A stretch of DNA of 64,000 nt. It comes from an uncultured Bacilli bacterium. GTDB lineage: Bacteria; Bacillota_I; Bacilli_A; RF39; UBA660. The notes beneath the pieces were generated by a model. That model ran no database searches, was not told where the DNA came from, and was given only the letters and a program-made list of their open reading frames with translations. The stretch lies in assembly GCA_944363865.1 (NCBI GenBank), contig CALVVN010000024.1, positions 9,400 to 73,399 of the forward strand, written 5' to 3'. Positions 1 through 64,000 of the stretch are shown piece by piece. The position numbers and the translations under genes are program-made. Position 1 is the first letter of the stretch. Each line of letters begins with the position of its first letter.

Positions 1-878
1 GCAAATCTATAAATAGATTGATAATCATCTCCTACCGCCATGAACTTAGCACCCGTCACATTCAACAAAGCTTCAATCAATTTATACCTGACATTACTTG
101 TATCTTGAAACTCATCAATTATTATATATTTATAAGAATATGTCTTAGTTTTTTTATTTAAAAGTTTTGATGCATTTAAAATCATATCATCAAAATCAAT
201 TTTATCACAAGCGGAAAGTTCAGACTCATATTCATAAAATATTCTTGATACAAGCAACAAAAAATAAAAATGTTTTTTATTCCAAAATCTCTTTTTTTCT
301 TTATTAAGAGTGTTCTTTAAATAATCATAGTCGTAACCATTAGTCTTAAACAACCGTATAAATGTGATAATAGAATTTATCAACGTCTTAACTTCCAAAT
401 GTTTTTCACGCATCAGTTTTATCAACACTTTATCTGCATTTTTCAACAACGTACATACCTTAAAATATTTTAATAAAACTTGCTTATAAAAATCATCATT
501 AATTAAAATATAATTTATCATTTCATTTGCAATATAATCTAGAAGATCAGATTCCGCAATACTAAAACTTATATTATGATCTTTTAATATTTTTAAACCA
601 AGTTTATGGAAAGTCAAAACATCAATTTCCATTTTAATTTCATTAAAAATAGTGTTTTTTAATGAATTACATGCATCATTTGTAAAAGAAATACAAAGAA
701 TCTCTGATGGCATTACATTAAGTTTATAAATCAAATATTTAATTTTGCCAACAATAGTTAAACTTTTTCCACTACCCGCGCCTGCTATTACCAATATATT
801 CTTAGCAGCACTTGTTACAATTTCTTTCTGTTCACAATCTAACTCATAACCTTTAACCTTAAATAAATCATAACTCAT
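1..878 (-). CDS. UvrD/Rep-family DNA helicase, N-terminal ~293 aa (gene continues beyond window start)
   Basis: Not in ORF track because truncated; minus-strand translation from ATG at 878: MSYDLFKVKGYELDCEQKEIVTSAAKNILVIAGAGSGKSL... with Walker A AGAGSGKS, motif II IIIDEFQDTS and MAVGDDYQSIYRFA; second UvrD-like gene in window besides pcrA. Confidence 0.7.
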   Translation of the reverse strand, partial: MSYDLFKVKGYELDCEQKEIVTSAAKNILVIAGAGSGKSLTIVGKIKYLIYKLNVMPSEILCISFTNDACNSLKNTIFNEIKMEIDVLTFHKLGLKILKDHNISFSIAESDLLDYIANEMINYILINDDFYKQVLLKYFKVCTLLKNADKVLIKLMREKHLEVKTLINSIITFIRLFKTNGYDYDYLKNTLNKEKKRFWNKKHFYFLLLVSRIFYEYESELSACDKIDFDDMILNASKLLNKKTKTYSYKYIIIDEFQDTSNVRYKLIEALLNVTGAKFMAVGDDYQSIYRF

Positions 879-998
879 ACGTGAAATTATACTTAATAAA
901 TTAAAGAAGTCAAAAGTCAAAAAAATCATTTTAAAATAAAATTTTTACAATTTAATTAAACACATTAACAAATATTTATATTCATAATAAAAGCAAAA

Positions 999-1679
999 TT
1001 AAACTTTTAACATATTTAACATACTTTTATCTGACTCACTAACTTTTAAAGACTCTTTAATTTTTTGAATGGTTTTATTATGTGTTTTTTTATCCAAAAC
1101 TTTATTTTTAAGCACAATTAATATTTTATCTCTATAGTCAAAAAAAGCTTTTGATAAAAGCCAAGCTTTAGCCATTACTACATAATACCTATTATCTTTG
1201 TCATTAACTACAATATCAATAATCCTATCAATATATTCATCATCCAAATAATAATACATAAGTACAACATAAACAAATCTTTTATAATATTCTTTATCGG
1301 TTTTTAAAAAATCTAAAAAATAATCAAATAAAGATAATTTATAAATACCTATACTTTTTAAACTACAAACAAAAGTATCACAAATTGCCCAGTTATTTAT
1401 TTTAGGCAAAAATTGTTCAATATAATATTGCAACTTATCAACATTTAAATCTAACTTACCTATTATAATAGCTTCCAACAGGATTTCTTCATAATACAAC
1501 TTATTCGATTCATCTACATAACAAAAACGTTCACTTTCAGTCATTCTTTTAGCTATTTTTCTCAAATCAGAAATGCTAACACCAATAGAATTATTCAAGT
1601 CTGGAATTACTTTTTCATTATACACTTTTAAATTATCTTTTTTTAACAAAAATAAACTTTTCCTTACTTCTTCAAACAT
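999..1679 (-). CDS. DNA alkylation repair enzyme (AlkD/AlkC-like HEAT-repeat glycosylase family)
   Basis: 226 aa, all-helical repeat protein with motifs typical of the DNA alkylation repair family (LRKIAKR, NNWAICDTF, VVMAKAWLL). Confidence 0.5.
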   Translation of the reverse strand: MFEEVRKSLFLLKKDNLKVYNEKVIPDLNNSIGVSISDLRKIAKRMTESERFCYVDESNKLYYEEILLEAIIIGKLDLNVDKLQYYIEQFLPKINNWAICDTFVCSLKSIGIYKLSLFDYFLDFLKTDKEYYKRFVYVVLMYYYLDDEYIDRIIDIVVNDKDNRYYVVMAKAWLLSKAFFDYRDKILIVLKNKVLDKKTHNKTIQKIKESLKVSESDKSMLNMLKV

Positions 1680-2545
1680 TATTTTATGAATTCCTCTATT
1701 AACTTTTTATTATTATAGACATGAATTAATTTTTTGCAAATCTTAAAATTAAACTCCTTATTAATATACTTTTCCCCGTCCACATTACTAATAATATTCT
1801 TTTTACTCTTTACTTTTAATTGGCTTACCAATCTTTTATGAACTAATGGAGAAAAATCATGTGTACCACTTTTGAGTTTCATAATAAGATTAAACATTTT
1901 TAATTTTGACATCTTATCCACAAAATAAAAATCAAAAAAACCATCATCAATCTTTGCTTTTGGAGCAATTTTAAAACCATTACCGTAAAACTTTCCATTA
2001 CAAACTGCTAAAGTTGTAAACTCGCCGGAAACCTCAGTGTTATTTAAATTAAAAGTCATTTTCTTACAATTATACTTTAAAAAAGTATTCATCAAACTTG
2101 CTATATATAATTTATTAGTACTTATTCCTTTTATCTTCATGATGTCTATGTTATTCGCAACATCGGCATCTATTCCGAAGCAAACTGTATTCAAAAAATA
2201 CAACTCATTAACTTTACCAACGTCACATTTTAATATACCATCGGGGATCATCTTTAAAGTTTTATAAAAATCATTACCACTGCCTGTAGGTACTACTGCT
2301 AAAATATTTTTAGTATGAACAATACCATTAAGAACTTCATTAAGAGTACCGTCTCCACCAACAGCAAATATAATATTTTTACTTTTTTTATATCTTAGTG
2401 TAATAGCTGTAGCTTCTCCCGGACAACGCGTATAAAAAACTTCAAAGTCAACATCTTTATTAACACAATATTTTTCAACATTTTTAACAACTTTTTTGTA
2501 CTTGCCATTACCAGCTACTTTATTTACTATAAAAATCCATTTCAT
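1679..2545 (-). CDS. diacylglycerol kinase-family lipid kinase (DagK/YegS/BmrU-like)
   Basis: 288 aa; FIVNKVAGNGK N-terminus and GGDGT catalytic motif of DAGK_cat domain. Confidence 0.7.
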   Translation of the reverse strand: MKWIFIVNKVAGNGKYKKVVKNVEKYCVNKDVDFEVFYTRCPGEATAITLRYKKSKNIIFAVGGDGTLNEVLNGIVHTKNILAVVPTGSGNDFYKTLKMIPDGILKCDVGKVNELYFLNTVCFGIDADVANNIDIMKIKGISTNKLYIASLMNTFLKYNCKKMTFNLNNTEVSGEFTTLAVCNGKFYGNGFKIAPKAKIDDGFFDFYFVDKMSKLKMFNLIMKLKSGTHDFSPLVHKRLVSQLKVKSKKNIISNVDGEKYINKEFNFKICKKLIHVYNNKKLIEEFIK

Positions 2546-3492
2546 TTTAAATTATCCACTTCTTCAACATTTTTAAACAATTTGACAATATTTTTTTTAG
2601 GAACTAACATATTAATTTCCTTATTAATTGAAAAATTAAATGTTTTATCATTATGTTTCATCTCTTCCCCATCTATACACCAAGACTCACTAGGAACTTC
2701 TTTAAATGTAACAGAAAAATTATTAGTTCTATAATATGTCACACCTTTAACATTATTTATATCAGAAGTTAATACAGCCGTCATTGTCATAGCTAACTGA
2801 GGTTTATTAAAAACACTAATCATAGCAACTTCAAACATTTCATCATCCAACTTTACATCATCATATATGTTTTTAAAACCACCTATACCACTAGTATTTG
2901 ATATGAAAATAAAAGAATATTCTCCGGAAAAGATTTTTCCATCAATTTCATAAGTTATTTCATATTTTTTTATATTTCTCTTTAACTCATTTATTGCATT
3001 AATAATATAACCAAATCTTCCAAAATTGCGCTTTAAATGCCTAGGCGTATTATATGCAATGTCAACATAATTACCAATACATCCTACATATATAAATGGC
3101 CTATTATTAATTAAACAAACATCAACATTTTTTACAGCGCCATTTAATAACAACTGTAAATTAGTAATTATATTTTTAGTATAACCGTACATTGCTCCAA
3201 TATCATTAGTAGTTCCAGTAGGTAAATGTCCTAATAATAATTTATTTTCACGATTTAAGTTACCAGTGACAACCTCATTAAGAGTACCATCTCCGCCACA
3301 ACTAATAACTAAATCAACATCAACTAATTCTTCCACAATTTTAATTGCATGACCTTTATATTCAGTTGGACATGCTATCATTTCATATCCATTTTTTTCT
3401 AATAAATCAGAGATCTTTTTTATATCTTTTTTATTATTAGTCTTGCCGCTTTCAGGATTATATATAAACGCACACTTTTTCATAAAAAACAC
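2542..3492 (-). CDS. diacylglycerol kinase-family lipid kinase, second tandem paralog
   Basis: 316 aa; IYNPESGK, CGGDGTLNEV motif; 4-nt overlap with downstream paralog; AGGAG RBS 8 nt upstream of ATG at 3492. Confidence 0.7.
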   Translation of the reverse strand: MFFMKKCAFIYNPESGKTNNKKDIKKISDLLEKNGYEMIACPTEYKGHAIKIVEELVDVDLVISCGGDGTLNEVVTGNLNRENKLLLGHLPTGTTNDIGAMYGYTKNIITNLQLLLNGAVKNVDVCLINNRPFIYVGCIGNYVDIAYNTPRHLKRNFGRFGYIINAINELKRNIKKYEITYEIDGKIFSGEYSFIFISNTSGIGGFKNIYDDVKLDDEMFEVAMISVFNKPQLAMTMTAVLTSDINNVKGVTYYRTNNFSVTFKEVPSESWCIDGEEMKHNDKTFNFSINKEINMLVPKKNIVKLFKNVEEVDNLK

Positions 3493-3550
3493 TCCTAGTT
3501 AAATTATATATTTTAAAATTAAATTAATCAATTAAAATCCCCAAATATAA

Positions 3551-4630
3551 TTATTCGTTTTTTTCTAATTCAACTTTAACTGTATCATACTCTCCATCTC
3601 TATAAAATTTAATAGTAACTGTTTCACCTGGTTCATATTTATACAAATTATACCTAAATTCAGCAATATTAGAAACTTTGCTATCGCCTATTTCAGTAAT
3701 AATATCTCCTATTTCTAAACCTGAATCAGCTGCTGGACTATTATTCTCCACCTCGTAAACAACAACGCCATCATCAACATTTCCGTCAACACGAATACCT
3801 GCCAACATTAAATCATAACTAGCGGACAAATCTAACATAGATATTCCCAAATAAGGTCTAATTATTTCAGTTCCAGACTCTATATGATTTGCAATCTCAA
3901 TAGCGTCTTCAATAGGAATTGAAAAGCCTAATCCTTCAATTTCATCCTCAACAATTTTTAAAGAATTAATTCCTATAACATCTCCGTTAACATTACATAA
4001 TGGTCCGCCACTATTACCCGGATTAATTGCTGCATCAGTTTGCATAACATTCATAATCCAATCACTTGAGTAACCAGAAACTGAAACACTTACCATTCTA
4101 TTCTTACCACTAATAATTCCTCTCGTAACAGTACCGGCATAATTTTTACTTAAAGGAGTTCCTATAGTAAATACTGTATCACCAATTTCCATATCTACAC
4201 TACTACCTATATTAGCAACTTGAATAACATCATTTTTATCTATTTTCAAAATTGCAATATCAGCATACTCATCAGAACCTACCAATTCAGCTGTAATTAT
4301 CTCATCATTAGTAAAAGTTAACTGAATTGATTCAGCATCTTCAATAACATGATGATTAGTCATAACATAAGCGTCATCACCATCAATCTTATATACAAAA
4401 CCAGTTCCAATAGATATTGTTGTATTTCTAACTAAACTTTCTACCACAACAACAGCATCATATACATTTCCTACACCTTCACTAATACCTTCATCTGTTA
4501 CACTTACTTTATTTTCACTAATAGTTTTAACGATAGTATTTGGAAAAAAATAAATAACGCCATACATAATACTTGCACCTAATACAATACTAAGAACTAC
4601 AGAAGCAAAATAAATGATTTTCTTCCTCAC
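3551..4630 (-). CDS. htrA: HtrA/DegP-family trypsin-like serine protease with C-terminal PDZ domain
   Basis: 359 aa; N-terminal TM helix, catalytic H/D/S context GNSGGPL, PDZ-like C-terminus. Confidence 0.8.
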   Translation of the reverse strand: MRKKIIYFASVVLSIVLGASIMYGVIYFFPNTIVKTISENKVSVTDEGISEGVGNVYDAVVVVESLVRNTTISIGTGFVYKIDGDDAYVMTNHHVIEDAESIQLTFTNDEIITAELVGSDEYADIAILKIDKNDVIQVANIGSSVDMEIGDTVFTIGTPLSKNYAGTVTRGIISGKNRMVSVSVSGYSSDWIMNVMQTDAAINPGNSGGPLCNVNGDVIGINSLKIVEDEIEGLGFSIPIEDAIEIANHIESGTEIIRPYLGISMLDLSASYDLMLAGIRVDGNVDDGVVVYEVENNSPAADSGLEIGDIITEIGDSKVSNIAEFRYNLYKYEPGETVTIKFYRDGEYDTVKVELEKNE

Positions 4631-4646
4631 TTAGTTCACACCCTTT

Positions 4647-5579
4647 CTATTCTAAATACATTATATCTTTGTAATTCAGAGGAAACCCCATTTTTTCATA
4701 AATAACACTTATATCAATATGTACTAGTCTTCCCTTTAACCTATCAAATTCATAATTAATTTCATTCATCATTAACTTAAAATCACTCGGAGTTAATAAA
4801 TGTTTTAAGATTAAAATCAAAGCAAAAATATCATTTTTACCGTTAACATATTCGTCCTCTACTTTAGGTATATTAAGTATATGATGGTAAATATTATCCG
4901 GAATTGTCCTTTGAGTAAAATGGTCAAATAATATATCTTCATGAGCACATAGATTTCTATAGTTAGCTAGTATTGGCAAAAACACTTCTAAACTTTTAGC
5001 ATCAATATTATATATTTTAGCAATTCTATTTGCATCTTCACTTTTTAATATACTATATAATTCACTCATTAATCCAAAACTAATAACTTTTATTCCAATC
5101 CACAACGGAATATACCCATAATTTACCATATAATGGCTAGTCGCACCATGTTGTTTGCCATTAACCCTATATTGCCTTTTCAATTTTCTAATTAAATCAC
5201 TTACTTGACCCTTCTTATCTTCACTTTGATCAAAGTTACTTGGATTTAAATAATCCTTTTCTTTATAACCATAATTACTACTTAAAGCATAACTAAAAAT
5301 TGACTTATAATTATTTTCAACAATTAAAATATTTTTAAAAATAATGTTTCTAAATGTCCTATCAAACATAAATAAAGCATAAAGTTCATTAAATGATGTA
5401 CCATCTATAAACTTTCTACTTGCATCTTTTTTTAAAAACGAATGTCTATAACCCATAAGAAAAAAGTAATTTTCTCTTAATAATATTGATTTAGCATACT
5501 CCTCATCTTCAATTACTAATCCTTTATTTCTTAATATTTCTACTTGTTCTTCAATAGACTTAAAAACTTTCTTTGCCAC
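4647..5579 (-). CDS. Abi_2-family abortive-infection protein (AbiD/AbiF-like)
   Basis: 310 aa; N-terminus MAKKVFKSIEEQVEILRNKGLVIEDEEYAKSILLRENYFFLMGY closely matches the Abi_2 family signature (F.tIeeQieiLksrGL.idDee.A...L...NYy.l.gY). Confidence 0.7.
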   Translation of the reverse strand: MAKKVFKSIEEQVEILRNKGLVIEDEEYAKSILLRENYFFLMGYRHSFLKKDASRKFIDGTSFNELYALFMFDRTFRNIIFKNILIVENNYKSIFSYALSSNYGYKEKDYLNPSNFDQSEDKKGQVSDLIRKLKRQYRVNGKQHGATSHYMVNYGYIPLWIGIKVISFGLMSELYSILKSEDANRIAKIYNIDAKSLEVFLPILANYRNLCAHEDILFDHFTQRTIPDNIYHHILNIPKVEDEYVNGKNDIFALILILKHLLTPSDFKLMMNEINYEFDRLKGRLVHIDISVIYEKMGFPLNYKDIMYLE

Positions 5580-5651
5580 ATTATCACCCTACAACTAAAA
5601 GTATAGCATAATGATTACATATCTTCTAGCGTTTTCACAATTTTTTCAGCC

Positions 5652-5683
5652 AAATTAAAAACCTTGCAGATATTACAAGGTTT
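5652..5683 (-). terminator. Rho-independent terminator after rpsI
   Basis: minus-strand hairpin AAACCTTG-(9 nt)-CAAGGTTT followed by U-run. Confidence 0.5.
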
Positions 5684-5691
5684 ATAAACAT

Positions 5692-6087
5692 CTATCTCTT
5701 ACTAAATTGAGGTGCTCTTCTAGCTTTTTTAAGACCATATTTTTTACGTTCTTTTATTCTTGAATCTCTAGTAATCATACCATTAGATTTAAGTACTTCT
5801 CTATTATTTGGATCTATTTCTAATAAACAACGTGCTATACCCAATCTAATTGCACCAGTTTGACCATTAAATCCTCCGCCATTAACTTTAACAGTAATAT
5901 CAAACTTACCATCATTTTCAGTCAATTTCAAAGGTTGTTTTAAATCCATAACTAGTGTTTCATAAGGCATATAAGTATTAACATCTTCACCATTAACAGT
6001 TATTTTACCTTTACCATATGACATAGATACTTGAGCAATACTTCTTTTTCTTCTACCTGTAGCTTTCCAAACTTTACTTTCTGCCAT
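5692..6087 (-). CDS. rpsI: 30S ribosomal protein S9
   Basis: 131 aa; C-terminal ...[25 protein letters not shown] is the S9 signature. Confidence 0.95.
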
Positions 6088-6096
6088 ATTTTCCTC

Positions 6097-6525
6097 CTAC
6101 ATTTCTATCTTTTCAGGTTTTTGAGCTTCATGATTATGTTCAGAACCTTCAAATACATATAATTTTCTATACATATCTCTACCCAAAGGTCCTTTAGGTA
6201 ACATACCTTTAACAGCTCTTTCAATCATTTCTACTGGATATTTCTCTTTCATTTCTTTTGCAGTTCTTTCTCTTAAACCACCTGGAAATCCACTATGATT
6301 ATAATAAATCTTTTTATTTAACTTATCTCCAGTAAGATTTACCTTTGATGCATTAATAATTATAACAGCATCGCCACAATTAACATGTGGAGTAAAAGTT
6401 ACCTTATGTTTACCACGTAAAATATGAGCGGCTTTAGTAGCAACACTACCTAGCGTTTTGCCTTCAGCATCTATAAGATACCATTTAGTAACAACATCTT
6501 CTTTTCTTAACATAAATGTTTTCAT
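6097..6525 (-). CDS. rplM: 50S ribosomal protein L13
   Basis: 142 aa; [26 protein letters not shown] typical L13; operon with rpsI. Confidence 0.95.
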
Positions 6526-6666
6526 TTTAACTCCTTCTCAACTTCATTATATATGCCTTCCCACAGCAATATAAATCCATTTAAAATGTACCGATTATGA
6601 TTATATAAAATAATATATTAAAAGTCAAACAAAATAATTCATTTAAAAGAAAATTAGTATATTTCT

Positions 6667-6695
6667 TGACAAAATATGTATATAATATTAGAATT
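6667..6695 (+). promoter_or_regulatory. sigma-A-type promoter (TTGACA-17-TAGAAT) for repeat surface protein gene
   Basis: TTGACA at 6667-6672, TAGAAT 17 bp downstream; GGAGG RBS at 6712. Confidence 0.4.
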
Positions 6696-6723
6696 ATATT
6701 ATAAAATATTGGAGGAAAAAAGA

Positions 6724-7806
6724 ATGAAAAAATCAATTATAATAATCTTAACAATATTAATAATTGCATGTACTGCATTAGGAATAGTAGGATTTTTACA
6801 AAGCAAAAAAGGCACTGTGGTTGATAACACACCTAAAGAATACAAAATAGAATACAAATATTATCTTGATGGTGTTGAAGTAAGCGAAATGCCTAAAAAT
6901 GAGATTATAGAAAATGGTGATAACGAAACACCTTCAGATGAAGAAAATGTATCAACAGAAGTTGAAACAATGTACTCATTCCAAGAATATAATTGTACAA
7001 ATAATGTAAAAGGTTTGTGGAATAATGAAACATGGGAGTTTACAATACCTGAAAAAACAAGTGATTCAACATGTGTATTATATTTTGTATCTAATTATTT
7101 AGATGTAGATATTACAGCTACAAACGGAACAGTAAACGAACTTGATGCACTAAAAGATAGAAAAGTAAAAAGAGGAGAATCTATTTCATATAGTATCACA
7201 CCAACAGAAGGATACAAGTTTGAAAAAGTAGAATGTACAAATGATACACCTGCAGAATGGAACGAAGAAAATTCAACATTAACAGTAAGTAATGTAACTA
7301 AAAACACAACTTGCGAAATTACATTTTCTATAGGAGAATACACAATCAATTTTACAGCTAACAATGGTATCATAACTGAAGAATCAAAAGTTGTTAAATA
7401 CGGAGAATCTATAACTACAACTATAAAACCAGGATCAGATTATATATATAATGAAGTTTTATGTACAAATAATCAAAAAGCGACATATAATGTTGAAACA
7501 CAAGAATTAACTATTTCAAATGTAACAGATAACGCAACATGTACAGTTGATTTTACACCAAATACATATACAGTAACATTAAAAATAGTTAATGGCACAC
7601 CTGTAGAAGATTCAAAAACAGTTAGGCCAGGTGGAAAAGTATCTTTCACATTTACAAACAACGAAGGATATACGACTGCAAACGCTGATATAACATGTAC
7701 TAACGGATTAATTGGAGAAATAAGCGGAAGCCTATTTTCGGTTGACAATGTTTCATCAAACGGAACGTGTACACTTACATTTAAAGCTATAGAAACTAGT
7801 GAATAA
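6724..7806 (+). CDS. membrane-anchored/secreted surface protein with four tandem ~85-aa Cys-pair repeats
   Basis: start chosen at MKKSIIIILTILIIACT (RBS GGAGG) rather than track ATG at 6676; four repeats each with C-T-N ... N-x-T-C-x-h-x-F (CTNNVKG..DSTCVLYF; CTNDTPA..NTTCEITF; CTNNQKA..NATCTVDF; CTNGLIG..NGTCTLTF). Confidence 0.6.
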   Translation: MKKSIIIILTILIIACTALGIVGFLQSKKGTVVDNTPKEYKIEYKYYLDGVEVSEMPKNEIIENGDNETPSDEENVSTEVETMYSFQEYNCTNNVKGLWNNETWEFTIPEKTSDSTCVLYFVSNYLDVDITATNGTVNELDALKDRKVKRGESISYSITPTEGYKFEKVECTNDTPAEWNEENSTLTVSNVTKNTTCEITFSIGEYTINFTANNGIITEESKVVKYGESITTTIKPGSDYIYNEVLCTNNQKATYNVETQELTISNVTDNATCTVDFTPNTYTVTLKIVNGTPVEDSKTVRPGGKVSFTFTNNEGYTTANADITCTNGLIGEISGSLFSVDNVSSNGTCTLTFKAIETSE

Positions 7807-7809
7807 TTA

Positions 7810-7831
7810 AAAGAGAGCAATCTCTTTTTTT
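7810..7831 (+). terminator. Rho-independent terminator
   Basis: AAAGAGA-GCAA-TCTCTTT hairpin followed by T-run directly after stop codon. Confidence 0.6.
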
Positions 7832-7879
7832 ATTTTAAAAAACAATTTACTTTATAAAATATTAAGTTATAATAAAAAT

Positions 7880-8860
7880 ATGAAATGGAAAATAGGAAAT
7901 ATAATAATTAATAATCAAATTGTATTTGCGCCCATGGCAGGAGTATCAAATAAAAGCTACAGAACAATAATAAAAGAAATGGGCGCAGGTTTAATATATT
8001 CTGAAATGATAAGTACAATGGGAATAAAATATAACAGTGAAAAAACGTTAAATCTATTAGAAATTAGTGAAAAAGAACGGCCAATAGCAATTCAAATATT
8101 TGGAAATGATGTAGAAACTTTTGTTAGTAGTGCAAAATACATTGAAACTCATATTAAACCAGATATAATTGATATCAATATGGGGTGTCCAGTTCCAAAA
8201 ATAGCATTAAAAAGCCAAGCAGGAAGTGCTTTACTAAAAAACCCTAATAAAATATATGAAATAGTATCAGCTGTTGTCAAAAACACGAAAACACCTATAA
8301 CGGTAAAAATAAGAAGTGGATGGGACAACAATAACATTAATGCTGTTGAAGTAGCTGAACTTTGTGAAAAAGCAGGCGCAAAAGCAATATGCATACATGC
8401 AAGAACAAGAAGTCAAGCTTACTCAGGGAATGCTGACTGGAACATAATTAAAAAGGTAAAAGAAAAAGTTAAGATTCCAGTAATCGGTAACGGAGATATT
8501 AAAACAATATACGATGCAAAAAAAATGTTAGAAGAAGCAAAATGCGATGCAATTATGATTGGCAGAGCAGCATTAGGAAATCCATGGTTCATAAAAGAGT
8601 GTGTAGAATACATTGAAAATGACAAAATCATAGAAAAACCTAATAAAAATGATAAATTAAAAATGATTATAAAACATTATAAATTATTAAAACAAAACAC
8701 TAATGAAAAACAAGCGCTGCTTGAAATAAGAACACATGCATTATGGTATATAAAAGGATTAAATGATAATAAAGAAATAAAAAGAAAAATCATGGAAACT
8801 AAAAATGAAAAAGATTTTTTTGATTTAATAAACAAGTATATGGAGGATAAGAATGAATAG
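7880..8860 (+). CDS. dusB: tRNA-dihydrouridine synthase
   Basis: 326 aa; FAPMAGVSNKSYR and NMGCPVPKI motifs of Dus family. Confidence 0.85.
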   Translation: MKWKIGNIIINNQIVFAPMAGVSNKSYRTIIKEMGAGLIYSEMISTMGIKYNSEKTLNLLEISEKERPIAIQIFGNDVETFVSSAKYIETHIKPDIIDINMGCPVPKIALKSQAGSALLKNPNKIYEIVSAVVKNTKTPITVKIRSGWDNNNINAVEVAELCEKAGAKAICIHARTRSQAYSGNADWNIIKKVKEKVKIPVIGNGDIKTIYDAKKMLEEAKCDAIMIGRAALGNPWFIKECVEYIENDKIIEKPNKNDKLKMIIKHYKLLKQNTNEKQALLEIRTHALWYIKGLNDNKEIKRKIMETKNEKDFFDLINKYMEDKNE

Positions 8861-9341
8861 AACAGATAAAAATAATTATTATTTAGATATTACTGAATCA
8901 GTAAGTGAAAGAGGAACATGTTTAAGAAAAAAGTTTGGTGCAATAATTGTAAAAAATGACGAAATAATATCAACAGGATATGTGGGAGCTCCAAGGGGAA
9001 GAAAAAACTGTTGTGATGAAAAGTTTTGTATAAGACAAAAATTAAACGTTCCAAGAGGAGAACGTTATGAATTATGTAGAAGCGTTCACGCAGAACAAAA
9101 TGCAATAATAAGTGCAGCGAGAAGAGATATGATTGGCTCTACTATATATTTAGTAGGAATTGAAAATGATACAAATCAGTATGTTAAAGATGCAAGACCA
9201 TGTTCACTATGTAAAAGATTCATAATAAACGCCGGAATTGAAAAAATTATTATTAGAAAAAATAAAACCGAATATGAAACAATATACACAGATGAACTAA
9301 TCACAAATGACGAAAGTTTAGTTGGAACAAAAGGATACTAA
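8853..9341 (+). CDS. dCMP deaminase (ComEB-type cytidine/deoxycytidylate deaminase)
   Basis: 162 aa; zinc-binding HAEQNAI and PCSLC motifs; 8-nt overlap with dusB. Confidence 0.8.
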   Translation: MNRTDKNNYYLDITESVSERGTCLRKKFGAIIVKNDEIISTGYVGAPRGRKNCCDEKFCIRQKLNVPRGERYELCRSVHAEQNAIISAARRDMIGSTIYLVGIENDTNQYVKDARPCSLCKRFIINAGIEKIIIRKNKTEYETIYTDELITNDESLVGTKGY

Positions 9342-9451
9342 AAGTTTTACAAAAACAAATTATTTTTTAAAATATTCAATAAATGGTTAACAAATGATTG
9401 AAATAATGGAATTATATTCATAGAGAAAACAACTCCTTAAAACCTTTTAAG

Positions 9452-9500
9452 TTTCGAACTTTTACTAAAAGGTCTGTATATTTTTTTACAATTCAATTAT
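9452..9500 (+). terminator. Rho-independent terminator after dCMP deaminase gene
   Basis: ACCTTTTA...TAAAAGGT hairpin with inner TTTCGAA palindrome, followed by T-run. Confidence 0.4.
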
Positions 9501-9593
9501 ATAACAGTTTTTATGTTTTGAGTGTTTTCTCTTTTTATGTAATAATTTAATTATTCTCACATCTAGTTTACTACATCAATAACACCAAAGTAA

Positions 9594-9622
9594 TTGACAC
9601 CTACCCACAAATATATTATAAT
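9594..9622 (+). promoter_or_regulatory. consensus sigma-A promoter TTGACA-17-TATAAT driving lysS leader
   Basis: TTGACA 9594-9599, TATAAT 9617-9622, exact 17-bp spacer. Confidence 0.7.
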
Positions 9623-9628
9623 ACAAGC

Positions 9629-9840
9629 AAATTGAGGAAGAGGACGAGTAATATTATGAACTGTTTTTAGAAAGTTGGAACGATGAAAGCCAATAACAAG
9701 TATAATATGAATAAAAACCTCGGAAATGACTGACAAGTCCGGATAATTCCGTTATAAAAAAGAGATATCAATTAATGATAAAAAAGGTGGTACCGCGATA
9801 TGACGCCCTTTTGTCATTAATTTTTTTATTATAGAAGGAG
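9629..9840 (+). promoter_or_regulatory. T-box riboswitch leader upstream of lysS
   Basis: conserved T-box sequence AAGGTGGTACCGCG at 9784-9797 followed by GACGCCCTTTTGTCAT hairpin and T-run just before the lysS RBS; ~210-nt leader downstream of consensus promoter. Confidence 0.65.
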
Positions 9841-9847
9841 GAATAAA

Positions 9848-11329
9848 ATGAAAGAATTAACAGATCAAGAAATTGTTAGAAGGGAGAAAATGAATGAGTT
9901 CAAAGAAAGAGGAATAAATCCTTTTGGCCAAAGGTATGAAGTAACAGCAACTTCTAAAGAACTTATAGACAAATATAATAATTTAACCAAAGAAGAGTTA
10001 GAACAACTAAATGTTGAAGCACAACTCGCCGGAAGAATAATGACAAAAAGAGTAAAAGGTAAAGCCGGATTTATGCATATACAAGACAAAGAAGGTCAAA
10101 TACAAATATATGTTAAAATAGATAACATTGGCGAAGATATGTATTACATATTCCAAAAAAACGATTTAGGTGATATTGTTGGAATTAAAGGAAAAATAAT
10201 GAAAACACATACAGGTGAACTAAGCATTGAAGCAAAAGAATACACACATTTAACAAAATCATTAAGACCTTTACCAGAAAAATATCATGGACTTCAAGAC
10301 GTTGAAGAGCGCTTTAGAAGAAGATATGTAGACTTAATTATGAATGAAGATGCAAGAAAGATTGCATTTATGAGACCAAAAATAATAAGAAGTATACAAC
10401 AATACTTAGATAATTTAGGATATACAGAGGTAGAAACCCCTATATTAGGTACAATACGTGGTGGTGCAACAGCAAGACCATTTATAACACACCACAACAC
10501 ATTAAATATAGATATGTATTTAAGAATTGCAACTGAGTTACATTTAAAAAGACTAATTGTAGGAGGTATGGATGCAGTATACGAAATTGGAAGACTATTT
10601 AGAAATGAAGGAATGGATAGAAACCATAATCCCGAATTCACAACAATAGAAGTATACAAAGCTTTCTCAGACTTAGAAGGAATGATGGAACTAACAGAAA
10701 ACATTATAAAATATACAATGAATAATGTATTAGGAAAATTATCACTTGAATACAAAGGCCATAGTTTAGACTTTAATAAACCATTTAGAAGAGCAAAAAT
10801 GACAGACTTAATACTAGAAGAAACAGGAATAAACTTTGAAGATAATATTAGTTTAGAAGAAGCAATAAAATTGGCAAATAATCACGGTATAGAAGTTGAA
10901 GCACATTTTGGATACGGACACATAATTGAAGCATTTTTTGAAAAATATTGCGAAGACAAAATTATTGAACCAACATTTATTTATAGTTACCCTATAGAGA
11001 TTAGTCCATTAGCAAAGAAAAACGAGAAAGATCCTAGATTTACTGAACGATTTGAACTATTTATCGTAGGATCAGAATATGCAAATGCATTTACTGAATT
11101 AAACGACCCAATAGATCAAAGAGAAAGATTTGAAGCACAAGTAAAAGAACAAAACTTAGGAAACGATGAAGCAAATGACATGGATGAAGATTATGTTGAA
11201 GCGCTTGAATATGGATTACCACCAACTGGCGGTATGGGAATGGGCATTGACAGATTAGTAATGTTATTAACAGGTTCAGATACTATACGCGAAGTTATAT
11301 TATTCCCACACATGAAAGAAAAAAATTAA
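9848..11329 (+). CDS. lysS: lysyl-tRNA synthetase, class II
   Basis: 493 aa; OB-fold N-domain then class II core; typical LysRS length and motifs ([31 protein letters not shown]). Confidence 0.95.
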
Positions 11330-11395
11330 TACTTAAAAGTAATAAAACTTGTAAGTATTGAGCAAAATATTGTATAATTAGATAGGAGGTAATTT

Positions 11396-12802
11396 ATGAA
11401 AAAGAATTGTTTGCTAAAAGTTATAGGAATTGTGGCATTGATTATAATGATTCTAAGTTGGATAATACCAGCAAGCTATTATAGCGGATCAACTGTAATA
11501 GATTTAGGTACTATGCCTGTAGGTATATTTGATATTCTAAGTTATCCATTTTTATCATTCCAATATTTCATACAAACAGTAATATTTTTATTCACAGTTG
11601 GAGCATTGTATGGAGTGTTAGAAAAAACTGGAAAATATAGAAATATACTTGAAAAAATAGTTAAACGTTTAAAAGGAAAGGAACAAATATTTATTGTCAT
11701 TTTGACATTAGTCATAACAGCATTATCAAGCATATTAGGGCTAAACTTAATGCTATTTGTGTTTATACCAGCACTAGTTGCAATAATATTACTAATGGGA
11801 TATGACAAAATAAGTGCATTCCTTATTACAATTGTACCAATGTTTGTAGGTATAATCGGTAGTACATATAGTATATACATTAATGGGTATATAAACCAAG
11901 TAGTTGGAATTACAGACTTTGGTAACGATATGTTATCAAAAATAGCTTTATTAGTTATTAGTTATGTAGTATATATTATGTTTACATTAGCATATACAAA
12001 AAAAGTTAAAAAAGCAAAAATAGAAGAAGAGACAGATAATATTGCTTTTATTGGCGAAAAGAAACAAGTTAAAAAAGCATCTTGGCCAATAATAACAGTA
12101 TTTGCTATTATATTTGTATTATTAATACTAGCACCTACACCATGGACAGATGTATTTAATGTAGAATTTTTTACAAATCTACATGAATCAATTCAAAATT
12201 GGGCTATAGGAGAATACACAATTGGAGCGAATTTACTAGGTTACATAGAAGCATTCGGATCATGGACATATCTTGAAATATCTATGATAGTATTTACTGC
12301 TGCATTAATAATAGGATTTACATATAAACAAAAACTTAGTGAAATAATTGATAACATGTTATATGGATTAGGAAAAATGATTAAACCTGCTCTACTTGTA
12401 ACATTTAGTATGGTTATAATAATTATGACAGCTTATCACCCATTCTATATAACTATAACGGACTATATAATAAATCTTTCAGATAACTTCAATATATTTT
12501 TAACATCACTGATAACAATCATAGGTTCAGTTATGAATGGAGAGATGATATATTTAGCACAGTCATCAATACCACTAATAGCAGGAACATTCCCTGCTAC
12601 AGAAGCCATTAATTCTTTAGCAATAATAACACAATCTTTATATGGACTTACAATGTTCTTTGCACCTACTAGCACAATGTTAGTATTAGGATTAAGTTAT
12701 TTAGATGTTCCATATGGAGAATGGTTAAAAAAGAGTTGGAAACTATTACTCGAATTATTCATAGTAATTGTAGCAATAATAATTATTTCAGTATTAGTTT
12801 AA
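11396..12802 (+). CDS. YfcC-family membrane transporter (putative basic amino-acid antiporter, DcuC-like fold)
   Basis: 468 aa polytopic membrane protein; N-terminus ...WIIPASYYSGSTVIDLGTMPVG resembles YfcC family IPAGeY motif; TGnTATAAT extended -10 in the 66-bp gap after lysS. Confidence 0.45.
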   Translation: MKKNCLLKVIGIVALIIMILSWIIPASYYSGSTVIDLGTMPVGIFDILSYPFLSFQYFIQTVIFLFTVGALYGVLEKTGKYRNILEKIVKRLKGKEQIFIVILTLVITALSSILGLNLMLFVFIPALVAIILLMGYDKISAFLITIVPMFVGIIGSTYSIYINGYINQVVGITDFGNDMLSKIALLVISYVVYIMFTLAYTKKVKKAKIEEETDNIAFIGEKKQVKKASWPIITVFAIIFVLLILAPTPWTDVFNVEFFTNLHESIQNWAIGEYTIGANLLGYIEAFGSWTYLEISMIVFTAALIIGFTYKQKLSEIIDNMLYGLGKMIKPALLVTFSMVIIIMTAYHPFYITITDYIINLSDNFNIFLTSLITIIGSVMNGEMIYLAQSSIPLIAGTFPATEAINSLAIITQSLYGLTMFFAPTSTMLVLGLSYLDVPYGEWLKKSWKLLLELFIVIVAIIIISVLV

Positions 12803-12832
12803 AACAAGATTTACAATAATCTTGTTTTTTTT
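12803..12832 (+). terminator. Rho-independent terminator
   Basis: AACAAGATT-(6 nt)-AATCTTGTT hairpin + 8 T. Confidence 0.7.
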
Positions 12833-12899
12833 ATGCCTTAATAGTTGAATAAAAATTAATAAAATATATCAATATAACATATATAATAAAGGAGGCATA

Positions 12900-15026
12900 A
12901 TGAACTATTCTGAAGAAATAATTAATATTTTAAAAAACAGCGAAAAAGAAGCAACCAAAAATAACAGTGAGTTTATAACTACAGAACATATATTGCTTTC
13001 AATACTTAAATCAAACACTCAGTCCCAAACGATATTTAACAAACATAACATAAATTATGAAGAAGCAAAAAAACTAATTAATAATACCAACAGCAAAAAC
13101 AAAAGTAAATATTACACATTAACTACAAAAAAAATTATTGAAAACTCATTTATAAATACAAAAGATAATAAAACGGAAATTAATTCTATTAATCTTTCTT
13201 TATCAATACTTGATGATAAAAGTTGCAAAGCAAATGCAATAATAGCAAAATTAACAGACAGCTATAATAGCTTATATAAGGATTTTACAAAAGAACTGAT
13301 AAATAATGAAAATAGTATACTTGAAGAATTAGGCACAAATATAAATGAATTAGTTATAAATAATGAGACAGATAAAGTAATAGGAAGAGAAGAAGAAATA
13401 AACAGAATTATAGAAATACTAGCCAGAAAAAACAAAAACAATCCAATATTAATAGGAGAAGCTGGAGTTGGCAAAACTGCTATTGTAGAAGAATTAGCAA
13501 GAAAAATAGTAGATAAAAACGTTCCAGAAACATTTTTAAACAAAAAAATAATATCAATTAATTTAGCCTCAATAATATCCGGAACTAAATATCGTGGTGA
13601 GTTTGAAGAAAAAATGAGTAAAATAATAAAAGAATTAGAAAAAAACGATCAAATAATCTTATTTATTGATGAAATACATACTATAGTTGGTGCAGGCGGT
13701 GCAGAAGGCGCCATAGATGCGTCAAATATATTAAAGCCAATGCTAGCTAGAGGAAAAGCAAAATGTATAGGAGCAACAACAATTAACGAATACAAAAAAA
13801 CAATAGAAAAAGACAAAGCATTAGATAGAAGATTTCAAAAAGTTTATATAAATGAACCAAACGAAGCAGAACTACTAACAATATTAAAAAAAATAAAACA
13901 TGAGTATGAAAAATATCATAAAGTTAAAATACCTGAACAAATAATAAAGCAAATACCTTATTTAAGCAAAAAATACATACACGGAAGAAGTGAACCTGAT
14001 AAAAGCATAGATATACTTGATGAAGTATGCGCTAAGACAGCTTTGTTTTTTAATACTGAAGAAAAACAAAAAATTAATAATAAAATAAATAAATTAAATA
14101 AACAAAAAAACACTTTACTAAGAAAACAAAAATATGCAGATGCTATTACAATAAGCGAAGAAATTAATAATCTCACCGAAAACTTAACTAAACTTAATAA
14201 TCACGAAAAAAAGATTGTCACAGAAGAAATACTAAAATCTGTTTTAGAAAAAAAATCAAACTCAATTATACACGAGTTAAATAATAATTTAGATTACATT
14301 AATAACATCAAACAAAAAATAATGAGCAAAATTATTGGGCAAGACACACAAATATCAGAAATAATTACCATATATAAAAATCATCAAACAAAAAATAATG
14401 ACTTGCCAACACCAATATTAATAGAAGGAAAAACAGGAACAGGTAAAACAGAATTAATTAAACTATTATCAAAATACACGAAAACCAATTTAATAAAAAT
14501 AAATATGAACGAATATAAAAACGAAACAAGTTTAAATAGATTGTTAGGCAGTCCGCAAGGATATGTTGGATACAATGATACTAATACAACATTTGAAGAA
14601 TTAAAATTAAATTCAAACTCAATTATACTTGTTGAAAATATAAATAATGCTCATTATTCAATAAAAGATTTGTTTAAAAGTATAATAGAAGATGGAGAAA
14701 TAAAAAATACAAAAAATGAAAGAATTAATTTTAAAAATAACATAATTATATTTACAAATACAACTGATGACGAAAATACTAAAATAGGTTTTATAAAAAA
14801 ACAAAATGAAGAAGTAGAAAACTATTTAAAAATTGACAACTATATAAAAATGAACAATTTAACAAAAAATGATATATATAAAATAATCAACTTATATTCT
14901 AAAAACTTAGAAAAAACCGACATAGAAAAAATCATTACTGAAAGTAACTATTTACTACAAGGCGCAAATAAAATAAAACAATTAACTGATAAATATAAAA
15001 ATAAAGTATTAACAAAAATTTCATAA
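12900..15026 (+). CDS. clpC: ClpC-like AAA+ chaperone ATPase (Clp_N repeats, D1, UVR-like linker, D2 with degenerate Walker B/sensor-2, IGF-type ClpP loop)
   Basis: 708 aa; Clp_N TTEHILLSIL; D1 Walker A GEAGVGKTAIVEELA, Walker B ILFIDEIHTIVGAG, ALDRRFQKVYINEP; D2 Walker A GKTGTGKTELIKLLS, LLGSPQGYVGY; but D2 Walker B reads IILVENINNAH instead of hhhhDEIEKAH and sensor-2 GAR is GAN; KIGF loop present. Confidence 0.7.
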   Translation: MNYSEEIINILKNSEKEATKNNSEFITTEHILLSILKSNTQSQTIFNKHNINYEEAKKLINNTNSKNKSKYYTLTTKKIIENSFINTKDNKTEINSINLSLSILDDKSCKANAIIAKLTDSYNSLYKDFTKELINNENSILEELGTNINELVINNETDKVIGREEEINRIIEILARKNKNNPILIGEAGVGKTAIVEELARKIVDKNVPETFLNKKIISINLASIISGTKYRGEFEEKMSKIIKELEKNDQIILFIDEIHTIVGAGGAEGAIDASNILKPMLARGKAKCIGATTINEYKKTIEKDKALDRRFQKVYINEPNEAELLTILKKIKHEYEKYHKVKIPEQIIKQIPYLSKKYIHGRSEPDKSIDILDEVCAKTALFFNTEEKQKINNKINKLNKQKNTLLRKQKYADAITISEEINNLTENLTKLNNHEKKIVTEEILKSVLEKKSNSIIHELNNNLDYINNIKQKIMSKIIGQDTQISEIITIYKNHQTKNNDLPTPILIEGKTGTGKTELIKLLSKYTKTNLIKINMNEYKNETSLNRLLGSPQGYVGYNDTNTTFEELKLNSNSIILVENINNAHYSIKDLFKSIIEDGEIKNTKNERINFKNNIIIFTNTTDDENTKIGFIKKQNEEVENYLKIDNYIKMNNLTKNDIYKIINLYSKNLEKTDIEKIITESNYLLQGANKIKQLTDKYKNKVLTKIS

Positions 15027-15079
15027 ATATTACATAAAATCATGATATAATATAAATATATTATGAAAGGAAGAGAAGT

Positions 15080-15748
15080 ATGGATCCATATTTATTAATT
15101 TTTATAGGAATATTAATCATTCCGATAACAGCACAAATAATCATTACCATAAATTATAAAAAATACTCTACTATAAAAAATAGTACAGGAATAACAGGTT
15201 TTGAGGCAGCTAGAAAAATACTTGATGCTAATGGGCTAAAAGATATACACATAGTTGAAACAAAAGGGTATTTAACAGATCATTATGATCCACAGAGAAA
15301 AGTTATACGACTATCTTCACAAGTTTTTCAAACAGATACTATTGCAGCTGTATCAATCGCAGCACATGAATGTGGACACGCAATTCAACACAAAGATGGC
15401 TATGTTTTCATGAAAATAAGAAGTTTTATATTCCCAATAGTTAACTTCGCATCAAAAATAGCATATGTAGTATTACTCATTGGTTTCTTAACATATATAA
15501 CAAACTTAATATGGCTTGGAATAATATTAGTATCATTTGGCGTAATTTTTCAAATAGTTACACTTCCTGTAGAATTTAATGCTTCAAAACGTGCAAAAAT
15601 AGAATTAAAAAAATTAAGCATATTAGTAAATGAAGAAAATGATGGTGCCGAGAAAATATTATTTTCAGCTGCACTTACATATGTAGCGGGATTAATTTCT
15701 AGTTTATTAGAACTGTTAAGATTAATATTGATAGTTAGAGACAACTAA
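15080..15748 (+). CDS. membrane zinc metallopeptidase (YugP/Zn_peptidase_2 family)
   Basis: 222 aa; HECGHAIQH HExxH motif, N- and C-terminal TM helices. Confidence 0.7.
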   Translation: MDPYLLIFIGILIIPITAQIIITINYKKYSTIKNSTGITGFEAARKILDANGLKDIHIVETKGYLTDHYDPQRKVIRLSSQVFQTDTIAAVSIAAHECGHAIQHKDGYVFMKIRSFIFPIVNFASKIAYVVLLIGFLTYITNLIWLGIILVSFGVIFQIVTLPVEFNASKRAKIELKKLSILVNEENDGAEKILFSAALTYVAGLISSLLELLRLILIVRDN

Positions 15749-15778
15749 AAAGAATAGTTACACACTATTCTTTTTTTT
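15747..15778. terminator. bidirectional Rho-independent terminator between Zn-peptidase gene (+) and rpsR (-)
   Basis: AGAATAGT-(5 nt)-ACTATTCT hairpin flanked by A-run upstream and T-run downstream. Confidence 0.6.
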
Positions 15779-15992
15779 ACTTAGTAAATGGAATTAAAGC
15801 AATCTGTCTAGCTCTCTTTATTTGTTTAGCAATATATCTTTGATGCATAGCGCAAGCTCCAGTCATTCTTCTTGGTAATATTTTACCTTGCTCATTTATA
15901 TATTTACTAATAATTTGAACATCTTTATAATCAACATCTTTGCCAGCACACATCTGACAGATTTTCTTTTTTCTTGGATAAAATTCTCCCAT
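15777..15992 (-). CDS. rpsR: 30S ribosomal protein S18
   Basis: 71 aa; ...[33 protein letters not shown]18 signature. Confidence 0.95.
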
Positions 15993-16004
15993 AAATTCTC
16001 CTTT

Positions 16005-16478
16005 CTAAAAAGGTAAATCATCATCACTTAAAGATACTTCAGTTCCAAAATCCTTGAACGGATCTTCACTTGAAACATCTATTCCTTCTTCAAATGATGG
16101 AGTATCAATCGGCGTTGCACTTGGTATATCAACAAATCCTCCTGATTGCGTTTCATTTCTATCCCTTTTAGTTCCTAAAAACTCAACCGAATCTGCAACA
16201 ACTTCAGAAACATATCTTTTGCTTCCATCTTGTGCATCATAACTACGAGTTTGAAGTCTTCCTTCAATACCAATCAAACTGCCTTTAAAACAATATTTAC
16301 CTATATTTTCAACCGATCTATAAGATACAACGTTTATAAAATCAGCTTCTATAATTCCCTCTTTATTCTTAAAAGGTCTATTTATTGCGACCGTAAAATT
16401 AGCAACAGAATTTCCTGTTCCAATAGTCCTTATTTCAGGATCACGAGTTAGTCTACCAACTAGAATAATTTTATTCAT
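16005..16478 (-). CDS. ssb: single-stranded DNA-binding protein
   Basis: 157 aa; OB-fold N-terminus MNKIILVGRLTRDPEIRT, acidic tail ending DDDLPF. Confidence 0.95.
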   Translation of the reverse strand: MNKIILVGRLTRDPEIRTIGTGNSVANFTVAINRPFKNKEGIIEADFINVVSYRSVENIGKYCFKGSLIGIEGRLQTRSYDAQDGSKRYVSEVVADSVEFLGTKRDRNETQSGGFVDIPSATPIDTPSFEEGIDVSSEDPFKDFGTEVSLSDDDLPF

Positions 16479-16765
16479 TATTCATCCTCCTTAACAATTA
16501 AATGTCTTAGTATCTTTTCATCAATTAAAGCTTTACGATCAAACTCTTTAATAGCTTCAGGAGTAGCTTCAACATTCAATAAATAATAATAACCTCTTAT
16601 TGAATCTTTTATTGGATAAGCAAGTTTCTTTTGCCCCATTTCTTTTGAATTTGTAATATTAGCTTTCATATCCGTTAAAACTTTTTCAAAAGATTTTACT
16701 GTATCACTAATAACTGATTCCTCAAGATCTGCTTTAATAATAAATACTATTTCATATTTATTCAT
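16478..16765 (-). CDS. rpsF: 30S ribosomal protein S6
   Basis: 95 aa; MNKYEIVFIIKADLEE typical S6; rpsF-ssb-rpsR operon. Confidence 0.9.
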   Translation of the reverse strand: MNKYEIVFIIKADLEESVISDTVKSFEKVLTDMKANITNSKEMGQKKLAYPIKDSIRGYYYLLNVEATPEAIKEFDRKALIDEKILRHLIVKEDE

Positions 16766-16878
16766 TACTTCACCTCCTTATGGTCAATGGCTTCCTTTTA
16801 GAAGCAAGGAGCTTTTTGCTCTTCTTGCATATTATAACAAACATAGTATTAAAAGTATATTAAAAAGTATAAAAAAAA

Positions 16879-17520
16879 TTAACATAAAAAGTATAAAAAA
16901 AATGAGTGATAATCATTAATTAAAACTAATTTATCATAATACAAAGCATTTGATAAACTAATATATGGTAAAACAAATATAATCGCAGTTCCAAAAGTGC
17001 ATAATACAACTAAAATCCATCCAGAAAAACTGAGAATAAATTTTAAATAGTTAAACTTATAACCACTTATTAATTCCCGGCTACTTCTTAAAGCATCTAT
17101 AACATCTTTTTCACCATCAGCGAAAACATAATTAACAAATGAATAACATAACATTACAATAACAGCAGGAACTATAAAGAAAAATAAACCAAACATAAAG
17201 AATATCTGAACAATTAAATTGATTATAAATATAGTTATAAAACTTTTATAAAAACAAAAAAAATTACTAATAGCAAAATTATTACCGCGAATTAAATTAA
17301 GCATATAAAACGAAAATCCCACAAAAAGTTGAGACGATATTAATGAAAACAAAATTAAGTATACAATACACTCAGTTAAAACAGAACTAAAATTAATATA
17401 ACTAAATAAAATCTCAAAAACAATTAATATAAATATAATTATCAAAATAGGTTTCCAAATATTCCACACATTATGTTCTAACATTTTTAAAGCTTGCATC
17501 TTTATATTTTTTCTATTCAT
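16879..17520 (-). CDS. polytopic membrane protein (DUF975-like)
   Basis: 213 aa; N-terminus MNRKNIKMQALKMLEHNVWNIWKPIL fits DUF975 pattern, 5-6 TM helices. Confidence 0.35.
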   Translation of the reverse strand: MNRKNIKMQALKMLEHNVWNIWKPILIIIFILIVFEILFSYINFSSVLTECIVYLILFSLISSQLFVGFSFYMLNLIRGNNFAISNFFCFYKSFITIFIINLIVQIFFMFGLFFFIVPAVIVMLCYSFVNYVFADGEKDVIDALRSSRELISGYKFNYLKFILSFSGWILVVLCTFGTAIIFVLPYISLSNALYYDKLVLINDYHSFFLYFLC

Positions 17521-17536
17521 ACTAACACCCGTTTAT

Positions 17537-18631
17537 TTACACATTAAACCTAAAATAGCAAATATCTCCATCTTGCATTTCATAGTCTTTTCCCTCTAGT
17601 CTAGCACGCCCCGCTTCTTTAACCTTTTTTTCATCGCCATATTTAATTAAATCTTCATAACTGATAACCTCAGCACGTATAAAACCTCTCTCAAAATCAG
17701 AATGAATAATACCTGCACATTCAGGCGCTTTCATTCCTGATTTAAAAGTCCAAGCTTTTACTTCGTCAGACCCAGCAGTAAAAAAAGTTCTAAGCCCTAG
17801 TATTTCATAGGTTAATTTAATTAATTGATTTAGACCACTGTCTTCTATTCCAAGTTCATTTAAAAACACTTTTTTCTCTAAATCATTAAATTCAACCAAT
17901 TCACTTTCTATCTTAGCGCACATCAAAACTACTTTAGAATCACCAACATAATTTTGCAATTTATTAACATTAGCATTATTTTTTAAAACTAAATCCATTT
18001 CAGTAACATTAGCAATATAAATTATAGGTTTCAAAGTTATAAAATTAAAAGCTTTAATTATTTTAAGTTCTTCATCAGAAAAATCTATACTACGTAGCGG
18101 TATGTTTTGTACTAAATTATCTCTACATTTATATAACACATCAACTTCAAATAATGATGTTTTATCATTTGACGTTTTTGCTTTCTTTTCAATTTTTAAA
18201 AGCCTATTTTCAACTAATTCCAAGTCACTTATTGCTAATTCAGTATTAATTATCTCTACATCCCTAACAGGATCAATAGAACCATCAACATGTATTATAT
18301 CTTTATCTTCAAAACACCTAACGACATGGATAACAGCATCAACTTCTCTTATATGTGATAAAAACTTATTACCTAACCCTTCACCTTTACTAGCACCTTT
18401 AACAAGACCAGCAATATCTATAAACTCGTATTGAGTAGGAATAGTCCTCTCTGGAACATATATATTTTCTAAAACTCCTAAACGTTCATCTGGAACAGTC
18501 ACAATCCCTAAATTAGGATCAATTGTTGCAAAAGGATAATTAGCAGCCAAAATATTTTGCTTAGTAATAGCATTAAAAAGCGTACTTTTACCAACATTGG
18601 GCATTCCTATAATTCCTGCTTTAAGCGACAT
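17537..18631 (-). CDS. ychF: ribosome-binding ATPase YchF (Obg-family GTPase)
   Basis: 364 aa; GIIGMPNVGKSTLFNAIT G1 motif, TGS C-terminal domain. Confidence 0.95.
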   Translation of the reverse strand: MSLKAGIIGMPNVGKSTLFNAITKQNILAANYPFATIDPNLGIVTVPDERLGVLENIYVPERTIPTQYEFIDIAGLVKGASKGEGLGNKFLSHIREVDAVIHVVRCFEDKDIIHVDGSIDPVRDVEIINTELAISDLELVENRLLKIEKKAKTSNDKTSLFEVDVLYKCRDNLVQNIPLRSIDFSDEELKIIKAFNFITLKPIIYIANVTEMDLVLKNNANVNKLQNYVGDSKVVLMCAKIESELVEFNDLEKKVFLNELGIEDSGLNQLIKLTYEILGLRTFFTAGSDEVKAWTFKSGMKAPECAGIIHSDFERGFIRAEVISYEDLIKYGDEKKVKEAGRARLEGKDYEMQDGDICYFRFNV

Positions 18632-20159
18632 AATTAACTCCCGGCATTGAACCTATACCTAATGGTAGTCCTGTTACGTAGAAACTACTTATTAAAATAA
18701 ACCAAATTACCAAAACAGCCAAACTATATGGTAATGTATATTTTAAACTTCCAAATATAGAAATAGTCCCATTTTTATTATATTTTTCCATAAACGCTAG
18801 ATATATAACGAAGTATGCCATTACTGGTGTAATTCCATTTGCAACGCTAACTCCAGCAACATAAATTATCTGAGCAAACTCTGGACTCAAACTTGCATTC
18901 ATAAATACCGGAATTGTTATACCTGATAATACAGACCATTTTAATGCAATACCAGTTTGAAAAATATGACTTATTATAGATATAACAAATAATAGAATAA
19001 TCAAACCAAAACCAGTCAAATTAACTTCACCAATTACATTAGACAAAAGTGCAGTTAAAACTAATCCGATATTTGATTTTTTTAATATACTAATAAACAT
19101 TGATGCCATAAATATCAAAACCAAAATACTTCCGATTCCATCTAAAGAATGAGATAAACAATCAGAAATATCTTTACCTTTAATAGACTTTGATACAAAA
19201 CCATAAGTAAAACCAACTAAAATAAATAGAAATACAACAATAAATACAAAAGCTTGGCTAAACACAGCATTTGTTCCAAATAGCATATCAATATAATAGT
19301 CACCACTACTATCTAATAAAGCCCCAGAAAAAGGTAAACCTGGAATAATCATGTAAATGATTGCAATAACGTATAAAAATCCAACACCTAAAGATACAAT
19401 TAAACCTCTAAGTTGTCTATTAGTTATCTTAACGTCTTCTAAAGTTTCTATATCATCAAACTCATATTTTCCTAGTTTAGGCATTATATTTTTTTCAGTT
19501 ATTCTGGTAAAAACTATACTTGTAATTATAACAGCTAAAATCATAATCAATAATTGAAAAAACAAGCCAATATCATATTTTGTATCCATAATGTGACTAG
19601 CATTTAAAGTCATTGTTAACAAACTACTATCTATAGCGCTCAAAAATACATTCATTCCATATCCAAATGAAACACCAGCAAAAGCAGCAATTATACCTCC
19701 CAAAGGATTTCTATGTCCATACTTAAACAATAAAGCTCCTAGTGGTAAAAATAAAACATAACCAATATCTCCTACCAAAGTACTTAAAATACTAAATAAA
19801 ATTAATATAAATGTTAACGAATTCTTTTTAAAGTTTTGTGTTATTAAAGTAAAGAAGGTTTTCATAAATCCACTTCTTTCTAAAACACCAATTCCTATTA
19901 AAGTTATAATTAACATTGATAATGGTGCAAAACTAACGAAATCTGTAATAGCAGTAGTAGCAATTTCTTTAATCCCTTCACCACTTAATAAGTTTTCTAC
20001 CTGAACAACATTGTTATTAGATAACTCATTAGTAACAGTATTTACAGTGCTATAATCTGCTTGAACATTAAAGAAAGATAAAATTCCACTTAATAAAATA
20101 GTTATAGCAATAAGTATAATAAACATCAATATTGGATTAAAATGAAACTTAGATTTCAT
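18621..20159 (-). CDS. AbgT/MtrF-family transporter (p-aminobenzoyl-glutamate transporter-like)
   Basis: 512 aa polytopic membrane protein; HRNPLGGIIAAFAGVSFGYGMNV resembles AbgT family HPLAG..AAFAGVSGGFSAN motif. Confidence 0.5.
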   Translation of the reverse strand: MKSKFHFNPILMFIILIAITILLSGILSFFNVQADYSTVNTVTNELSNNNVVQVENLLSGEGIKEIATTAITDFVSFAPLSMLIITLIGIGVLERSGFMKTFFTLITQNFKKNSLTFILILFSILSTLVGDIGYVLFLPLGALLFKYGHRNPLGGIIAAFAGVSFGYGMNVFLSAIDSSLLTMTLNASHIMDTKYDIGLFFQLLIMILAVIITSIVFTRITEKNIMPKLGKYEFDDIETLEDVKITNRQLRGLIVSLGVGFLYVIAIIYMIIPGLPFSGALLDSSGDYYIDMLFGTNAVFSQAFVFIVVFLFILVGFTYGFVSKSIKGKDISDCLSHSLDGIGSILVLIFMASMFISILKKSNIGLVLTALLSNVIGEVNLTGFGLIILLFVISIISHIFQTGIALKWSVLSGITIPVFMNASLSPEFAQIIYVAGVSVANGITPVMAYFVIYLAFMEKYNKNGTISIFGSLKYTLPYSLAVLVIWFILISSFYVTGLPLGIGSMPGVNYVA

Positions 20160-20335
20160 TCAGACACCACCTTCTTCAATCGTTTTTCAAATTTAATTCT
20201 ATCCAGCATAACTACTCGTCCACAATTAATACACTTTAATTTAATATCAACGCCAGTTCTAACTATTTGCCAAAGATTTGTTCCACAAGGATGTGGTTTT
20301 TTCATTATAACTGTATTTCCTTCTTTATAATTCAT
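20156..20335 (-). CDS. DUF951 family small protein (B. subtilis YyzM-like zinc-ribbon protein)
   Basis: 59-aa ORF missed by the ORF track (below cut-off): MNYKEGNTVIMKKPHPCGTNLWQIVRTGVDIKLKCINCGRVVMLDRIKFEKRLKKVVSE; conserved CGtN.W...R.G.D....C..CG pattern; sits between parB and ychF side as in Bacillus; start abuts parB stop, stop overlaps AbgT start (ATGA). Confidence 0.6.
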   Translation of the reverse strand: MNYKEGNTVIMKKPHPCGTNLWQIVRTGVDIKLKCINCGRVVMLDRIKFEKRLKKVVSE

Positions 20336-21232
20336 TTAATCAATTTCCACCTTAATATCTAATATTTTCAAGATTCTTTCTAAATCTTTTTCACTATCAA
20401 ATGGTATAGTAATATTTTTATTATTAACCTTTACCATAGTTCCAATTTTATCACGCAATATGTCTTGAACATACTGATAATTAGGGTTAACTTTTGCCTT
20501 TGGTTTAGCTATAGGATTTTTACGAACATAATTCTCATTAACAATATTCTCTAGTTCTCTCACAGATAAGTTTTCATCTACAACTCTTTGCGTTAAGTCA
20601 AAAACTTTCTCTACATCACTAAGTTTACTTAGTATTCTTGCATGTCCCATAGATAATTTATCATCTAAAATAAGTTTCTGAATTTTAGAAGGTAACTGCA
20701 ATAACCCTAAAATATTAGTCAAGTAACTTCTGCTTTTTCCAATCTTCTTGCTTAATTCATCATGAGTTAAATGCAAAGTTTCTAACATCTTTTTATATGC
20801 TTCTGCTTCTTCAATTATATTTAAATCTTCACGTTGTATATTTTCAAGTATAGCAATTTCTAACATTTCTTCATCAGTAAAATCTCTTATTATTGCAGGT
20901 ATTTTTTCAAGACCGGCTTTTCTAGCAGCAAGTGTTCTTCTTTCTCCAGCAACAATTTCATAACCTTTTATGCTACGCTTAACTATAATAGGTTCAATAA
21001 CGCCATACTCTTTTATTGAAGTAGCTAGTTCTTCTAATTTTTCATCATCAAAAACTTTTCTAGGTTGATATGGATTGCTACGAAGTTCACTCAAATTTAA
21101 CAACTTAACATCCTCTTTATTACTACTTTCAATTATATTTCTTTCCAATTCATCAATATTAAAAGCTTCATTGCTGAATAGTTGTTCTAGACCCTTCCCT
21201 AATGCTCTCCTCTTCTCTTGCATTTCTTTCAA
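20336..21232 (-). CDS. parB: chromosome partitioning protein ParB/Spo0J
   Basis: 298 aa; ALGKGLEQLF, LRSNPYQPRK..., GERRTLAARKAGLEKIPAII ParB box/HTH; start may be an internal ATG (e.g. 21223) because 65 nt overlap parA. Confidence 0.9.
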   Translation of the reverse strand: MKEMQEKRRALGKGLEQLFSNEAFNIDELERNIIESSNKEDVKLLNLSELRSNPYQPRKVFDDEKLEELATSIKEYGVIEPIIVKRSIKGYEIVAGERRTLAARKAGLEKIPAIIRDFTDEEMLEIAILENIQREDLNIIEEAEAYKKMLETLHLTHDELSKKIGKSRSYLTNILGLLQLPSKIQKLILDDKLSMGHARILSKLSDVEKVFDLTQRVVDENLSVRELENIVNENYVRKNPIAKPKAKVNPNYQYVQDILRDKIGTMVKVNNKNITIPFDSEKDLERILKILDIKVEID

Positions 21233-21998
21233 TCACTTCCTTTGCTAAATTAATATACGCCAAAGCCCCTCTACATTTTGGATCATATTCAATTATAGGT
21301 TTTCCATGACTTGGTGCTTCTACTAATCTTACCAATCTAGGAATTATAGTATTAAATACTTTTTCCTTAAAAAACTTTCTTACATCTTCTACTACTTCTA
21401 AACCAACTAACGTTCTCCCATCTAACATAGTTAAAAGTACACCTTCAATATCCAATTTAGGGTTAACCTTAGTTTGAGTTAAAATTATAGTGTTTAATAA
21501 CTGAGTAACACCTTCTAATGCAAAATATTCACACTGAACAGGTATCAAAACACTATCTGATGCTGCTAAAGCATTAGTCGTTAAAATCCCTAAAGCCGGT
21601 GGACAATCAATAATTATAAAATCATATCTATCTTTAATTTTATTAATTTGATTCTTTAACTGATCCCCAAGTATAAAATTCTCTTCTTTCATACTAGTTT
21701 GCATTAATTCAATTTCAACACCACTCAAAAAAATCATAGAAGGAATTACACTAAGATTTTTAAACCTAGTTTTAACAATTGCTTCTGATATTTCGCATCT
21801 GTTAGTTATTACATCATAAATACTAAGTTTAATATTACCTTTATTCATCCCTAAGCCAGTTGTACTATTACTTTGAGGATCCAAATCTATTAATAAAACC
21901 TTCTTACTCAAGTGGCCTAAAGCACTACTTAGGTTAATACTAGTAGTCGTTTTGCCAACTCCGCCTTTTTGATTTACCAGTGATATAACTTTAGCCAT
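21168..21998 (-). CDS. parA: chromosome partitioning ATPase ParA/Soj
   Basis: 276 aa; deviant Walker A NQKGGVGKTTTSINL; ~20-aa C-terminal extension relative to typical Soj. Confidence 0.9.
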   Translation of the reverse strand: MAKVISLVNQKGGVGKTTTSINLSSALGHLSKKVLLIDLDPQSNSTTGLGMNKGNIKLSIYDVITNRCEISEAIVKTRFKNLSVIPSMIFLSGVEIELMQTSMKEENFILGDQLKNQINKIKDRYDFIIIDCPPALGILTTNALAASDSVLIPVQCEYFALEGVTQLLNTIILTQTKVNPKLDIEGVLLTMLDGRTLVGLEVVEDVRKFFKEKVFNTIIPRLVRLVEAPSHGKPIIEYDPKCRGALAYINLAKEVIERNAREEESIREGSRTTIQQ

Positions 21999-22096
21999 AT
22001 TACTACCTCGCTCACTATAACAATTTTAACACATATCATAAAATTTTAAAATAGAAATTATTAACAATATTGATAAAAAAAAGATGCAATTAACAT

Positions 22097-23980
22097 CTAT
22101 TTTTCTACACTTTTCTTTGTTTTTCTAGTCTTTGTCTTTTTAGAATTTTTGTAATCCTTAACAATTTCTTCAATTTCTTCCTTAGTTAAAGTTTCTTTAT
22201 TCATTAGTGTACTACTCAATAATTCAACTAATTCCTTATTCTTTTGAATAATATCTTTCGCGCGTTTATAACAAGAATCAATAATTTTTCTTACTTCTTG
22301 ATCAATTTCCAAAGCCACAGCATCAGAATAATTTTTAGATTTTATATAATCACGCCCCAAGAAAACTTCTTCGCTTCTATGTTCAAATTGAACTGGACCT
22401 AAATCGCTCATACCATATTCAGTAACCATACTACGTGCAATTCTTGTTGCTTTCTTAAAGTCATCACTAGCACCAGTACTCATTTCATTTAAAAATATTT
22501 CTTCACTTACACGACCTGCTAATAGTGAAGTGATTCTATCTAATAATTCGTCTTTAGTCATAACCATAGTTCTTTCTTCTTTAGGTAACATCTGAGTATA
22601 TCCACCAGCCATACCTCTAGGAATTATAGTTATTTTATGAACTTCTTCACCATTCGGTAATTCAATACCAATAACTGCATGCCCTGCTTCATGATAACAA
22701 ACAACCTTTTTTTCAAAATCAGTAACTTTCCTACTAGTTTTAGCTGGCCCCATTAAAACTCTGTCTCCAGCCTCATCTATTTCTTCCATACCAATAGACA
22801 ATTTATTTCTTCTAACTGCAAGAAGTGCTGCTTCATTGAGCATATTTTCTAAATCAGCTCCAGAATATCCAGGAGTTCTTTCAGCAATACGTTTTAACTT
22901 AACATTTTCATCTAATATTTTATTTTTAGCATGAACTTCCAAAATTGCTTCTCTTTCTTTAACATCAGGTAAATTAACAGTTACTTGACGATCAAATCTA
23001 CCAGGTCTTAACAAAGCTGGATCTAATACATCTGGTCTATTAGTAGCCGCAATTATAATAATACCTTCATTTGATCCAAAACCATCCATTTCTGTTAATA
23101 ATTGGTTTAAAGTTTGTTCACGTTCATCATGTCCTCCACCTAAACCAGTACCTCTTTGTCTACCAACGGCATCTATTTCATCAATAAATATTAAACATGG
23201 AGCATTTTGTTTAGCTTCCTTAAACATATCTCTAACACGACTAGCACCAACACCAACGAATAATTCAACAAAATCTGAACCACTTATATAATAAAATGGC
23301 ACTTTTGCTTCTCCCGCTACGGCTCTAGCAAGTAATGTTTTACCTGTTCCAGGAGGTCCTACTAATAACACCCCTTTAGGTATTCTAGCCCCTAATTTTT
23401 GGAATTTCTTCGGATTTTTCAAGAAATCAATTAATTCACTAACCTCTTCTTTTTCTTCCTTTAGTCCGGCAACATTTTTAAAAGTTGTTCCACTTTCTTG
23501 ATTCATTCTTGCACGACTTTTTCCAAAATCAAATGTGCCGCCACCTTTAGCATTACCCATTAATTTATTTATTAAATATAAACTAAGCCCTATTATCACC
23601 AAAGTAGGCACTATGTTGACTAAAATAACCACCCAAGAACTATTACTTGGATCTCCTTTAGTATCAACACTTAGATTTTGTTCCTTAGCCACTGTAAGAA
23701 TATTTTCAATAACACTATCACTTAACGGAACAATTAATTCAAATGTTTCATTAGCATCATAATCCTCTAATTTTCCACTTAAACTATAGACTCCACTTCC
23801 ACTTCTCGGCGTTATAGTCAATTCTTCAATTTTTCCTTCGTCCAAATATGTTGTAAACTCATTGTAATTCAAAGTATTAGTCTTCTTATTTAAAGTATCA
23901 AACAAATACATTGTACACAATATAACAACAAACAACAACAAATAAGGCATAAATGTTTTAACAACTGTATTCTTTTTCAA
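22097..23980 (-). CDS. ftsH: ATP-dependent zinc metalloprotease FtsH
   Basis: 627 aa; two N-terminal TM helices, AAA Walker [14 protein letters not shown] zinc site. Confidence 0.95.
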
Positions 23981-23996
23981 AATAATATCTCTCCTT

Positions 23997-25334
23997 TTAA
24001 TAGTACTTAAGTATTATATCATACTCTTCATTAATATTTTTGTCAAACTTACTTTTCTTTAAACCTGGAATCCAAACAATTTTACCAGTAGCGTCTATAA
24101 CTACAGGCCAAAGTTTTCTTTCTCTCATAGAAATCTTCTCATCAATAAACATATCATTAACTTTTTTTCTACCTGACATACCCTTAACATCCATTTTATC
24201 TCCATTTTTTCTTGTTCTAACAGTAAGTGGAAACACTATATCATTAGTTGATAATCTAGTAACAAAATTACTTGTGTCATCTGTTTTCTCTAAAACTTCT
24301 ATATTCATTCCATTTGGCAAGTTAACAATTTTATCTATTTCAACTTCATAATCATTATCTTCTACATCATCATAATTAAAACTAATTTTATCATAAGTCT
24401 TAATCGCTTTTACATTATTAGGCAAATGAACTATACTATTGGCTTTATCTGATTTAATTAGATTAAATATCAAATTAACATGTGTATCACTAATAATTAG
24501 TAAATCATCACCATAAATATGTTCTAAAATATTATATATTAACTTAGTTTGCAATATATGATCAATTTCTAAAAACTTATTTATATCAATTAACCCTTGC
24601 TTAAACACTTTTGTCATTACAATTCCTAATTGTTTTTCCACAAAATTATTATATTCCATTAAAGTCTCACTAAACTTTAAAAACTTTAAATGCACATTAG
24701 AATCTTCACCCTTTAAAAAAGGAAGCACATGTTTTCTATACCTATTTCTTGTATAAACTTCTTTTTCATTAGATTTATCGATGACGTAAGGTATAGAATT
24801 ATCTTTAGCATACTTTAATAACTGATCTTTAGTAACTGTAATTAGTGGCCTTAAAATAATATATTCACCTTTATGTATCATTTTTTGAAATCCACTATAA
24901 CCTTTTAAAGTGGAACCACGTACGATTCTCATTAAAATTGTTTCCATTAAATCATCCGCGTGATGTGCTGTTAATAAAAACTTTGCACTATATTGCTTAC
25001 ATATTTTATCAAAATAATTATATCTAATTGAACGGGCTTCATTATGGAAGTTATCTTCGCCATAATTTTCAATCTTCATATATTCAAAATACAACCCAGC
25101 ATCATCACAATATTTCTGAAGAAACTTACGTTCACTGTCACTTTCCTTACGTACATTATGATTCACATGCGCAACTACAACAAATAAATCCATTTCTTTT
25201 TTTATTCTATTAATTAAATGCAGTAAACTCATGGAATCAGGCCCGCCGCTAACACCTACGACAACAGTATCTTTATATTTAATACCGCTATCTTTTACTA
25301 AATAATTATAGACTTCATCCATATTATTCACCAT
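23997..25334 (-). CDS. tilS: tRNA(Ile)-lysidine synthetase
   Basis: 445 aa; PP-loop SGGPDSMSL motif, C-terminal TilS domain. Confidence 0.9.
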   Translation of the reverse strand: MVNNMDEVYNYLVKDSGIKYKDTVVVGVSGGPDSMSLLHLINRIKKEMDLFVVVAHVNHNVRKESDSERKFLQKYCDDAGLYFEYMKIENYGEDNFHNEARSIRYNYFDKICKQYSAKFLLTAHHADDLMETILMRIVRGSTLKGYSGFQKMIHKGEYIILRPLITVTKDQLLKYAKDNSIPYVIDKSNEKEVYTRNRYRKHVLPFLKGEDSNVHLKFLKFSETLMEYNNFVEKQLGIVMTKVFKQGLIDINKFLEIDHILQTKLIYNILEHIYGDDLLIISDTHVNLIFNLIKSDKANSIVHLPNNVKAIKTYDKISFNYDDVEDNDYEVEIDKIVNLPNGMNIEVLEKTDDTSNFVTRLSTNDIVFPLTVRTRKNGDKMDVKGMSGRKKVNDMFIDEKISMRERKLWPVVIDATGKIVWIPGLKKSKFDKNINEEYDIILKYY

Positions 25335-25977
25335 CTACTTTTTCTACAATATTTAACTTATTATTATCACTAATAAGTATAAACTGGGCAGAATCCTCAT
25401 ATCCCAAATCTTCTTCGTAAGTCCAAGAAGCACTGACTTTATACCCGTTATACTCTGTATCATTATATTCATAAGTAATTTCCTCAATATTACTAATAAC
25501 TACATCAGTGACAACAGGCAATTTTTGAGTTCTATTCCCATTTATATTACTTTCAATTGTATTATACATTGTATCACCTAGATTAATTTTAAAGTTTTCT
25601 ACCAAATCGTTATGTATAAACTCTAATCCACCTATGTCAGTACTAGCTAATTTATTATTTAAATTATACACGTCAACTACAAATAGTTGAGTCAACAAAG
25701 ATGCATATTTTTCATTATCAACTTCAGTTTCATCTAAAACTACTTTTAACTCATCAAAATATTTCTTATATAATTCAGTATCAGAATCATCTAAAGTATA
25801 TCCATACAAATCTAAAGTATCAAGATTTTTACGAGTTTCCACTTCTACATCATTATTAGCAAAAAAATCAAAGTATATTTTAACACCTACTATTGAAATT
25901 AAAACTAATAGTATAGCAAATGATACAAAATAATATATTTTCTTATAATTAACTTTCTTATTTTTTACTATTTTCAT
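25324..25977 (-). CDS. hypothetical membrane-anchored protein
   Basis: 217 aa; single N-terminal TM helix then acidic extracytoplasmic domain; no recognisable family. Confidence 0.4.
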   Translation of the reverse strand: MKIVKNKKVNYKKIYYFVSFAILLVLISIVGVKIYFDFFANNDVEVETRKNLDTLDLYGYTLDDSDTELYKKYFDELKVVLDETEVDNEKYASLLTQLFVVDVYNLNNKLASTDIGGLEFIHNDLVENFKINLGDTMYNTIESNINGNRTQKLPVVTDVVISNIEEITYEYNDTEYNGYKVSASWTYEEDLGYEDSAQFILISDNNKLNIVEKVDGE

Positions 25978-27988
25978 CTAAAACATTACCTACTTTCTCA
26001 ATTAAATCATGTGTAATTAGAGCTTTTGAAACATCTAACCTTTCTTCAGTATATTTTTTATATTTTTCAATGTAATCACTTTCAATTGGTTCATTTGTTA
26101 ATAACACATATTCATCTTTTAAATTATTATAAAACACTTTATTTGTTAAAAAATTACCATTTGGAAAAATCACTATTTTTTCGTTATTAGAAAATATATC
26201 GTTACCTAAAGCATAATGAACTTCAAATCCAAACATATTTGCAACAGTTGGTAATACATCATACATTCCCATAACATCTGTGATTTCTTCTGTAAGTTCT
26301 TTATCACTTGTCCAAATAATAAGCGGTGTATTTTTTAACATTTCATATTCATAAGTTCCCATTGGAATATATGTAGGATCAGTTTCATCTTTTACATCAT
26401 CAGTATTAGGATCATAATTATATAATAAATTAAATTGACTTCTACCTAACTTAGATTCATGGTCACCATATATAATAAATACTGTATTTTCATCTAAATT
26501 ATTTTCCATAACCATTTGAAAAAACTCTCCTAATGCTTGATCAGCATAATGTGCGCTTTTCAAATAATTACCCATATTTGTATCTTCTAAATAAGGAACA
26601 GTTACTTCTTCCACAATATTATTACCATTTTCATCTAATTCATCTAATGTTTTGTTAAAAGTAATTGAAAAGTCTAAGTCTGGATATTTATCTAAATCAT
26701 TAAATGGCGAATGGTTACTTAAAGTAATTATAGTTCCCATGTATTTTTCATTATTTGATTTGATTTCTAATAATTTTTCAATAGATTGTTTAAAAAATGA
26801 TTTATCAGATAATCCTAAACCAACATAATCATCTTGCGTTTCATCATTAGAAAATTCATAACTATCTTCTGCATAAAAATGCTGATATCCTAATGATTTA
26901 TACATAGTTTTTCTATTCCAATAATCTGCATTATTACCATGCATACTAAAAGTATAATAGTCTGAATCATTAAATAGCGATGGCAAAGCTTCGTATGTCC
27001 TATCATAATAATTCAAAAATACTGTTCCGCTACTAGATGGCATTAATCCAGTAGTTAAAGTAAACTCAGTATCACTACTAGTACCTACACTTATCTGAGG
27101 ATAAAAACGAGAAAAATACAATCCCTCTGAAGCTAATTTGTTCAAGTTTGGCGTTATTTCTATTCCATTAATTTCCAAATCTATGAGAAAGTTCTGGATA
27201 CTTTCCGCGTGAATAAAAATCACATTTTTACCTTTAAATATATCAGTATATTTATTATCAGACTTATCTGCATTTAAATTTGAATAGAACTCTCTATATG
27301 TTCTCGCAGCTTCATCGTATCCAAACATAGTATTCACTTTTGGCTCTAAACTTTGTATAACATCATTAAATGTATACATATAAATGCCAAACCTTTGGAC
27401 AATATATTCCCTATTCCATTGTTTAACAAACCTACTTATCTCCGTCCCAGTTAAAGTAACAATAACTATAGCAACAACAACAATACCACTTAACATAGTT
27501 CTTAAAAACATTTTTTTATTGTTTAAATTATTTTTCTTTTTATACCATACTTTATAAACAATTACGTAAATTATTAGTGCTAAAATATAAATAAAGTGAT
27601 ATATTTCCAATCTACTAGTAACAGAATCTCCAACTTCGCCAAGCATAGATAGTGTTCCAATTAAATTAATGTATACAAAAGATGAGTAAAACATATAATA
27701 TAAACTATTAACTATGCCTAAAAAAGTAAAAAATATTAAAACTGAAAGATAAAAAATAAATTGATTTTTTTGTTTAAACAAATATCCAAAAGAACCTATA
27801 ATTGTTGCAACAGTTAAGTCGCATAAAAAAGGTTTAAATGCAAAAGCATCACCAACAGTATTTAGTCGTAATACAAAACCTATTGCAACACTTAAAATAA
27901 GATATGTTATAAACAATGTATTATTAGTAAAATAGTTAAAAAAAACACTTTTAATATTCCCTTTTAATTCATTAATTTTATCTTTCAT
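25958..27988 (-). CDS. ltaS: LTA synthase family protein (LtaS-like sulfatase, polyglycerolphosphate lipoteichoic acid synthase)
   Basis: 676 aa; N-terminal 5-TM region, sulfatase domain with TSSDTEFTLTTG, HGNNADYWNR, SNHSPF motifs. Confidence 0.75.
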   Translation of the reverse strand: MKDKINELKGNIKSVFFNYFTNNTLFITYLILSVAIGFVLRLNTVGDAFAFKPFLCDLTVATIIGSFGYLFKQKNQFIFYLSVLIFFTFLGIVNSLYYMFYSSFVYINLIGTLSMLGEVGDSVTSRLEIYHFIYILALIIYVIVYKVWYKKKNNLNNKKMFLRTMLSGIVVVAIVIVTLTGTEISRFVKQWNREYIVQRFGIYMYTFNDVIQSLEPKVNTMFGYDEAARTYREFYSNLNADKSDNKYTDIFKGKNVIFIHAESIQNFLIDLEINGIEITPNLNKLASEGLYFSRFYPQISVGTSSDTEFTLTTGLMPSSSGTVFLNYYDRTYEALPSLFNDSDYYTFSMHGNNADYWNRKTMYKSLGYQHFYAEDSYEFSNDETQDDYVGLGLSDKSFFKQSIEKLLEIKSNNEKYMGTIITLSNHSPFNDLDKYPDLDFSITFNKTLDELDENGNNIVEEVTVPYLEDTNMGNYLKSAHYADQALGEFFQMVMENNLDENTVFIIYGDHESKLGRSQFNLLYNYDPNTDDVKDETDPTYIPMGTYEYEMLKNTPLIIWTSDKELTEEITDVMGMYDVLPTVANMFGFEVHYALGNDIFSNNEKIVIFPNGNFLTNKVFYNNLKDEYVLLTNEPIESDYIEKYKKYTEERLDVSKALITHDLIEKVGNVLDENSKK

Positions 27989-28115
27989 ATTTCTTCCTTC
28001 CTAAAATATTATAACAAATATAAGAAAATAATTCAAACTATATATAATAGTATATAGATCAAAATAGACAATAAAAAGCAGACATTTTTTGTCCACTTAT
28101 ATCATATAAATAAAA

Positions 28116-28994
28116 CTATTTTTTTGTAGCTTTTACCTTTTTTTGTATTTCATCAAGTTTCATAGTATTAGTTTTTTCAATTCTTTCTTCAACATTGATG
28201 TGATTGAATGCTAAACCAACCACAAAAACATACGCCATTAAGTAAAACCATAACATCAATATGACTATACTTGAAAGCCCACCATAGTAAGTGTTAAAAT
28301 GTGCAAAGTTTCTTATGTAATAAGAATATATAACGGTAATAATCATCCAACAAAATGTAGTAAAAATCGTCCCTTTATTTACATATTTGCTCGGAATCAC
28401 ATCATCAGGCGCAATAGTATAAACCAATTTAATGAATAAAAATACTACTAAAAACGTTATTGGAATATTCAAAACGGGATATAAAATATTAAATATGTTT
28501 ATTAATGTATTGTCCTCCTTGGTAAAATTCATAAGAATTGATAAAATAGTATCCCCGAACAAAGGAACAATTAAAATAAAAGTAAACAATAACACCATTA
28601 AAAAGGTTAAAACCAATGCTTTCAGTCTTCTACGAAAATATTTAGAATTATCTAAATTAAATATCGCATTTGATGCAATTATAATAGAATCAAAACCATT
28701 ACTTGCTAAGAAAAAAGCAATACACAAAAACACAATATTACCAATAGTAAATCCTGTATTATCTAATATTGGATATATTACATCTAAAACCTCTTTAGAA
28801 AAATTAACTTCTATAAAATTAGTAATAACGCTTAGTGATAAATTAAACGATGTTGCAACAAAAAAAATTATGGTAATTATAGGCACAACAGATAACACAA
28901 AATAGAATGCTAAATGCCCAGGCAAAATTAGCATTTCTTTTCGTTTCATAATTGAAATTAAGTTTTTGAAAAAAGATTTTAATTTTTCAAGCAT
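28116..28994 (-). CDS. YihY/BrkB-family membrane protein
   Basis: 292 aa; MLEKLKSFFKNLISIMKRKEMLILPGHLAFYFVLSVVPI typical YihY N-terminus, 6 TM. Confidence 0.7.
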   Translation of the reverse strand: MLEKLKSFFKNLISIMKRKEMLILPGHLAFYFVLSVVPIITIIFFVATSFNLSLSVITNFIEVNFSKEVLDVIYPILDNTGFTIGNIVFLCIAFFLASNGFDSIIIASNAIFNLDNSKYFRRRLKALVLTFLMVLLFTFILIVPLFGDTILSILMNFTKEDNTLINIFNILYPVLNIPITFLVVFLFIKLVYTIAPDDVIPSKYVNKGTIFTTFCWMIITVIYSYYIRNFAHFNTYYGGLSSIVILMLWFYLMAYVFVVGLAFNHINVEERIEKTNTMKLDEIQKKVKATKK

Positions 28995-28996
28995 AT

Positions 28997-31003
28997 TTAT
29001 TCACCCTTATTTTTTCTCATCATTATAAGAGCTTCATTAATAGCATCATCAATACTTTTAATTTCATCTTCTATCATTGAATATCCAATAGAAGCACCAT
29101 AAGGTTTAGGCAAATTATTAAATTCCTTATTTAATTTATGCATATATGTAATAATTACTTTTTCTTCGTATCCAACCATATATACCAAAAATTCATTACC
29201 ATCAGTTCTTATAATTTCCGAATTTTCTCTTTGCGTTTTTATCAAAATATTTGCAGCAGCTTTTATTTGGTTATCCCCTTCTTCATGTCCATATGTATCA
29301 TTTATTTCTTTGATTTTGTTCAAATCTATAGTAACTATTGCTTGTGGATAAACCTTATTCGCTTCCCAATACTCAATGTTATCATTAAGGAAATTTCTAT
29401 TTTTTAGATTTGTCATCACATCTAAATACATTAATTTATCTTCTCTTTTAATTTTTTTAGTCACTTTTATCTTCCTATTTAACAAATAGAAAAACAAAGT
29501 TATTGCGAAAATCAAAATCAATATATATGTAATATTACTTAGAACAAAATTCAATAAAACATTTGCATTCTTCTCATTTATTGTATTATTTAACGCTTCT
29601 AATTTAGTTTCTTCTGAAGATATAACCGCCATATAAAATTCAAATAAATTATTAAAAACACTATTATCAACGTTCATTAAATAATTTGCACTAGTAGATG
29701 ATTGACTATAAAATCTAACACTAAATTCACTTAATTCATCATTTTTGTAAAACTCATATGTTTCTTTTTCCAAAATTATCAAATCATCATCAGCTAAATC
29801 ATCAAATAATTCATTATAATTATCATATCCAGTTATTAAAGCACCATTTTGTTCAATATAACTACTTAAATTATTACCACTAACCATTTTTACATTAACA
29901 TTTTTTAATGCATTTAACGATTTAGCAACAAAGTTGTTATTATTATGCGCTAATAAAACATATTTAGTATTACCTAACCCCTTAGTTACCTCATAGTTAC
30001 CATTATTAATAGAATAATAATTATAAACTAAATCCACTTTCTTTTTATTTAAAGCGTTTACCAAATCATTTATATTGTTGTATTTTACAAACTTATACGT
30101 AGCTCCAGTAAATTCAGAAAACTTACTTAAATAAATATTTGATAAACCATTAAATTCCCTATTAATCATTCCCTCAATAGGAAGATTTTCAATATAACCA
30201 ACAATATAATCTTCATTTACTATACTTTCCTTTTGAACATCACTAAGTTCATTAGCAGTAAAATAAATATCTATTAAATTAGAATTAATACTTTTATCCA
30301 ATTCTTCTTGCCATCTATTCAAAAACTTTGCCAAAATATCATTTAATCTATCTCCATTTTGAGGCATATTAATAACATAATAGTAATTTAATCCATCTAA
30401 ATGATATACTATACTCAAATCATCATAAATAATATTATCAATATATCTATACAAAGGCATTATAGCAAAATGTGATCCACTTTCTAATGATTCCTTAATC
30501 TCACTTGTATCCGCACAAGACTTGTATTGAACTCCACTAACATCTTTCATATAGTCAGATACTAAAGATAAATCTGAAGATAAAACCGCTATTTCTCTTT
30601 CTTTTAAATCTTTAATTGAACTAATATTAGAATCATTTATTGAGACTAAAACATAATGATCTTTAAATAAAACTAAGTCATTTTCACTAATGGAATTAAC
30701 GACATTAAAACTATAACTTGAATTAGTTGTAACAACGTTTAAAGATAAATTAGTATCTTTTTCAAAATCATTTATAAAATCAATAAAAACACCTTTACCA
30801 GAAGAATTAAAAACCGGCAAATCACTAGGAACAGTTACATCAATAACGTTATTTACATTTGCGTTTATCCAGTTTTTTTCTAAAAACGAATATTCGTCTT
30901 TTGAATTTGAAAATAAAATTACAAACAAAATTACTAACGCAAAAACGACTAAACTAATTCCTCCAATAATTAAATATTTCCTTTTTGTTATTTTACCTAT
31001 CAT
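28997..31003 (-). CDS. membrane sensor: N-terminal TM, two extracytoplasmic solute-binding-like domains, second TM, C-terminal degenerate GGDEF domain (RTDGNEF)
   Basis: 668 aa; C-terminal GGDEF fold (YLDVMTNLKNRNFL..., GHEEGD) but signature GG[DE]EF replaced by DGNEF; no RxxD I-site. Confidence 0.65.
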   Translation of the reverse strand: MIGKITKRKYLIIGGISLVVFALVILFVILFSNSKDEYSFLEKNWINANVNNVIDVTVPSDLPVFNSSGKGVFIDFINDFEKDTNLSLNVVTTNSSYSFNVVNSISENDLVLFKDHYVLVSINDSNISSIKDLKEREIAVLSSDLSLVSDYMKDVSGVQYKSCADTSEIKESLESGSHFAIMPLYRYIDNIIYDDLSIVYHLDGLNYYYVINMPQNGDRLNDILAKFLNRWQEELDKSINSNLIDIYFTANELSDVQKESIVNEDYIVGYIENLPIEGMINREFNGLSNIYLSKFSEFTGATYKFVKYNNINDLVNALNKKKVDLVYNYYSINNGNYEVTKGLGNTKYVLLAHNNNNFVAKSLNALKNVNVKMVSGNNLSSYIEQNGALITGYDNYNELFDDLADDDLIILEKETYEFYKNDELSEFSVRFYSQSSTSANYLMNVDNSVFNNLFEFYMAVISSEETKLEALNNTINEKNANVLLNFVLSNITYILILIFAITLFFYLLNRKIKVTKKIKREDKLMYLDVMTNLKNRNFLNDNIEYWEANKVYPQAIVTIDLNKIKEINDTYGHEEGDNQIKAAANILIKTQRENSEIIRTDGNEFLVYMVGYEEKVIITYMHKLNKEFNNLPKPYGASIGYSMIEDEIKSIDDAINEALIMMRKNKGE

Positions 31004-31015
31004 ATTCTATTACTC

Positions 31016-31486
31016 CTAATTTGTCCAAACCACTTGACTATTTTTTGAATTTTTATAGCCCATAAGTGGATAAATATCACTTTCTTCTTCAACAGTTTTC
31101 GCAGTTATAATAATTTGAATATCATAAAATGCTTTTTCTTCTTCACTAAATACTTCTAAAGATTTAATAGCCAAACTTTGTGTATCTACTAATGATAAGT
31201 TCTCTTTTAAATCAATATTAATATAAATTATTTTTCCCTTTACATTAACAATTACATCATTAAATGCTTTATCTTCTTTATATAATTCCTTAACTAAATC
31301 TCCTACATTATCATCTATTTGTACTTCTTCTATTCCTTCAAGTCTATCCCCATAAGAATCTTTACCATTCCCAGAATAAAAATACATAACTAGTGAAACA
31401 CCAATAACAACAAAACTTATTAAAATAATAATTGCTAATACTAATAAAACCTTATTTTCAGAAAAAACACGTTTCACACTTTTCAC
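31016..31486 (-). CDS. hypothetical membrane-anchored protein
   Basis: 156 aa; N-terminal TM helix; no recognisable family. Confidence 0.35.
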   Translation of the reverse strand: MKSVKRVFSENKVLLVLAIIILISFVVIGVSLVMYFYSGNGKDSYGDRLEGIEEVQIDDNVGDLVKELYKEDKAFNDVIVNVKGKIIYINIDLKENLSLVDTQSLAIKSLEVFSEEEKAFYDIQIIITAKTVEEESDIYPLMGYKNSKNSQVVWTN

Positions 31487-31526
31487 CTCCTTTTAATTAT
31501 ACTATATTTTATTAATCTTGACTAGT

Positions 31527-33521
<1,995 letters not shown>

Positions 33522-33594
33522 CTAATAATAAAATATTTAAAAGGTTATTTGAATAATTTGTTTGTTTTTGCTAAAATTAAAGTGGTGATAATAT

Positions 33595-34956
33595 ATGTTT
33601 GATGTAGGAATAATAGGCTGCGGCCCTGCAGGAATTTTTACAGCTTTAGAGATTTTAAAAGAAAGACCAAAATGCAAAATAATTATGTTTGACAAAGGAA
33701 ATAATATTAATATCCGAAACTGTCCTAAAAATAAAATTGGACATTGCATACACTGCAAACCTTGTAACATTTCATGTGGTTTTGGTGGTGCAGGAGCTTT
33801 TTCAGATGGCAAATTAACTTTATCTAAAGATATAGGCGGGTATTTAGAAGAATACATAGGAGAAGAAAAGTTAAATGAATATATTGAGTACGTAGATAAA
33901 ACATATATTAATTATGGTGGAGATAGCCATATTGAATTTGACGAACAATTTGCTAACGAAATGGCTCAAAAATGTGAAAAAAATAATCTTAAATTCATCA
34001 AATCCCCCATAAGACACTTAGGAACAGAGAAATGCGCTCTAATTATGCGTGATATGTACGAAAAACTTATGAGTTATGAAAACGTTGAAATAAAACATAA
34101 CACAGAAATACAAGATGTTAATTTTAAAGAAAAAGAAATATACACTGATAAAAACATATATAAATGTCATAACATTGTTCTTGCTGTGGGAAGAAGCGGA
34201 TCTTCTTGGCTAGAAAAAATATGTCAACAAAATAATTTGAAAATTATTAATAACAAAGTAGATATCGGTGTAAGAGTTGAGTTACCAAGAAAAATTACTG
34301 ATTCAATTACAGACATTTATACGAATTTAAAGTATATAATTATTCAAAATCCACTCAAAATATTGTCAGAACTTTTTGTATGAGTCCCGGTGGTTTTGTA
34401 ACACAAGAAAACTATGATAATGACTTAGCTTGTGTAAATGGTCATAGTTTTAAAGATAAAAAAAGCGATTTAACAAACTTTGCTTTACTTGTTTCAGCAC
34501 ATTTTACAGAACCATTTAATGAGCCAACAAAATATGGTGAATATATAGCAAAATTATCAAACATGCTAACCGGTGGCAAAGTAATGGTTCAAAGACTATG
34601 TGATTTAAAAATTGCAAAAAGAAGTACAAGAGAAAAAATGAAAGAGTTATCTTTTGAACCAACATTAAGTGATGCTGAACACGGCGATTTATCTTTTGCT
34701 TTACCTGCACGCAATCATAGAAACATTTGAAGCTTTAGAAAGCATATGCCCCGGTATTAGTGGAAAAGATACTATACTATACGGAGTAGAAGTAAAATTT
34801 TACTCTGCACGATTAAAAGTAAACAATAATTTAGAAACAGAAATAAACAATATTTATGCAATCGGAGATGGCGCTGGAATTACAAGAGGATTATTACAAG
34901 CTTCAATAAGTGGTGTAATCGCTGCAAAAGACATACTTGCAAAAGTAAAAGAGTAA
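33595..34956 (+). pseudogene. FAD-dependent protein (COG2509-like uncharacterized FAD-dependent dehydrogenase) interrupted by two compensating frameshifts
   Basis: three consecutive ORFs 33595-34383 (frame 1), 34380-34730 (frame 0), 34669-34956 (frame 1); GIIGCGPAGIF FAD-binding N-terminus; frame-0 segment stays open back to 34302 (FNYRHLYEFKVYNYSKSTQNIVRTFCMSPGGFV) so the first shift lies near 34305-34320; C-terminus AIGDGAGITRGLLQASISG. Confidence 0.6.
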
Positions 34957-34969
34957 CTTTTACTCTTTT

Positions 34970-37063
34970 TTAATATTCATCAATGTCATTGATTTTCTCT
35001 AGACTCTTGTGATTTTTTACAATTTTTACTATTCCAACATTATTATTAAAAGCTATAGAAGCTATATTTCCTTGAATTTGAACTACAATACCATTGCCAT
35101 ATTTTAAATGTTTAACCTTATCTCCAACTTTTAATTCATCATTTCTACTATCCTCATACATGTCGCTAATAGTATTTATTTCATTAAAAGATTCATTGCT
35201 TTCAATCAAATCAGAATTAATCTCAGATATAAAACGGCTTGGCATATTTATATCTGTACGTCCAAAAAGCGTACGTCTTTTGCAATTCAACAAATATAAC
35301 CTTTCTCTAGCCCTTGTTATTCCAACATAACAAAGTCTACGTTCTTCTTCAAGTTCATCTTCATCATCTATAGACCTAAAATGTGGAAAAACATTTTCTT
35401 CTAAACCGGTGATAAATACTATATCAAACTCTAAACCTTTAGCAGAATGTAACGTCATAACGTTTACACAGTCATCGATATCTTTATACTGGCCAAAATC
35501 ACTTACTAGTGCTATATTTTCTAGAAATTCTTCTAATGAGTATATACCACGTTCTTCAAATGCTAAAGCTATGCTTTTAAATTCCTCCAAGTTTTCAAGG
35601 CGAATTTCACTATCTATGCCGCCTGTTAGTTCTAATTCTTTTTTCATTCCAGATAAACCTAATATTTTATCTATAAGTTCCGATAAATTAACGTTCTTAG
35701 ATTCATCGATCAATTTAAGTATTAGTTCCTTAAATTCCATCGGTGTTCCACTTTTGATAGCATCAAACATAGAGGTCCCCATCGCTTTTGCATCTTCCCT
35801 AATTTTTTCTATAGTTTTAATTCCAATTTTACGTTTTGGAACATTAATTATTCTTTCTAAACTTTCATTATCTTTAGTATTATAAATTAAATTTAAATAA
35901 GCAATTAAATCCTTTATCTCTTTTCTATTATAAAAATAATAACTTCCAACCACTTTATACGGAATATTTTCTTTTAGCAAAGCTTCTTCTATAACACGGC
36001 TTTGCGCATTCGTGCGATATAAAATACCAAAATCAGAATATTTTTTTCCATTTAACAACAATTTTTTAATTTCAGTCACTACTTCTTTAGCTTCATCAAT
36101 TTCATTACCGCAACGTATATATTTTATTTTTTCGCCAAGATCCTTAGTACTAATTAGATTTTTTTCTTTTCTTTTAACGTTATGTTTTACAACACTATTA
36201 GCAGCATCTAATATATTTTTAGTACTTCTATAATTTTCTTCTAAGATTATAACTCTAGAATTATCATAATCTTTCTCAAAATTCAAAATATTTTGGTAAT
36301 TAGCGCCCCTCCAACCATAAATACTTTGGTCAATATCGCCGACAACAAAAATATTCTTATATTTACTGGCTAATAACTTACATAATTCATATTGAACACC
36401 ATTAGTGTCCTGATATTCATCAACCAATATATACTTATAATGTTCCTGATATTTTTCTAATATATGTTTATTATTTTTAAATAATTGAACTGGCAAAACT
36501 AATAAATCATCAAAATCAACGGAGTTATTTGACTTTAAAATTGAAATATACCTATTAAAAACTTTAATAACAGTTTCATCTATATAACCTTTCATAAATC
36601 TACTATATTCTTCTGGAGTTAAACCTTCATTTTTAGCAAAACTAATTTTATTAATAACATATTTTATGGGTATAACTTTAGTATCAACATTAAATTCCTT
36701 TAATATTTTTCTTATTATGCTAGTCATATCTTCTCTATCAATTATAGAAACATTCTTATCAAAACCTAGTTCCTTATAATTTTCCCTAATTATTTTTAAA
36801 CCAAAAGAATGAAAAGTTCCAATAAAAATGTCACTAGCAACATTATATATTTTATTTTCAATTCTTTCTTTCATCTCATTAGCTGCTTTGTTTGTAAAAG
36901 TTATTGCTAATATATTATTTGGAGAAGCCCCTTCTTCAATCAATTTAACAATTCTTTCGGTTAAAACTCTAGTTTTTCCACTTCCGGCACCAGCCAAAAC
37001 TAAACAAGGTCCGTCTTTAAAATTAACGGCTTCTTTTTGCATTTCATTTAACAACTTCATCAC
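34970..37063 (-). CDS. pcrA: ATP-dependent DNA helicase PcrA (UvrD family)
   Basis: 697 aa; LVLAGAGSGKTRVLTERI Walker A, VDEYQDTN motif II, full 1A/1B/2A/2B architecture. Confidence 0.9.
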   Translation of the reverse strand: MMKLLNEMQKEAVNFKDGPCLVLAGAGSGKTRVLTERIVKLIEEGASPNNILAITFTNKAANEMKERIENKIYNVASDIFIGTFHSFGLKIIRENYKELGFDKNVSIIDREDMTSIIRKILKEFNVDTKVIPIKYVINKISFAKNEGLTPEEYSRFMKGYIDETVIKVFNRYISILKSNNSVDFDDLLVLPVQLFKNNKHILEKYQEHYKYILVDEYQDTNGVQYELCKLLASKYKNIFVVGDIDQSIYGWRGANYQNILNFEKDYDNSRVIILEENYRSTKNILDAANSVVKHNVKRKEKNLISTKDLGEKIKYIRCGNEIDEAKEVVTEIKKLLLNGKKYSDFGILYRTNAQSRVIEEALLKENIPYKVVGSYYFYNRKEIKDLIAYLNLIYNTKDNESLERIINVPKRKIGIKTIEKIREDAKAMGTSMFDAIKSGTPMEFKELILKLIDESKNVNLSELIDKILGLSGMKKELELTGGIDSEIRLENLEEFKSIALAFEERGIYSLEEFLENIALVSDFGQYKDIDDCVNVMTLHSAKGLEFDIVFITGLEENVFPHFRSIDDEDELEEERRLCYVGITRARERLYLLNCKRRTLFGRTDINMPSRFISEINSDLIESNESFNEINTISDMYEDSRNDELKVGDKVKHLKYGNGIVVQIQGNIASIAFNNNVGIVKIVKNHKSLEKINDIDEY

Positions 37064-37075
37064 CTTATTTTCCTT

Positions 37076-37543
37076 CTAATTTAAAAGTTTAACACTTTGA
37101 CTTACTAATTCATTTAAATTATTATAAGGTCTCCTACCTTTTATCTTAAAATAAAACCAATCTAAATAATCAATATCATCAGCATCATCCGGTCTTCCAT
37201 ATATTATTGGCTTATTATTTATATAAAACCCAAACTCAACATTACTCGTTAAACCTAACATATGAGGTTTCTTCCTAGGTATCCAAAACATAATTAAATC
37301 ACATTTATTTAGCGCTTCATAATCCCATTCAACTTCATCCATATAATCGACCTTAGGTGAAAAATCTCTCTTTTCCGGCACTAAAACAGTCCCAGAAAAT
37401 TCATATTTATCAAAATATTTTAAAGCCTCATTTTTCCACGAAATAGCATTATTATCTCTTGGAATAGGTCCAGCTAAAAATATACTTTTTCCTACGATTT
37501 CAAGTTTTTCCATTGAATATATAACCTTCATATCTCTCACCAT
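37076..37543 (-). CDS. nucleoside 2-deoxyribosyltransferase-fold protein (Rcl/DNPH1-like)
   Basis: 155 aa; SIFLAGPIPR ... VLVPE ... EWDYEALNKCDLIMFWIPR ... MLGLTSNVEFGFYINNKPIIYG parallels DNPH1 pattern YFCGSIRGG / VLTEHV / DLEWLQQADVVVAEV / SLGVGYELGRA. Confidence 0.5.
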   Translation of the reverse strand: MVRDMKVIYSMEKLEIVGKSIFLAGPIPRDNNAISWKNEALKYFDKYEFSGTVLVPEKRDFSPKVDYMDEVEWDYEALNKCDLIMFWIPRKKPHMLGLTSNVEFGFYINNKPIIYGRPDDADDIDYLDWFYFKIKGRRPYNNLNELVSQSVKLLN

Positions 37544-37585
37544 TTTTATTATAACAAAAAGTCAATTCTTAAAATAGACTTGACT

Positions 37586-37885
37586 TTATTTAATTTTAAT
37601 TATTATTTCTCCATCCTTAGAATAAAGAAACTTTTCCCTAGCATATCTCGCCACATATTCATCATCTTGCAACTTAACAATCTCACTTTTAAGTGTTTCT
37701 TCTTCTTCTAATATTTCCTTATAAAGATTTTCTAATTCCTTTTTTTCTTTTATATTATTATATATTTGCGACCAATAACTAAACATGTTACTAACAAAAA
37801 GAGTTAATAAAGGAATAAAAATAATTATAAGAACAGTTATTCTTCTTCTATCCTTTTTAGTTACTTTTTTCATACTATAACCCAT
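37586..37885 (-). CDS. divIC: septum formation initiator family protein (DivIC/FtsB-like)
   Basis: 99 aa; TM helix + coiled coil + EYVARYAREKFLYSKDGEII C-terminus; synteny yabP-yabQ-divIC as in B. subtilis. Confidence 0.6.
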   Translation of the reverse strand: MGYSMKKVTKKDRRRITVLIIIFIPLLTLFVSNMFSYWSQIYNNIKEKKELENLYKEILEEEETLKSEIVKLQDDEYVARYAREKFLYSKDGEIIIKIK

Positions 37886-37940
37886 CCTATTATAAATTAT
37901 AACACCATTAAGTTATAAGCTCAACTATAAAAAAACGACT

Positions 37941-38240
37941 TTACATCTTATTTTTCTTAAATTTTAAATATTCTTTCAAATATGAATTATGTTTATTAAA
38001 AAATATAAAAGAAAAAATAAAGATAAGAAAAAAATAAATATGTAATACTCCATTATTAATTTTAATTAGCAACAAAAAATAAGAAAGCATAAAATTAAGA
38101 ACAAATAAAATATTTATTAAAACCTTATACAACAACTTAGTTTTATATATTAAAAAATAAAAATAAGAGTAAAAATAAGAAAAAAATATTCCATAACCGA
38201 TTGAATAAACTATAGATAACAACTGAATCTCTAATTTCAT
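37941..38240 (-). CDS. yabQ: spore cortex biosynthesis membrane protein YabQ
   Basis: 99 aa polytopic membrane protein immediately downstream of yabP (4-nt overlap); assigned by synteny. Confidence 0.5.
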   Translation of the reverse strand: MKLEIQLLSIVYSIGYGIFFSYFYSYFYFLIYKTKLLYKVLINILFVLNFMLSYFLLLIKINNGVLHIYFFLIFIFSFIFFNKHNSYLKEYLKFKKNKM

Positions 38241-38539
38241 TTAAATAACTTTGACAATACACTTTCTGTTTTAACTTTCTTATTTCCCTCTTCTAAATAA
38301 TTAACACTATTAATTTTTCCTTTTATAGATAAAGTACCTTGAAAAGTATCAAGTTTAATTAATTCTAGTTCCTCTCCTTTAATTAAAATATACCCCATAA
38401 CGCTTTCTAAAAAAAACTCTTCGTTATCAAAGTTTTCTAATTTTTTCACACCAGTAATATAAAGTGTTTTTCTCTCTCCAATTTGCACAGAATGATTAAA
38501 TGTATTTTCAACTTCTTTTACCTTGTCCATATTTATCAC
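38237..38539 (-). CDS. yabP: sporulation protein YabP
   Basis: 100 aa; ...QIGERKTLYITGVKKLENFDNEEFFLESVMGYILIKGEELELIKLDTFQGTLSIKGKINSVNY aligns with B. subtilis YabP. Confidence 0.75.
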   Translation of the reverse strand: MINMDKVKEVENTFNHSVQIGERKTLYITGVKKLENFDNEEFFLESVMGYILIKGEELELIKLDTFQGTLSIKGKINSVNYLEEGNKKVKTESVLSKLFK

Positions 38540-38579
38540 CTAACTAATACTATTCAAAAAAAATAAATATAGAACAAAT

Positions 38580-38600
38580 AAAAAAGCCTTAAAGGCTTTA
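38580..38600 (-). terminator. Rho-independent terminator after spoVG
   Basis: AAAGCC-TTTAA-GGCTTT hairpin followed by U-run on minus strand. Confidence 0.5.
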
Positions 38601-38611
38601 AAGTTCACTTT

Positions 38612-38899
38612 CTATTCTTCAGTTTCTACTTCATTTGAAACATCTTCAGCATTTTCGTATGCATCTAAAATTTCTTTTTCAAACATACTACGTACTTCTT
38701 GACTTATTGGATGACAAATGTCTCTATATCCACCTGTACTAGTTTTTCTACTAGGCATAGCGATAAATAACCCTTTTGTTCCTTCTATGATTCTAATATC
38801 ATGAACAGCGAATTCATCATCTAATAATACAGATGCTATTCCTTTCATTCTAGAATCTTCTTTTTCAATTTTACGTATTGTAACTGACGTAATTTTCAT
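38612..38899 (-). CDS. spoVG: septation/sporulation regulator SpoVG
   Basis: 95 aa; MKITSVTIRKIE...MKGIASVLLDDEFAVHDIRIIEGTKGLFIAMPSRKT matches SpoVG almost residue-for-residue. Confidence 0.9.
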   Translation of the reverse strand: MKITSVTIRKIEKEDSRMKGIASVLLDDEFAVHDIRIIEGTKGLFIAMPSRKTSTGGYRDICHPISQEVRSMFEKEILDAYENAEDVSNEVETEE

Positions 38900-38975
38900 A
38901 GTTCCATTCCTCCTTGTAAACTAAAAATATTTTACAACATAATATAAACAAAATCAAGACTTACTTGTAATGTCT

Positions 38976-39185
38976 TTACTGAGTTAGTATAACATTTTTT
39001 GTTAAAACATCAACATAAGAGAAAGTCTTTAAATCATCATTAACTTTAACTGTAAATAAATATGGATAAATATCTTGAACAACGCCAATAATATTTTCAT
39101 ATCTGTTTCTTCCTATATTTATCTTTAAAAAAACTTCTTTACCTTTATATTTAGATATTTCTAACCTTATTTTTTCTATATTCAT
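38976..39185 (-). CDS. veg: Veg protein
   Basis: 69 aa; ...KGKEVFLKINIGRNRYENIIGVVQDIYPYLFTVKV... matches Veg family. Confidence 0.8.
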   Translation of the reverse strand: MNIEKIRLEISKYKGKEVFLKINIGRNRYENIIGVVQDIYPYLFTVKVNDDLKTFSYVDVLTKNVILTQ

Positions 39186-39956
39186 TTAAGCCTCATTCCT
39201 TGGATAACCAACACTCATAACGCCTTTTGTTTTTAAACCTCCAATGCCATCTTTACCATACTTTGTCTTTTCTAAAAGACTTATTAAATCTATTTCTTTC
39301 CCCTTTTCAGTCAAACATATATTAGTTGCGATAATAGCTGGATCTAAAGCGTGAATATTAATTCTCTTAGGACTTGAAGCAAAAGTAGCGCCCGCCTTAA
39401 TAAGTTCTTCATAATTACTTTGACAAGCTCCAGCAATAATAATTAAATTATCACCTCTACTTTTTCTAGCTTCTTTAACGCATTTTATAAAGTTATCACT
39501 GTTTTTATACAGATTCTTATCTGTAATTCTTTTTTTTAATATAGCATCATGTCCAGTAACAATTAAAATATCCGGATTAACAGAATCAATATATTTTGTA
39601 ACTTCTTTATGCATCAACGATTCTTTTATAGACTTTCCATATGCAACAACGTTTGCTTTTTTGTAAAAGTCCATACATCGTTTTAAATACGAATCGTCTC
39701 CATCTAAATGTAACACTTTTCCAGGCAAATAAAAATACTCACTTCTATCAAGTTCTATCTCTTTTATACATTTATATAAATCTTCTTCACCACTTTCTCT
39801 TTTATCACTAAGTACCAAATCACTTTCATCGGCATCAGCAATTAATCTTACATCTACTCCCTTTAAAATACAATTTTTTCCTATTTTATCAATTACTAAA
39901 AAAACAATATCATGTTTATAACTTCTTCTAGTAACGTAATCACCAACATTTATCAT
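39186..39956 (-). CDS. yabG: sporulation-specific peptidase YabG
   Basis: 256 aa; MINVGDYVTRRSYKHDIVFLVI...VRLIADADESDLV matches YabG N-terminus. Confidence 0.8.
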   Translation of the reverse strand: MINVGDYVTRRSYKHDIVFLVIDKIGKNCILKGVDVRLIADADESDLVLSDKRESGEEDLYKCIKEIELDRSEYFYLPGKVLHLDGDDSYLKRCMDFYKKANVVAYGKSIKESLMHKEVTKYIDSVNPDILIVTGHDAILKKRITDKNLYKNSDNFIKCVKEARKSRGDNLIIIAGACQSNYEELIKAGATFASSPKRINIHALDPAIIATNICLTEKGKEIDLISLLEKTKYGKDGIGGLKTKGVMSVGYPRNEA

Positions 39957-40001
39957 AAATCACCTAATAAAATATATAAAAAAAAAGAAATAATATTACT
40001 A

Positions 40002-40811
40002 TTAATTCTCATTATTTAAAAAATTATAAAGCGAAACAAATTCATTTAAACTCAACTGTTCTGCCCTATATGACAAGTTTTTGTCTATACTATTTAGAAA
40101 TGTTTCAATTTTACTCAAATCATATTGTTTTAAATTATTTCTCAAATTTTTTCTTTTCTGTTTAAAAGCTGATTTTACAAATCTAAAAAAATCATTTTCA
40201 TCTGTAACTTTAAACTTATTATCATTTCTATTAAACTTTAGTACCACACTATCAACATCAGGTTTCGGAGTAAAACAACTTTTACTAACATCACATATTT
40301 TTAAAATATCATAATAAAATTGACAATAAAGACTTAAAGAATTGTAATCTCTGGTATTTGGCTTTGCCATTAATCTAGAGCCAACTTCTTTTTGAATCAT
40401 AATCGTAAAACAATCAGGTCTTAATTCATCAATAACTTTATTAATAATTGGACTTGTTATATAATACGGAATATTAGCAATAACATATAATTTACTATAC
40501 TTATATTTTGATAAATATTCATTAATATTTGCCTTCAAAAAATCAATATATATAACTTTAAAATTAGCACATTTTTCTTCTAATTTATCTAAATAAATAT
40601 CTAATCTTGTATCAATTTCAAAAGCTAAAACGTCATTATTCGTTTCAATTAATTTTTCGGTTAAAGCCCCACTACCAGGGCCAATTTCAATAATTAATGA
40701 GTTTGGCTCAATACATGAACCAACTACTATTTTATTCAAAATATTTTTATCATTTAAAAAGTTCTGTCCTAAACTTTTTTTATGTTTAAATCTTTCCATT
40801 TTACCAACCAT
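40002..40811 (-). CDS. rsmA: 16S rRNA (adenine1518/1519-N6)-dimethyltransferase RsmA/KsgA
   Basis: 269 aa; KKSLGQNFLNDKNILNKIV, EIGPGSGALT SAM motif. Confidence 0.9.
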   Translation of the reverse strand: MVGKMERFKHKKSLGQNFLNDKNILNKIVVGSCIEPNSLIIEIGPGSGALTEKLIETNNDVLAFEIDTRLDIYLDKLEEKCANFKVIYIDFLKANINEYLSKYKYSKLYVIANIPYYITSPIINKVIDELRPDCFTIMIQKEVGSRLMAKPNTRDYNSLSLYCQFYYDILKICDVSKSCFTPKPDVDSVVLKFNRNDNKFKVTDENDFFRFVKSAFKQKRKNLRNNLKQYDLSKIETFLNSIDKNLSYRAEQLSLNEFVSLYNFLNNEN

Positions 40812-41349
40812 ATCTCAAAACTTCAAATTCTTGATTTCTAACTCTACCGATATTAGTTGTAGCGTAATTTACATCGTCAACCAATAAATCAACATCATTT
40901 CCACCTACGCCTCTATCCATCGCTATTGCAATTATAGGCTCTCCGCCTATTTTATCAACATTAAATCTTAAAATTGTCCCACACGAATACTTACTACTAG
41001 TAGCAACAATTCTAACTTTACCATACTCGGAATCTTCAAAATAAATTCCACTTTCTAAAACATTAGTTCTTGGATGACATGCGAGGATTCCCGAGCATAA
41101 AGGACAATCGCCAACATAGGCAGTTAAATCTCCAACAAAAGTCGCTTCAGTGTCATATAACTCACTTAAATATAAACTTTCGTGATTTTCTTCAATAACT
41201 GCAACTTCCAAAGATTTATTTAAATTAACATTATTTATTTCCACATTATAAGAAGTATCTAAAACATTAGTACTTATTAATAGCATCAACACAAATAACA
41301 TACATGTTCTAACTATAACTAACCATTTTTTAGGTTTATATACTTTCAT
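40801..41349 (-). CDS. 3D-domain cell-wall protein (YabE/MltA-like)
   Basis: 182 aa; N-terminal TM/signal, C-terminal GTILRFNVDKIGGEPIIAIAMDRGVGGNDVDLLV is a 3D domain. Confidence 0.6.
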   Translation of the reverse strand: MKVYKPKKWLVIVRTCMLFVLMLLISTNVLDTSYNVEINNVNLNKSLEVAVIEENHESLYLSELYDTEATFVGDLTAYVGDCPLCSGILACHPRTNVLESGIYFEDSEYGKVRIVATSSKYSCGTILRFNVDKIGGEPIIAIAMDRGVGGNDVDLLVDDVNYATTNIGRVRNQEFEVLRYGW

Positions 41350-41382
41350 TGATACACCTCTTGGCTAAAAATAATTATACTA

Positions 41383-42141
41383 TTATTCACTTAAAAAGTC
41401 AAAAAGCGTGACCGCATTCAAGCTTGTTATTCTCATAACTTCATCAACACTGGTGTTTTTATAAAATGCAACCTTTTCAGCAATAACTGGTATATATTTA
41501 GGTTCATTAGTATTTTTTCTATAAGGTTCTGGTGTTAGAAATGGAGAATCCGTTTCTAATAAAATGTATTCCAAAGGAACATTTTTTATTACTTCGCCTA
41601 ATTTAGAATTTTTAAAAGTTAATACGCCACCTATTCCCAAAAAATAACCTAATTTAATAAACTCCTTTGCCGTTTCTATACTTCCACTAAAACAATGAAT
41701 AACCCCTTTCAATTTATAATTCTTTAATATTTTTAACATATCATCGGTTGCATTGCGAGAATGAATTATAACCGGTAGATTATACTTTGAAGCTAATTTT
41801 AACTGAAGTTCAAATATCTCAATTTGTTTTAACACATTATCTTTTGAATAATAATAATCTAATCCAATCTCTCCAACAGCTACTACTTTATCATTCCTAA
41901 TTATTTTTTCCAACTCAAAAAAAGTATTGGTATCAATACTATCAACATTTAATGGATGTATTCCCACCGCAGGATGCAATAAATTGTACCTTTTATTCAA
42001 AGATACAACTTCATAACTTGTATTTAAATCATCGGCACAATTAACAACTTTTAACACATTATTTTTTTTTGCCGAAGCAACAACTTCATCAATATTTTTA
42101 CAATCTCTTGAATTAATATGTGCATGTGTATCAACAAACAT
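41383..42141 (-). CDS. tatD: TatD-family metal-dependent DNase
   Basis: 252 aa; MFVDTHAHIN, GEIGLDYYY, TDSPF motifs. Confidence 0.9.
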   Translation of the reverse strand: MFVDTHAHINSRDCKNIDEVVASAKKNNVLKVVNCADDLNTSYEVVSLNKRYNLLHPAVGIHPLNVDSIDTNTFFELEKIIRNDKVVAVGEIGLDYYYSKDNVLKQIEIFELQLKLASKYNLPVIIHSRNATDDMLKILKNYKLKGVIHCFSGSIETAKEFIKLGYFLGIGGVLTFKNSKLGEVIKNVPLEYILLETDSPFLTPEPYRKNTNEPKYIPVIAEKVAFYKNTSVDEVMRITSLNAVTLFDFLSE

Positions 42142-42152
42142 ACTTAACCTCT

Positions 42153-42368
42153 CTACATTTCATACTTAATCCATAAAATACTATAATATACTAATAAACC
42201 TGCAAAAATTATAGTATATAAATGTATTTTCTCTTTAGCAAATAACATTATTAAAACTACAATATCTACTGCCAAAACTGATAAAATTCTTTTTTTGTTT
42301 ATACGACAATAATTTATTATTTTCATAAGCATCAAACAAACTATAACAATTTCTAAAACCAATTTCAA
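42153..42368 (-). CDS. small hypothetical membrane protein
   Basis: 71 aa, two predicted TM helices; no family recognised. Confidence 0.3.
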   Translation of the reverse strand: MKLVLEIVIVCLMLMKIINYCRINKKRILSVLAVDIVVLIMLFAKEKIHLYTIIFAGLLVYYSILWIKYEM

Positions 42369-42435
42369 TTAAAAAAACAAACTTTTTCAATCTTTTACAT
42401 TTTTTTACATATTTTTACATTCTTTGTATAAGCAA

Positions 42436-42912
42436 TTATTTTCCGGTACTTCCTAAGCCACCTTTTCTTAACTTTCCAGAACTAACCTCATCATCAGTTG
42501 TAAAAAACTTAACAAATATTCCTTGGCAAATTGATTGTCCTTTTTTAAAAATTAATTTATCAATGCTTTGATTTTGAACAGAAATCCATATATGACCTTC
42601 ATTTTCACTATTATTGTAATAATCACTATCAATTATACCAACTTGATTTGTCAATCTTACATTGTACTTAAATCCCACACTACTTCTAACAAACAACATT
42701 AGCATTTCATCGCTATTCATTTGAGCTTTGATTCCAGTTGGAACCCTTAGTATTTGATTTGGTTCTAATTCAATATCATTAATTAAACAAAAATCATATC
42801 CAGCACTGTTAATTGTCTTTCTACTAGGTAATTTGTAATCATCATAAACATTTTTGTTCTCACAAACATCTTTTTTAAACTGATTGTAACTTATTTTTTC
42901 AAACTTCCTCAT
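42436..42912 (-). CDS. dut: dUTP diphosphatase (trimeric dUTPase)
   Basis: start moved to MRKFEKISYNQF (GAGG RBS) instead of track ATG at 42945; motif-5-like C-terminus LRKGGLGSTGK; SAGYDF motif. Confidence 0.75.
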   Translation of the reverse strand: MRKFEKISYNQFKKDVCENKNVYDDYKLPSRKTINSAGYDFCLINDIELEPNQILRVPTGIKAQMNSDEMLMLFVRSSVGFKYNVRLTNQVGIIDSDYYNNSENEGHIWISVQNQSIDKLIFKKGQSICQGIFVKFFTTDDEVSSGKLRKGGLGSTGK

Positions 42913-43013
42913 ATATAATACCTCATTAAAAAACAAGAACATCAAGTAAAAATATTCTTGTTAGATTATTAAATACTTAACAAATAAAGTATATAATAAA
43001 TAATAATTTATGT

Positions 43014-43535
43014 CTAGTCAGTTTCTAATTTTATTTTTATAAGAGAATCAATTATATCTACTATCAATTTATCTTGGTTAGTAATTTCCTTTTCACTTAT
43101 ACATATTATTGAGCCAACTAAATCAGTATTTACTATAATTGGTTTAATATAATAGTTACCTTTTATAACACTATCTTCACATATATTTAAATTAATGCCA
43201 GTACCAATTTTTCGTTCTTCAAAAATACTGTTTAAATTATTGCCCACTTTTTTATTTTCTAGAACTTTAAAATCATTTTTATTAGAAAAAATAACATATT
43301 CTCTATCTGTAACAATTAATGATATAGGCATTAACTTATTAAATAAATTGATATAACTTATAACTACATCTTTAAAAGTTAAAAGTCTATGATATTTTTT
43401 TAAAATTATATTGTCATTTTCTACATATATTTCTAATTCTTCTCCATCTTTTATATTTAAATTTTTACGTATTTCTTTAGGAATAACGATTCTACCTAAT
43501 TTATCTATTTTTCTAATTAATCCAGTATTTACCAT
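43014..43535 (-). CDS. spoVT: stage V sporulation protein T (AbrB-N + GAF-like)
   Basis: 173 aa; MVNTGLIRKIDKLGRIVIPKEIRKNLNIKDGEELEIY AbrB/MazE swapped-hairpin N-domain plus C-terminal domain of SpoVT length. Confidence 0.8.
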   Translation of the reverse strand: MVNTGLIRKIDKLGRIVIPKEIRKNLNIKDGEELEIYVENDNIILKKYHRLLTFKDVVISYINLFNKLMPISLIVTDREYVIFSNKNDFKVLENKKVGNNLNSIFEERKIGTGINLNICEDSVIKGNYYIKPIIVNTDLVGSIICISEKEITNQDKLIVDIIDSLIKIKLETD

Positions 43536-43635
43536 ATAAGCACCTCATTTTTAGTTTACCTAAATGTGACAAATAATATACGTAGTTTATTGACAATATT
43601 TAATATATAAAATATACTCAAGATGGTGAATAATA

Positions 43636-44127
43636 ATGAATTATGTATATGAAAGTATAATTGAAATTCCAATGGGAACAAAAAACAAATTTGAAGTTGA
43701 TAAAAAAAATGGAAAAATAAAATTGGATCGTGTACTGTATAGTGCACTTACTTACCCCGGTGAATATGGCTACATTGAAAATACCTTATCTCAAGATGGA
43801 GACCCACTAGATATTCTAATAATTAGTTCATATCCAACATTTCCTGGCTGTATAGTAGATGCTAGAATAATAGGATACCTAAGTGTTATTGATAATGGAC
43901 AACATGATGAAAAAGTTATTGCAGTAGTAGATAAAGACCCTAGATTTGAACACATCAACGATATTGAAGACATAAATCATTTACAAGCAGAAATAAAAGA
44001 TTTCTTTCAAAATTATAAAACACTTCAAAAAATCGTAGTTGAAGCAAAAGATTTTCACAATAAAGAAGCGGCTTTAAAATTAATTGAAGAATGTCAAGAA
44101 AGATATAATAATACTAAAAAAGACTAG
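43636..44127 (+). CDS. ppa: inorganic pyrophosphatase, family I
   Basis: 163 aa; EIPMGTKNKFEVD...DGDPLDILII signature. Confidence 0.9.
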   Translation: MNYVYESIIEIPMGTKNKFEVDKKNGKIKLDRVLYSALTYPGEYGYIENTLSQDGDPLDILIISSYPTFPGCIVDARIIGYLSVIDNGQHDEKVIAVVDKDPRFEHINDIEDINHLQAEIKDFFQNYKTLQKIVVEAKDFHNKEAALKLIEECQERYNNTKKD

Positions 44128-44170
44128 TTTAATCTGTACTTTTTAAAGTATAGAACATTCTAATCTTTTT

Positions 44171-47100
44171 TTATATCAAAGTATCATTAATATATAGAAC
44201 TAATTCTGTCAAGTAAAATATGTAATGTTTATCAATATTTAATTTATTTAATTCAATAAATATTGAATTGCCTCTGTAAATAAAATTAAACTTAGTACTA
44301 ATCTGAGTAGTTTTAATAAACAACTTTTCTATATTCAATTTATCATATAAGTTTTTATTTAATCTTAAAGATATTTTTTGTGTCGTATTCATTGCAATTA
44401 CAATATCTAATTTATTTATCAATTTTTCAAGAAGTTCTTGATTCATATATACAATTAGTTTTTCATCTACATATCCGAATCTATCTTTTATTTCGTTTGC
44501 TAATTTATTTAGAGATTCTAGATTATCTATTTCAGTTATTTTTTTATGTATTAAAATTATTATGTCTTGTTCATCTGAATAATTCTCATCAATATGTGTA
44601 TCAACATCATCTAAGACTATATCAGTCTCATCTTCTTGTTTATTATTAATTTCTTCATTAACCAGTTCAAGATACATATCAACTCCAACACTATCTATAA
44701 AACCAGCTTGTTCTCTACCTAATAAATCGCCTGCGCCTCTTATACTTAAATCACGCATTGCTAATTTATAACCACTTCCAAGTTCGGTAAACTCTTTTAT
44801 AGCTTCTAATCTCTTTTGAGCATTTTCATTCAATACCTTACTTTTATCATACATTAAATAAGCATAGGCAATTTTATCACCACGACCAACTCTACCACGT
44901 ATTTGATATAACTGACTTAAGCCATATTTATCAGCATCTATTACTATCATAGTGTTTGCATTAGGTATATCAATACCATTTTCAATAATAGTTGTACTTA
45001 ACAAAACATCAAACTTTTTACCTGTAAAATCATCCATTATTGCATTAATTTCAATTTTATTCATCTTTCCATGTGCATAACAAAACTTTACTTCAGGAAT
45101 CAACCCTTTTAATTCATTTATAACCTTATCCATGTTAAAAATATTGTTATACAAGATAAATGTTTGGCCTGCCCTTGAATATTCTTTTAAAATAATTTCT
45201 CTTAAAACATACTTGTCGTATGCTATTACGTAAGTTTGTACTGGATACCTATTTTTAGGCGGAGTTTCTATTAAAGATAAATCTCTAATACCAATCAATG
45301 ACATTTGTAAACTTCTCGGAATAGGTGTAGCAGAGACATTTAAAACGTGAACATTTTCTTTTATTTTCTTTATTTTTTCTTTATGCATTACTCCAAATCG
45401 GTGTTCTTCATCTACTACAAGCAATCCTAAATCCTTAAATATTATGTCATTGCTTAGTAATCTATGTGTCCCAAAAATAACATCAATTTTCCCTGATTTT
45501 AAATCATTAATAATTCTTTTTGCATCCTTTAACGATGTATGACGATTAATTAATTCAACATTTACACTAAAGTTCTTAAATCTTTCCAAAGCAGAATTAT
45601 ATTGTTGATTAGAAAGTAAAGTAGTTGGACACAAATACATTGCTTGCTTTCCATTAAGAATAGTTTTAAATATAACCCTAAAGATCACTTCAGTCTTTCC
45701 ATAACCAACATCTCCACATAATAGTCTATCCATAGGAATTCCGCTTTCTAAATCTTTTTTTATTTCTTCAGTTGATTTAATTTGATCTGCTGTAAATTCA
45801 TACGGAAACTCACTTTCAAAAACTAGTTGAAGTGGATCATCTTTAGAAAAAGGTTCAATTTTAACATTAGCTCTTTTTTTATATATCTCTAAAAGTTCAT
45901 TACTAATGTCTTTAATTCTTTTCCTTATATTCATTTTAGTTTTTTGCCATTCAATACTATTTAATTTGTTAATTTTAGGCTTAACCCCTTCTTTAGATGA
46001 ATACTTATATAATTTATTTATATTATCAATAGATAAGTACAATTTGTCATTACCTTTATACTGAATTAAAATATAATCTTTCTTTATTGAATTTTTAGTA
46101 ATAGTTGAAATACCTTTATAAATACCAATTCCATGGTTTTTATGCACAACATAATCACCAATTTTAAGTTTATCTATATCATTAATTTTACTGCCAAACT
46201 TATACTTATTTAAAGTATTATAATTTTGTTTTATAACTAAATCATTATCAGATAAATAAATAATATTATTGTAAATAAATCCTGAATTTAAATAACAATT
46301 TATAACTTTAACATTATTTAAATCTTTTTTTACTCTACTTAAAAAATTACTATTATCAGTACAAAGATACGCATTTTCATTATTTAATAAGGAAATAAAC
46401 TTTTCATAGTCATTGTTAAAATTATCAATAGATTTAGCTTCAATAACGTAATCATAGTTTCCATGATTGTCAATTAAATCCAAAAATATCTTGTTATTAA
46501 TTGAAATGTCATTTAACATAAAAACTTGCGAAAAATCATTATCATAATATTTAATTTGATCTATAATATTTTTCATTATATTCTGACATTGTGTATTATC
46601 CTGTAAAATAACAAACGGATTATTTAAATAATCTAAAACAGAACTTGTATTTTCTTCAAATGTATCTATGACAGGTTTAATTTTAATTGATTCTATTTGT
46701 TTTATTGTTAACTGAGATTCTTCATTAAAAATAGAAATGTTTAATAATTCATCATCAAAAAAATCTAATCTAATTGGATGTTCTTCTTGAAATGGAAATA
46801 TATCCACTACATACCCGCGAATAGCATACTCACCCACATTTGTAACAAGTGACTCTCTTTTATATCCAATATTTTCCAACTTACTTATTAACATTTCACG
46901 TTCAAGTATATTTGACTTATTTAATTCTAAACAATTAGAAAAATAAGTCTCTTTTTTTGGTAATCTTTTTATAAAACTATTAACATGACAAATAACAATT
47001 TTTTTATCATCATTATCTATAGAATTTAAAAAACTCATTCTCATAAATAATAAATCATCTGATGCCGCGATTGCTTTTTTTGTTAAATAATCATCTTCTG

Positions 47101-47311
47101 GAAAAATATAAACATTTTCAAATGAATGCCTTAAATTATTATACAATTTATTTGCATCGTTTAGCGTTGGAACTAATATAACTATATTTTGTTGCAACGA
47201 AAAAAATATATATAACACTAATTGATTATATATTTCATTATTTGACACCGATATTTTTAAATCATTTTTAATTTTAAAATCAAATAAATTATTATATATA
47301 TTACTTTTCAT
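44171..47311 (-). CDS. mfd: transcription-repair coupling factor Mfd
   Basis: 1046 aa; UvrB-homology N-region, KOW/CarD (KIGDYVVHKNHGIG), superfamily-2 helicase motifs GDVGYGKTEV, DEEHRFG. Confidence 0.95.
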   Translation of the reverse strand: MKSNIYNNLFDFKIKNDLKISVSNNEIYNQLVLYIFFSLQQNIVILVPTLNDANKLYNNLRHSFENVYIFPEDDYLTKKAIAASDDLLFMRMSFLNSIDNDDKKIVICHVNSFIKRLPKKETYFSNCLELNKSNILEREMLISKLENIGYKRESLVTNVGEYAIRGYVVDIFPFQEEHPIRLDFFDDELLNISIFNEESQLTIKQIESIKIKPVIDTFEENTSSVLDYLNNPFVILQDNTQCQNIMKNIIDQIKYYDNDFSQVFMLNDISINNKIFLDLIDNHGNYDYVIEAKSIDNFNNDYEKFISLLNNENAYLCTDNSNFLSRVKKDLNNVKVINCYLNSGFIYNNIIYLSDNDLVIKQNYNTLNKYKFGSKINDIDKLKIGDYVVHKNHGIGIYKGISTITKNSIKKDYILIQYKGNDKLYLSIDNINKLYKYSSKEGVKPKINKLNSIEWQKTKMNIRKRIKDISNELLEIYKKRANVKIEPFSKDDPLQLVFESEFPYEFTADQIKSTEEIKKDLESGIPMDRLLCGDVGYGKTEVIFRVIFKTILNGKQAMYLCPTTLLSNQQYNSALERFKNFSVNVELINRHTSLKDAKRIINDLKSGKIDVIFGTHRLLSNDIIFKDLGLLVVDEEHRFGVMHKEKIKKIKENVHVLNVSATPIPRSLQMSLIGIRDLSLIETPPKNRYPVQTYVIAYDKYVLREIILKEYSRAGQTFILYNNIFNMDKVINELKGLIPEVKFCYAHGKMNKIEINAIMDDFTGKKFDVLLSTTIIENGIDIPNANTMIVIDADKYGLSQLYQIRGRVGRGDKIAYAYLMYDKSKVLNENAQKRLEAIKEFTELGSGYKLAMRDLSIRGAGDLLGREQAGFIDSVGVDMYLELVNEEINNKQEDETDIVLDDVDTHIDENYSDEQDIIILIHKKITEIDNLESLNKLANEIKDRFGYVDEKLIVYMNQELLEKLINKLDIVIAMNTTQKISLRLNKNLYDKLNIEKLFIKTTQISTKFNFIYRGNSIFIELNKLNIDKHYIFYLTELVLYINDTLI

Positions 47312-47319
47312 ATTTACCC

Positions 47320-47859
47320 TTAATTATATTTATTCATTAATTTATCAAAATCTATTCGTAAGTAATCGCCTATAATATTAACAACTTTGTTTAATACTTC
47401 ATCAAGGATAACCTTCTCATCAGGAGAAAACTTTCCCAAAACATAATCTTTCATATCATAGTTAGGTTTTCCAATACCAACCCTAACTCGCTTTATATTA
47501 CTATTGTTAAGATTATCAATAATATTTTTAAATCCGTTGTGACCACCCGCAGAGCCATCTGGCTTTATTTTAACATTTCCTAATTCAAAAGCCATATCAT
47601 CATAAATAATTAATATGTCCGCAATATCAATCTTATAATAACTCTTAAACTTTTTTATAACTTCGCCGGACAAATTCATAAAACTTAATGGCTTTAAAAA
47701 TATTACATCATTATTGCTATCAACAAAATATTCACCATTAAATTTAATTTTATAATTAACATTTTCAGATAAATATCTATCAATTGCCATAAATCCAACA
47801 TTATGTCTAGTATTGCAATATTCATCTCCCGGATTTCCTAATCCAACTATCATTTTCAT
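47320..47859 (-). CDS. pth: peptidyl-tRNA hydrolase
   Basis: 179 aa; MKMIVGLGNPGDEY..TRHNVGF signature. Confidence 0.9.
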   Translation of the reverse strand: MKMIVGLGNPGDEYCNTRHNVGFMAIDRYLSENVNYKIKFNGEYFVDSNNDVIFLKPLSFMNLSGEVIKKFKSYYKIDIADILIIYDDMAFELGNVKIKPDGSAGGHNGFKNIIDNLNNSNIKRVRVGIGKPNYDMKDYVLGKFSPDEKVILDEVLNKVVNIIGDYLRIDFDKLMNKYN

Positions 47860-48704
47860 TGTTTTTTCTCCTCAAACATATTATACAACAGATTTTTACT
47901 AATATTATATTTTTTTGAAATATATTTCATAGCGTTTTTCTTTTCCATTCCATAACTAATTAATTCGTTCATTTCAGAAAACGCTAGTGTTTCATTTTTA
48001 TTAATTTCATTATTGTCAACAATTATAACAAACTCTCCTTTAGGTTCTTTAAAAAGCTTAATAGCATCTGCAACATTACCTCTATAAACTTCTTCATATA
48101 CTTTTGATATTTCCCGGGAAATAGAAATAATTTTATTTCCCAAGATATTATTAATATTTTGTAAAGTTTTTATCAACCTATGAGGAGATTCATATAAAAC
48201 AAATGTAAAGTTGATATTTTTTAACACTTCAAGTTCTCTTTTACATTCTTCATTTTTATTACTTAAAAATCCATAAAAAATAAATCTATCTGATTTAATA
48301 TTTGACATATTCAACGCCGGTAAAAAAGCACATGCTCCTGGCAACGCCACTACCGAATAGCCTGATTCTATTACTTTGTTAACTACAACATAACCAGGAT
48401 CACTTATCAAAGGCGTTCCACGATCAGTAACTAAAGCAACACTTTTTCCTTCTTGCAAATTGTGGATAACTTGTGGATAAATAGACATTTCATTAAACTT
48501 ATGACAAGAAATTAATTTAGTTTTAATTTTATAATGATTAAATAATATTTTAGTTACTCTAGTATCTTCTGAATAAACTACTGATACTCCTTTCAATATT
48601 TCTATAGCTCTTAATGTAATATCCAACATATTTCCAATAGGAGTTGGTACAATATATAATTTACTTTTATCATCATAGCTTTTCTGTATCATCGTTACCT
48701 CCAA
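47856..48704 (-). CDS. rsmI: 16S rRNA (cytidine1402-2'-O)-methyltransferase RsmI
   Basis: 282 aa; LYIVPTPIGNMLDITLRA, SEDTR motifs of tetrapyrrole-methylase fold RsmI. Confidence 0.85.
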   Translation of the reverse strand: MEVTMIQKSYDDKSKLYIVPTPIGNMLDITLRAIEILKGVSVVYSEDTRVTKILFNHYKIKTKLISCHKFNEMSIYPQVIHNLQEGKSVALVTDRGTPLISDPGYVVVNKVIESGYSVVALPGACAFLPALNMSNIKSDRFIFYGFLSNKNEECKRELEVLKNINFTFVLYESPHRLIKTLQNINNILGNKIISISREISKVYEEVYRGNVADAIKLFKEPKGEFVIIVDNNEINKNETLAFSEMNELISYGMEKKNAMKYISKKYNISKNLLYNMFEEKKQ

Positions 48705-49431
48705 ACATCTTTAATACTTCAACCGTATACTCACCATTTTCATTGTGAATAATTAATGGCTTTTCAACTTTTAAAAGACTTTTCCCATTTTTTACTGCTT
48801 CAACTAAAAACAAGTTAGACATCTGATTATATTTTGGATAAATAAACTGAACTCTTTTTGGCTCTAAATTATTACTTTTTAATTTCGTTATTATTTCAAT
48901 AAATCTATCGGTTCTATGTACTAAAAATAAACTACCTTTATTTTTAAGAAGTTTTTTACTTATCGTAATAATATCATCTATTGTAATAGAAATTTCATGA
49001 CGCGCTATAGATTTTTCAACATTTTCATTTAATATACTACCTGATACATATTTAAAATATGGAGGATTAGATACTACTATATCAAAAGTATCGGTATTAT
49101 AAATATTAAAAATATTTTTTATATCATCATTATACAATGTAATACGGTTTTCCAAATTGTTAATTTTTAATGATTTTTTAGCTAATTTATATATTTCCTT
49201 TTGAATTTCAACACCAATTAATTCAACACTATCATTTACTTTCGTTGACAAAATCATTAATATAGGTGCGTTTCCAGTACAAAGATCAATTATTTTTTTT
49301 ACAGTCGGATTTATTTTTATAAAGTTTGATAGTAAAACAGAATCTAAACTAAAATTAAAATATTTATTACATTGAACTATTTTCAAATTATTAAAATTTA
49401 ATAAATCATTTACTATTATAGATTTTTTCAT
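48673..49431 (-). CDS. N6-adenine tRNA/rRNA methyltransferase (YabB/TrmN6-like)
   Basis: 252 aa; DLCTGNAPI SAM motif I, NPPYF motif IV. Confidence 0.7.
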   Translation of the reverse strand: MKKSIIVNDLLNFNNLKIVQCNKYFNFSLDSVLLSNFIKINPTVKKIIDLCTGNAPILMILSTKVNDSVELIGVEIQKEIYKLAKKSLKINNLENRITLYNDDIKNIFNIYNTDTFDIVVSNPPYFKYVSGSILNENVEKSIARHEISITIDDIITISKKLLKNKGSLFLVHRTDRFIEIITKLKSNNLEPKRVQFIYPKYNQMSNLFLVEAVKNGKSLLKVEKPLIIHNENGEYTVEVLKMFGGNDDTEKL

Positions 49432-50219
49432 TTTATCTTATCATCTAATAAAGTCAATTCTATAATACCTTCGTTAGGCACATCAACCCTAAATCTTCTT
49501 TGTAAAATATCTATAGAAATTACTTTACCATCGCCCTTTATTGTATTTACTATGTCACCAATATTAGGCATATCCCTTCTATTATAAGTATATAAATCAT
49601 CCTCATATTTTAAACAACATAACAATCTTCCACATAAACCATTTATTTTATTTGGATTCAAAGCTATATTTTGGTTTTTTGCCATATTAATTGTGACAGA
49701 ATCTAAATCATTTAAAAAACATGAACAACATAATTCTCTTCCACACAAACCAAGGCCAGATACTTCTTTTGCTTTATCTCTTACACCAATTTGTCTTAAC
49801 TCTATTCTTGTTTTATATACACTTGCAAGTTCTTTAGCCAGTTCTCTAAAATCTACTCTATTATCAGATAAAAAATATAACAACAACTGGTTTTTATCAA
49901 AAGTAAATGATGAATCAACAAACTTCATATTTAAATTTAATTTTTCTGCTATTTTTTTAGCTTTATTAAGTGCTGATAAAGCATCTTTTTCATTCTTTTT
50001 ATATATTTCATAATCTGACTTATCAGCAATTCTTACCACAGCCTTTAATCTATTAATTACCATTTTTTCATCAACTATTTTAATATTTATTGCTTTAGCA
50101 AATTGCAAGCCACGTTCAGTTTCAACAATAATATTATCATTTTTGTTAATGTTATACCCATTAGTATCAAAATAATATATTTTACCATTTTCCTTAAAAT
50201 TAGCACCAACTATTTCCAT
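49428..50219 (-). CDS. ricT: PSP1/YaaT (RicT) stage-0 sporulation / RNase Y regulator
   Basis: 263 aa; N-terminus and Cys cluster (GLCGRELCCSCFL, CGRLLCCLKYE) typical of PSP1 C-terminal domain. Confidence 0.8.
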   Translation of the reverse strand: MEIVGANFKENGKIYYFDTNGYNINKNDNIIVETERGLQFAKAINIKIVDEKMVINRLKAVVRIADKSDYEIYKKNEKDALSALNKAKKIAEKLNLNMKFVDSSFTFDKNQLLLYFLSDNRVDFRELAKELASVYKTRIELRQIGVRDKAKEVSGLGLCGRELCCSCFLNDLDSVTINMAKNQNIALNPNKINGLCGRLLCCLKYEDDLYTYNRRDMPNIGDIVNTIKGDGKVISIDILQRRFRVDVPNEGIIELTLLDDKIK

Positions 50220-50220
50220 A

Positions 50221-51033
50221 CTAAGAACCTCCTAACTCAATTAATAAATTATCTAAAATTAATGAAGTACTAATATTATAATCTAATTTAATAATACTTT
50301 CATTAATAATTATTAATTTTTTTGTAAAATCCTGCTTGAAATCTACAAACGTAAACTCTTTTAATAAATCCTTATTTAATATCAAATCACACTGATAATC
50401 TAAGAAACTTTTATATATATTAAAAACATTTTCAAGCAATAACTTTAAATCTGATTTATTAATTTTCTTACCAATTATTTCATAAATATATGGAAAACAT
50501 TTTTCTTTTTTAGATTCAATAATTTTTACAAATTCTATTGCTTTATCCAATACTACATTATTTTCCGTGTCCACTATACTACATTTATTACTTTGAGTAG
50601 ATATAAACTGAATTTGACATCTGGATTTTATTGTTGGAAGAATATTAGAAATATTAGAACTGAGTAAAAAAGCATAAATATTATTTTCAGGCTCTTCTAA
50701 TATTTTTAATAAACTATTTGCACTTGAAGCATTTAAAAGTTCTGCATTATTAATCACATATATTTTTTTTCCACTTACTTGTGATGTATTATCAAGAAAG
50801 TTTTTTAAATCCATAATTTGCTCTTTTTTTATTACATTATTTATTGGATTTAATACAAAAATATCAGGATGATCAATTGTTTTAACATTATCATCATTTA
50901 AAATATACTTAAAAAATATTTGCAATAATCCTTTTTCTATCTGATCAAAAGTTACATTGCAAATTAAATATGCATGTCCAATTTTATTATTTAAATATAA
51001 TTTATTAAAAGTATCTAATAATTTTTCTTCCAT
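50221..51033 (-). CDS. holB: DNA polymerase III delta-prime subunit
   Basis: 270 aa; IGHAYLICN ..., position after recR/bofA as in B. subtilis; degenerate Walker A as usual for delta'. Confidence 0.65.
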   Translation of the reverse strand: MEEKLLDTFNKLYLNNKIGHAYLICNVTFDQIEKGLLQIFFKYILNDDNVKTIDHPDIFVLNPINNVIKKEQIMDLKNFLDNTSQVSGKKIYVINNAELLNASSANSLLKILEEPENNIYAFLLSSNISNILPTIKSRCQIQFISTQSNKCSIVDTENNVVLDKAIEFVKIIESKKEKCFPYIYEIIGKKINKSDLKLLLENVFNIYKSFLDYQCDLILNKDLLKEFTFVDFKQDFTKKLIIINESIIKLDYNISTSLILDNLLIELGGS

Positions 51034-51047
51034 TTATATACCTCATT

Positions 51048-51239
51048 TTACAAAACTTTAGATAAAATAATCAAACTAAATATAGCCGGTAATCCAAATG
51101 AACTAGTAAAAATTATGCTAAAAAAATTAATTGGAATTAATATACCAACATAGCCAATTATTAAATTAAACGAATACAACATACATAACGCCATCACTAT
51201 TTTTTTTAGTACTAACACTAATGTTTTCATATTATTCAC
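51048..51239 (-). CDS. bofA: BofA-like small membrane protein (pro-sigma-K processing inhibitor family)
   Basis: 63 aa, two TM helices, C-terminal ...SSFGLPAIFSLIILSKVL resembles BofA GIPGI...IKQFI; conserved position after recR. Confidence 0.45.
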   Translation of the reverse strand: MNNMKTLVLVLKKIVMALCMLYSFNLIIGYVGILIPINFFSIIFTSSFGLPAIFSLIILSKVL

Positions 51240-51268
51240 CAGTTAATATTATTAAAAATAATAACACA

Positions 51269-51868
51269 TTATGAAATAAACTTTCTATCATCAATAGCTT
51301 TAGTTAAAGTTATTGGATCTAAATATTCAATGTCTGAACCAATTGGCAAACCATAAGATAATCTAGAAACCTTAATTTTTTTATTTAACAACAACTTTTG
51401 CAAATAAAGAGATGTTGTTTCTCCTTCTATTGATGGAGCAAGAGCGATTATAACTTCTTTGACATTTTCATTTAGTCTATTATTAAATAGCCCACTGATG
51501 TTGATATCTTCTGGATTTCTATCATCAATAGGAGATATTAAACCTCCTAATACATGATACAAGCCTTTATAATTTCCAGATTTTTCAAAAGTAATGACAC
51601 TTTTAGAATCTTCTACCACACAGATAGTAGATTTATCTCTAGACGAATCAAAACATATATCGCATATATCATTTGATGAATAATGTCCACAAAGAGTACA
51701 TTTTCTTATATTTTTCTTAAACTTTTTTAAATTATCTGAAAAATTAGAAACTTCCTCTTCTGATAAATTATCTATGGCATAAACAAAACGTTCAGCTGAT
51801 TTATTTCCTACTCCCGGTAATAATTCAAAACTTTCTACTAAATCTGAAAATTCTTTAGGATATATCAT
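51269..51868 (-). CDS. recR: recombination protein RecR
   Basis: 199 aa; HhH (LPGVGNKSAERF), C4 zinc finger CTLCGH..CDIC, Toprim. Confidence 0.95.
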   Translation of the reverse strand: MIYPKEFSDLVESFELLPGVGNKSAERFVYAIDNLSEEEVSNFSDNLKKFKKNIRKCTLCGHYSSNDICDICFDSSRDKSTICVVEDSKSVITFEKSGNYKGLYHVLGGLISPIDDRNPEDINISGLFNNRLNENVKEVIIALAPSIEGETTSLYLQKLLLNKKIKVSRLSYGLPIGSDIEYLDPITLTKAIDDRKFIS

Positions 51869-51871
51869 TAT

Positions 51872-52174
51872 TTAAAATAATCCTTTCATACCGCCAGAAT
51901 ATCTACCTAGTTTTTCTTCTTTAACCTTACTCAATTTTCCTAAAGCATCATTGATTGCTAACATAATCATGTCTTCTAACGTTTCTTTGTCGTTTAAAAC
52001 TTCTTCATCATTTATTGAAACCTTAATTATTTCATTTTTACCATTCAACATTACCTTAACTGCCCCATTTTCACCTTCAAACACAGAAGATTCAATATCT
52101 TTATTAATCCTTTCTAATTCTTTTTGCATTCTTTGAGCTTCAGCCATTAAGTTTTGCATATTCATTTTAATCAC
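51872..52174 (-). CDS. ybaB: nucleoid-associated protein YbaB/EbfC
   Basis: 100 aa; MQNLMAEAQRMQKELE... family signature. Confidence 0.9.
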   Translation of the reverse strand: MIKMNMQNLMAEAQRMQKELERINKDIESSVFEGENGAVKVMLNGKNEIIKVSINDEEVLNDKETLEDMIMLAINDALGKLSKVKEEKLGRYSGGMKGLF

Positions 52175-52179
52175 CTTCC

Positions 52180-53820
52180 TTAATTTATATTTTCTACATC
52201 CTCACCAAATATGTTTGATGTAACATCTTCAAAAGATGTTTTAGATTCTTTTACTTCAATATTAGTTTCTGGAATAAATTCATAGGAAATGTTATTCTTT
52301 TTATTAGATATAAAATCATTTTTTAACATTATCCATTCGTCATTTGTAACACAAACCACTTTAAAATTAATATCATATATTTCAAATAAAAGTTTTTCAA
52401 TTTTTTTGATATTACTCATAAACACTTGGATTAAAGATTTATCTTCAAAATCAAACAACAAATATTCATTAGATGCAACCACTATCTTTCCAGACAACAA
52501 TAGTGCAGCAACATTATTATATACCTTATTTGCAATAAAATCATTAATTCTTTCATAATCTTTATTAACTTTATTTAAAAATTCCTTATTTGCAGTTACA
52601 AAGCAATTATTAATTCTAACTTTACGAAAACTATCTATATCAATTATTTTTGATTCATTTACATTATTATCTTTTTTATTTTTAGTATTATCATTGTAAT
52701 TTACATTATTTATATTTGCAATTCTGTCAACATTATTATCCAAATATACATCTTTATTTACAGTATGAATTAAATATATATAATATATTTCAAATAAATT
52801 CTTTTGATTGTTTGACTTTACAATTTGACTTGATAATTCTAGCAATATTCTTGTCATTTCCTTTATTATATCAATACTTAAATCAAACGTTAAATAGACT
52901 TTTTTCTCTTCTTCAGCAAAATATGAACTTATATTTTGCGCTAAAGATATATTTCTTAACAAAATTAATAATTCATCAACAATAGTATTTAAATTTTTAC
53001 CAGTGGTAACAAAATTATCAATTAATTTCATACCAACATCGACTTCATTATCGCAAATACTTTTAAGAAATTCTATTATAGTTTTTTCTGACACTCTTCC
53101 CTGCAAATCGTATATTTCATCTTCAGTAATATTATCATTTGATAAAGAAATAACTTGATCTAGTAAATTGATTGCATCCCTACATCCTCCATCGGATAAT
53201 TTTGTTATAAGCCTTAGCACATTATCTGATATTTCTTTCTTTTCTAGAGTGCATATTTCTTTCAATTTAGCAAACATTTCTTCGCTATCTATTTTTTTAA
53301 AATCAAATCTTTGACATCGTGATAAAATAGTTAATGGTATTTTATGCATGTCTGTCGTAGCTAAAATAAATATAACATGTGCTGGTGGCTCTTCTAAAGT
53401 TTTTAATAAAGCATTAAAAGCACCTGTTGATAACATGTGAACTTCATCAATAATATAAACTTTATATTTTGCTACGGTTGGAACTAATTTAACTTTAGAT
53501 CTAATTTCACGTATTTCTTCAACTCCATTGTTACTAGCAGCATCAATCTCAATTATATCAACATCATTAACTTCTAAGTTTTTGCACATTTCACAGTTTC
53601 CACAATAATTTCCGTTGCTGTTATCTAAACAATTAACTGTTTTTGCAAATATCTTAGCAATACTGGTTTTACCTGTTCCACGGGGCCCATTAAATAAATA
53701 TGCATGAGAAATGTGATTGTTAATAATACTATTTTTTAATATTTCCACCACAACTTTTTGACCAATAACATCATCAAAGTTTTTAGGACGATATTTACGA
53801 TATAATGCAATATAAGACAT
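52180..53820 (-). CDS. dnaX: DNA polymerase III subunits gamma/tau
   Basis: 546 aa; GPRGTGKTS Walker A, zinc module CGNCEMC, IIDEVHMLS. Confidence 0.95.
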   Translation of the reverse strand: MSYIALYRKYRPKNFDDVIGQKVVVEILKNSIINNHISHAYLFNGPRGTGKTSIAKIFAKTVNCLDNSNGNYCGNCEMCKNLEVNDVDIIEIDAASNNGVEEIREIRSKVKLVPTVAKYKVYIIDEVHMLSTGAFNALLKTLEEPPAHVIFILATTDMHKIPLTILSRCQRFDFKKIDSEEMFAKLKEICTLEKKEISDNVLRLITKLSDGGCRDAINLLDQVISLSNDNITEDEIYDLQGRVSEKTIIEFLKSICDNEVDVGMKLIDNFVTTGKNLNTIVDELLILLRNISLAQNISSYFAEEEKKVYLTFDLSIDIIKEMTRILLELSSQIVKSNNQKNLFEIYYIYLIHTVNKDVYLDNNVDRIANINNVNYNDNTKNKKDNNVNESKIIDIDSFRKVRINNCFVTANKEFLNKVNKDYERINDFIANKVYNNVAALLLSGKIVVASNEYLLFDFEDKSLIQVFMSNIKKIEKLLFEIYDINFKVVCVTNDEWIMLKNDFISNKKNNISYEFIPETNIEVKESKTSFEDVTSNIFGEDVENIN

Positions 53821-53849
53821 ACTTTACCTCCTTGTATAATTATATCAAA

Positions 53850-54248
53850 TTATCTTATTTTTTTAAAAAAATCCTTAATAATCTTTTTAAATTCATTATC
53901 TATTTTATTAAGAAAAATATACTTTGTTGTAGAATTTCTTAGTTTTTCGTTTTTTAAAAAAAAGTAAACTTTATCTATTTTTGCTTCATTGATTATACTT
54001 TTACACATATCGCATGGTTCAACAGTAGAATATAATATACAATCATTTAAATGCCATGTTTTTAATTTTTTAGTTGCCTTTTTAATAGCAATTATTTCTG
54101 CATGACCAAGCACATCATTATTTTTTTCTCTTAAATTATAAGCTTTTGAAATAATTTTATTGTTTTTAACTATAATAGCTGCAATTGGGACTTCACCTTT
54201 TTTGTATGCTTTTTTTGTTAATTTAATTAATTCGTTATAATAATTCAT
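53850..54248 (-). CDS. tadA: tRNA adenosine(34) deaminase
   Basis: 132 aa; HAEIIAI and PCDMC zinc motifs; AGGAG RBS embedded in ffs terminator tail. Confidence 0.85.
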   Translation of the reverse strand: MNYYNELIKLTKKAYKKGEVPIAAIIVKNNKIISKAYNLREKNNDVLGHAEIIAIKKATKKLKTWHLNDCILYSTVEPCDMCKSIINEAKIDKVYFFLKNEKLRNSTTKYIFLNKIDNEFKKIIKDFFKKIR

Positions 54249-54259
54249 ACCTTACTCCT

Positions 54260-54338
54260 AAAAAAAAGTGCACATACATAGTAAGTGTTAAGGCTGCTAT
54301 TTTCCAATCCTGACCTGATTCCACGCTATGTATTGCAC
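54260..54338 (-). ncRNA. ffs: small (4.5S-type) signal recognition particle RNA
   Basis: minus-strand transcript GUGCAAUACAUAGCGUGGAAUCAGGUCAGGAUUGGAAAAUAGCAGCCUUAACACUUACUAUGUAUGUGCAC-U8: 13-bp terminal helix, domain IV motifs CAGGUCAGG ... GGAA tetraloop ... AGCAGCC (cf. E. coli CAGGUCAGGUCCGGAAGGAAGCAGCC); TTGAAT-17-TATAAT promoter at 54345-54373. Confidence 0.75.
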
Positions 54339-54373
54339 GATTAAATTATAATATATTAACGTTAAAAATTCAA

Positions 54374-54389
54374 TGTTCCACGTGGAACA
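54374..54389. promoter_or_regulatory. parS site 1 (ParB/Spo0J binding), core TGTTCCACGTGGAACA within 30-bp perfect palindrome 54367-54396
   Basis: perfect 16-bp palindrome matching Firmicute parS consensus tGTTnCACGTGaAACa; flanks AATTCAA/TTGAATT also symmetric. Confidence 0.75.
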
Positions 54390-54418
54390 TTGAATTTCCT
54401 AATATATTTACTAGCTGA

Positions 54419-54434
54419 TGTTCCACGTGGAACA
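54419..54434. promoter_or_regulatory. parS site 2, core TGTTCCACGTGGAACA within 18-bp palindrome
   Basis: identical 16-bp core; right flank TTTATTCTGAATTATTATC repeats the gyrA 3' end. Confidence 0.75.
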
Positions 54435-54721
54435 TTTATTCTGAATTATTATCTATTAAAACATGTAATATATACATATTCGTTACCTTATAATATTTAA
54501 AACGTAGTTATTTTATTGCCTATTACTTGTTTTTTTAAATTACTATGATTATTCATAGCAATATTTTTTATATTTTTACTAACTAATAATGTTAGTAAGT
54601 TTTTTACCTACAACTTTAAGTAAAACTACTATCAACTAAGCATATATTTTTTAATAGCAAAAATCCTTGTTTATATTAATTATTTTACGTTTTTAATTTG
54701 TTTATACAAAAAAAATATCAA

Positions 54722-54737
54722 TGTTCCACGTGGAACA
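54722..54737. promoter_or_regulatory. parS site 3, core within 30-bp perfect palindrome 54715-54744
   Basis: ATATCAA-TGTTCCACGTGGAACA-TTGATAT. Confidence 0.75.
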
Positions 54738-54785
54738 TTGATATAAAATCCTATTCAATCATATATTTTTGTATTAAAACAATAA

Positions 54786-54801
54786 TGTTCCACGTGGAAC
54801 A
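54786..54801. promoter_or_regulatory. parS site 4, core within 32-bp perfect palindrome 54778-54809
   Basis: AACAATAA-TGTTCCACGTGGAACA-TTATTGTT. Confidence 0.75.
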
Positions 54802-54880
54802 TTATTGTTTATATCTTTAATTTAATTTTTATGATACATATTATGTATTGTTTTACTTAAGTCATATTTTTTTTCTTTAA

Positions 54881-54896
54881 TTTTCCACGTGGAACA
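54881..54896. promoter_or_regulatory. parS site 5 (one mismatch: TTTTCCACGTGGAACA), 1 bp from gyrA stop codon
   Basis: 15/16 match to the other four copies; followed by gyrA stop region. Confidence 0.6.
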
Positions 54897-54897
54897 T

Positions 54898-57321
54898 TTA
54901 TTCTGAATTATTATCAATCAATGCGATTGATGTAACATAATTGTTATCTTTTAGATTAATTAATTTTACTCCTTGCGTAACTCTTCCCATTAAAGAAATA
55001 TTATCAATATTTAATCTAATAACTATTCCATTCTTAGTAATTATCATTAAATCACATGAAGCATTAATTAATTTAAATCCAATTATATTTCCATTTTTTT
55101 CAGTAATTTTTAATGTTTTTACACCCTTACTGCCTCTTTTAGTTTCCCTATAATTATCTATAGTAGTTTTTTTGCCATATCCATTCTTAGTAACTACTAA
55201 AGCTAATGAATTCTCACTTGTTACTTCCAAACCAATGCAAGTATCATTAACTAAGTTTATACCTCTAACACCAGAAGCACTTCTTCCCATTAATCTTATT
55301 TCTGACTCGTTAAACTTCACCATTCTTCCATTAGAAGAACACATTAATACCTTATCACCAATTTTTGATTTTCTAACAGCAATTAGTTCATCATTTTCTC
55401 TTAAATTAATAGCTAATTTACCATTTTTTCTAATGTTATCAAATTCTTTCAAAGAAGTTTTTTTCACTATCCCATTTTTCGTTGCAAAAATTAAATGTTG
55501 ATAACTTGTTTGCCTTTCAAGGACTAAAATAGTGTTGATAACTTCTTCCTTTTCCAAAGGTAACAAATTAACAATTGGTAAACCTTTAGATATTCTGCTA
55601 AACTCAGGTATCTCATAACCTTTTAATCTATAGACTTTACCTTTATTTGAGAAGAAGAATAGATAATCATGTGTATTTAAATTGATTATTTGTTCTACAA
55701 AATCTTCTTCGTTTGTAGTCATTCCTTTAATACCAACGCCGCCTCTATTTTGAGCTTTATAAGTATCGCTATTTACCCTCTTAATATAATTTTTATTAGT
55801 AATAGTTAAAACAATGTTTTCTTCAGGAATAAGAGATTCATCTTCAATATACTCAATCGCGCTCATATCAATCATAGTTCTCCTACTATCTGAATATTTG
55901 TTCTTTATTTCAGTCAATTCATCTTTAATTATTTCTTCAACAAGTTTATCACTTGCCAAAATAGCTCGTAATCTATCAATCTCTTTTAATAATTCTGCTA
56001 ATTCATTTTCAATTTTATCTCTTTCTAAACCAGTTAAACGACGCAACTTCATTTCAAGTATACTATCAGCTTGAATTTCACTTAATTCAAATCTAGATAT
56101 CAACTTTTCTTTAGCAATTTCATCACTTTTAGCAGTTTTAATAATTTGAATTACTTCATCAATATTATCCAATGCAATTTTTAAACCTTCTAAAATATGT
56201 ACCCTTTTTTCACATTTTTCTAGATCAAACCTAGTTCTTCTAATAATTACTTCCTTTTGATAATCTACATATTTTGAAATTATGTCTTTAAGACCTAAAG
56301 TTTTAGGAACTCCATTGTCTAACATCAAAAAGATAATTCCAAAATTACTTTGAAATGCTGTATGCTTATATAAATTATTCAATACTACTTGAGGATTTGC
56401 ATCCTTTTTTAAAGTTATAGTTATCTTAACACCATTTTTTAAATCTGTATGATAATCTGCAATGCCATCAATAGTTTTATTGTGTACAAGTTCTGCAACT
56501 TTATTTTTTAATTCTAGCGTATTAACTCCATAAGGAACTTCATCAATAACGATTAAATGTTTGCCATTTTTTTCTTCTATTGTCGCTTTACTTCTAAGAG
56601 TTATTGATCCTCTACCAGTTTCATAAGCTTGTTTAATTCCACTATTTCCTAAAATAATCGCACCTGTTGGAAAATCCGGACCTTTTATATGTTCCATTAA
56701 ACCTAAAACGTCAATATCTGGATTATCTATATATGCAATACAACCATCAATTACTTCTCCCAAATTATGAGGCGGAATATTTGTTGCCATTCCAACCGCA
56801 ATACCCATAGTTCCATTAACAAGAATATTTGGAAATCTAGAAGGCAATATTTTTGGCTCTTTTTCAGATTCATCAAAGTTTGGTTCAAAATCGACTGTAT
56901 TTTTCCCAATATCTCTTAATAATTCCAACGAAATCTTAGAAAGTCGTGATTCTGTGTAACGCATCGCTGCTGCACCATAACCTTCAATATTTCCGAAATT
57001 ACCATGACCATCAACGAGCATATATCTATAATTAAAATCTTGAGCCATTCTAACCATTGCTTCATAAATAGATGAATCGCCATGAGGATCATATTTTCCC
57101 ATTACATCTCCTACTATCCTAGCAGATTTCTTATGCGGTTTGTCTGGAGTATAACCAGATTCATACATTGGATAAAGTATTCTTCTATGAACAGGTTTTA
57201 ATCCGTCTCTTAAATCAGGCAAGGCACGAGAAACAATAACACTCATAGAATATTCTAAAAAAGATGTTTCAATTTCATTAACAATATTATTTTCTTCTAA
57301 TCTATCTCTACTATGATCCAT
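54898..57321 (-). CDS. gyrA: DNA gyrase subunit A
   Basis: 807 aa; active-site region AAMRYTE (Tyr), QRDR-like [18 protein letters not shown]-terminal beta-pinwheel repeats. Confidence 0.95.
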
Positions 57322-57332
57322 AATTTACCTCC

Positions 57333-59246
57333 TTAAATATCCAGATTCTGTGCATAAATTGCATTTTCTTCTATAAATCTTCGTCTAGGTTCAACTTCTT
57401 CTCCCATCAATTTTGTAAATGAAGCATCAGCTGATATAACATCATCCACAGTAATCTTTCTTAAAATTCTTTTGTCTATGTCCATTGTAGTTTCATTTAG
57501 TTCTTCAGGGTCCATTTCTCCAAGACCTTTCATACGCATAATATCATACTTAGTATTTGGACTTAAAGTAGCTAAATATTGATTTCTCTCATCATCATTT
57601 AAAACGTATTTAATGGTTTTTCCATGCTTAATACAATATAACGGAGGTTGAGCAGCATAAACATGTCCTTGTTCAACAATAGGTCTAAAAAACCTATAAA
57701 ATAATGTTAATAATAATACTCTAATATGAGAACCATCAACATCAGCATCTGTCATTATGATTATTTTATTATACCTTAACTTAGAAATATCAAATTCATT
57801 ACCAATTCCAGTACCAAAAGCCGTAATTATTGTTCTAATTTCTTCATTTGTTAAAGCCTTATCAATTCTCGCTTTTTCCACATTTAAGATTTTTCCTCTT
57901 AAAGGTAAAATAGCTTGTGTCATACTATTTCTACCTTTTATTGCTGAACCACCTGCACTATCACCCTCAACTAAAAAAATTTCGCAAACAGATGGATCTT
58001 TTTCTTTACAATCAACAAGTTTTCCACCAAAATTAACAACATCTAAATCGCTTTTTCTTCTAGTTAACTCTCTTGCCTTCTTTGCAGCCATTCTAGCCCT
58101 ACTAGCTAATAATGCTTTTTCTATAATAATTTTTGCTTCATTAGGATTTTCTAATAAAAATTTTTCCAAACCATTACCAAATATATTAGAAGCAATTTTT
58201 TTCACTTCAACATTTCCAAGTTTTGTTTTAGTTTGACCTTCAAATTGAGGATCTGGATGTTTACATGAAATAATCATAGTAATTCCTTCACGTACATCAT
58301 CAATAGATAAAGCCTCATCTTTTTCTTTTAGTATATTACTTTTTCTCGCATAATTATTTATTACCCTTGATAGTGCCATTTTAACACCATCTTCATGAGT
58401 ACCACCTTCAAAAGTATTAATATTATTTGTAAAAGAATAAACATTTGAAGAATATCCTTCATTATATTGAAATGCTATTTCCATTTCAATATCATTTTCC
58501 GTATTTTCAATATAAACAATAGTATCGTGAATTGGCTTTTTATTTTCATTCAACATTTTTACATATTCAATAATACCACCATTATAAAGAAATTCTTCGC
58601 TTTTATCACTTCTTAAATCTATTAATTTAATTCTTAAACCCTTATTTAAAAATGCTAATTCTCTAGCGCGAGTCTTTAAAACATCATAATCAAAAATTAT
58701 TATTTCTTTAAAAATATCAGGGTCAGGCTTAAAAGTAACTACAGTACCAGTTCTATTTTTATCACATTTTTCAATAACTTCTAACGGAGCAACAGAATGT
58801 CCTCCATTTTCATATCTTTGATAATAAACATTTTCATTTTGATATATTTTAACTTCTAACCACTCGCTTAAAGCATTAACTACACTTGCACCTACACCGT
58901 GAAGACCACCACTTACTTTATATCCTCCTCCACCAAACTTACCACCAGCATGTAATACAGTAAAAATTGTTTCAACTGTAGAAATTCCAGTTTTTGGATG
59001 AATTCCAGTTGGTATTCCTCTACCATCATCTTTTACTGTAACAGACTCATCAGTATTAATAATGATTTCAATATCATCACAAAATCCCGCTAGAGCTTCA
59101 TCAACAGAATTATCAACTATTTCCCATACCAAGTGATGTAGACCCCTTTCTCCAGTTGAACCTATATACATACCAGGTCTTTTTCTAACAGCTTCAAGTC
59201 CTTCCAAAACTTGAATAGATTCTACGTCATAATTTTCATTTTTCAT
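57333..59246 (-). CDS. gyrB: DNA gyrase subunit B
   Basis: 637 aa; GHKL ATPase, Toprim [19 protein letters not shown]. Confidence 0.95.
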
Positions 59247-60328
59247 CGTTCCACCATCCTATCTAAATCAATAACTTTTGCAGACTTTAAAATATTTTTT
59301 TTAATATTATTAATATCTGTTGTAGTAATAAAAATTTGAATCTCCTTATTTAGATTTTCCAAAATAATATTTTGATTTGTTTCATCTAATTCACTAAATA
59401 AATCATCTAATAAAAGTATAGGTTGTTCATAATAATCTTTTATTAAAACTTCCATTTCAGCTAACTTAAAAGCTAACATAACCATTTTTTGAACACCTTG
59501 AGAACAATAATCTTTAACAATTTTATCATCTAATAAAAATTCAAAATCATCCTTATGTATGCCAGTTTTAGTAATGCCTTGCTGAATCTCTTTTTTTCTA
59601 TTTTTTTTTAACAATTTTACAAAATCATCTTCATTTAAATTATTAAATTGGGATATATAATTAAGATTAATCTCATTACCTAATTTCAACTTCTTACATA
59701 TTTTTTTTAAATAATTATTTATTTTTTCAATAAAATCTCTTCTACTTTTATAAATCATATAACCCAGTTCAGATATTTTTAAATCCAAAACATCTAAGTA
59801 AGATTCATCAATAAAAGAATTAATGTACAACTTCTTGTAATAATCATTTTTGTTTTTTATTAAAACATTATAATCATTTAAAAGTTTAATGTAAGACTTA
59901 TTTAATTGAGACAAACTAATGTTAATATAACTTCTACGATTACTAGGAGAATCTTTAATAAATTTTACTTCATCAGGAGCATATAAAATTACTTTATATT
60001 GACTTATAAAATCACTAATTTTTTTCTTTAAAACATTATTTATCTTCGTTTTTTTTCCCGACTTTGACAAAAAATATTCAAGTTTTTTAATCTTGGAATT
60101 ACCTAAAATATCACCTTTAATTTTTAAAAAATCACTATCTAATTTAATAAGATTAAATTCAATATTATTTTTAAAACTTCTAGCTAAACATAATACATAA
60201 ATAGATTCTAATATACTAGTTTTTCCTATACCATTTTTTCCAATTATAATATTAGTTTTTGCTAAATCATTTAATTTTAACTTTTTATAATTTCTAAAAT
60301 TAGTTAACTCTAAGTTAGTGATATTCAT
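59243..60328 (-). CDS. recF: DNA replication and repair protein RecF
   Basis: 361 aa; Walker [16 protein letters not shown]-like signature; stop overlaps gyrB start (ATGA). Confidence 0.85.
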
Positions 60329-60424
60329 TTTAAAACCTCTTTTGCCCCTTATAAACTAAATAATAGGTATACGAGTACACCTATACCTATTACCAATTAT
60401 ATCACAAATATGTTCTAATTTCTA

Positions 60425-60877
60425 TCAAATTCTTTGTTTTCTATCATTTAATACTACTTGCAATCTAGATGAACGCAAAATTTGATTAGTTATTGTTCCA
60501 ATACTAGCAAAAACTTCTAATTCTTTTCCATTTTTAAATCTTATAATAGTTGATTTTTGATTTTTTCCTTGCTTATAGCTTAATACATTATTAAAACTAA
60601 CCCAAGAGCATAGTTCATTTCTTGGAGAATTTAAAGGAAAAAAAATAATATTTGAACTTTCTTCAATAAATATTGGCGATTTATGAGTAACACCAATCAA
60701 AGACTTAGTTCCTAATTGTCTACCTTCCATAGTAGATCCAAAATATTCACAACTATGTTCAATTACTTTACTAGCACTAATATTTACTTCATATTCTGCA
60801 TCAGATTCATATATTTTAGTTTTTTTACCTTCCAGCGCACAAATATAAAGAGTATTATTATTAATTTCATATTCCAT
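60425..60877 (-). CDS. ComK-family protein (competence transcription factor family)
   Basis: start moved to MEYEINNN (GGGGGTGATAGG RBS) from track ATG 60943; SCEYFGSTMEGRQLGT, THKSPIFIEESSNIIFFPLNSPRNELCSWVSF, IIRFKNGKELEVFASIGTITNQILRSSRLQ align with B. subtilis ComK SCRFFGSSYAGRKAGT / SHKPPIMVDPSNQIFLFPTLSSTRPQCGWISH / EVTFSNGKTMELPISYNSFENQVYRTAWLR. Confidence 0.7.
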   Translation of the reverse strand: MEYEINNNTLYICALEGKKTKIYESDAEYEVNISASKVIEHSCEYFGSTMEGRQLGTKSLIGVTHKSPIFIEESSNIIFFPLNSPRNELCSWVSFNNVLSYKQGKNQKSTIIRFKNGKELEVFASIGTITNQILRSSRLQVVLNDRKQRI

Positions 60878-60977
60878 CCTATCACCCCCGTTCTTGAAAT
60901 TAATACTTCCATTATAACATATAAGTTTGTCGATAAATGTCATTTTTTGTCAAAAAAAAAGAAAATTTAAATTTTCT

Positions 60978-62099
60978 TTAATATGTCTTAATCGGTAAAA
61001 TAAGTTGTGTTAAATCTCCATCTTCAGACTCTTTTATTATTATTGGTTTAATATCTCCATTTAACATAATTATAACTTCTTCACTAGTAAAACTTTTTAA
61101 TGCATCCATCATAAACTTTGCACTGAAAGATATTTTTATATTCGGACCAGTTAAAGTTTTGACAGGCATTACTTCTTCAACTTTACCTATTTCAGGACTT
61201 GAACTAGTAATTATAATATTATTATCTTTTAATTCTAACTGAACTATATTTTTATCTTTAACTTGTGTTAATAATGCTGCCCTATCAACTACATCATAAA
61301 AATCATTTAAATTTAATTGTAATTTAATTTGAAATTCAGTTGGAATCAATGTATCAGTATTAGGATAAGTTCCATTTAATAAACTTGATTGAAATAAAAT
61401 ATTTTCATATTTAAATAAGATTTTATTATTAAAACAGTATAATACTAATTCACTTTCCTCATTTTCTATTATTTTAATTAATTCAATTATATTTTTTGCA
61501 GGAATCACTATATTAATATTATTATCCACATTATTATCAAGTTTTATTATTTTTTTTGATAGTCTATAAGAATCAGTAGCTACAGTTTCTAATAAATTAC
61601 CTATTATTTTAAAGTTAATACCTGTTAATAAAGGTCTACTTTCTTGTGTAGATGTTGAAAAAACTGTTTGATTCACTATTTCTTTAAACTTACCTGTTAA
61701 TAATTTAATAGGTTTATCATTTTCAACAATATCAATTTTTGGAAAATCATTTATATCAAAGCAATTTAAATTATATTTAGCATTAGGTGTAGAAATTATA
61801 GTTTTTCCACCTTCTATCTCCTCTATTTCAACCTCTTCACAAGGCAACTTACGAATAATATCTAAAACATATCTACCTATTATAACAACACTACCTTCAC
61901 TATCTACATTTATAATATCACTTTTATCTATAAAAGTTTTAATAGTTAAATCATTATCTGTAGCTGTTAAAGATAAACCCTTATCTGTTAAATTAAATAG
62001 TATTCCATTTAATACAGGTATAATATTTCTATTTGACAAAGCCTTACTAACATTATTTAATCCTTCTAATAAAATATTTTTTTTAATTTTAAATTTCAT
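60978..62099 (-). CDS. dnaN: DNA polymerase III beta sliding clamp
   Basis: 373 aa; MKFKIKKNILLEGLNNVSKALSNRNIIPVLNGILF typical DnaN N-terminus; three-domain length. Confidence 0.95.
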   Translation of the reverse strand: MKFKIKKNILLEGLNNVSKALSNRNIIPVLNGILFNLTDKGLSLTATDNDLTIKTFIDKSDIINVDSEGSVVIIGRYVLDIIRKLPCEEVEIEEIEGGKTIISTPNAKYNLNCFDINDFPKIDIVENDKPIKLLTGKFKEIVNQTVFSTSTQESRPLLTGINFKIIGNLLETVATDSYRLSKKIIKLDNNVDNNINIVIPAKNIIELIKIIENEESELVLYCFNNKILFKYENILFQSSLLNGTYPNTDTLIPTEFQIKLQLNLNDFYDVVDRAALLTQVKDKNIVQLELKDNNIIITSSSPEIGKVEEVMPVKTLTGPNIKISFSAKFMMDALKSFTSEEVIIMLNGDIKPIIIKESEDGDLTQLILPIKTY

Positions 62100-62222
62100 A
62101 AAATCTCATCCTTCCTTTTATATATATATTTATTATTATCACTGTTAATAGTGTTAATAACTTTACAAAACCCCTATATATTCAATAAATATAACTAATT
62201 TTATTATGTTGATAACTAATAG
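62100..62222. promoter_or_regulatory. oriC segment 2 (dnaA-dnaN intergenic) with DnaA boxes
   Basis: TGTTGATAA (rc of TTATCAACA) at 62207-62215 plus degenerate TGTTAATAG/TGTTAATAA at 62143-62160; AT-rich. Confidence 0.55.
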
Positions 62223-63611
62223 TTATTCACCTATCTTTTGTTTTAAGTCATTTATAATTTTACCAAGTTCCACGTTTGATTTCAAATCCTTACTAATCTT
62301 TTCATAAGCATGAATTACTGTAGAATGGTCTCTTCCACCAAATTCTAGTCCAATCCGTGGATAAGTTTCTTCAGTCATAGTTCTACAAAGATACATAGCT
62401 ATCATACGAGCATTAGCAATAACTTTACTTCGTTTTTTTCCTTTTAAATCTTCAATATGTAAATTAAAGAATGACGCAACAATATTTTGTATTTTTTCAA
62501 CGGTATTAGGAGCATATATAGAATTATTCGTATAATCTTTTAAAGCTTCCCGTACATCATCTAAAGTTAATTTTTTAATATTCATAATTGCAGAAAATGC
62601 ATGCAATCTAGTAATAGCGCCTTCTAGATTCCTAACATCACTACCACAATTAGCAGCTATAAAATCAATAATAGAATCATCTAAATCTATGATTAAATCC
62701 CCACTTTTTATTTTATTTCTTATAATTTTTACTTTTAAATCAAATTCTGGAACAGATATAATTGCCTTCAATCCCCAGTTAAATCTGGTTTTTAATCGTT
62801 CTTCAAATAATTTTAAATCATCAACACTTCTGTCAGAACATATGATAATTTGCTTTTCATTATAATATAAACTATTAAAAGTATTAGTAAACTCTTGTTG
62901 GGTTTTAATTGCTCCAACTAGAAACTGAATATCATCAATCATTAAAACATCAATATCTCTATATTTACTTTTAAAAATCTCAATATAAGTTAAATTATCC
63001 TCTTTACTACCGCCATCTTTAGTTAAGCTTATAAACTCATTTATAAATTGTTCACTTGTTATATACAAAACTTTTTTATCAGAATGTTCTAAAAGATAAT
63101 TTCCAATAGCATGCATTAAATGAGTTTTTCCAAGTCCACTTTTACCATAAAGAAAAAGTGGATTATATAATTTTCCAGGTTTTTCTGCAACTGCTAATGC
63201 ACTACTATAAGCAAATCTATTTGAATCCCCCACTATAAAATTATCAAAAGTGTATTTAGGATTAAAATTAGAAAAATATTTATAAGATGATTTTTCATTA
63301 TCAGATTGATTTTCAACAATGTTATTAACTTTTGAGTTATCAACATTGTTTTTTTGATCAACAACTTCATTTTCCAAAAGTATATCAATAGATTTATATA
63401 AACCTGTAATTTCAGAAAAGACATCTTCTATTAATTCCTTATATAAATGAATAAGTTGGTTTTTTTGAGCTTCAAAAGGTACTGTTAATATTATTGAATC
63501 ATTGTCAATTCTTTCAAGTTTTAAATCTTTAAACCACGTTTGAAAAGATATACTAGATACCTTAGTAATTATAAGTTGTAAAAATTTATTCCATATTTCA
63601 TTATTACTCAT
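62223..63611 (-). CDS. dnaA: chromosomal replication initiator DnaA
   Basis: 462 aa; AAA+ Walker A GKSGLGKTHLMHAIGN, C-terminal DNA-binding domain ...IGLEFGGRDHSTVIHAYEKI. Confidence 0.97.
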   Translation of the reverse strand: MSNNEIWNKFLQLIITKVSSISFQTWFKDLKLERIDNDSIILTVPFEAQKNQLIHLYKELIEDVFSEITGLYKSIDILLENEVVDQKNNVDNSKVNNIVENQSDNEKSSYKYFSNFNPKYTFDNFIVGDSNRFAYSSALAVAEKPGKLYNPLFLYGKSGLGKTHLMHAIGNYLLEHSDKKVLYITSEQFINEFISLTKDGGSKEDNLTYIEIFKSKYRDIDVLMIDDIQFLVGAIKTQQEFTNTFNSLYYNEKQIIICSDRSVDDLKLFEERLKTRFNWGLKAIISVPEFDLKVKIIRNKIKSGDLIIDLDDSIIDFIAANCGSDVRNLEGAITRLHAFSAIMNIKKLTLDDVREALKDYTNNSIYAPNTVEKIQNIVASFFNLHIEDLKGKKRSKVIANARMIAMYLCRTMTEETYPRIGLEFGGRDHSTVIHAYEKISKDLKSNVELGKIINDLKQKIGE

Positions 63612-63699
63612 AAAACCACCCTAGATAAAGTACCTTTCAACATAATTGTAAAACATTTTTTATTAATTTGATAGCATTTTTTTTATGTAAACAAATATT

Positions 63700-63935
63700 A
63701 ACATAGTTATCAACAACTTATTAACATAATTTTTTCCTATTTTATAGCATTTTTTTTAAATTATCAACATTATTAACAATTTTTATATTAACATGTTAAT
63801 AACACGTTAAATACTTATCAACATAATTGTTTATAAACAAATTGTATTACATAAATTAAAGGAAAAAAGCGTAAAGTTATTAACAATTTATTAACGTTAA
63901 TAATAATTAAACAAAAATAAATTGTTAATAAGTTC
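63700..63935. promoter_or_regulatory. oriC segment 1 (upstream of dnaA) DnaA-box cluster
   Basis: perfect TTATCAACA at 63707, 63761, 63815 (same orientation, exactly 54 bp apart); one-mismatch boxes TTATTAACA at 63770 and 63877 and inverted TGTTAATAA at 63795 and 63924; AGGAGG RBS at window end suggests rpmH follows. Confidence 0.8.
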
Positions 63936-64000
63936 AAGCATAAAAACTTGTTGACAAAATAAAAATAATTTTTTATAATTAATGCGATTAAGGAGGCAAA

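What the first reader, a model, noticed from the sequence alone, without database searches (positions are those of the whole stretch)
54367..54900. Intergenic array of five ParB-type parS palindromes between gyrA and ffs/tadA
The 16-bp perfect palindrome TGTTCCACGTGGAACA occurs four times (54374, 54419, 54722, 54786) plus one 15/16 copy (54881) inside a single ~530-bp non-coding gap about 9 kb from dnaA. It is a symmetric variant of the Firmicute parS consensus (B. subtilis TGTTCCACGTGAAACA). The window also carries parA/parB (20.3-22.0 kb), so the cognate ParB is encoded ~33 kb away. Well-studied Firmicutes carry single parS sites dispersed over the origin-proximal region, often inside genes such as spo0J. 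I did not see a parS inside parB here. A five-site intergenic array is not the usual arrangement and would act as a very strong ParB nucleation / SMC-loading centre (a centromere-like 'super-site').
Basis: partly seen in the sequence, partly recalled or inferred. Interest (0 to 1): 0.7.

Follow-up and report, generated by a model that had tools for sequence, protein, structure and literature searches.

The report
Origin-proximal parS centromere array
Five copies of the bacterial centromere sequence parS sit in the gap after the gyrase gene, about 9 kb from the replication origin of an uncultured gut Bacillus-class bacterium; this is a real, lineage-wide chromosome-segregation site, but it is a familiar kind of element in a new place.

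Summary
Four perfect copies of TGTTCCACGTGGAACA and one 15/16 copy lie in the 550-bp non-coding gap between gyrA and the SRP-RNA gene ffs. Chance predicts none, and the 64-kb window holds no other copy. The window encodes ParA and a Spo0J-type ParB with the CTP motif and parS-type specificity residues. Sibling strains carry six perfect sites in the same gap. All 74 related species whose contig extends far enough beyond gyrA carry 1-11 consensus parS sites in the gyrA-(ffs)-tadA-dnaX gaps: 335 of 338 sites fall there, and none in the 10 kb upstream. The 16-bp cores are kept while spacers and copy number turn over. The array is therefore a genuine, selected parS centromere.

The claim of rarity is overstated. 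Tight parS clusters are common in metagenomes and known in other phyla, so this is a new member of a known kind.

Further points:
- Three sites are 30-34-bp hairpins, and one of them is a good gyrA terminator.
- One site abuts the ffs -35 box.
- In many relatives, but not in this genus, Noc-binding sites and DnaA-box-like motifs alternate with parS in the same arrays.

ParB binding was not tested.

The parts
54374..54389 (.). parS-1. Perfect 16-bp palindrome, the core of a perfect 32-bp palindrome (54366-54397). It directly abuts the -35 hexamer of the ffs promoter.
   Evidence: I11; RNA hairpin -19.4 kcal/mol, z -5.9
54419..54434 (.). parS-2. Perfect 16-bp palindrome with only 1 bp of extension. 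It is followed by a copy of the last 19 nt of gyrA, so it is part of a segmental duplication.
   Evidence: (D2)
54722..54737 (.). parS-3. Perfect site, the core of a 30-bp palindrome (54715-54744). On the gene (minus) strand it is followed by T8, which makes it a likely intrinsic terminator for gyrA read-through.
   Evidence: I14; terminator scan; -16.8 kcal/mol, z -5.3
54786..54801 (.). parS-4. Perfect site, the core of a 34-bp palindrome (54777-54810). It is terminator-like on the plus strand and has a weak T-run on the minus strand.
   Evidence: (I10)
54881..54896 (.). parS-5. Degenerate 15/16 copy starting 1 nt after the gyrA stop codon. The mismatch is at position 2 of a half-site, which is invariant in the P. 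aeruginosa sites. Sibling strains have two perfect sites here.
54864..54921 (.). Direct repeat, 83% identical to 54402-54459. It consists of the gyrA 3' end plus a parS, duplicated 462 bp away, and is a trace of how the array grew.
   Evidence: (D2)
54345..54373 (-). Sigma-70-type promoter of ffs, TTGAAT-17-TATAAT. The TTG of the -35 box is supplied by the flank of parS-1. The arrangement is conserved in the five species of the genus.
54252..54347 (-). ffs, the small SRP RNA gene that bounds the array downstream.
   Evidence: RF00169, 55.4 bits, gathering score 40
54898..57321 (-). gyrA, the gene that bounds the array upstream.
   Evidence: NF004043, 1148 bits
53850..54248 (-). tadA-like deaminase. 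dnaX follows at 52180-53820.
20336..21232 (-). parB (Spo0J type), the inferred cognate clamp. It has the GERR CTP motif, the HTH with R173 and G201 (parS-type) and the N-terminal RRALGKGLEQLF peptide. The likely start is the ATG at 21223.
   Evidence: (6SDK, E 1.8e-58)
21168..21998 (-). parA (Soj type) with the deviant Walker A motif KGGVGKT.
62223..63611 (-). dnaA. The AT-rich gap upstream (63612-64000) carries three TTATCAACA boxes 54 bp apart and is the probable oriC.

Best explanation
The five palindromes are the chromosomal centromere (parS) of this bacterium, an uncultured low-GC gut member of class Bacilli.

Inferred mechanism, taken from work on ParB homologues:
- Dimers of the ParB encoded at 20.3-21.2 kb recognise each 16-bp site through their helix-turn-helix.
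- They bind CTP, close into sliding clamps and leave the site.
- Several adjacent sites together load a dense ParB zone that spreads over roughly 10-15 kb. Such a zone would cover oriC, which is about 9 kb away.
- The ParB zone is moved by ParA and probably loads SMC.

Shown here by comparison:
- The array is kept at this exact spot, between gyrA and ffs/tadA/dnaX, throughout the clade.
- Its copy number changes through local segmental duplication and deletion.

Secondary roles, inferred from anatomy:
- Three sites have grown into 30-34-bp hairpins. At least the one at 54715-54744 is likely to double as the intrinsic terminator of gyrA.
- parS-1 abuts the -35 box of ffs, so bound ParB could modulate that promoter.
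For: 1. Sequence. There are four perfect matches and one 15/16 match to the parS consensus, with 0 expected by chance, and they are unique in 64 kb. The 16-mer is identical to experimentally validated high-affinity parS sites.
2. Partner proteins. A parA-parB operon lies in the window. ParB is closest to B. subtilis Spo0J (E 1.8e-58 against 2.9e-46 for Noc), has the GERR CTP motif, and carries R173/G201 rather than the Noc-type Q173/R201.
3. Position. The array is about 9 kb from dnaA. In a congener the GC skew and gene orientation switch just upstream of dnaA.
4. Selection. Sibling strains have six perfect sites. In 80 related species-level loci, 335 of 338 consensus sites lie in the gyrA-to-dnaX interval (3.55 per kb against 0.0023 per kb elsewhere). 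All 74 loci with enough sequence after gyrA have at least one site. The cores are perfect while the spacers cannot be aligned between genera.
5. Dose effect. ParB-dependent DNA condensation in vitro rises with parS number (PMC8299390). ParB spreads about 15 kb (PMC9242446 abstract). SMC loads at parS (PMC4536313 abstract).
6. Terminator. The hairpin has an energy of -16.8 kcal/mol and is followed by U8 on the gene strand.
Against: - No binding, ChIP or Hi-C data exist, because the organism is uncultured.
- A genome-wide census of parS was impossible: only 64 kb plus 10-kb flanks in relatives could be read. Other sites elsewhere, and therefore the relative weight of this cluster, are unknown.
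- One parS is sufficient for segregation in P. aeruginosa, so the extra copies may add little.
- Only 14 of 81 extended hairpins in the clade have a T-run on the gene strand. The terminator role cannot explain most of the extensions.
- parS-5 carries a mismatch at a normally invariant position and may be inactive.
Confidence: 0.85

Rival explanations
1. The sites are genuine parS, but their number has no function. The array would be a neutral by-product of repeated local duplication and deletion in a repeat-prone, AT-rich gap, and one site would do the whole job.
For: - Copy number varies from 1 to 11 between species and from 5 to 6 between strains.
- Duplications drag along gene fragments: the gyrA 3' end in the window, and an ffs plus tadA 5' copy in L012.
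- A single parS suffices in P. aeruginosa (PMC4368675).
Against: - Nearly every species keeps several perfect copies, usually 3-9, although the spacers diverge completely.
- Degenerate copies are rare: most sites have 0 mismatches. This argues for purifying selection on each copy.
- In vitro, condensation scales with the number of sites.
Confidence: 0.15
2. The palindromes are mainly RNA or DNA hairpins, that is intrinsic terminators or REP-like extragenic palindromes, and their likeness to parS is incidental.
For: - Three of the five sites form hairpins of -17 to -19 kcal/mol.
- Two match a terminator pattern.
- 24% of the clade's sites have at least 5 bp of perfect extension, against 0.7% in controls.
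Against: - The invariant part is exactly the 16-bp ParB consensus, whereas the outer stem sequence differs at every site.
- Two of the five window sites and 76% of the clade's sites are not extended.
- Only 17% of extended sites have a T-run on the gene strand.
- The motif is absent after every other gene in the 64 kb and in the 1.29 Mb of related loci outside the gyrA-dnaX interval. This is unlike terminators or REP elements.
Confidence: 0.03
3. The sites are bound by a different protein: the ParB paralogue Noc, or a local CACGTG-binding regulator of gyrA or ffs.
For: - The clade does use Noc. Perfect Noc-binding sites are about 1000-fold over-represented in the related loci, and L079 encodes a Noc-type paralogue.
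- The best NCBIfam hit of the window's ParB is the Noc model, although below its cut-off.
Against: - Noc recognises ATTTCCCGGGAAAT, a distinct palindrome that occurs separately in these genomes.
- The window protein has R173/G201, which specify parS. It follows parA in an operon and scores higher against Spo0J than against Noc structures.
- No regulator gene is linked to the gap.
Confidence: 0.02

Closest known systems
B. subtilis Spo0J/parS. The consensus is TGTTCCACGTGAAACA, with about 10 sites, mostly origin-proximal.
   Same: It shares the same 16-bp palindrome family and a ParB closest to Spo0J with the CTP motif. It also has a Soj-type ParA, an origin-proximal location, and the same gene neighbourhood order on the right side of oriC.
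   Different: In B. subtilis the sites are single, spread over hundreds of kb and often inside genes, including spo0J. Here there are 5-6 sites within 0.55 kb of non-coding DNA, none in parB, and parAB lies 33 kb from the sites, after ftsH.
Clustered chromosomal parS: P. aeruginosa parS1-4, C. glutamicum, Caulobacter, gut Firmicutes of the OMM12 consortium (PMC4368675, PMC7083940, PMC5815017, PMC10197239)
   Same: Several consensus sites are grouped close to oriC. The identical perfect 16-mer occurs in P. aeruginosa parS2/3. The presumed role is redundancy or robustness of ParB loading.
   Different: The density here is much higher (about 9 sites per kb in the window's gap). The location is fixed between gyrA and ffs/tadA/dnaX rather than next to parAB. 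In my metagenome sample the commonest context of tight pairs was directly upstream of parA.
F-plasmid sopC-type centromere: tandem direct repeats that each hold one binding palindrome (recalled from general knowledge)
   Same: Some relatives have true tandem arrays with one parS per unit: L078 with a 51-bp period, L059 with 37 bp and L071 with 136 bp.
   Different: The window's own array is not tandem. Its spacings are 45, 303, 64 and 95 bp and Tandem Repeats Finder reports nothing. The site also belongs to the chromosomal parS family, not the SopB site.
Noc-NBS nucleoid-occlusion system of Firmicutes
   Same: It uses a paralogous CTP-dependent clamp with a related palindromic loading site. 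One perfect NBS lies in the window at 48109.
   Different: The sequence is different (ATTTCCCGGGAAAT). In B. subtilis about 70 NBS are scattered around the chromosome (PMC4331003). The window's array contains none.

Membership tests
Chromosomal ParABS centromere (parS) | 16-bp palindrome matching TGTTNCACGTGNAACA | tested here: met
   Four perfect copies and one 15/16 copy, with 0 expected by chance. The sequence is identical to P. aeruginosa parS2/3.
Chromosomal ParABS centromere (parS) | The genome encodes a ParB with an HTH, the CTP-binding GERR box and parS-type specificity residues (R173, G201) | tested here: met
   read against the residue rules in PMC7383237: GKSR...GHAR gives R173, I179, Q184 and G201.
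Chromosomal ParABS centromere (parS) | Partner ParA (Soj-type deviant Walker A ATPase) in an operon with parB | tested here: met
   KGGVGKT motif, directly upstream of parB.
Chromosomal ParABS centromere (parS) | Origin-proximal location | tested here: met
   The array is 8.7-9.2 kb from the dnaA start. In congener L012 the skew and gene orientation switch just upstream of dnaA.
Chromosomal ParABS centromere (parS) | Sites conserved in relatives while the surrounding non-coding DNA diverges | tested here: met
   74 of 74 informative related loci have sites, and 335 of 338 sites lie in the gyrA-to-dnaX interval.
Chromosomal ParABS centromere (parS) | ParB binds, loads and spreads from the sites; SMC is recruited | not testable with these tools
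   This needs ChIP, BLI or Hi-C. The organism is uncultured.
Chromosomal ParABS centromere (parS) | Sites rare or absent far from the origin (genome-wide distribution) | tested here: inconclusive
   There are none elsewhere in the 64-kb window, and only 3 in the 1.29 Mb of related loci outside the gyrA-to-dnaX interval. No whole genome could be read, and every contig of the species breaks about 390 bp upstream of dnaA.
Noc-binding sites (NBS) | Palindrome ATTTCCCGGGAAAT | tested here: not met
   There is no NBS with up to 2 mismatches in the gap. The only one in the window is at 48109.
Intrinsic (Rho-independent) terminator | GC-containing hairpin followed by a U-tract on the transcribed strand | tested here: met
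   Met for 54744-54715 on the minus strand (13 bp stem, U8). The feature is weak or absent for the other four sites, and only 14 of 81 extended sites in the clade have it.
Tandem-repeat centromere (sopC-like) | Head-to-tail repeat units of constant period | tested here: not met
   TRF finds nothing in the window gap. The feature is met only in some relatives, for example L078.
REP/MITE-like dispersed extragenic palindromes | Many copies dispersed in unrelated intergenic regions | tested here: not met
   There is no copy outside this gap in 64 kb. In relatives 99% of copies lie in one interval.

The most novel reading that the evidence does not exclude
In this uncultured Bacilli lineage the gyrA-dnaX gap is not just a parS cluster. 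It would be the chromosome's single, fast-evolving 'regional centromere' or origin-organising hub, where loading sites for three origin-linked proteins are built into the same repeat units. These are ParB (parS), the membrane-tethering paralogue Noc (NBS) and DnaA (TTTTCCACA boxes). The units expand and contract by segmental duplication. The window's genus would be the stripped-down, parS-only version. The long hairpin extensions would be selected as terminators or insulators, or as cruciforms that aid clamp loading, rather than being mutational by-products.
Probability: 0.2. Interest if true: 0.6.

Novelty: new member of a known kind. Interest (0 to 1): 0.4.

Why it matters
The array gives a confident centromere and origin landmark for a large, uncultured group of reduced-genome gut Bacilli. 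That is useful for orienting MAGs, for growth-rate estimates from origin/terminus coverage, and for reading metagenomic Hi-C maps. It also explains why many assemblies of these organisms break right after gyrA: 27 of 80 contigs end within 1.5 kb of it. The comparative series forms a natural experiment on how many loading sites a ParB system wants and how centromere arrays are born and lost, because copy number ranges from 1 to 11 with irregular to perfectly tandem spacing. The relatives with strictly alternating parS and Noc sites would let one ask how two paralogous CTP clamps share one stretch of DNA.

Tried and rejected
- DnaA boxes in the window's gap: none with up to 1 mismatch, and none matching the relaxed TTWTNCACA. 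The gap is therefore not a DnaA-box cluster in this species.
- Small ORFs: nothing longer than 40 aa, and nothing conserved.
- Known RNAs in the 285-nt spacer: only ffs passes. The sub-threshold hits are eukaryotic miRNA models caught by the inverted repeats.
- Tandem repeat structure: none in the window.
- Terminator role as a general explanation of the hairpin extensions: rejected, because only 17% have a T-run.
- The extensions are not peculiar to this clade either. Of unrelated metagenomic parS sites, 6-10% have them.
- Reaching the other side of oriC, to look for noc or more parS: every contig of the species ends about 390 bp upstream of dnaA.
- Livny et al. 2007 could not be read.
- I considered that the ParB-like gene might be Noc, because the top NCBIfam hit is the Noc model. 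I rejected this on the score being below cut-off, the specificity residues, the operon context and the PDB ranking.
Full report
**Observation.** The sequence is as described. Perfect TGTTCCACGTGGAACA occurs at 54374, 54419, 54722 and 54786, and TTTTCCACGTGGAACA (15/16) at 54881. Dinucleotide-preserving shuffles give 0.00 expected matches. The degenerate consensus TGTTNCACGTGNAACA finds the same five sites and nothing else in the 64 kb. Start-to-start spacings are 45, 303, 64 and 95 bp.

**Context.**
- All flanking genes are on the minus strand: dnaA (63611-62223), dnaN, a ComK-family gene, recF, gyrB, gyrA (57321-54898), the gap, ffs (Rfam small SRP RNA, 54347-54252), a tadA-like deaminase (54248-53850), dnaX, ybaB and recR.
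- The gap has no ORF longer than 40 aa, no tandem repeat and no other Rfam family.
- The DNA is about 26% GC.
- parA (21998-21168) and parB (21232-20336) follow tilS and ftsH, about 33 kb from the array.
- The best GyrA relatives are uncultured gut Bacilli MAGs, including Candidatus Faecimonas, Coprovivens, Onthousia and Caccenecus, which NCBI places in Bacilli incertae sedis.
- In congener L012 both GC skew and gene orientation switch in the gap just upstream of dnaA. oriC is therefore about 9 kb from the array.

**Same species.**
- Metagenome assemblies from other samples that encode the identical TadA carry the same gap; the five that span it (L001-L005) have six perfect sites.
- Compared with them, the window strain lacks 45 bp between the first two sites and has several substitutions there. 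That is where the 15/16 copy comes from.
- The layout in the sibling strains is an about 85-bp unit, made of the last 18 nt of gyrA, a parS, 29 nt and a second parS. This unit occurs directly after gyrA and again in front of the ffs promoter.
- The two unit copies bracket about 420 bp that hold two more sites. The window keeps the trace of this duplication: 54402-54459 against 54864-54921 at 83% identity.
- In L012 a second copy of ffs plus the first codons of tadA sits inside the array. The array therefore grows and shrinks by local segmental duplication and deletion.

**Across species.**
- One scan of the species-representative genome collection with GyrA returned 80 loci at 71-98% identity.
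- Every locus with more than about 450 nt after gyrA (74 of 74) has 1-11 consensus sites in the non-coding gaps between gyrA, (ffs), tadA and dnaX. The six loci without sites end within 423 nt of gyrA.
- 335 of 338 sites lie in that interval, at 3.55 per kb against 0.0023 per kb in the other 1.29 Mb. None lies in the 10 kb upstream that includes dnaA.
- Both consensus variants occur (TGTTTCACGTGAAACA and TGTTCCACGTGGAACA).
- Within the genus, only the last parS, the ffs promoter and ffs itself are invariant across the five species. The spacers cannot be aligned across the genus.
- Some species have true tandem arrays, with periods of 28, 37, 51 or 136 bp.
- 27 contigs stop within 1.5 kb after gyrA, as expected if the repeats break assemblies.
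- This is strong evidence for purifying selection on the 16-bp cores and on the location.

**The protein partner.**
- The ParB-family protein aligns best with B. subtilis Spo0J (6SDK, E 1.8e-58), ahead of Noc structures (2.9e-46).
- It has the IVAGERR CTP-binding box and the N-terminal RRALGKGLEQLF peptide typical of ParA-activating ParBs.
- Read against the four specificity positions defined by Jalal et al. 2020 (PMC7383237), its HTH (GKSR...N-I...Q...GHAR) gives R173, I179, Q184 and G201. That is the parS-specific pattern, not the Noc pattern of Q, K, K and R.
- ParA has the deviant Walker A motif KGGVGKT.

**Fine structure.**
- Sites 1, 3 and 4 are the cores of perfect palindromes of 32, 30 and 34 bp whose outer arms differ from one another. 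As RNA they fold at -16.8 to -19.4 kcal/mol, with z-scores of -5.3 to -6.1.
- The site at 54722 is followed by eight T on the gene strand and matches a terminator pattern, which shuffles almost never produce. It probably terminates gyrA.
- parS-1 ends exactly where the -35 hexamer of the ffs promoter begins (TTGAAT-17-TATAAT). The same abutment is kept in all five species of the genus. ParB could therefore influence ffs-tadA-dnaX transcription, as reported for promoters next to parS3/4 in P. aeruginosa (PMC5521831 abstract). This is speculation.
- In the clade as a whole, 81 of 343 sites have at least 5 bp of perfect extension, against 9 of 1357 control positions. Only 14 of these 81 have a T-run on the gene strand.
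- Unrelated metagenomic parS sites also show extensions at 6-10%. Most extensions are therefore not terminators. Quasipalindrome correction by template switching is a plausible neutral cause, but that is an inference from general knowledge.

**How it most likely works.**
- Shown: canonical sites, a matching ParB and ParA, origin proximity, and lineage-wide selection.
- Inferred from homologues: ParB dimers nucleate on each site, bind CTP, close and slide away, and spread about 15 kb (PMC9242446 abstract). Several adjacent sites raise the loading rate and the ability to condense DNA. In vitro, condensation by B. subtilis ParB scaled with 7, 13 and 26 sites and was not seen with 1-4 sites (PMC8299390).
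- The ParB complex is the cargo of ParA and the loading point of SMC (PMC4536313 abstract).

**Rivals.**
- Terminators or REP-like hairpins: rejected. The invariant part is the ParB consensus, most sites are not extended, and the motif is confined to one interval.
- Noc or another regulator: rejected on the site sequence and the specificity residues.
- Neutral multiplicity of genuine sites: this remains possible (about 0.15). A single site suffices in P. aeruginosa (PMC4368675), but nearly every species keeps several perfect copies.
- Assembly artefact: excluded by the independent assemblies.

**How unusual is it?**
It is not unusual in nature.
- Most of these contigs have 2-3 sites just upstream of parA. 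Several unrelated contigs have 5-15 sites per kb (L148 next to dnaA, L162, L175, L186).
- The low-GC contigs with gyrA, tadA or dnaX context belong to the present clade.
- The literature describes clusters near ori in gut Firmicutes and others, and 1 to more than 20 sites per genome (PMC10197239, PMC7022226).
- I found no paper on parS in this lineage, or on parS hairpin extensions, in the held library. That is not proof of absence.
- What is specific here is the fixed gyrA-ffs-tadA-dnaX location, away from parAB, and the high density.

**Noticed along the way.**
- The window has one perfect Noc-binding site, ATTTCCCGGGAAAT, at 48109 inside the rsmI-like gene.
- In the 80 related loci there are 148 such sites with up to 1 mismatch, where 0.15 are expected.
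- 88 of them lie inside the same gyrA-dnaX interval, at 0.93 per kb against 0.046 per kb elsewhere. This holds in 45 of 80 species, often in strict alternation with parS: P-N-P-N in L068, L069, L071, L076 and L088, and five NBS in a row in L063.
- L079 encodes, right after rsmG, a ParB paralogue with Q173, K179 and R201, the Noc pattern.
- In L068, L018, L019 and others a DnaA-box-like TTTTCCACA sits next to each parS.
- The window's genus has neither NBS nor DnaA-box-like motifs in its array.
- In B. subtilis the NBS are scattered (PMC4331003). Arrays with interleaved parS and NBS appear to be undescribed and are the most interesting lead from this work, but they lie outside the finding itself.

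**Limits.** No binding data exist and no whole genome could be read. The other side of oriC could not be reached. I did not look for SMC/ScpAB genes beyond the ORFs I scanned; no such family appeared among them.

**Verdict.** This is a genuine, selected parS centromere array and a new member of a well-known kind. Interest is 0.4, mostly because of the lineage-wide comparative picture.

Noticed in passing
window 48109-48122; L009-L088: A perfect Noc-binding site (ATTTCCCGGGAAAT) lies inside the rsmI-like gene, made with rare GC-rich codons (I-S-R-E-I as ATT TCC CGG GAA AT). In related loci NBS are about 1000-fold over chance. 88 of 148 lie inside the gyrA-dnaX parS arrays, often alternating P-N-P-N within one repeat unit (L068, L069, L071, L076, L088). 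The window's genus has none in its array. Only 7 of 35 rsmI orthologues carry the NBS at the homologous codons; among the 14 with the identical SISREIS peptide, 5 do.
   Followed up: partly
L079 1218-2693: A 491-aa ParB paralogue sits directly after rsmG. It has Noc-type specificity residues (GVSQ gives Q173, plus K179 and R201) and a long low-complexity C-terminal tail. It is the probable Noc of this clade. No noc gene is present in the 64-kb window.
   Followed up: partly
L018 12870-13900, L019 12600-13650, L068 12390-13260, L014, L015, L023, L041: DnaA-box-like motifs (TTTTCCACA, TTATCCACA, TTTTTCACA) sit at a fixed offset next to many parS sites, about 19 or 30 nt centre to centre and pointing at the site. 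They are about 2-fold enriched in the arrays overall and absent from the window's genus.
   Followed up: partly
window 54366-54397, 54715-54744, 54777-54810; all related loci: parS cores, and NBS cores too, are often embedded in much longer perfect palindromes with site-specific outer arms: 24% of parS in the clade, 6-10% in unrelated metagenomes and 0.7% at control positions. Terminator function explains only a minority, and the cause is unresolved.
   Followed up: partly
window 60425-60943 (minus strand): A ComK-family gene (Pfam PF06338, E 1.8e-40) lies between dnaN and recF, where B. subtilis has yaaA. It is about 6 kb from the array, so inside the likely ParB spreading zone. ParB spreading modulates competence genes in S. 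pneumoniae (PMC4488948 abstract).
   Followed up: no
window 63612-64000; L001, L209-L213: Every assembly of this species, and the window itself, ends about 390 bp upstream of dnaA. That stretch has three TTATCAACA boxes exactly 54 bp apart (63707, 63761, 63815). A repeat in or next to oriC probably breaks the assemblies.
   Followed up: partly
window 48461-48480 (minus strand): Two perfect DnaA boxes (TTATCCACA) lie 11 bp apart inside or next to the rsmI-like gene, about 350 bp from the NBS.
   Followed up: no
window 35279-35377 (minus strand): An Rfam hit to n00280, a C. difficile sRNA located in a helicase gene (68.6 bits, gathering score 65.2), lies inside the UvrD/PcrA-type helicase ORF 34970-37063. 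A T-box leader at 9626-9813 precedes a class II aminoacyl-tRNA synthetase gene.
   Followed up: no
window 39186-39956 and 43014-43535: Homologues of the sporulation proteins YabG (peptidase U57) and SpoVT are present, and the gene order is B. subtilis-like on the right side of oriC. This suggests that this reduced-genome gut lineage may form spores.
   Followed up: no
L012 12560-12720: A second, slightly diverged copy of ffs plus the first codons of tadA is embedded inside the parS array of a congener. This is a segmental duplication of the same kind that copied the gyrA 3' end in the window.
   Followed up: partly

Follow-up and report, generated by a model that had tools for sequence, protein, structure and literature searches.

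The window analysed here, a stretch of 64,000 nucleotides, corresponds to the origin (oriC) region of an uncultured Bacilli genome with a GC content of 26%, with DnaA boxes upstream of dnaA (63707-63823) and GC skew of one sign throughout. Within 530 bp of it lie four perfect matches and one single-mismatch match to the 16-bp inverted repeat TGTTNCACGTGNAACA, the consensus of the chromosomal parS/ParB (Spo0J) system of Firmicutes, against 0.06 expected by chance; outside this array, the 64 kb contain no parS cluster. The upstream boundary of the array is gyrA (54898-57321, minus strand; Pfam DNA_topoisoIV and DNA_gyraseA_C), which is transcribed towards the array, and its downstream boundary is ffs, encoding the small SRP RNA (54252-54347, minus strand; RF00169, 55.4 bits, gathering score 40); every site lies downstream of gyrA, on its strand. 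A sigma-70-like promoter precedes ffs (54345-54373, minus strand; -35 TTGAAT at 54373-54368, -10 TATAAT). Searches of the gyrA-ffs gap yielded no credible small open reading frame and, among known RNA families, only the SRP RNA, matches to miRNA models falling far under their thresholds. The presumed binder of the array is a ParB/Spo0J-family protein (20336-21232, minus strand; TIGR00180 ParB/RepB/Spo0J, 196 bits, cut-off 58), which is ordinary in length (about 280-300 aa) and domain structure and is 42% identical to B. subtilis Spo0J. A ParA/Soj-family ATPase is encoded immediately upstream of parB (21168-21998, minus strand). The array is situated 7.4 kb from the dnaA gene, about 9 kb from dnaA/oriC and 33 kb from parAB. 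Among 80 related loci, 343 sites were identified, almost all directly downstream of gyrA, and in these relatives the core is kept while the surrounding DNA diverges, with co-varying half-sites; symmetric core variants dominate the clade, namely TGTTTCACGTGAAACA (186 sites) and TGTTCCACGTGGAACA (49 sites). Judged from these sequence features, the sites are authentic parS sites, presumably bound by ParB, and together they make up the centromere array near the origin of this AT-rich Bacilli chromosome.

parS is usually treated as a 16-bp site, and three of the five sites in the window extend well past this length (coordinates are unstranded for all five). Site 1 (54366-54397) is a 32-bp perfect palindrome, AAATTCAATGTTCCAC/GTGGAACATTGAATTT, with a perfect core TGTTCCACGTGGAACA and arms AAATTCAA and TTGAATTT; on the minus strand it is followed by a run of five Ts, three inside the palindrome and two outside, and its promoter-proximal arm contains the ffs -35 element, an arrangement conserved in the sister species L003. 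Site 2 (54418-54435) has a perfect core within a palindrome of only 18 bp; its symmetry beyond the core is limited to ATG..CAT, common to nearly all clade sites, and the DNA flanking it derives from a duplication of the gyrA 3' end. Site 3 (54715-54744) is a 30-bp perfect palindrome, ATATCAATG..CATTGATAT, with a T7 run immediately 3' of the hairpin on the gyrA-sense strand (54708-54714, minus strand; T8 if the last stem base is included). Site 4 (54777-54810) is a 34-bp perfect palindrome, AAACAATAATG..CATTATTGTTT, followed by a T4 run on the minus strand. Site 5 (54881-54896), which abuts the gyrA stop codon, carries the degenerate core TTTTCCACGTGGAACA on the plus strand with one mismatch, and a search for a donor of its clustered changes found none. 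In six conspecific contigs, two sites occupy this position, 5a (18 bp) and 5b, a 34-bp perfect palindrome GAACTTCAATG..CATTGAAGTTC. The first-pass annotation had described every core as lying within a longer palindrome, with lengths of 30, 18, 30 and 32 bp. The extended perfect palindromes are real, with re-measured lengths of 32, 18, 30 and 34 bp, but "each" was an overstatement given the plain site 2 and the degenerate site 5, the latter falling just beyond the range covered by that annotation. The 30-, 32- and 34-bp palindromes have zero spacer and are embedded in intergenic DNA of 21% GC. They recur in independent assemblies of the same species (L081, L082, L206, L207, L208 and L336), and the same kind of site is present in the relative L010, a MAG assembled from HiFi reads; with at least seven independent assemblies and the HiFi MAG in agreement, an assembly artefact is ruled out. 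Sites 3 and 4 are identical in L003, an identity that is not significant because local divergence is only ~5%.

The extra symmetry is specific to each copy. Pairing each flank with its own partner gives arms of 16, 15 and 17 for sites 1, 3 and 4, whereas cross-pairing of left and right flanks within the window gives at most 12, and in the clade-wide cross-site control arms of at least 15 occur in 1.0% of pairings and arms of at least 16 in 0.2%. The chance figure of about 4^-7 per copy proposed at first pass was too optimistic, as the per-step chance of complementarity in the window's intergenic DNA is 0.33 and the innermost flank follows a consensus common to the clade, AATG/CATT, frequently continued by C or T; chance is nevertheless ruled out, by composition, by the cross-site controls and by the extension hazard of generic palindromes. 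The accompanying argument that the extensions cannot derive from duplication of a single site holds, since the flanks differ. Elsewhere in the 64 kb, the arms of perfect palindromes never exceed 11. Beyond about 20-22 bp, the extensions have no sequence in common, either between sites or between species. A shared mobile or REP-like element is likewise ruled out, the outer arms being unique to each copy.

Extended sites are widespread in the clade and also occur in unrelated samples. Among 226 distinct perfect-core sites from 80 related species, arms of at least 13 are found in 32% (4.9% in the cross-site control) and arms of at least 15 in 16% (1% in the control). When only sites with an arm of at least 10 are considered, the share with arms of at least 14 is 37% in the clade, 14.6% in metagenomes and 12% in IMG/VR (controls 1.8%, 1.3% and 0.7%, respectively), which amounts to a tenfold or greater excess in the unrelated samples and a 2.5-3-fold higher frequency in this clade than elsewhere. 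Perfect palindromes in the unrelated samples reach 50 bp, and GC-rich contigs are among those with palindromes of 40-50 bp. Extension of every parS is ruled out, as 58% of IMG/VR perfect cores end at arm 8; those IMG/VR sites that reach an arm of at least 10 nevertheless show the excess. In 1.39 Mb of the relatives' loci, parS palindromes extend with a per-step frequency of 0.71-0.85, whereas generic palindromes in the same DNA extend at chance (0.30-0.37 per step) and never exceed an arm of 12, this generic control being AT-only and weak and therefore not representing hairpins of comparable stability. The only other long perfect palindromes in these loci, up to 38 bp, are the Noc-binding sites (NBS), where arms of at least 15 occur in 8.7% of sites against 1.05% of controls. 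Their site-specific excess is weaker than that of parS, and a common A-rich consensus, AAATTATTTCCCGGGAAATAATTT, accounts for much or most of the extension at NBS; the single NBS in the window (48109-48122) is not extended.

The arms are perfect and end abruptly, complementarity past the first mismatch being at control level. At positions 11-14, all four positions are paired in 57 sites (5.1 expected) and three of four in 33 (24.5 expected); sites with one mismatch are thus fewer than perfect ones, the reverse of what simple birth and decay predicts. Searches for decaying, interrupted palindromes found none above control, and wobble enrichment at the arm boundary was not found either. The orthologue comparison suggested in the first-pass annotation bears out its expectation that relatives keep flank symmetry while flank sequence drifts. 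Six mirrored-change cases were recovered, a number limited by the few closely related genome pairs available. Three come from the pair L040/L045: a C:G to T:A change on both arms (L040 12933 versus L045 12926) in a palindrome with a T-run on neither strand, a concerted change on both arms (13328 versus 13318), and a G:C to A:T change on both arms (12810 versus 12809). In L043 12503, two adjacent pairs are flipped by A/T transversions relative to L058 12515, and a symmetric 1-nt indel separates the same site from L052 3088. Lastly, window site 1 and its paralogue 5b differ by an A:T to C:G transversion pair, one of only three differing positions in all between their duplicated modules (~75 bp). 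Variants that break the symmetry exist within the species, namely an A to G change in site 3 of L082 and a 1-nt deletion in site 1 of L211, so any correction is not instantaneous.

The direction of change is most legible at site 1, which provides the best polarity case among the relatives, none of which yields a template-switch event with a clean outgroup. Its right flank, the ffs promoter, is common to L003, L081 and L082, while only the left flank is new, its sequence being the right flank in reverse complement; the comparison with L003 is confounded by array rearrangement. A scan of metagenomes with the ffs-promoter 31-mer for within-species variation gave no matches. In L001 and L004, the end of the gyrA coding sequence, stop codon included, serves as the left arm and is mirrored in the right one, a pattern confounded by rearrangement or possible selection. 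Core symmetry may also matter: complementary flanks accompany 6.8% of asymmetric-core sites and 31.8% of symmetric-core sites, a contrast that is suggestive but confounded by lineage, as it falls to 11% versus 27% (p = 0.1) in genomes with both kinds of core.

Taken together, the best explanation, in which we place roughly even confidence, is expansion and homogenization of inverted repeats by template switching, with a subset of the products co-opted as terminators. The extra symmetry would then lie outside ParB recognition and be a by-product of the core. A perfect palindrome of 16-20 bp, held constant by selection for ParB binding, would become single-stranded at replication and fold into a hairpin; the nascent strand could snap back on this hairpin and use one arm as the template for the opposite flank (quasipalindrome correction, a form of intrastrand template switching), so that the far flank becomes an exact reverse complement of the near one. 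Because repeated events of this kind would lengthen the arms and keep them perfect, the arms could drift and remain symmetric, as in concerted evolution, while unequal recombination between cores would shuffle flanks and reset sites to a bare core. Such perfecting and expansion of inverted repeats by template switching, including sites of dimeric factors, has already been published (PMC5941160, PMC8794818 and PMC13100816), and PMC7202029 supplies a further precedent. At parS, the mechanism is read from the pattern and not from reconstructed events, and the concerted changes and the absence of decayed arms would equally follow from purifying selection on a hairpin or cruciform. The 2.5-3-fold higher frequency in this clade also counts against it. 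Of the first-pass suggestions, a hairpin-templated mechanism is therefore retained for the growth and homogenization of arms around existing sites, although not for the birth of sites.

A transcriptional layer is superimposed on this pattern. In the clade, a sense-strand T-run of at least five is found next to 27% of extended sites but only 2% of plain ones, the background frequency being 5.6% of positions (extended versus plain, Fisher p = 1.3e-7), whereas T-runs on the antisense strand (11%) are not enriched over a background of about 10%. In the window, T4-T8 runs occur on the sense strand at all three extended sites and at neither plain one. Computed folds give -17 to -19 kcal/mol for extended hairpins and -8 for the bare core, a stem gain of about 10 kcal/mol, with -19.4 kcal/mol for the minus-strand RNA hairpin of site 1 and only -8.1 kcal/mol for site 2. 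The site 3 hairpin (-16.3 kcal/mol) is the first terminator-like hairpin downstream of gyrA in the window, and its 13-bp stem with T8 forms an intrinsic-terminator-like element. Site 1 similarly combines a 14-16 bp stem with T5, site 4 with T4 is borderline, and sites 2 and 5 as well as the conspecific 5b lack a U-tract. Clade-wide, parS supplies the first terminator-like hairpin past gyrA in 10 loci, whereas in 35 that hairpin is conventional. About a third of extended sites thus look like strand-specific intrinsic terminators, and the strength of the strand-specific association implies selection on at least that third. The earlier proposal of selection for extended dyad symmetry survives to this extent only. 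Some extended hairpins may accordingly have been put to secondary use as Rho-independent terminators on the gyrA-sense strand, probably site 3 (13-bp stem plus U8) and site 1 (U5, immediately upstream of the ffs -35 and overlapping it), and perhaps site 4 (U4), where they would stop gyrBA read-through and insulate the array and the ffs promoter.

The same observations could be taken further, with RNA-level selection as the main cause: point mutations would have lengthened the stem into terminators, insulators or 3'-end-stabilizing hairpins, starting from the parS palindrome as the only GC-containing seed in very AT-rich intergenic DNA and serving gyrBA read-through and transcripts inside the array. 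This is a serious competitor, although on balance an unlikely one. Besides the T-run statistics and the stem gain, it is favored by the position of parS hairpins as the first terminator-like element in 10 of 62 loci, by the conventional terminator that usually stands alongside where the first site is plain, by the U.G pair that the L082 variant retains in sense RNA, and by classic cases of a GC stem plus T-run in other taxa (L286, L287 and L228). However, a sense-strand T-run of at least four is missing at about 60% of extended sites, including this species' 5b and whole arrays in L010, L011, L006 and L055, and a single gene-free gap has no need of several tandem terminators. The arms are, moreover, always perfect Watson-Crick in exact register and show no excess of stems running past a wobble or mismatch, unlike the conventional terminators of the same genomes, which have 5-12 bp stems with wobbles and mismatches. 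Transversion-pair and symmetric-indel changes occur without a wobble intermediate, a compensated change is found in a palindrome that is not a terminator (the L040 12933/L045 12926 case), and perfect palindromes of 40-50 bp far exceed what termination requires.

A broader possibility, which appears improbable, is that selection favors extended site-specific perfect dyad symmetry as a structural feature of the sites where ParB-family proteins load (parS and NBS), in bacteria at large. If it were, hairpin or cruciform extrusion could gate ParB/Noc clamp loading or load SMC, the centromere could be insulated from transcription and supercoiling arising beside the gyrase operon, and concerted evolution would maintain the structure, terminator use being one facet of it. 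A closely related version, in which dyad symmetry is selected at the DNA level for cruciform extrusion or hairpin folding with roles in ParB/Noc clamp loading, SMC recruitment, supercoil buffering near the gyrase genes or fork pausing, is judged no more likely. It draws on the confinement of long palindromes in 1.39 Mb to two kinds of ParB-family site, on the perfection and zero spacer that extrusion requires, and on concerted changes that maintain symmetry also at sites without T-runs. Palindromes of 26-40 bp with AT-rich flanks fall within the range competent for C-type extrusion, and the structural prerequisite for a cruciform is present here, since AT-rich DNA carries perfect inverted repeats of at least about 26 bp whose spacer is absent or minimal. 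Nevertheless, each hairpin stem of a cruciform would contain just one half-site, and extrusion would therefore be expected to abolish the site of the ParB dimer; plain sites make up half or more of these arrays; recombination resets extended sites to plain ones without loss of the array; the shared A-rich consensus supplies most of the NBS extension; the ParB is ordinary; and the literature searched offered no link between parS and cruciforms.

Duplication combined with inversion between palindromic cores is a very unlikely source of the palindromes. In such a model, direct duplicates of the form L-core-R ... L-core-R recombine and invert the DNA between them, which is possible because the core is its own reverse complement, and the products are two different perfect palindromes, L-core-rc(L) and rc(R)-core-R. 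The arrays clearly do evolve by duplication and unequal recombination at cores, as illustrated by the gyrA-tail flanks of sites 2 and 5, the 45-bp module shared by 5a/5b and 2/1, the chimeric sites of L004 and a 332-bp duplication in L010. Yet the extensions are short (3-12 nt past the core) and abrupt, while observed duplications span 45-330 bp; no neighboring pair of palindromes with an inverted interval was seen; the observed recombinants shorten palindromes instead of creating them (L004 12490); and single-pair compensated changes are left unexplained. Finally, an extended footprint, in which the clade's ParB reads a longer site of 26-34 bp as the first-pass annotation had entertained, is hardly credible: the AATG..CATT consensus and the preference for C or T at position 11 of most clade sites may extend recognition or shape read-out to about 20-22 bp, but the arms share no sequence past about 22 bp, a protein that reads sequence would not be expected to impose symmetry while leaving the sequence free, conservation is just as strong at plain sites, and the protein, at about 280-300 aa, is ordinary.

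Site-specific perfect extensions of parS have not been described in the literature searched, as the first-pass annotation had also supposed, although the general template-switch process is known. These extensions, evolving in concert, involve a third to half of the sites in a single clade of gut Bacilli; in unrelated samples the figure is about 12-15% of AATG-type sites. Should the mutational reading be true, parS arrays constitute a natural replicated experiment in wild genomes, with a palindromic core frozen by selection that drives the growth and homogenization of inverted repeats by template switching, useful for estimating rates and for understanding how long palindromes arise. The arrays also suggest a coupling of centromere sites with transcription termination or insulation, given that a parS hairpin replaces the gyrA terminator in some species and one such hairpin overlaps the ffs -35. 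On the practical side, perfect palindromes of 30-50 bp may interrupt assemblies of short reads near the origin, they make it harder to clone natural parS sites or employ them as tags, and they are relevant to parS probe design and the interpretation of ParB footprints.

Compared with known systems, the array shares with chromosomal parS/ParB (Spo0J) of Firmicutes the exact consensus core, the origin-proximal cluster, the nearby parAB and the co-varying half-sites, but differs in packing 5-11 sites tightly into a single gap without genes, immediately past the gyrA 3' end throughout the clade, with a third to half of the sites lying within site-specific perfect palindromes of 26-40 bp. NBS (ATTTCCCGGGAAAT), bound by the ParB paralogue Noc, show a site-specific symmetry excess as well, although their core is different, and the sites described here, with their CACGTG centre, do not fit ATTTCCCGGGAAAT and are not NBS. 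REP/BIME and other extragenic palindromic families are similarly intergenic, hairpin-forming and located at gene 3' ends; however, these and MITE-like elements share the whole palindrome among copies, whereas only the parS core is shared here. Large palindromes, such as those of sex chromosomes and the inverted repeats of plastids, are kept identical by gene conversion between their arms, and in them too the arms remain identical while the sequence drifts, albeit over kilobases and not tens of bases, and by recombination instead of the presumed replication template switching. Rho-independent terminators, including bidirectional ones of the A-tract/stem/U-tract type, resemble sites 3 and 1 in having a stem-loop and U-tract on the strand of the upstream gene, as do 27-38% of the clade's extended sites, and in 10 loci a parS hairpin stands where gyrA would otherwise have a conventional terminator. 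In contrast to the imperfect stems of conventional terminators in the same genomes, parS stems are 13-18 bp long, perfect and centred on a protein-binding site, and most extended sites have no U-tract. The closest likeness in process is to quasipalindrome correction and template-switch expansion (the Ripley model; PMC5941160, PMC8794818 and PMC7202029), with which the array has in common perfect, abruptly ending, homogenized and expanded arms as well as multi-base and indel changes mirrored on both arms, and to template-switch expansion at yeast transcription-factor sites (PMC13100816), where the seed is likewise an existing inverted repeat of a dimeric protein. What would set parS apart is the nature of the seed, a centromere site that ParB keeps from varying, so that expansion recurs independently at many copies and in many species.

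The window covers the replication-origin neighbourhood of a genome with 26% GC, and its GC skew keeps a single sign over all 64 kb. The minus-strand gene order is dnaA, dnaN, a ComK-like gene, recF, gyrB, and gyrA (54898-57321, minus strand), followed by a 550-bp gene-free gap, on the far side of which lie the small SRP RNA gene ffs (54252-54347, minus strand) and then a tadA-like deaminase gene, dnaX, ybaB, and recR. DnaA boxes were found upstream of dnaA, where three TTATCAACA variants with an exact 54-bp spacing (63707-63823) are probably part of oriC. The ComK-family protein (PF06338; 60425-60943, minus strand) is coded between dnaN and recF, an interval occupied in many Firmicutes by a small S4-like yaaA/remB gene. 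A ParA-family ATPase (21168-21998) and a ParB/Spo0J-family protein (20336-21232) are also encoded, and Rfam matches include a T-box leader (9626-9813, plus strand) and the Clostridioides difficile sRNA n00280 (35279-35377, minus strand; 68.6 bits, barely over the gathering score). Its closest kin are MAGs of uncultured gut Bacilli, some of which bear the names Candidatus Faecimonas, Coprovivens, or Onthousia.

In the gap, the parS core TGTTCCACGTGGAACA occurs four times without error and once with a single mismatch, against a chance expectation of 0.06. Numbered by coordinate, the perfect copies lie within maximal perfect palindromes of 32 bp (site 1, 54366-54397), 18 bp (site 2, 54418-54435), 30 bp (site 3, 54715-54744), and 34 bp (site 4, 54777-54810), while the degenerate site 5 (54881-54896) abuts the gyrA stop. 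The first-pass annotation had correctly located the four perfect sites and two of their lengths; it gave the other two as 2 bp too short and overlooked the fifth site. Its chance basis of 0.25 per step was also too low, complementarity per step here being 0.33. Because of this value, and because most sites have AATG..CATT in common, a cross-site control was adopted, in which the left flank of one site is paired with the right flank of another. Arms (paired bases on each side of the centre; the 16-bp core has an arm of 8) reach 16, 15, and 17 by self-pairing versus at most 12 across sites, which bears out the earlier claim that the flank symmetry is site-specific and beyond chance. No other palindrome in the 64-kb window has an arm above 11, and only one non-parS palindrome has an arm of at least 9, the 22-bp AT-only AAAGAAAATTTAAATTTTCTTT (60958-60979) between the ComK-like gene and dnaN.

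The arrays evolve by duplication and unequal recombination at cores. Sites 2 and 5 have one flank in common, which duplicates the last gyrA codons (..AATTCAGAATAA; 54402-54459 and 54864-54921). Identical palindromes are present in six further assemblies of this species, together with a sixth site, 5b, a 34-bp perfect palindrome; in conspecific contigs, an extra 45-bp module holds 5b together with its neighbour 5a, and in the window strain the two have collapsed and degraded into site 5. Compared with all other conspecific contigs, 54860-54897 shows a deletion and about six clustered changes within 25 nt, every one towards A, with the remaining array nearly identical; a donor sequence for these changes was sought and none was found. 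Variants with broken symmetry also occur within the species (L082, L211).

A gyrA-anchored scan yielded 80 species-level loci, almost all with a parS array of 2-11 sites directly 3' of gyrA. The 226 distinct perfect-core sites include 32% with arms of at least 13 and 16% with arms of at least 15, versus 4.9% and 1% in the same-locus cross-site control, and the distribution of arm lengths has two peaks (9-11 and 13-17). Across 1.39 Mb of the relatives' loci, parS arms extend at 0.71-0.85 per step as far as arm 14, versus chance values of 0.30-0.37 for generic palindromes, none of which has an arm above 12. In several relatives, a DnaA box and parS form a repeated composite downstream of gyrA: a DnaA-box-like motif (TTTTCCACA, TTATCCACA, or TAATCCACA) lies 4-6 nt left of many parS sites (L006, L007, L010, L011, L012, L015; arrays at about 12450-13900), and in L033 (5847-7476) it is inverted, about 17-20 nt to the right. 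Of the 80 MAG contigs, about 25 stop less than 1.5 kb past gyrA; several conspecific contigs begin inside a parS site, and other contig ends lie some 390 bp upstream of dnaA. The contigs concerned are L005, L008, L016, L019, L036-L038, L056, L061, L064, L066-L069, L078-L080, and others, as well as L081-L084, L207, L210, and L211. Short-read assemblies seem to break at parS sites, which are palindromic or repeated, and at DnaA-box repeats.

Pairing along the arms is perfect and stops abruptly, with complementarity past the first mismatch at control level. At positions 11-14, 57 sites pair fully (5.1 expected) and 33 pair at three of four (24.5 expected). Simple birth followed by neutral decay would predict more one-mismatch than perfect sites; since the reverse holds, the arms are either recent or actively maintained in perfect form. 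In these genomes, the stems of ordinary terminators measure 5-12 bp and include wobbles and mismatches. Wherever close relatives are available, both arms change in concert, so that symmetry is kept while sequence changes, as the proposed comparison of relatives was meant to reveal: L040/L045 differ by three compensated pairs, one in a palindrome without a T-run on either strand, L043/L058 by two adjacent pairs flipped via A/T transversions, and L043/L052 by a symmetric 1-nt indel. Site 1 and its paralogue 5b, in duplicated modules of about 75 bp, differ at three positions, one of which (A vs C) exactly matches the right-flank difference (GAATTT vs GAAGTT). On its right, site 1 is flanked by the ffs promoter, common to the window and its sister species (L003), where the left flank is unrelated and the arm reaches only 11; the end of the gyrA coding sequence forms the left arm in L001 and L004, and the right arm is its mirror. 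These flanks hint at polarity; both cases are confounded by rearrangement or possible selection.

The best supported account, which we hold with about even confidence, has two layers. The perfect core, constrained by ParB, would nucleate a hairpin in single-stranded DNA; template switching would then copy one flank from the other, generating perfect arms and preserving their perfection; and a subset of extended sites would secondarily be recruited as intrinsic terminators or insulators. The switching step is inferred from the pattern in the sequences rather than from reconstructed events. Flanks are extended at 6.8% of asymmetric-core versus 31.8% of symmetric-core sites (11% vs 27% in genomes with both kinds, p = 0.1), a contrast that pointed towards the hairpin nucleus and is confounded by lineage.

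As to the secondary terminator use, a gyrA-sense T-run of at least 5 follows 27% of extended sites versus 2% of plain sites (Fisher p = 1.3e-7) and 5.6% of random array positions, with no enrichment on the antisense strand of clade sites, and extended hairpins have predicted folds of -17 to -19 kcal/mol versus -8 for the bare core. In the window, sense-strand T-runs follow site 4 (T4), site 3 (T8), and site 1 (T5), and none follows sites 2 and 5. However, about 60% of extended clade sites, and 5b of this species, lack a T-run, so terminator use is not the general cause. The first terminator-like hairpin past gyrA is parS in 10 loci, conventional in 35, and undetected in 17; where the first site is plain, a conventional terminator is often immediately adjacent. 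In the ffs promoter (54345-54373, minus strand), the -35 (TTGAAT) falls within the arm of site 1, and in L001 and L004 the matching last site yields CATTGGCA, with TTGGCA in the equivalent position; interference between ParB binding and transcription of ffs is therefore possible. Among the rival explanations, selection at the RNA level as the sole cause is the most credible, albeit unlikely. A structural function of the DNA, such as a cruciform, appears improbable. Duplication with inversion at palindromic cores is more doubtful still, as recombination between cores in L004 has shuffled flanks and shortened palindromes. A longer ParB footprint is the least plausible explanation, with hardly any weight.

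Beyond the clade, perfect parS sites were sampled from IMG/VR and metagenome contigs, with rates taken among sites whose arm is at least 10. Arms of at least 14 occur in 37% of clade sites in gyrA arrays (cross-site control 1.8%), 14.6% in metagenome contigs (1.3%), and 12% in IMG/VR contigs (0.7%); the excess in the latter two samples means that arm extension at parS is general, at a frequency 2.5-3 times higher in this clade than elsewhere. Perfect parS-centred palindromes of 40-50 bp occur in unrelated metagenome contigs (L306, 874-923; L227, 2162-2201; L256, 3932-3971), two of them in 62-64% GC DNA, the 50-bp one in a 62% GC contig. Several non-clade parS sites are textbook terminators (GC stem and T-run).

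In the relatives' loci, the only other long perfect palindromes are Noc-binding sites (e.g. L066, 6356-6393; L059, 13858-13893). Their extension is mostly an A-rich consensus common to the copies, and a site-specific excess persists (arms of at least 15 in 8.7% vs 1.05%). Many species have a 24-bp form, AAATTATTTCCCGGGAAATAATTT, without any change, and some of its copies seem to fall within coding sequence. In the window, there is a single Noc-binding site (48109-48122), which is not extended, and one ParB-family gene was found, so Noc, if present, is encoded elsewhere.

The full-text literature searched contains no report for parS of palindromy that is extended or site-specific, of hairpins or cruciforms, or of embedding in terminators. 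The same template-switch process has published precedents in bacterial inverted repeats, in RNA stems, and at transcription-factor sites (PMC5941160, PMC8794818, PMC13100816, PMC7202029). As parS, the sites themselves are ordinary, and the mechanism proposed for them is already known; what is new here is the extended, site-specific palindromy of parS and its breadth.
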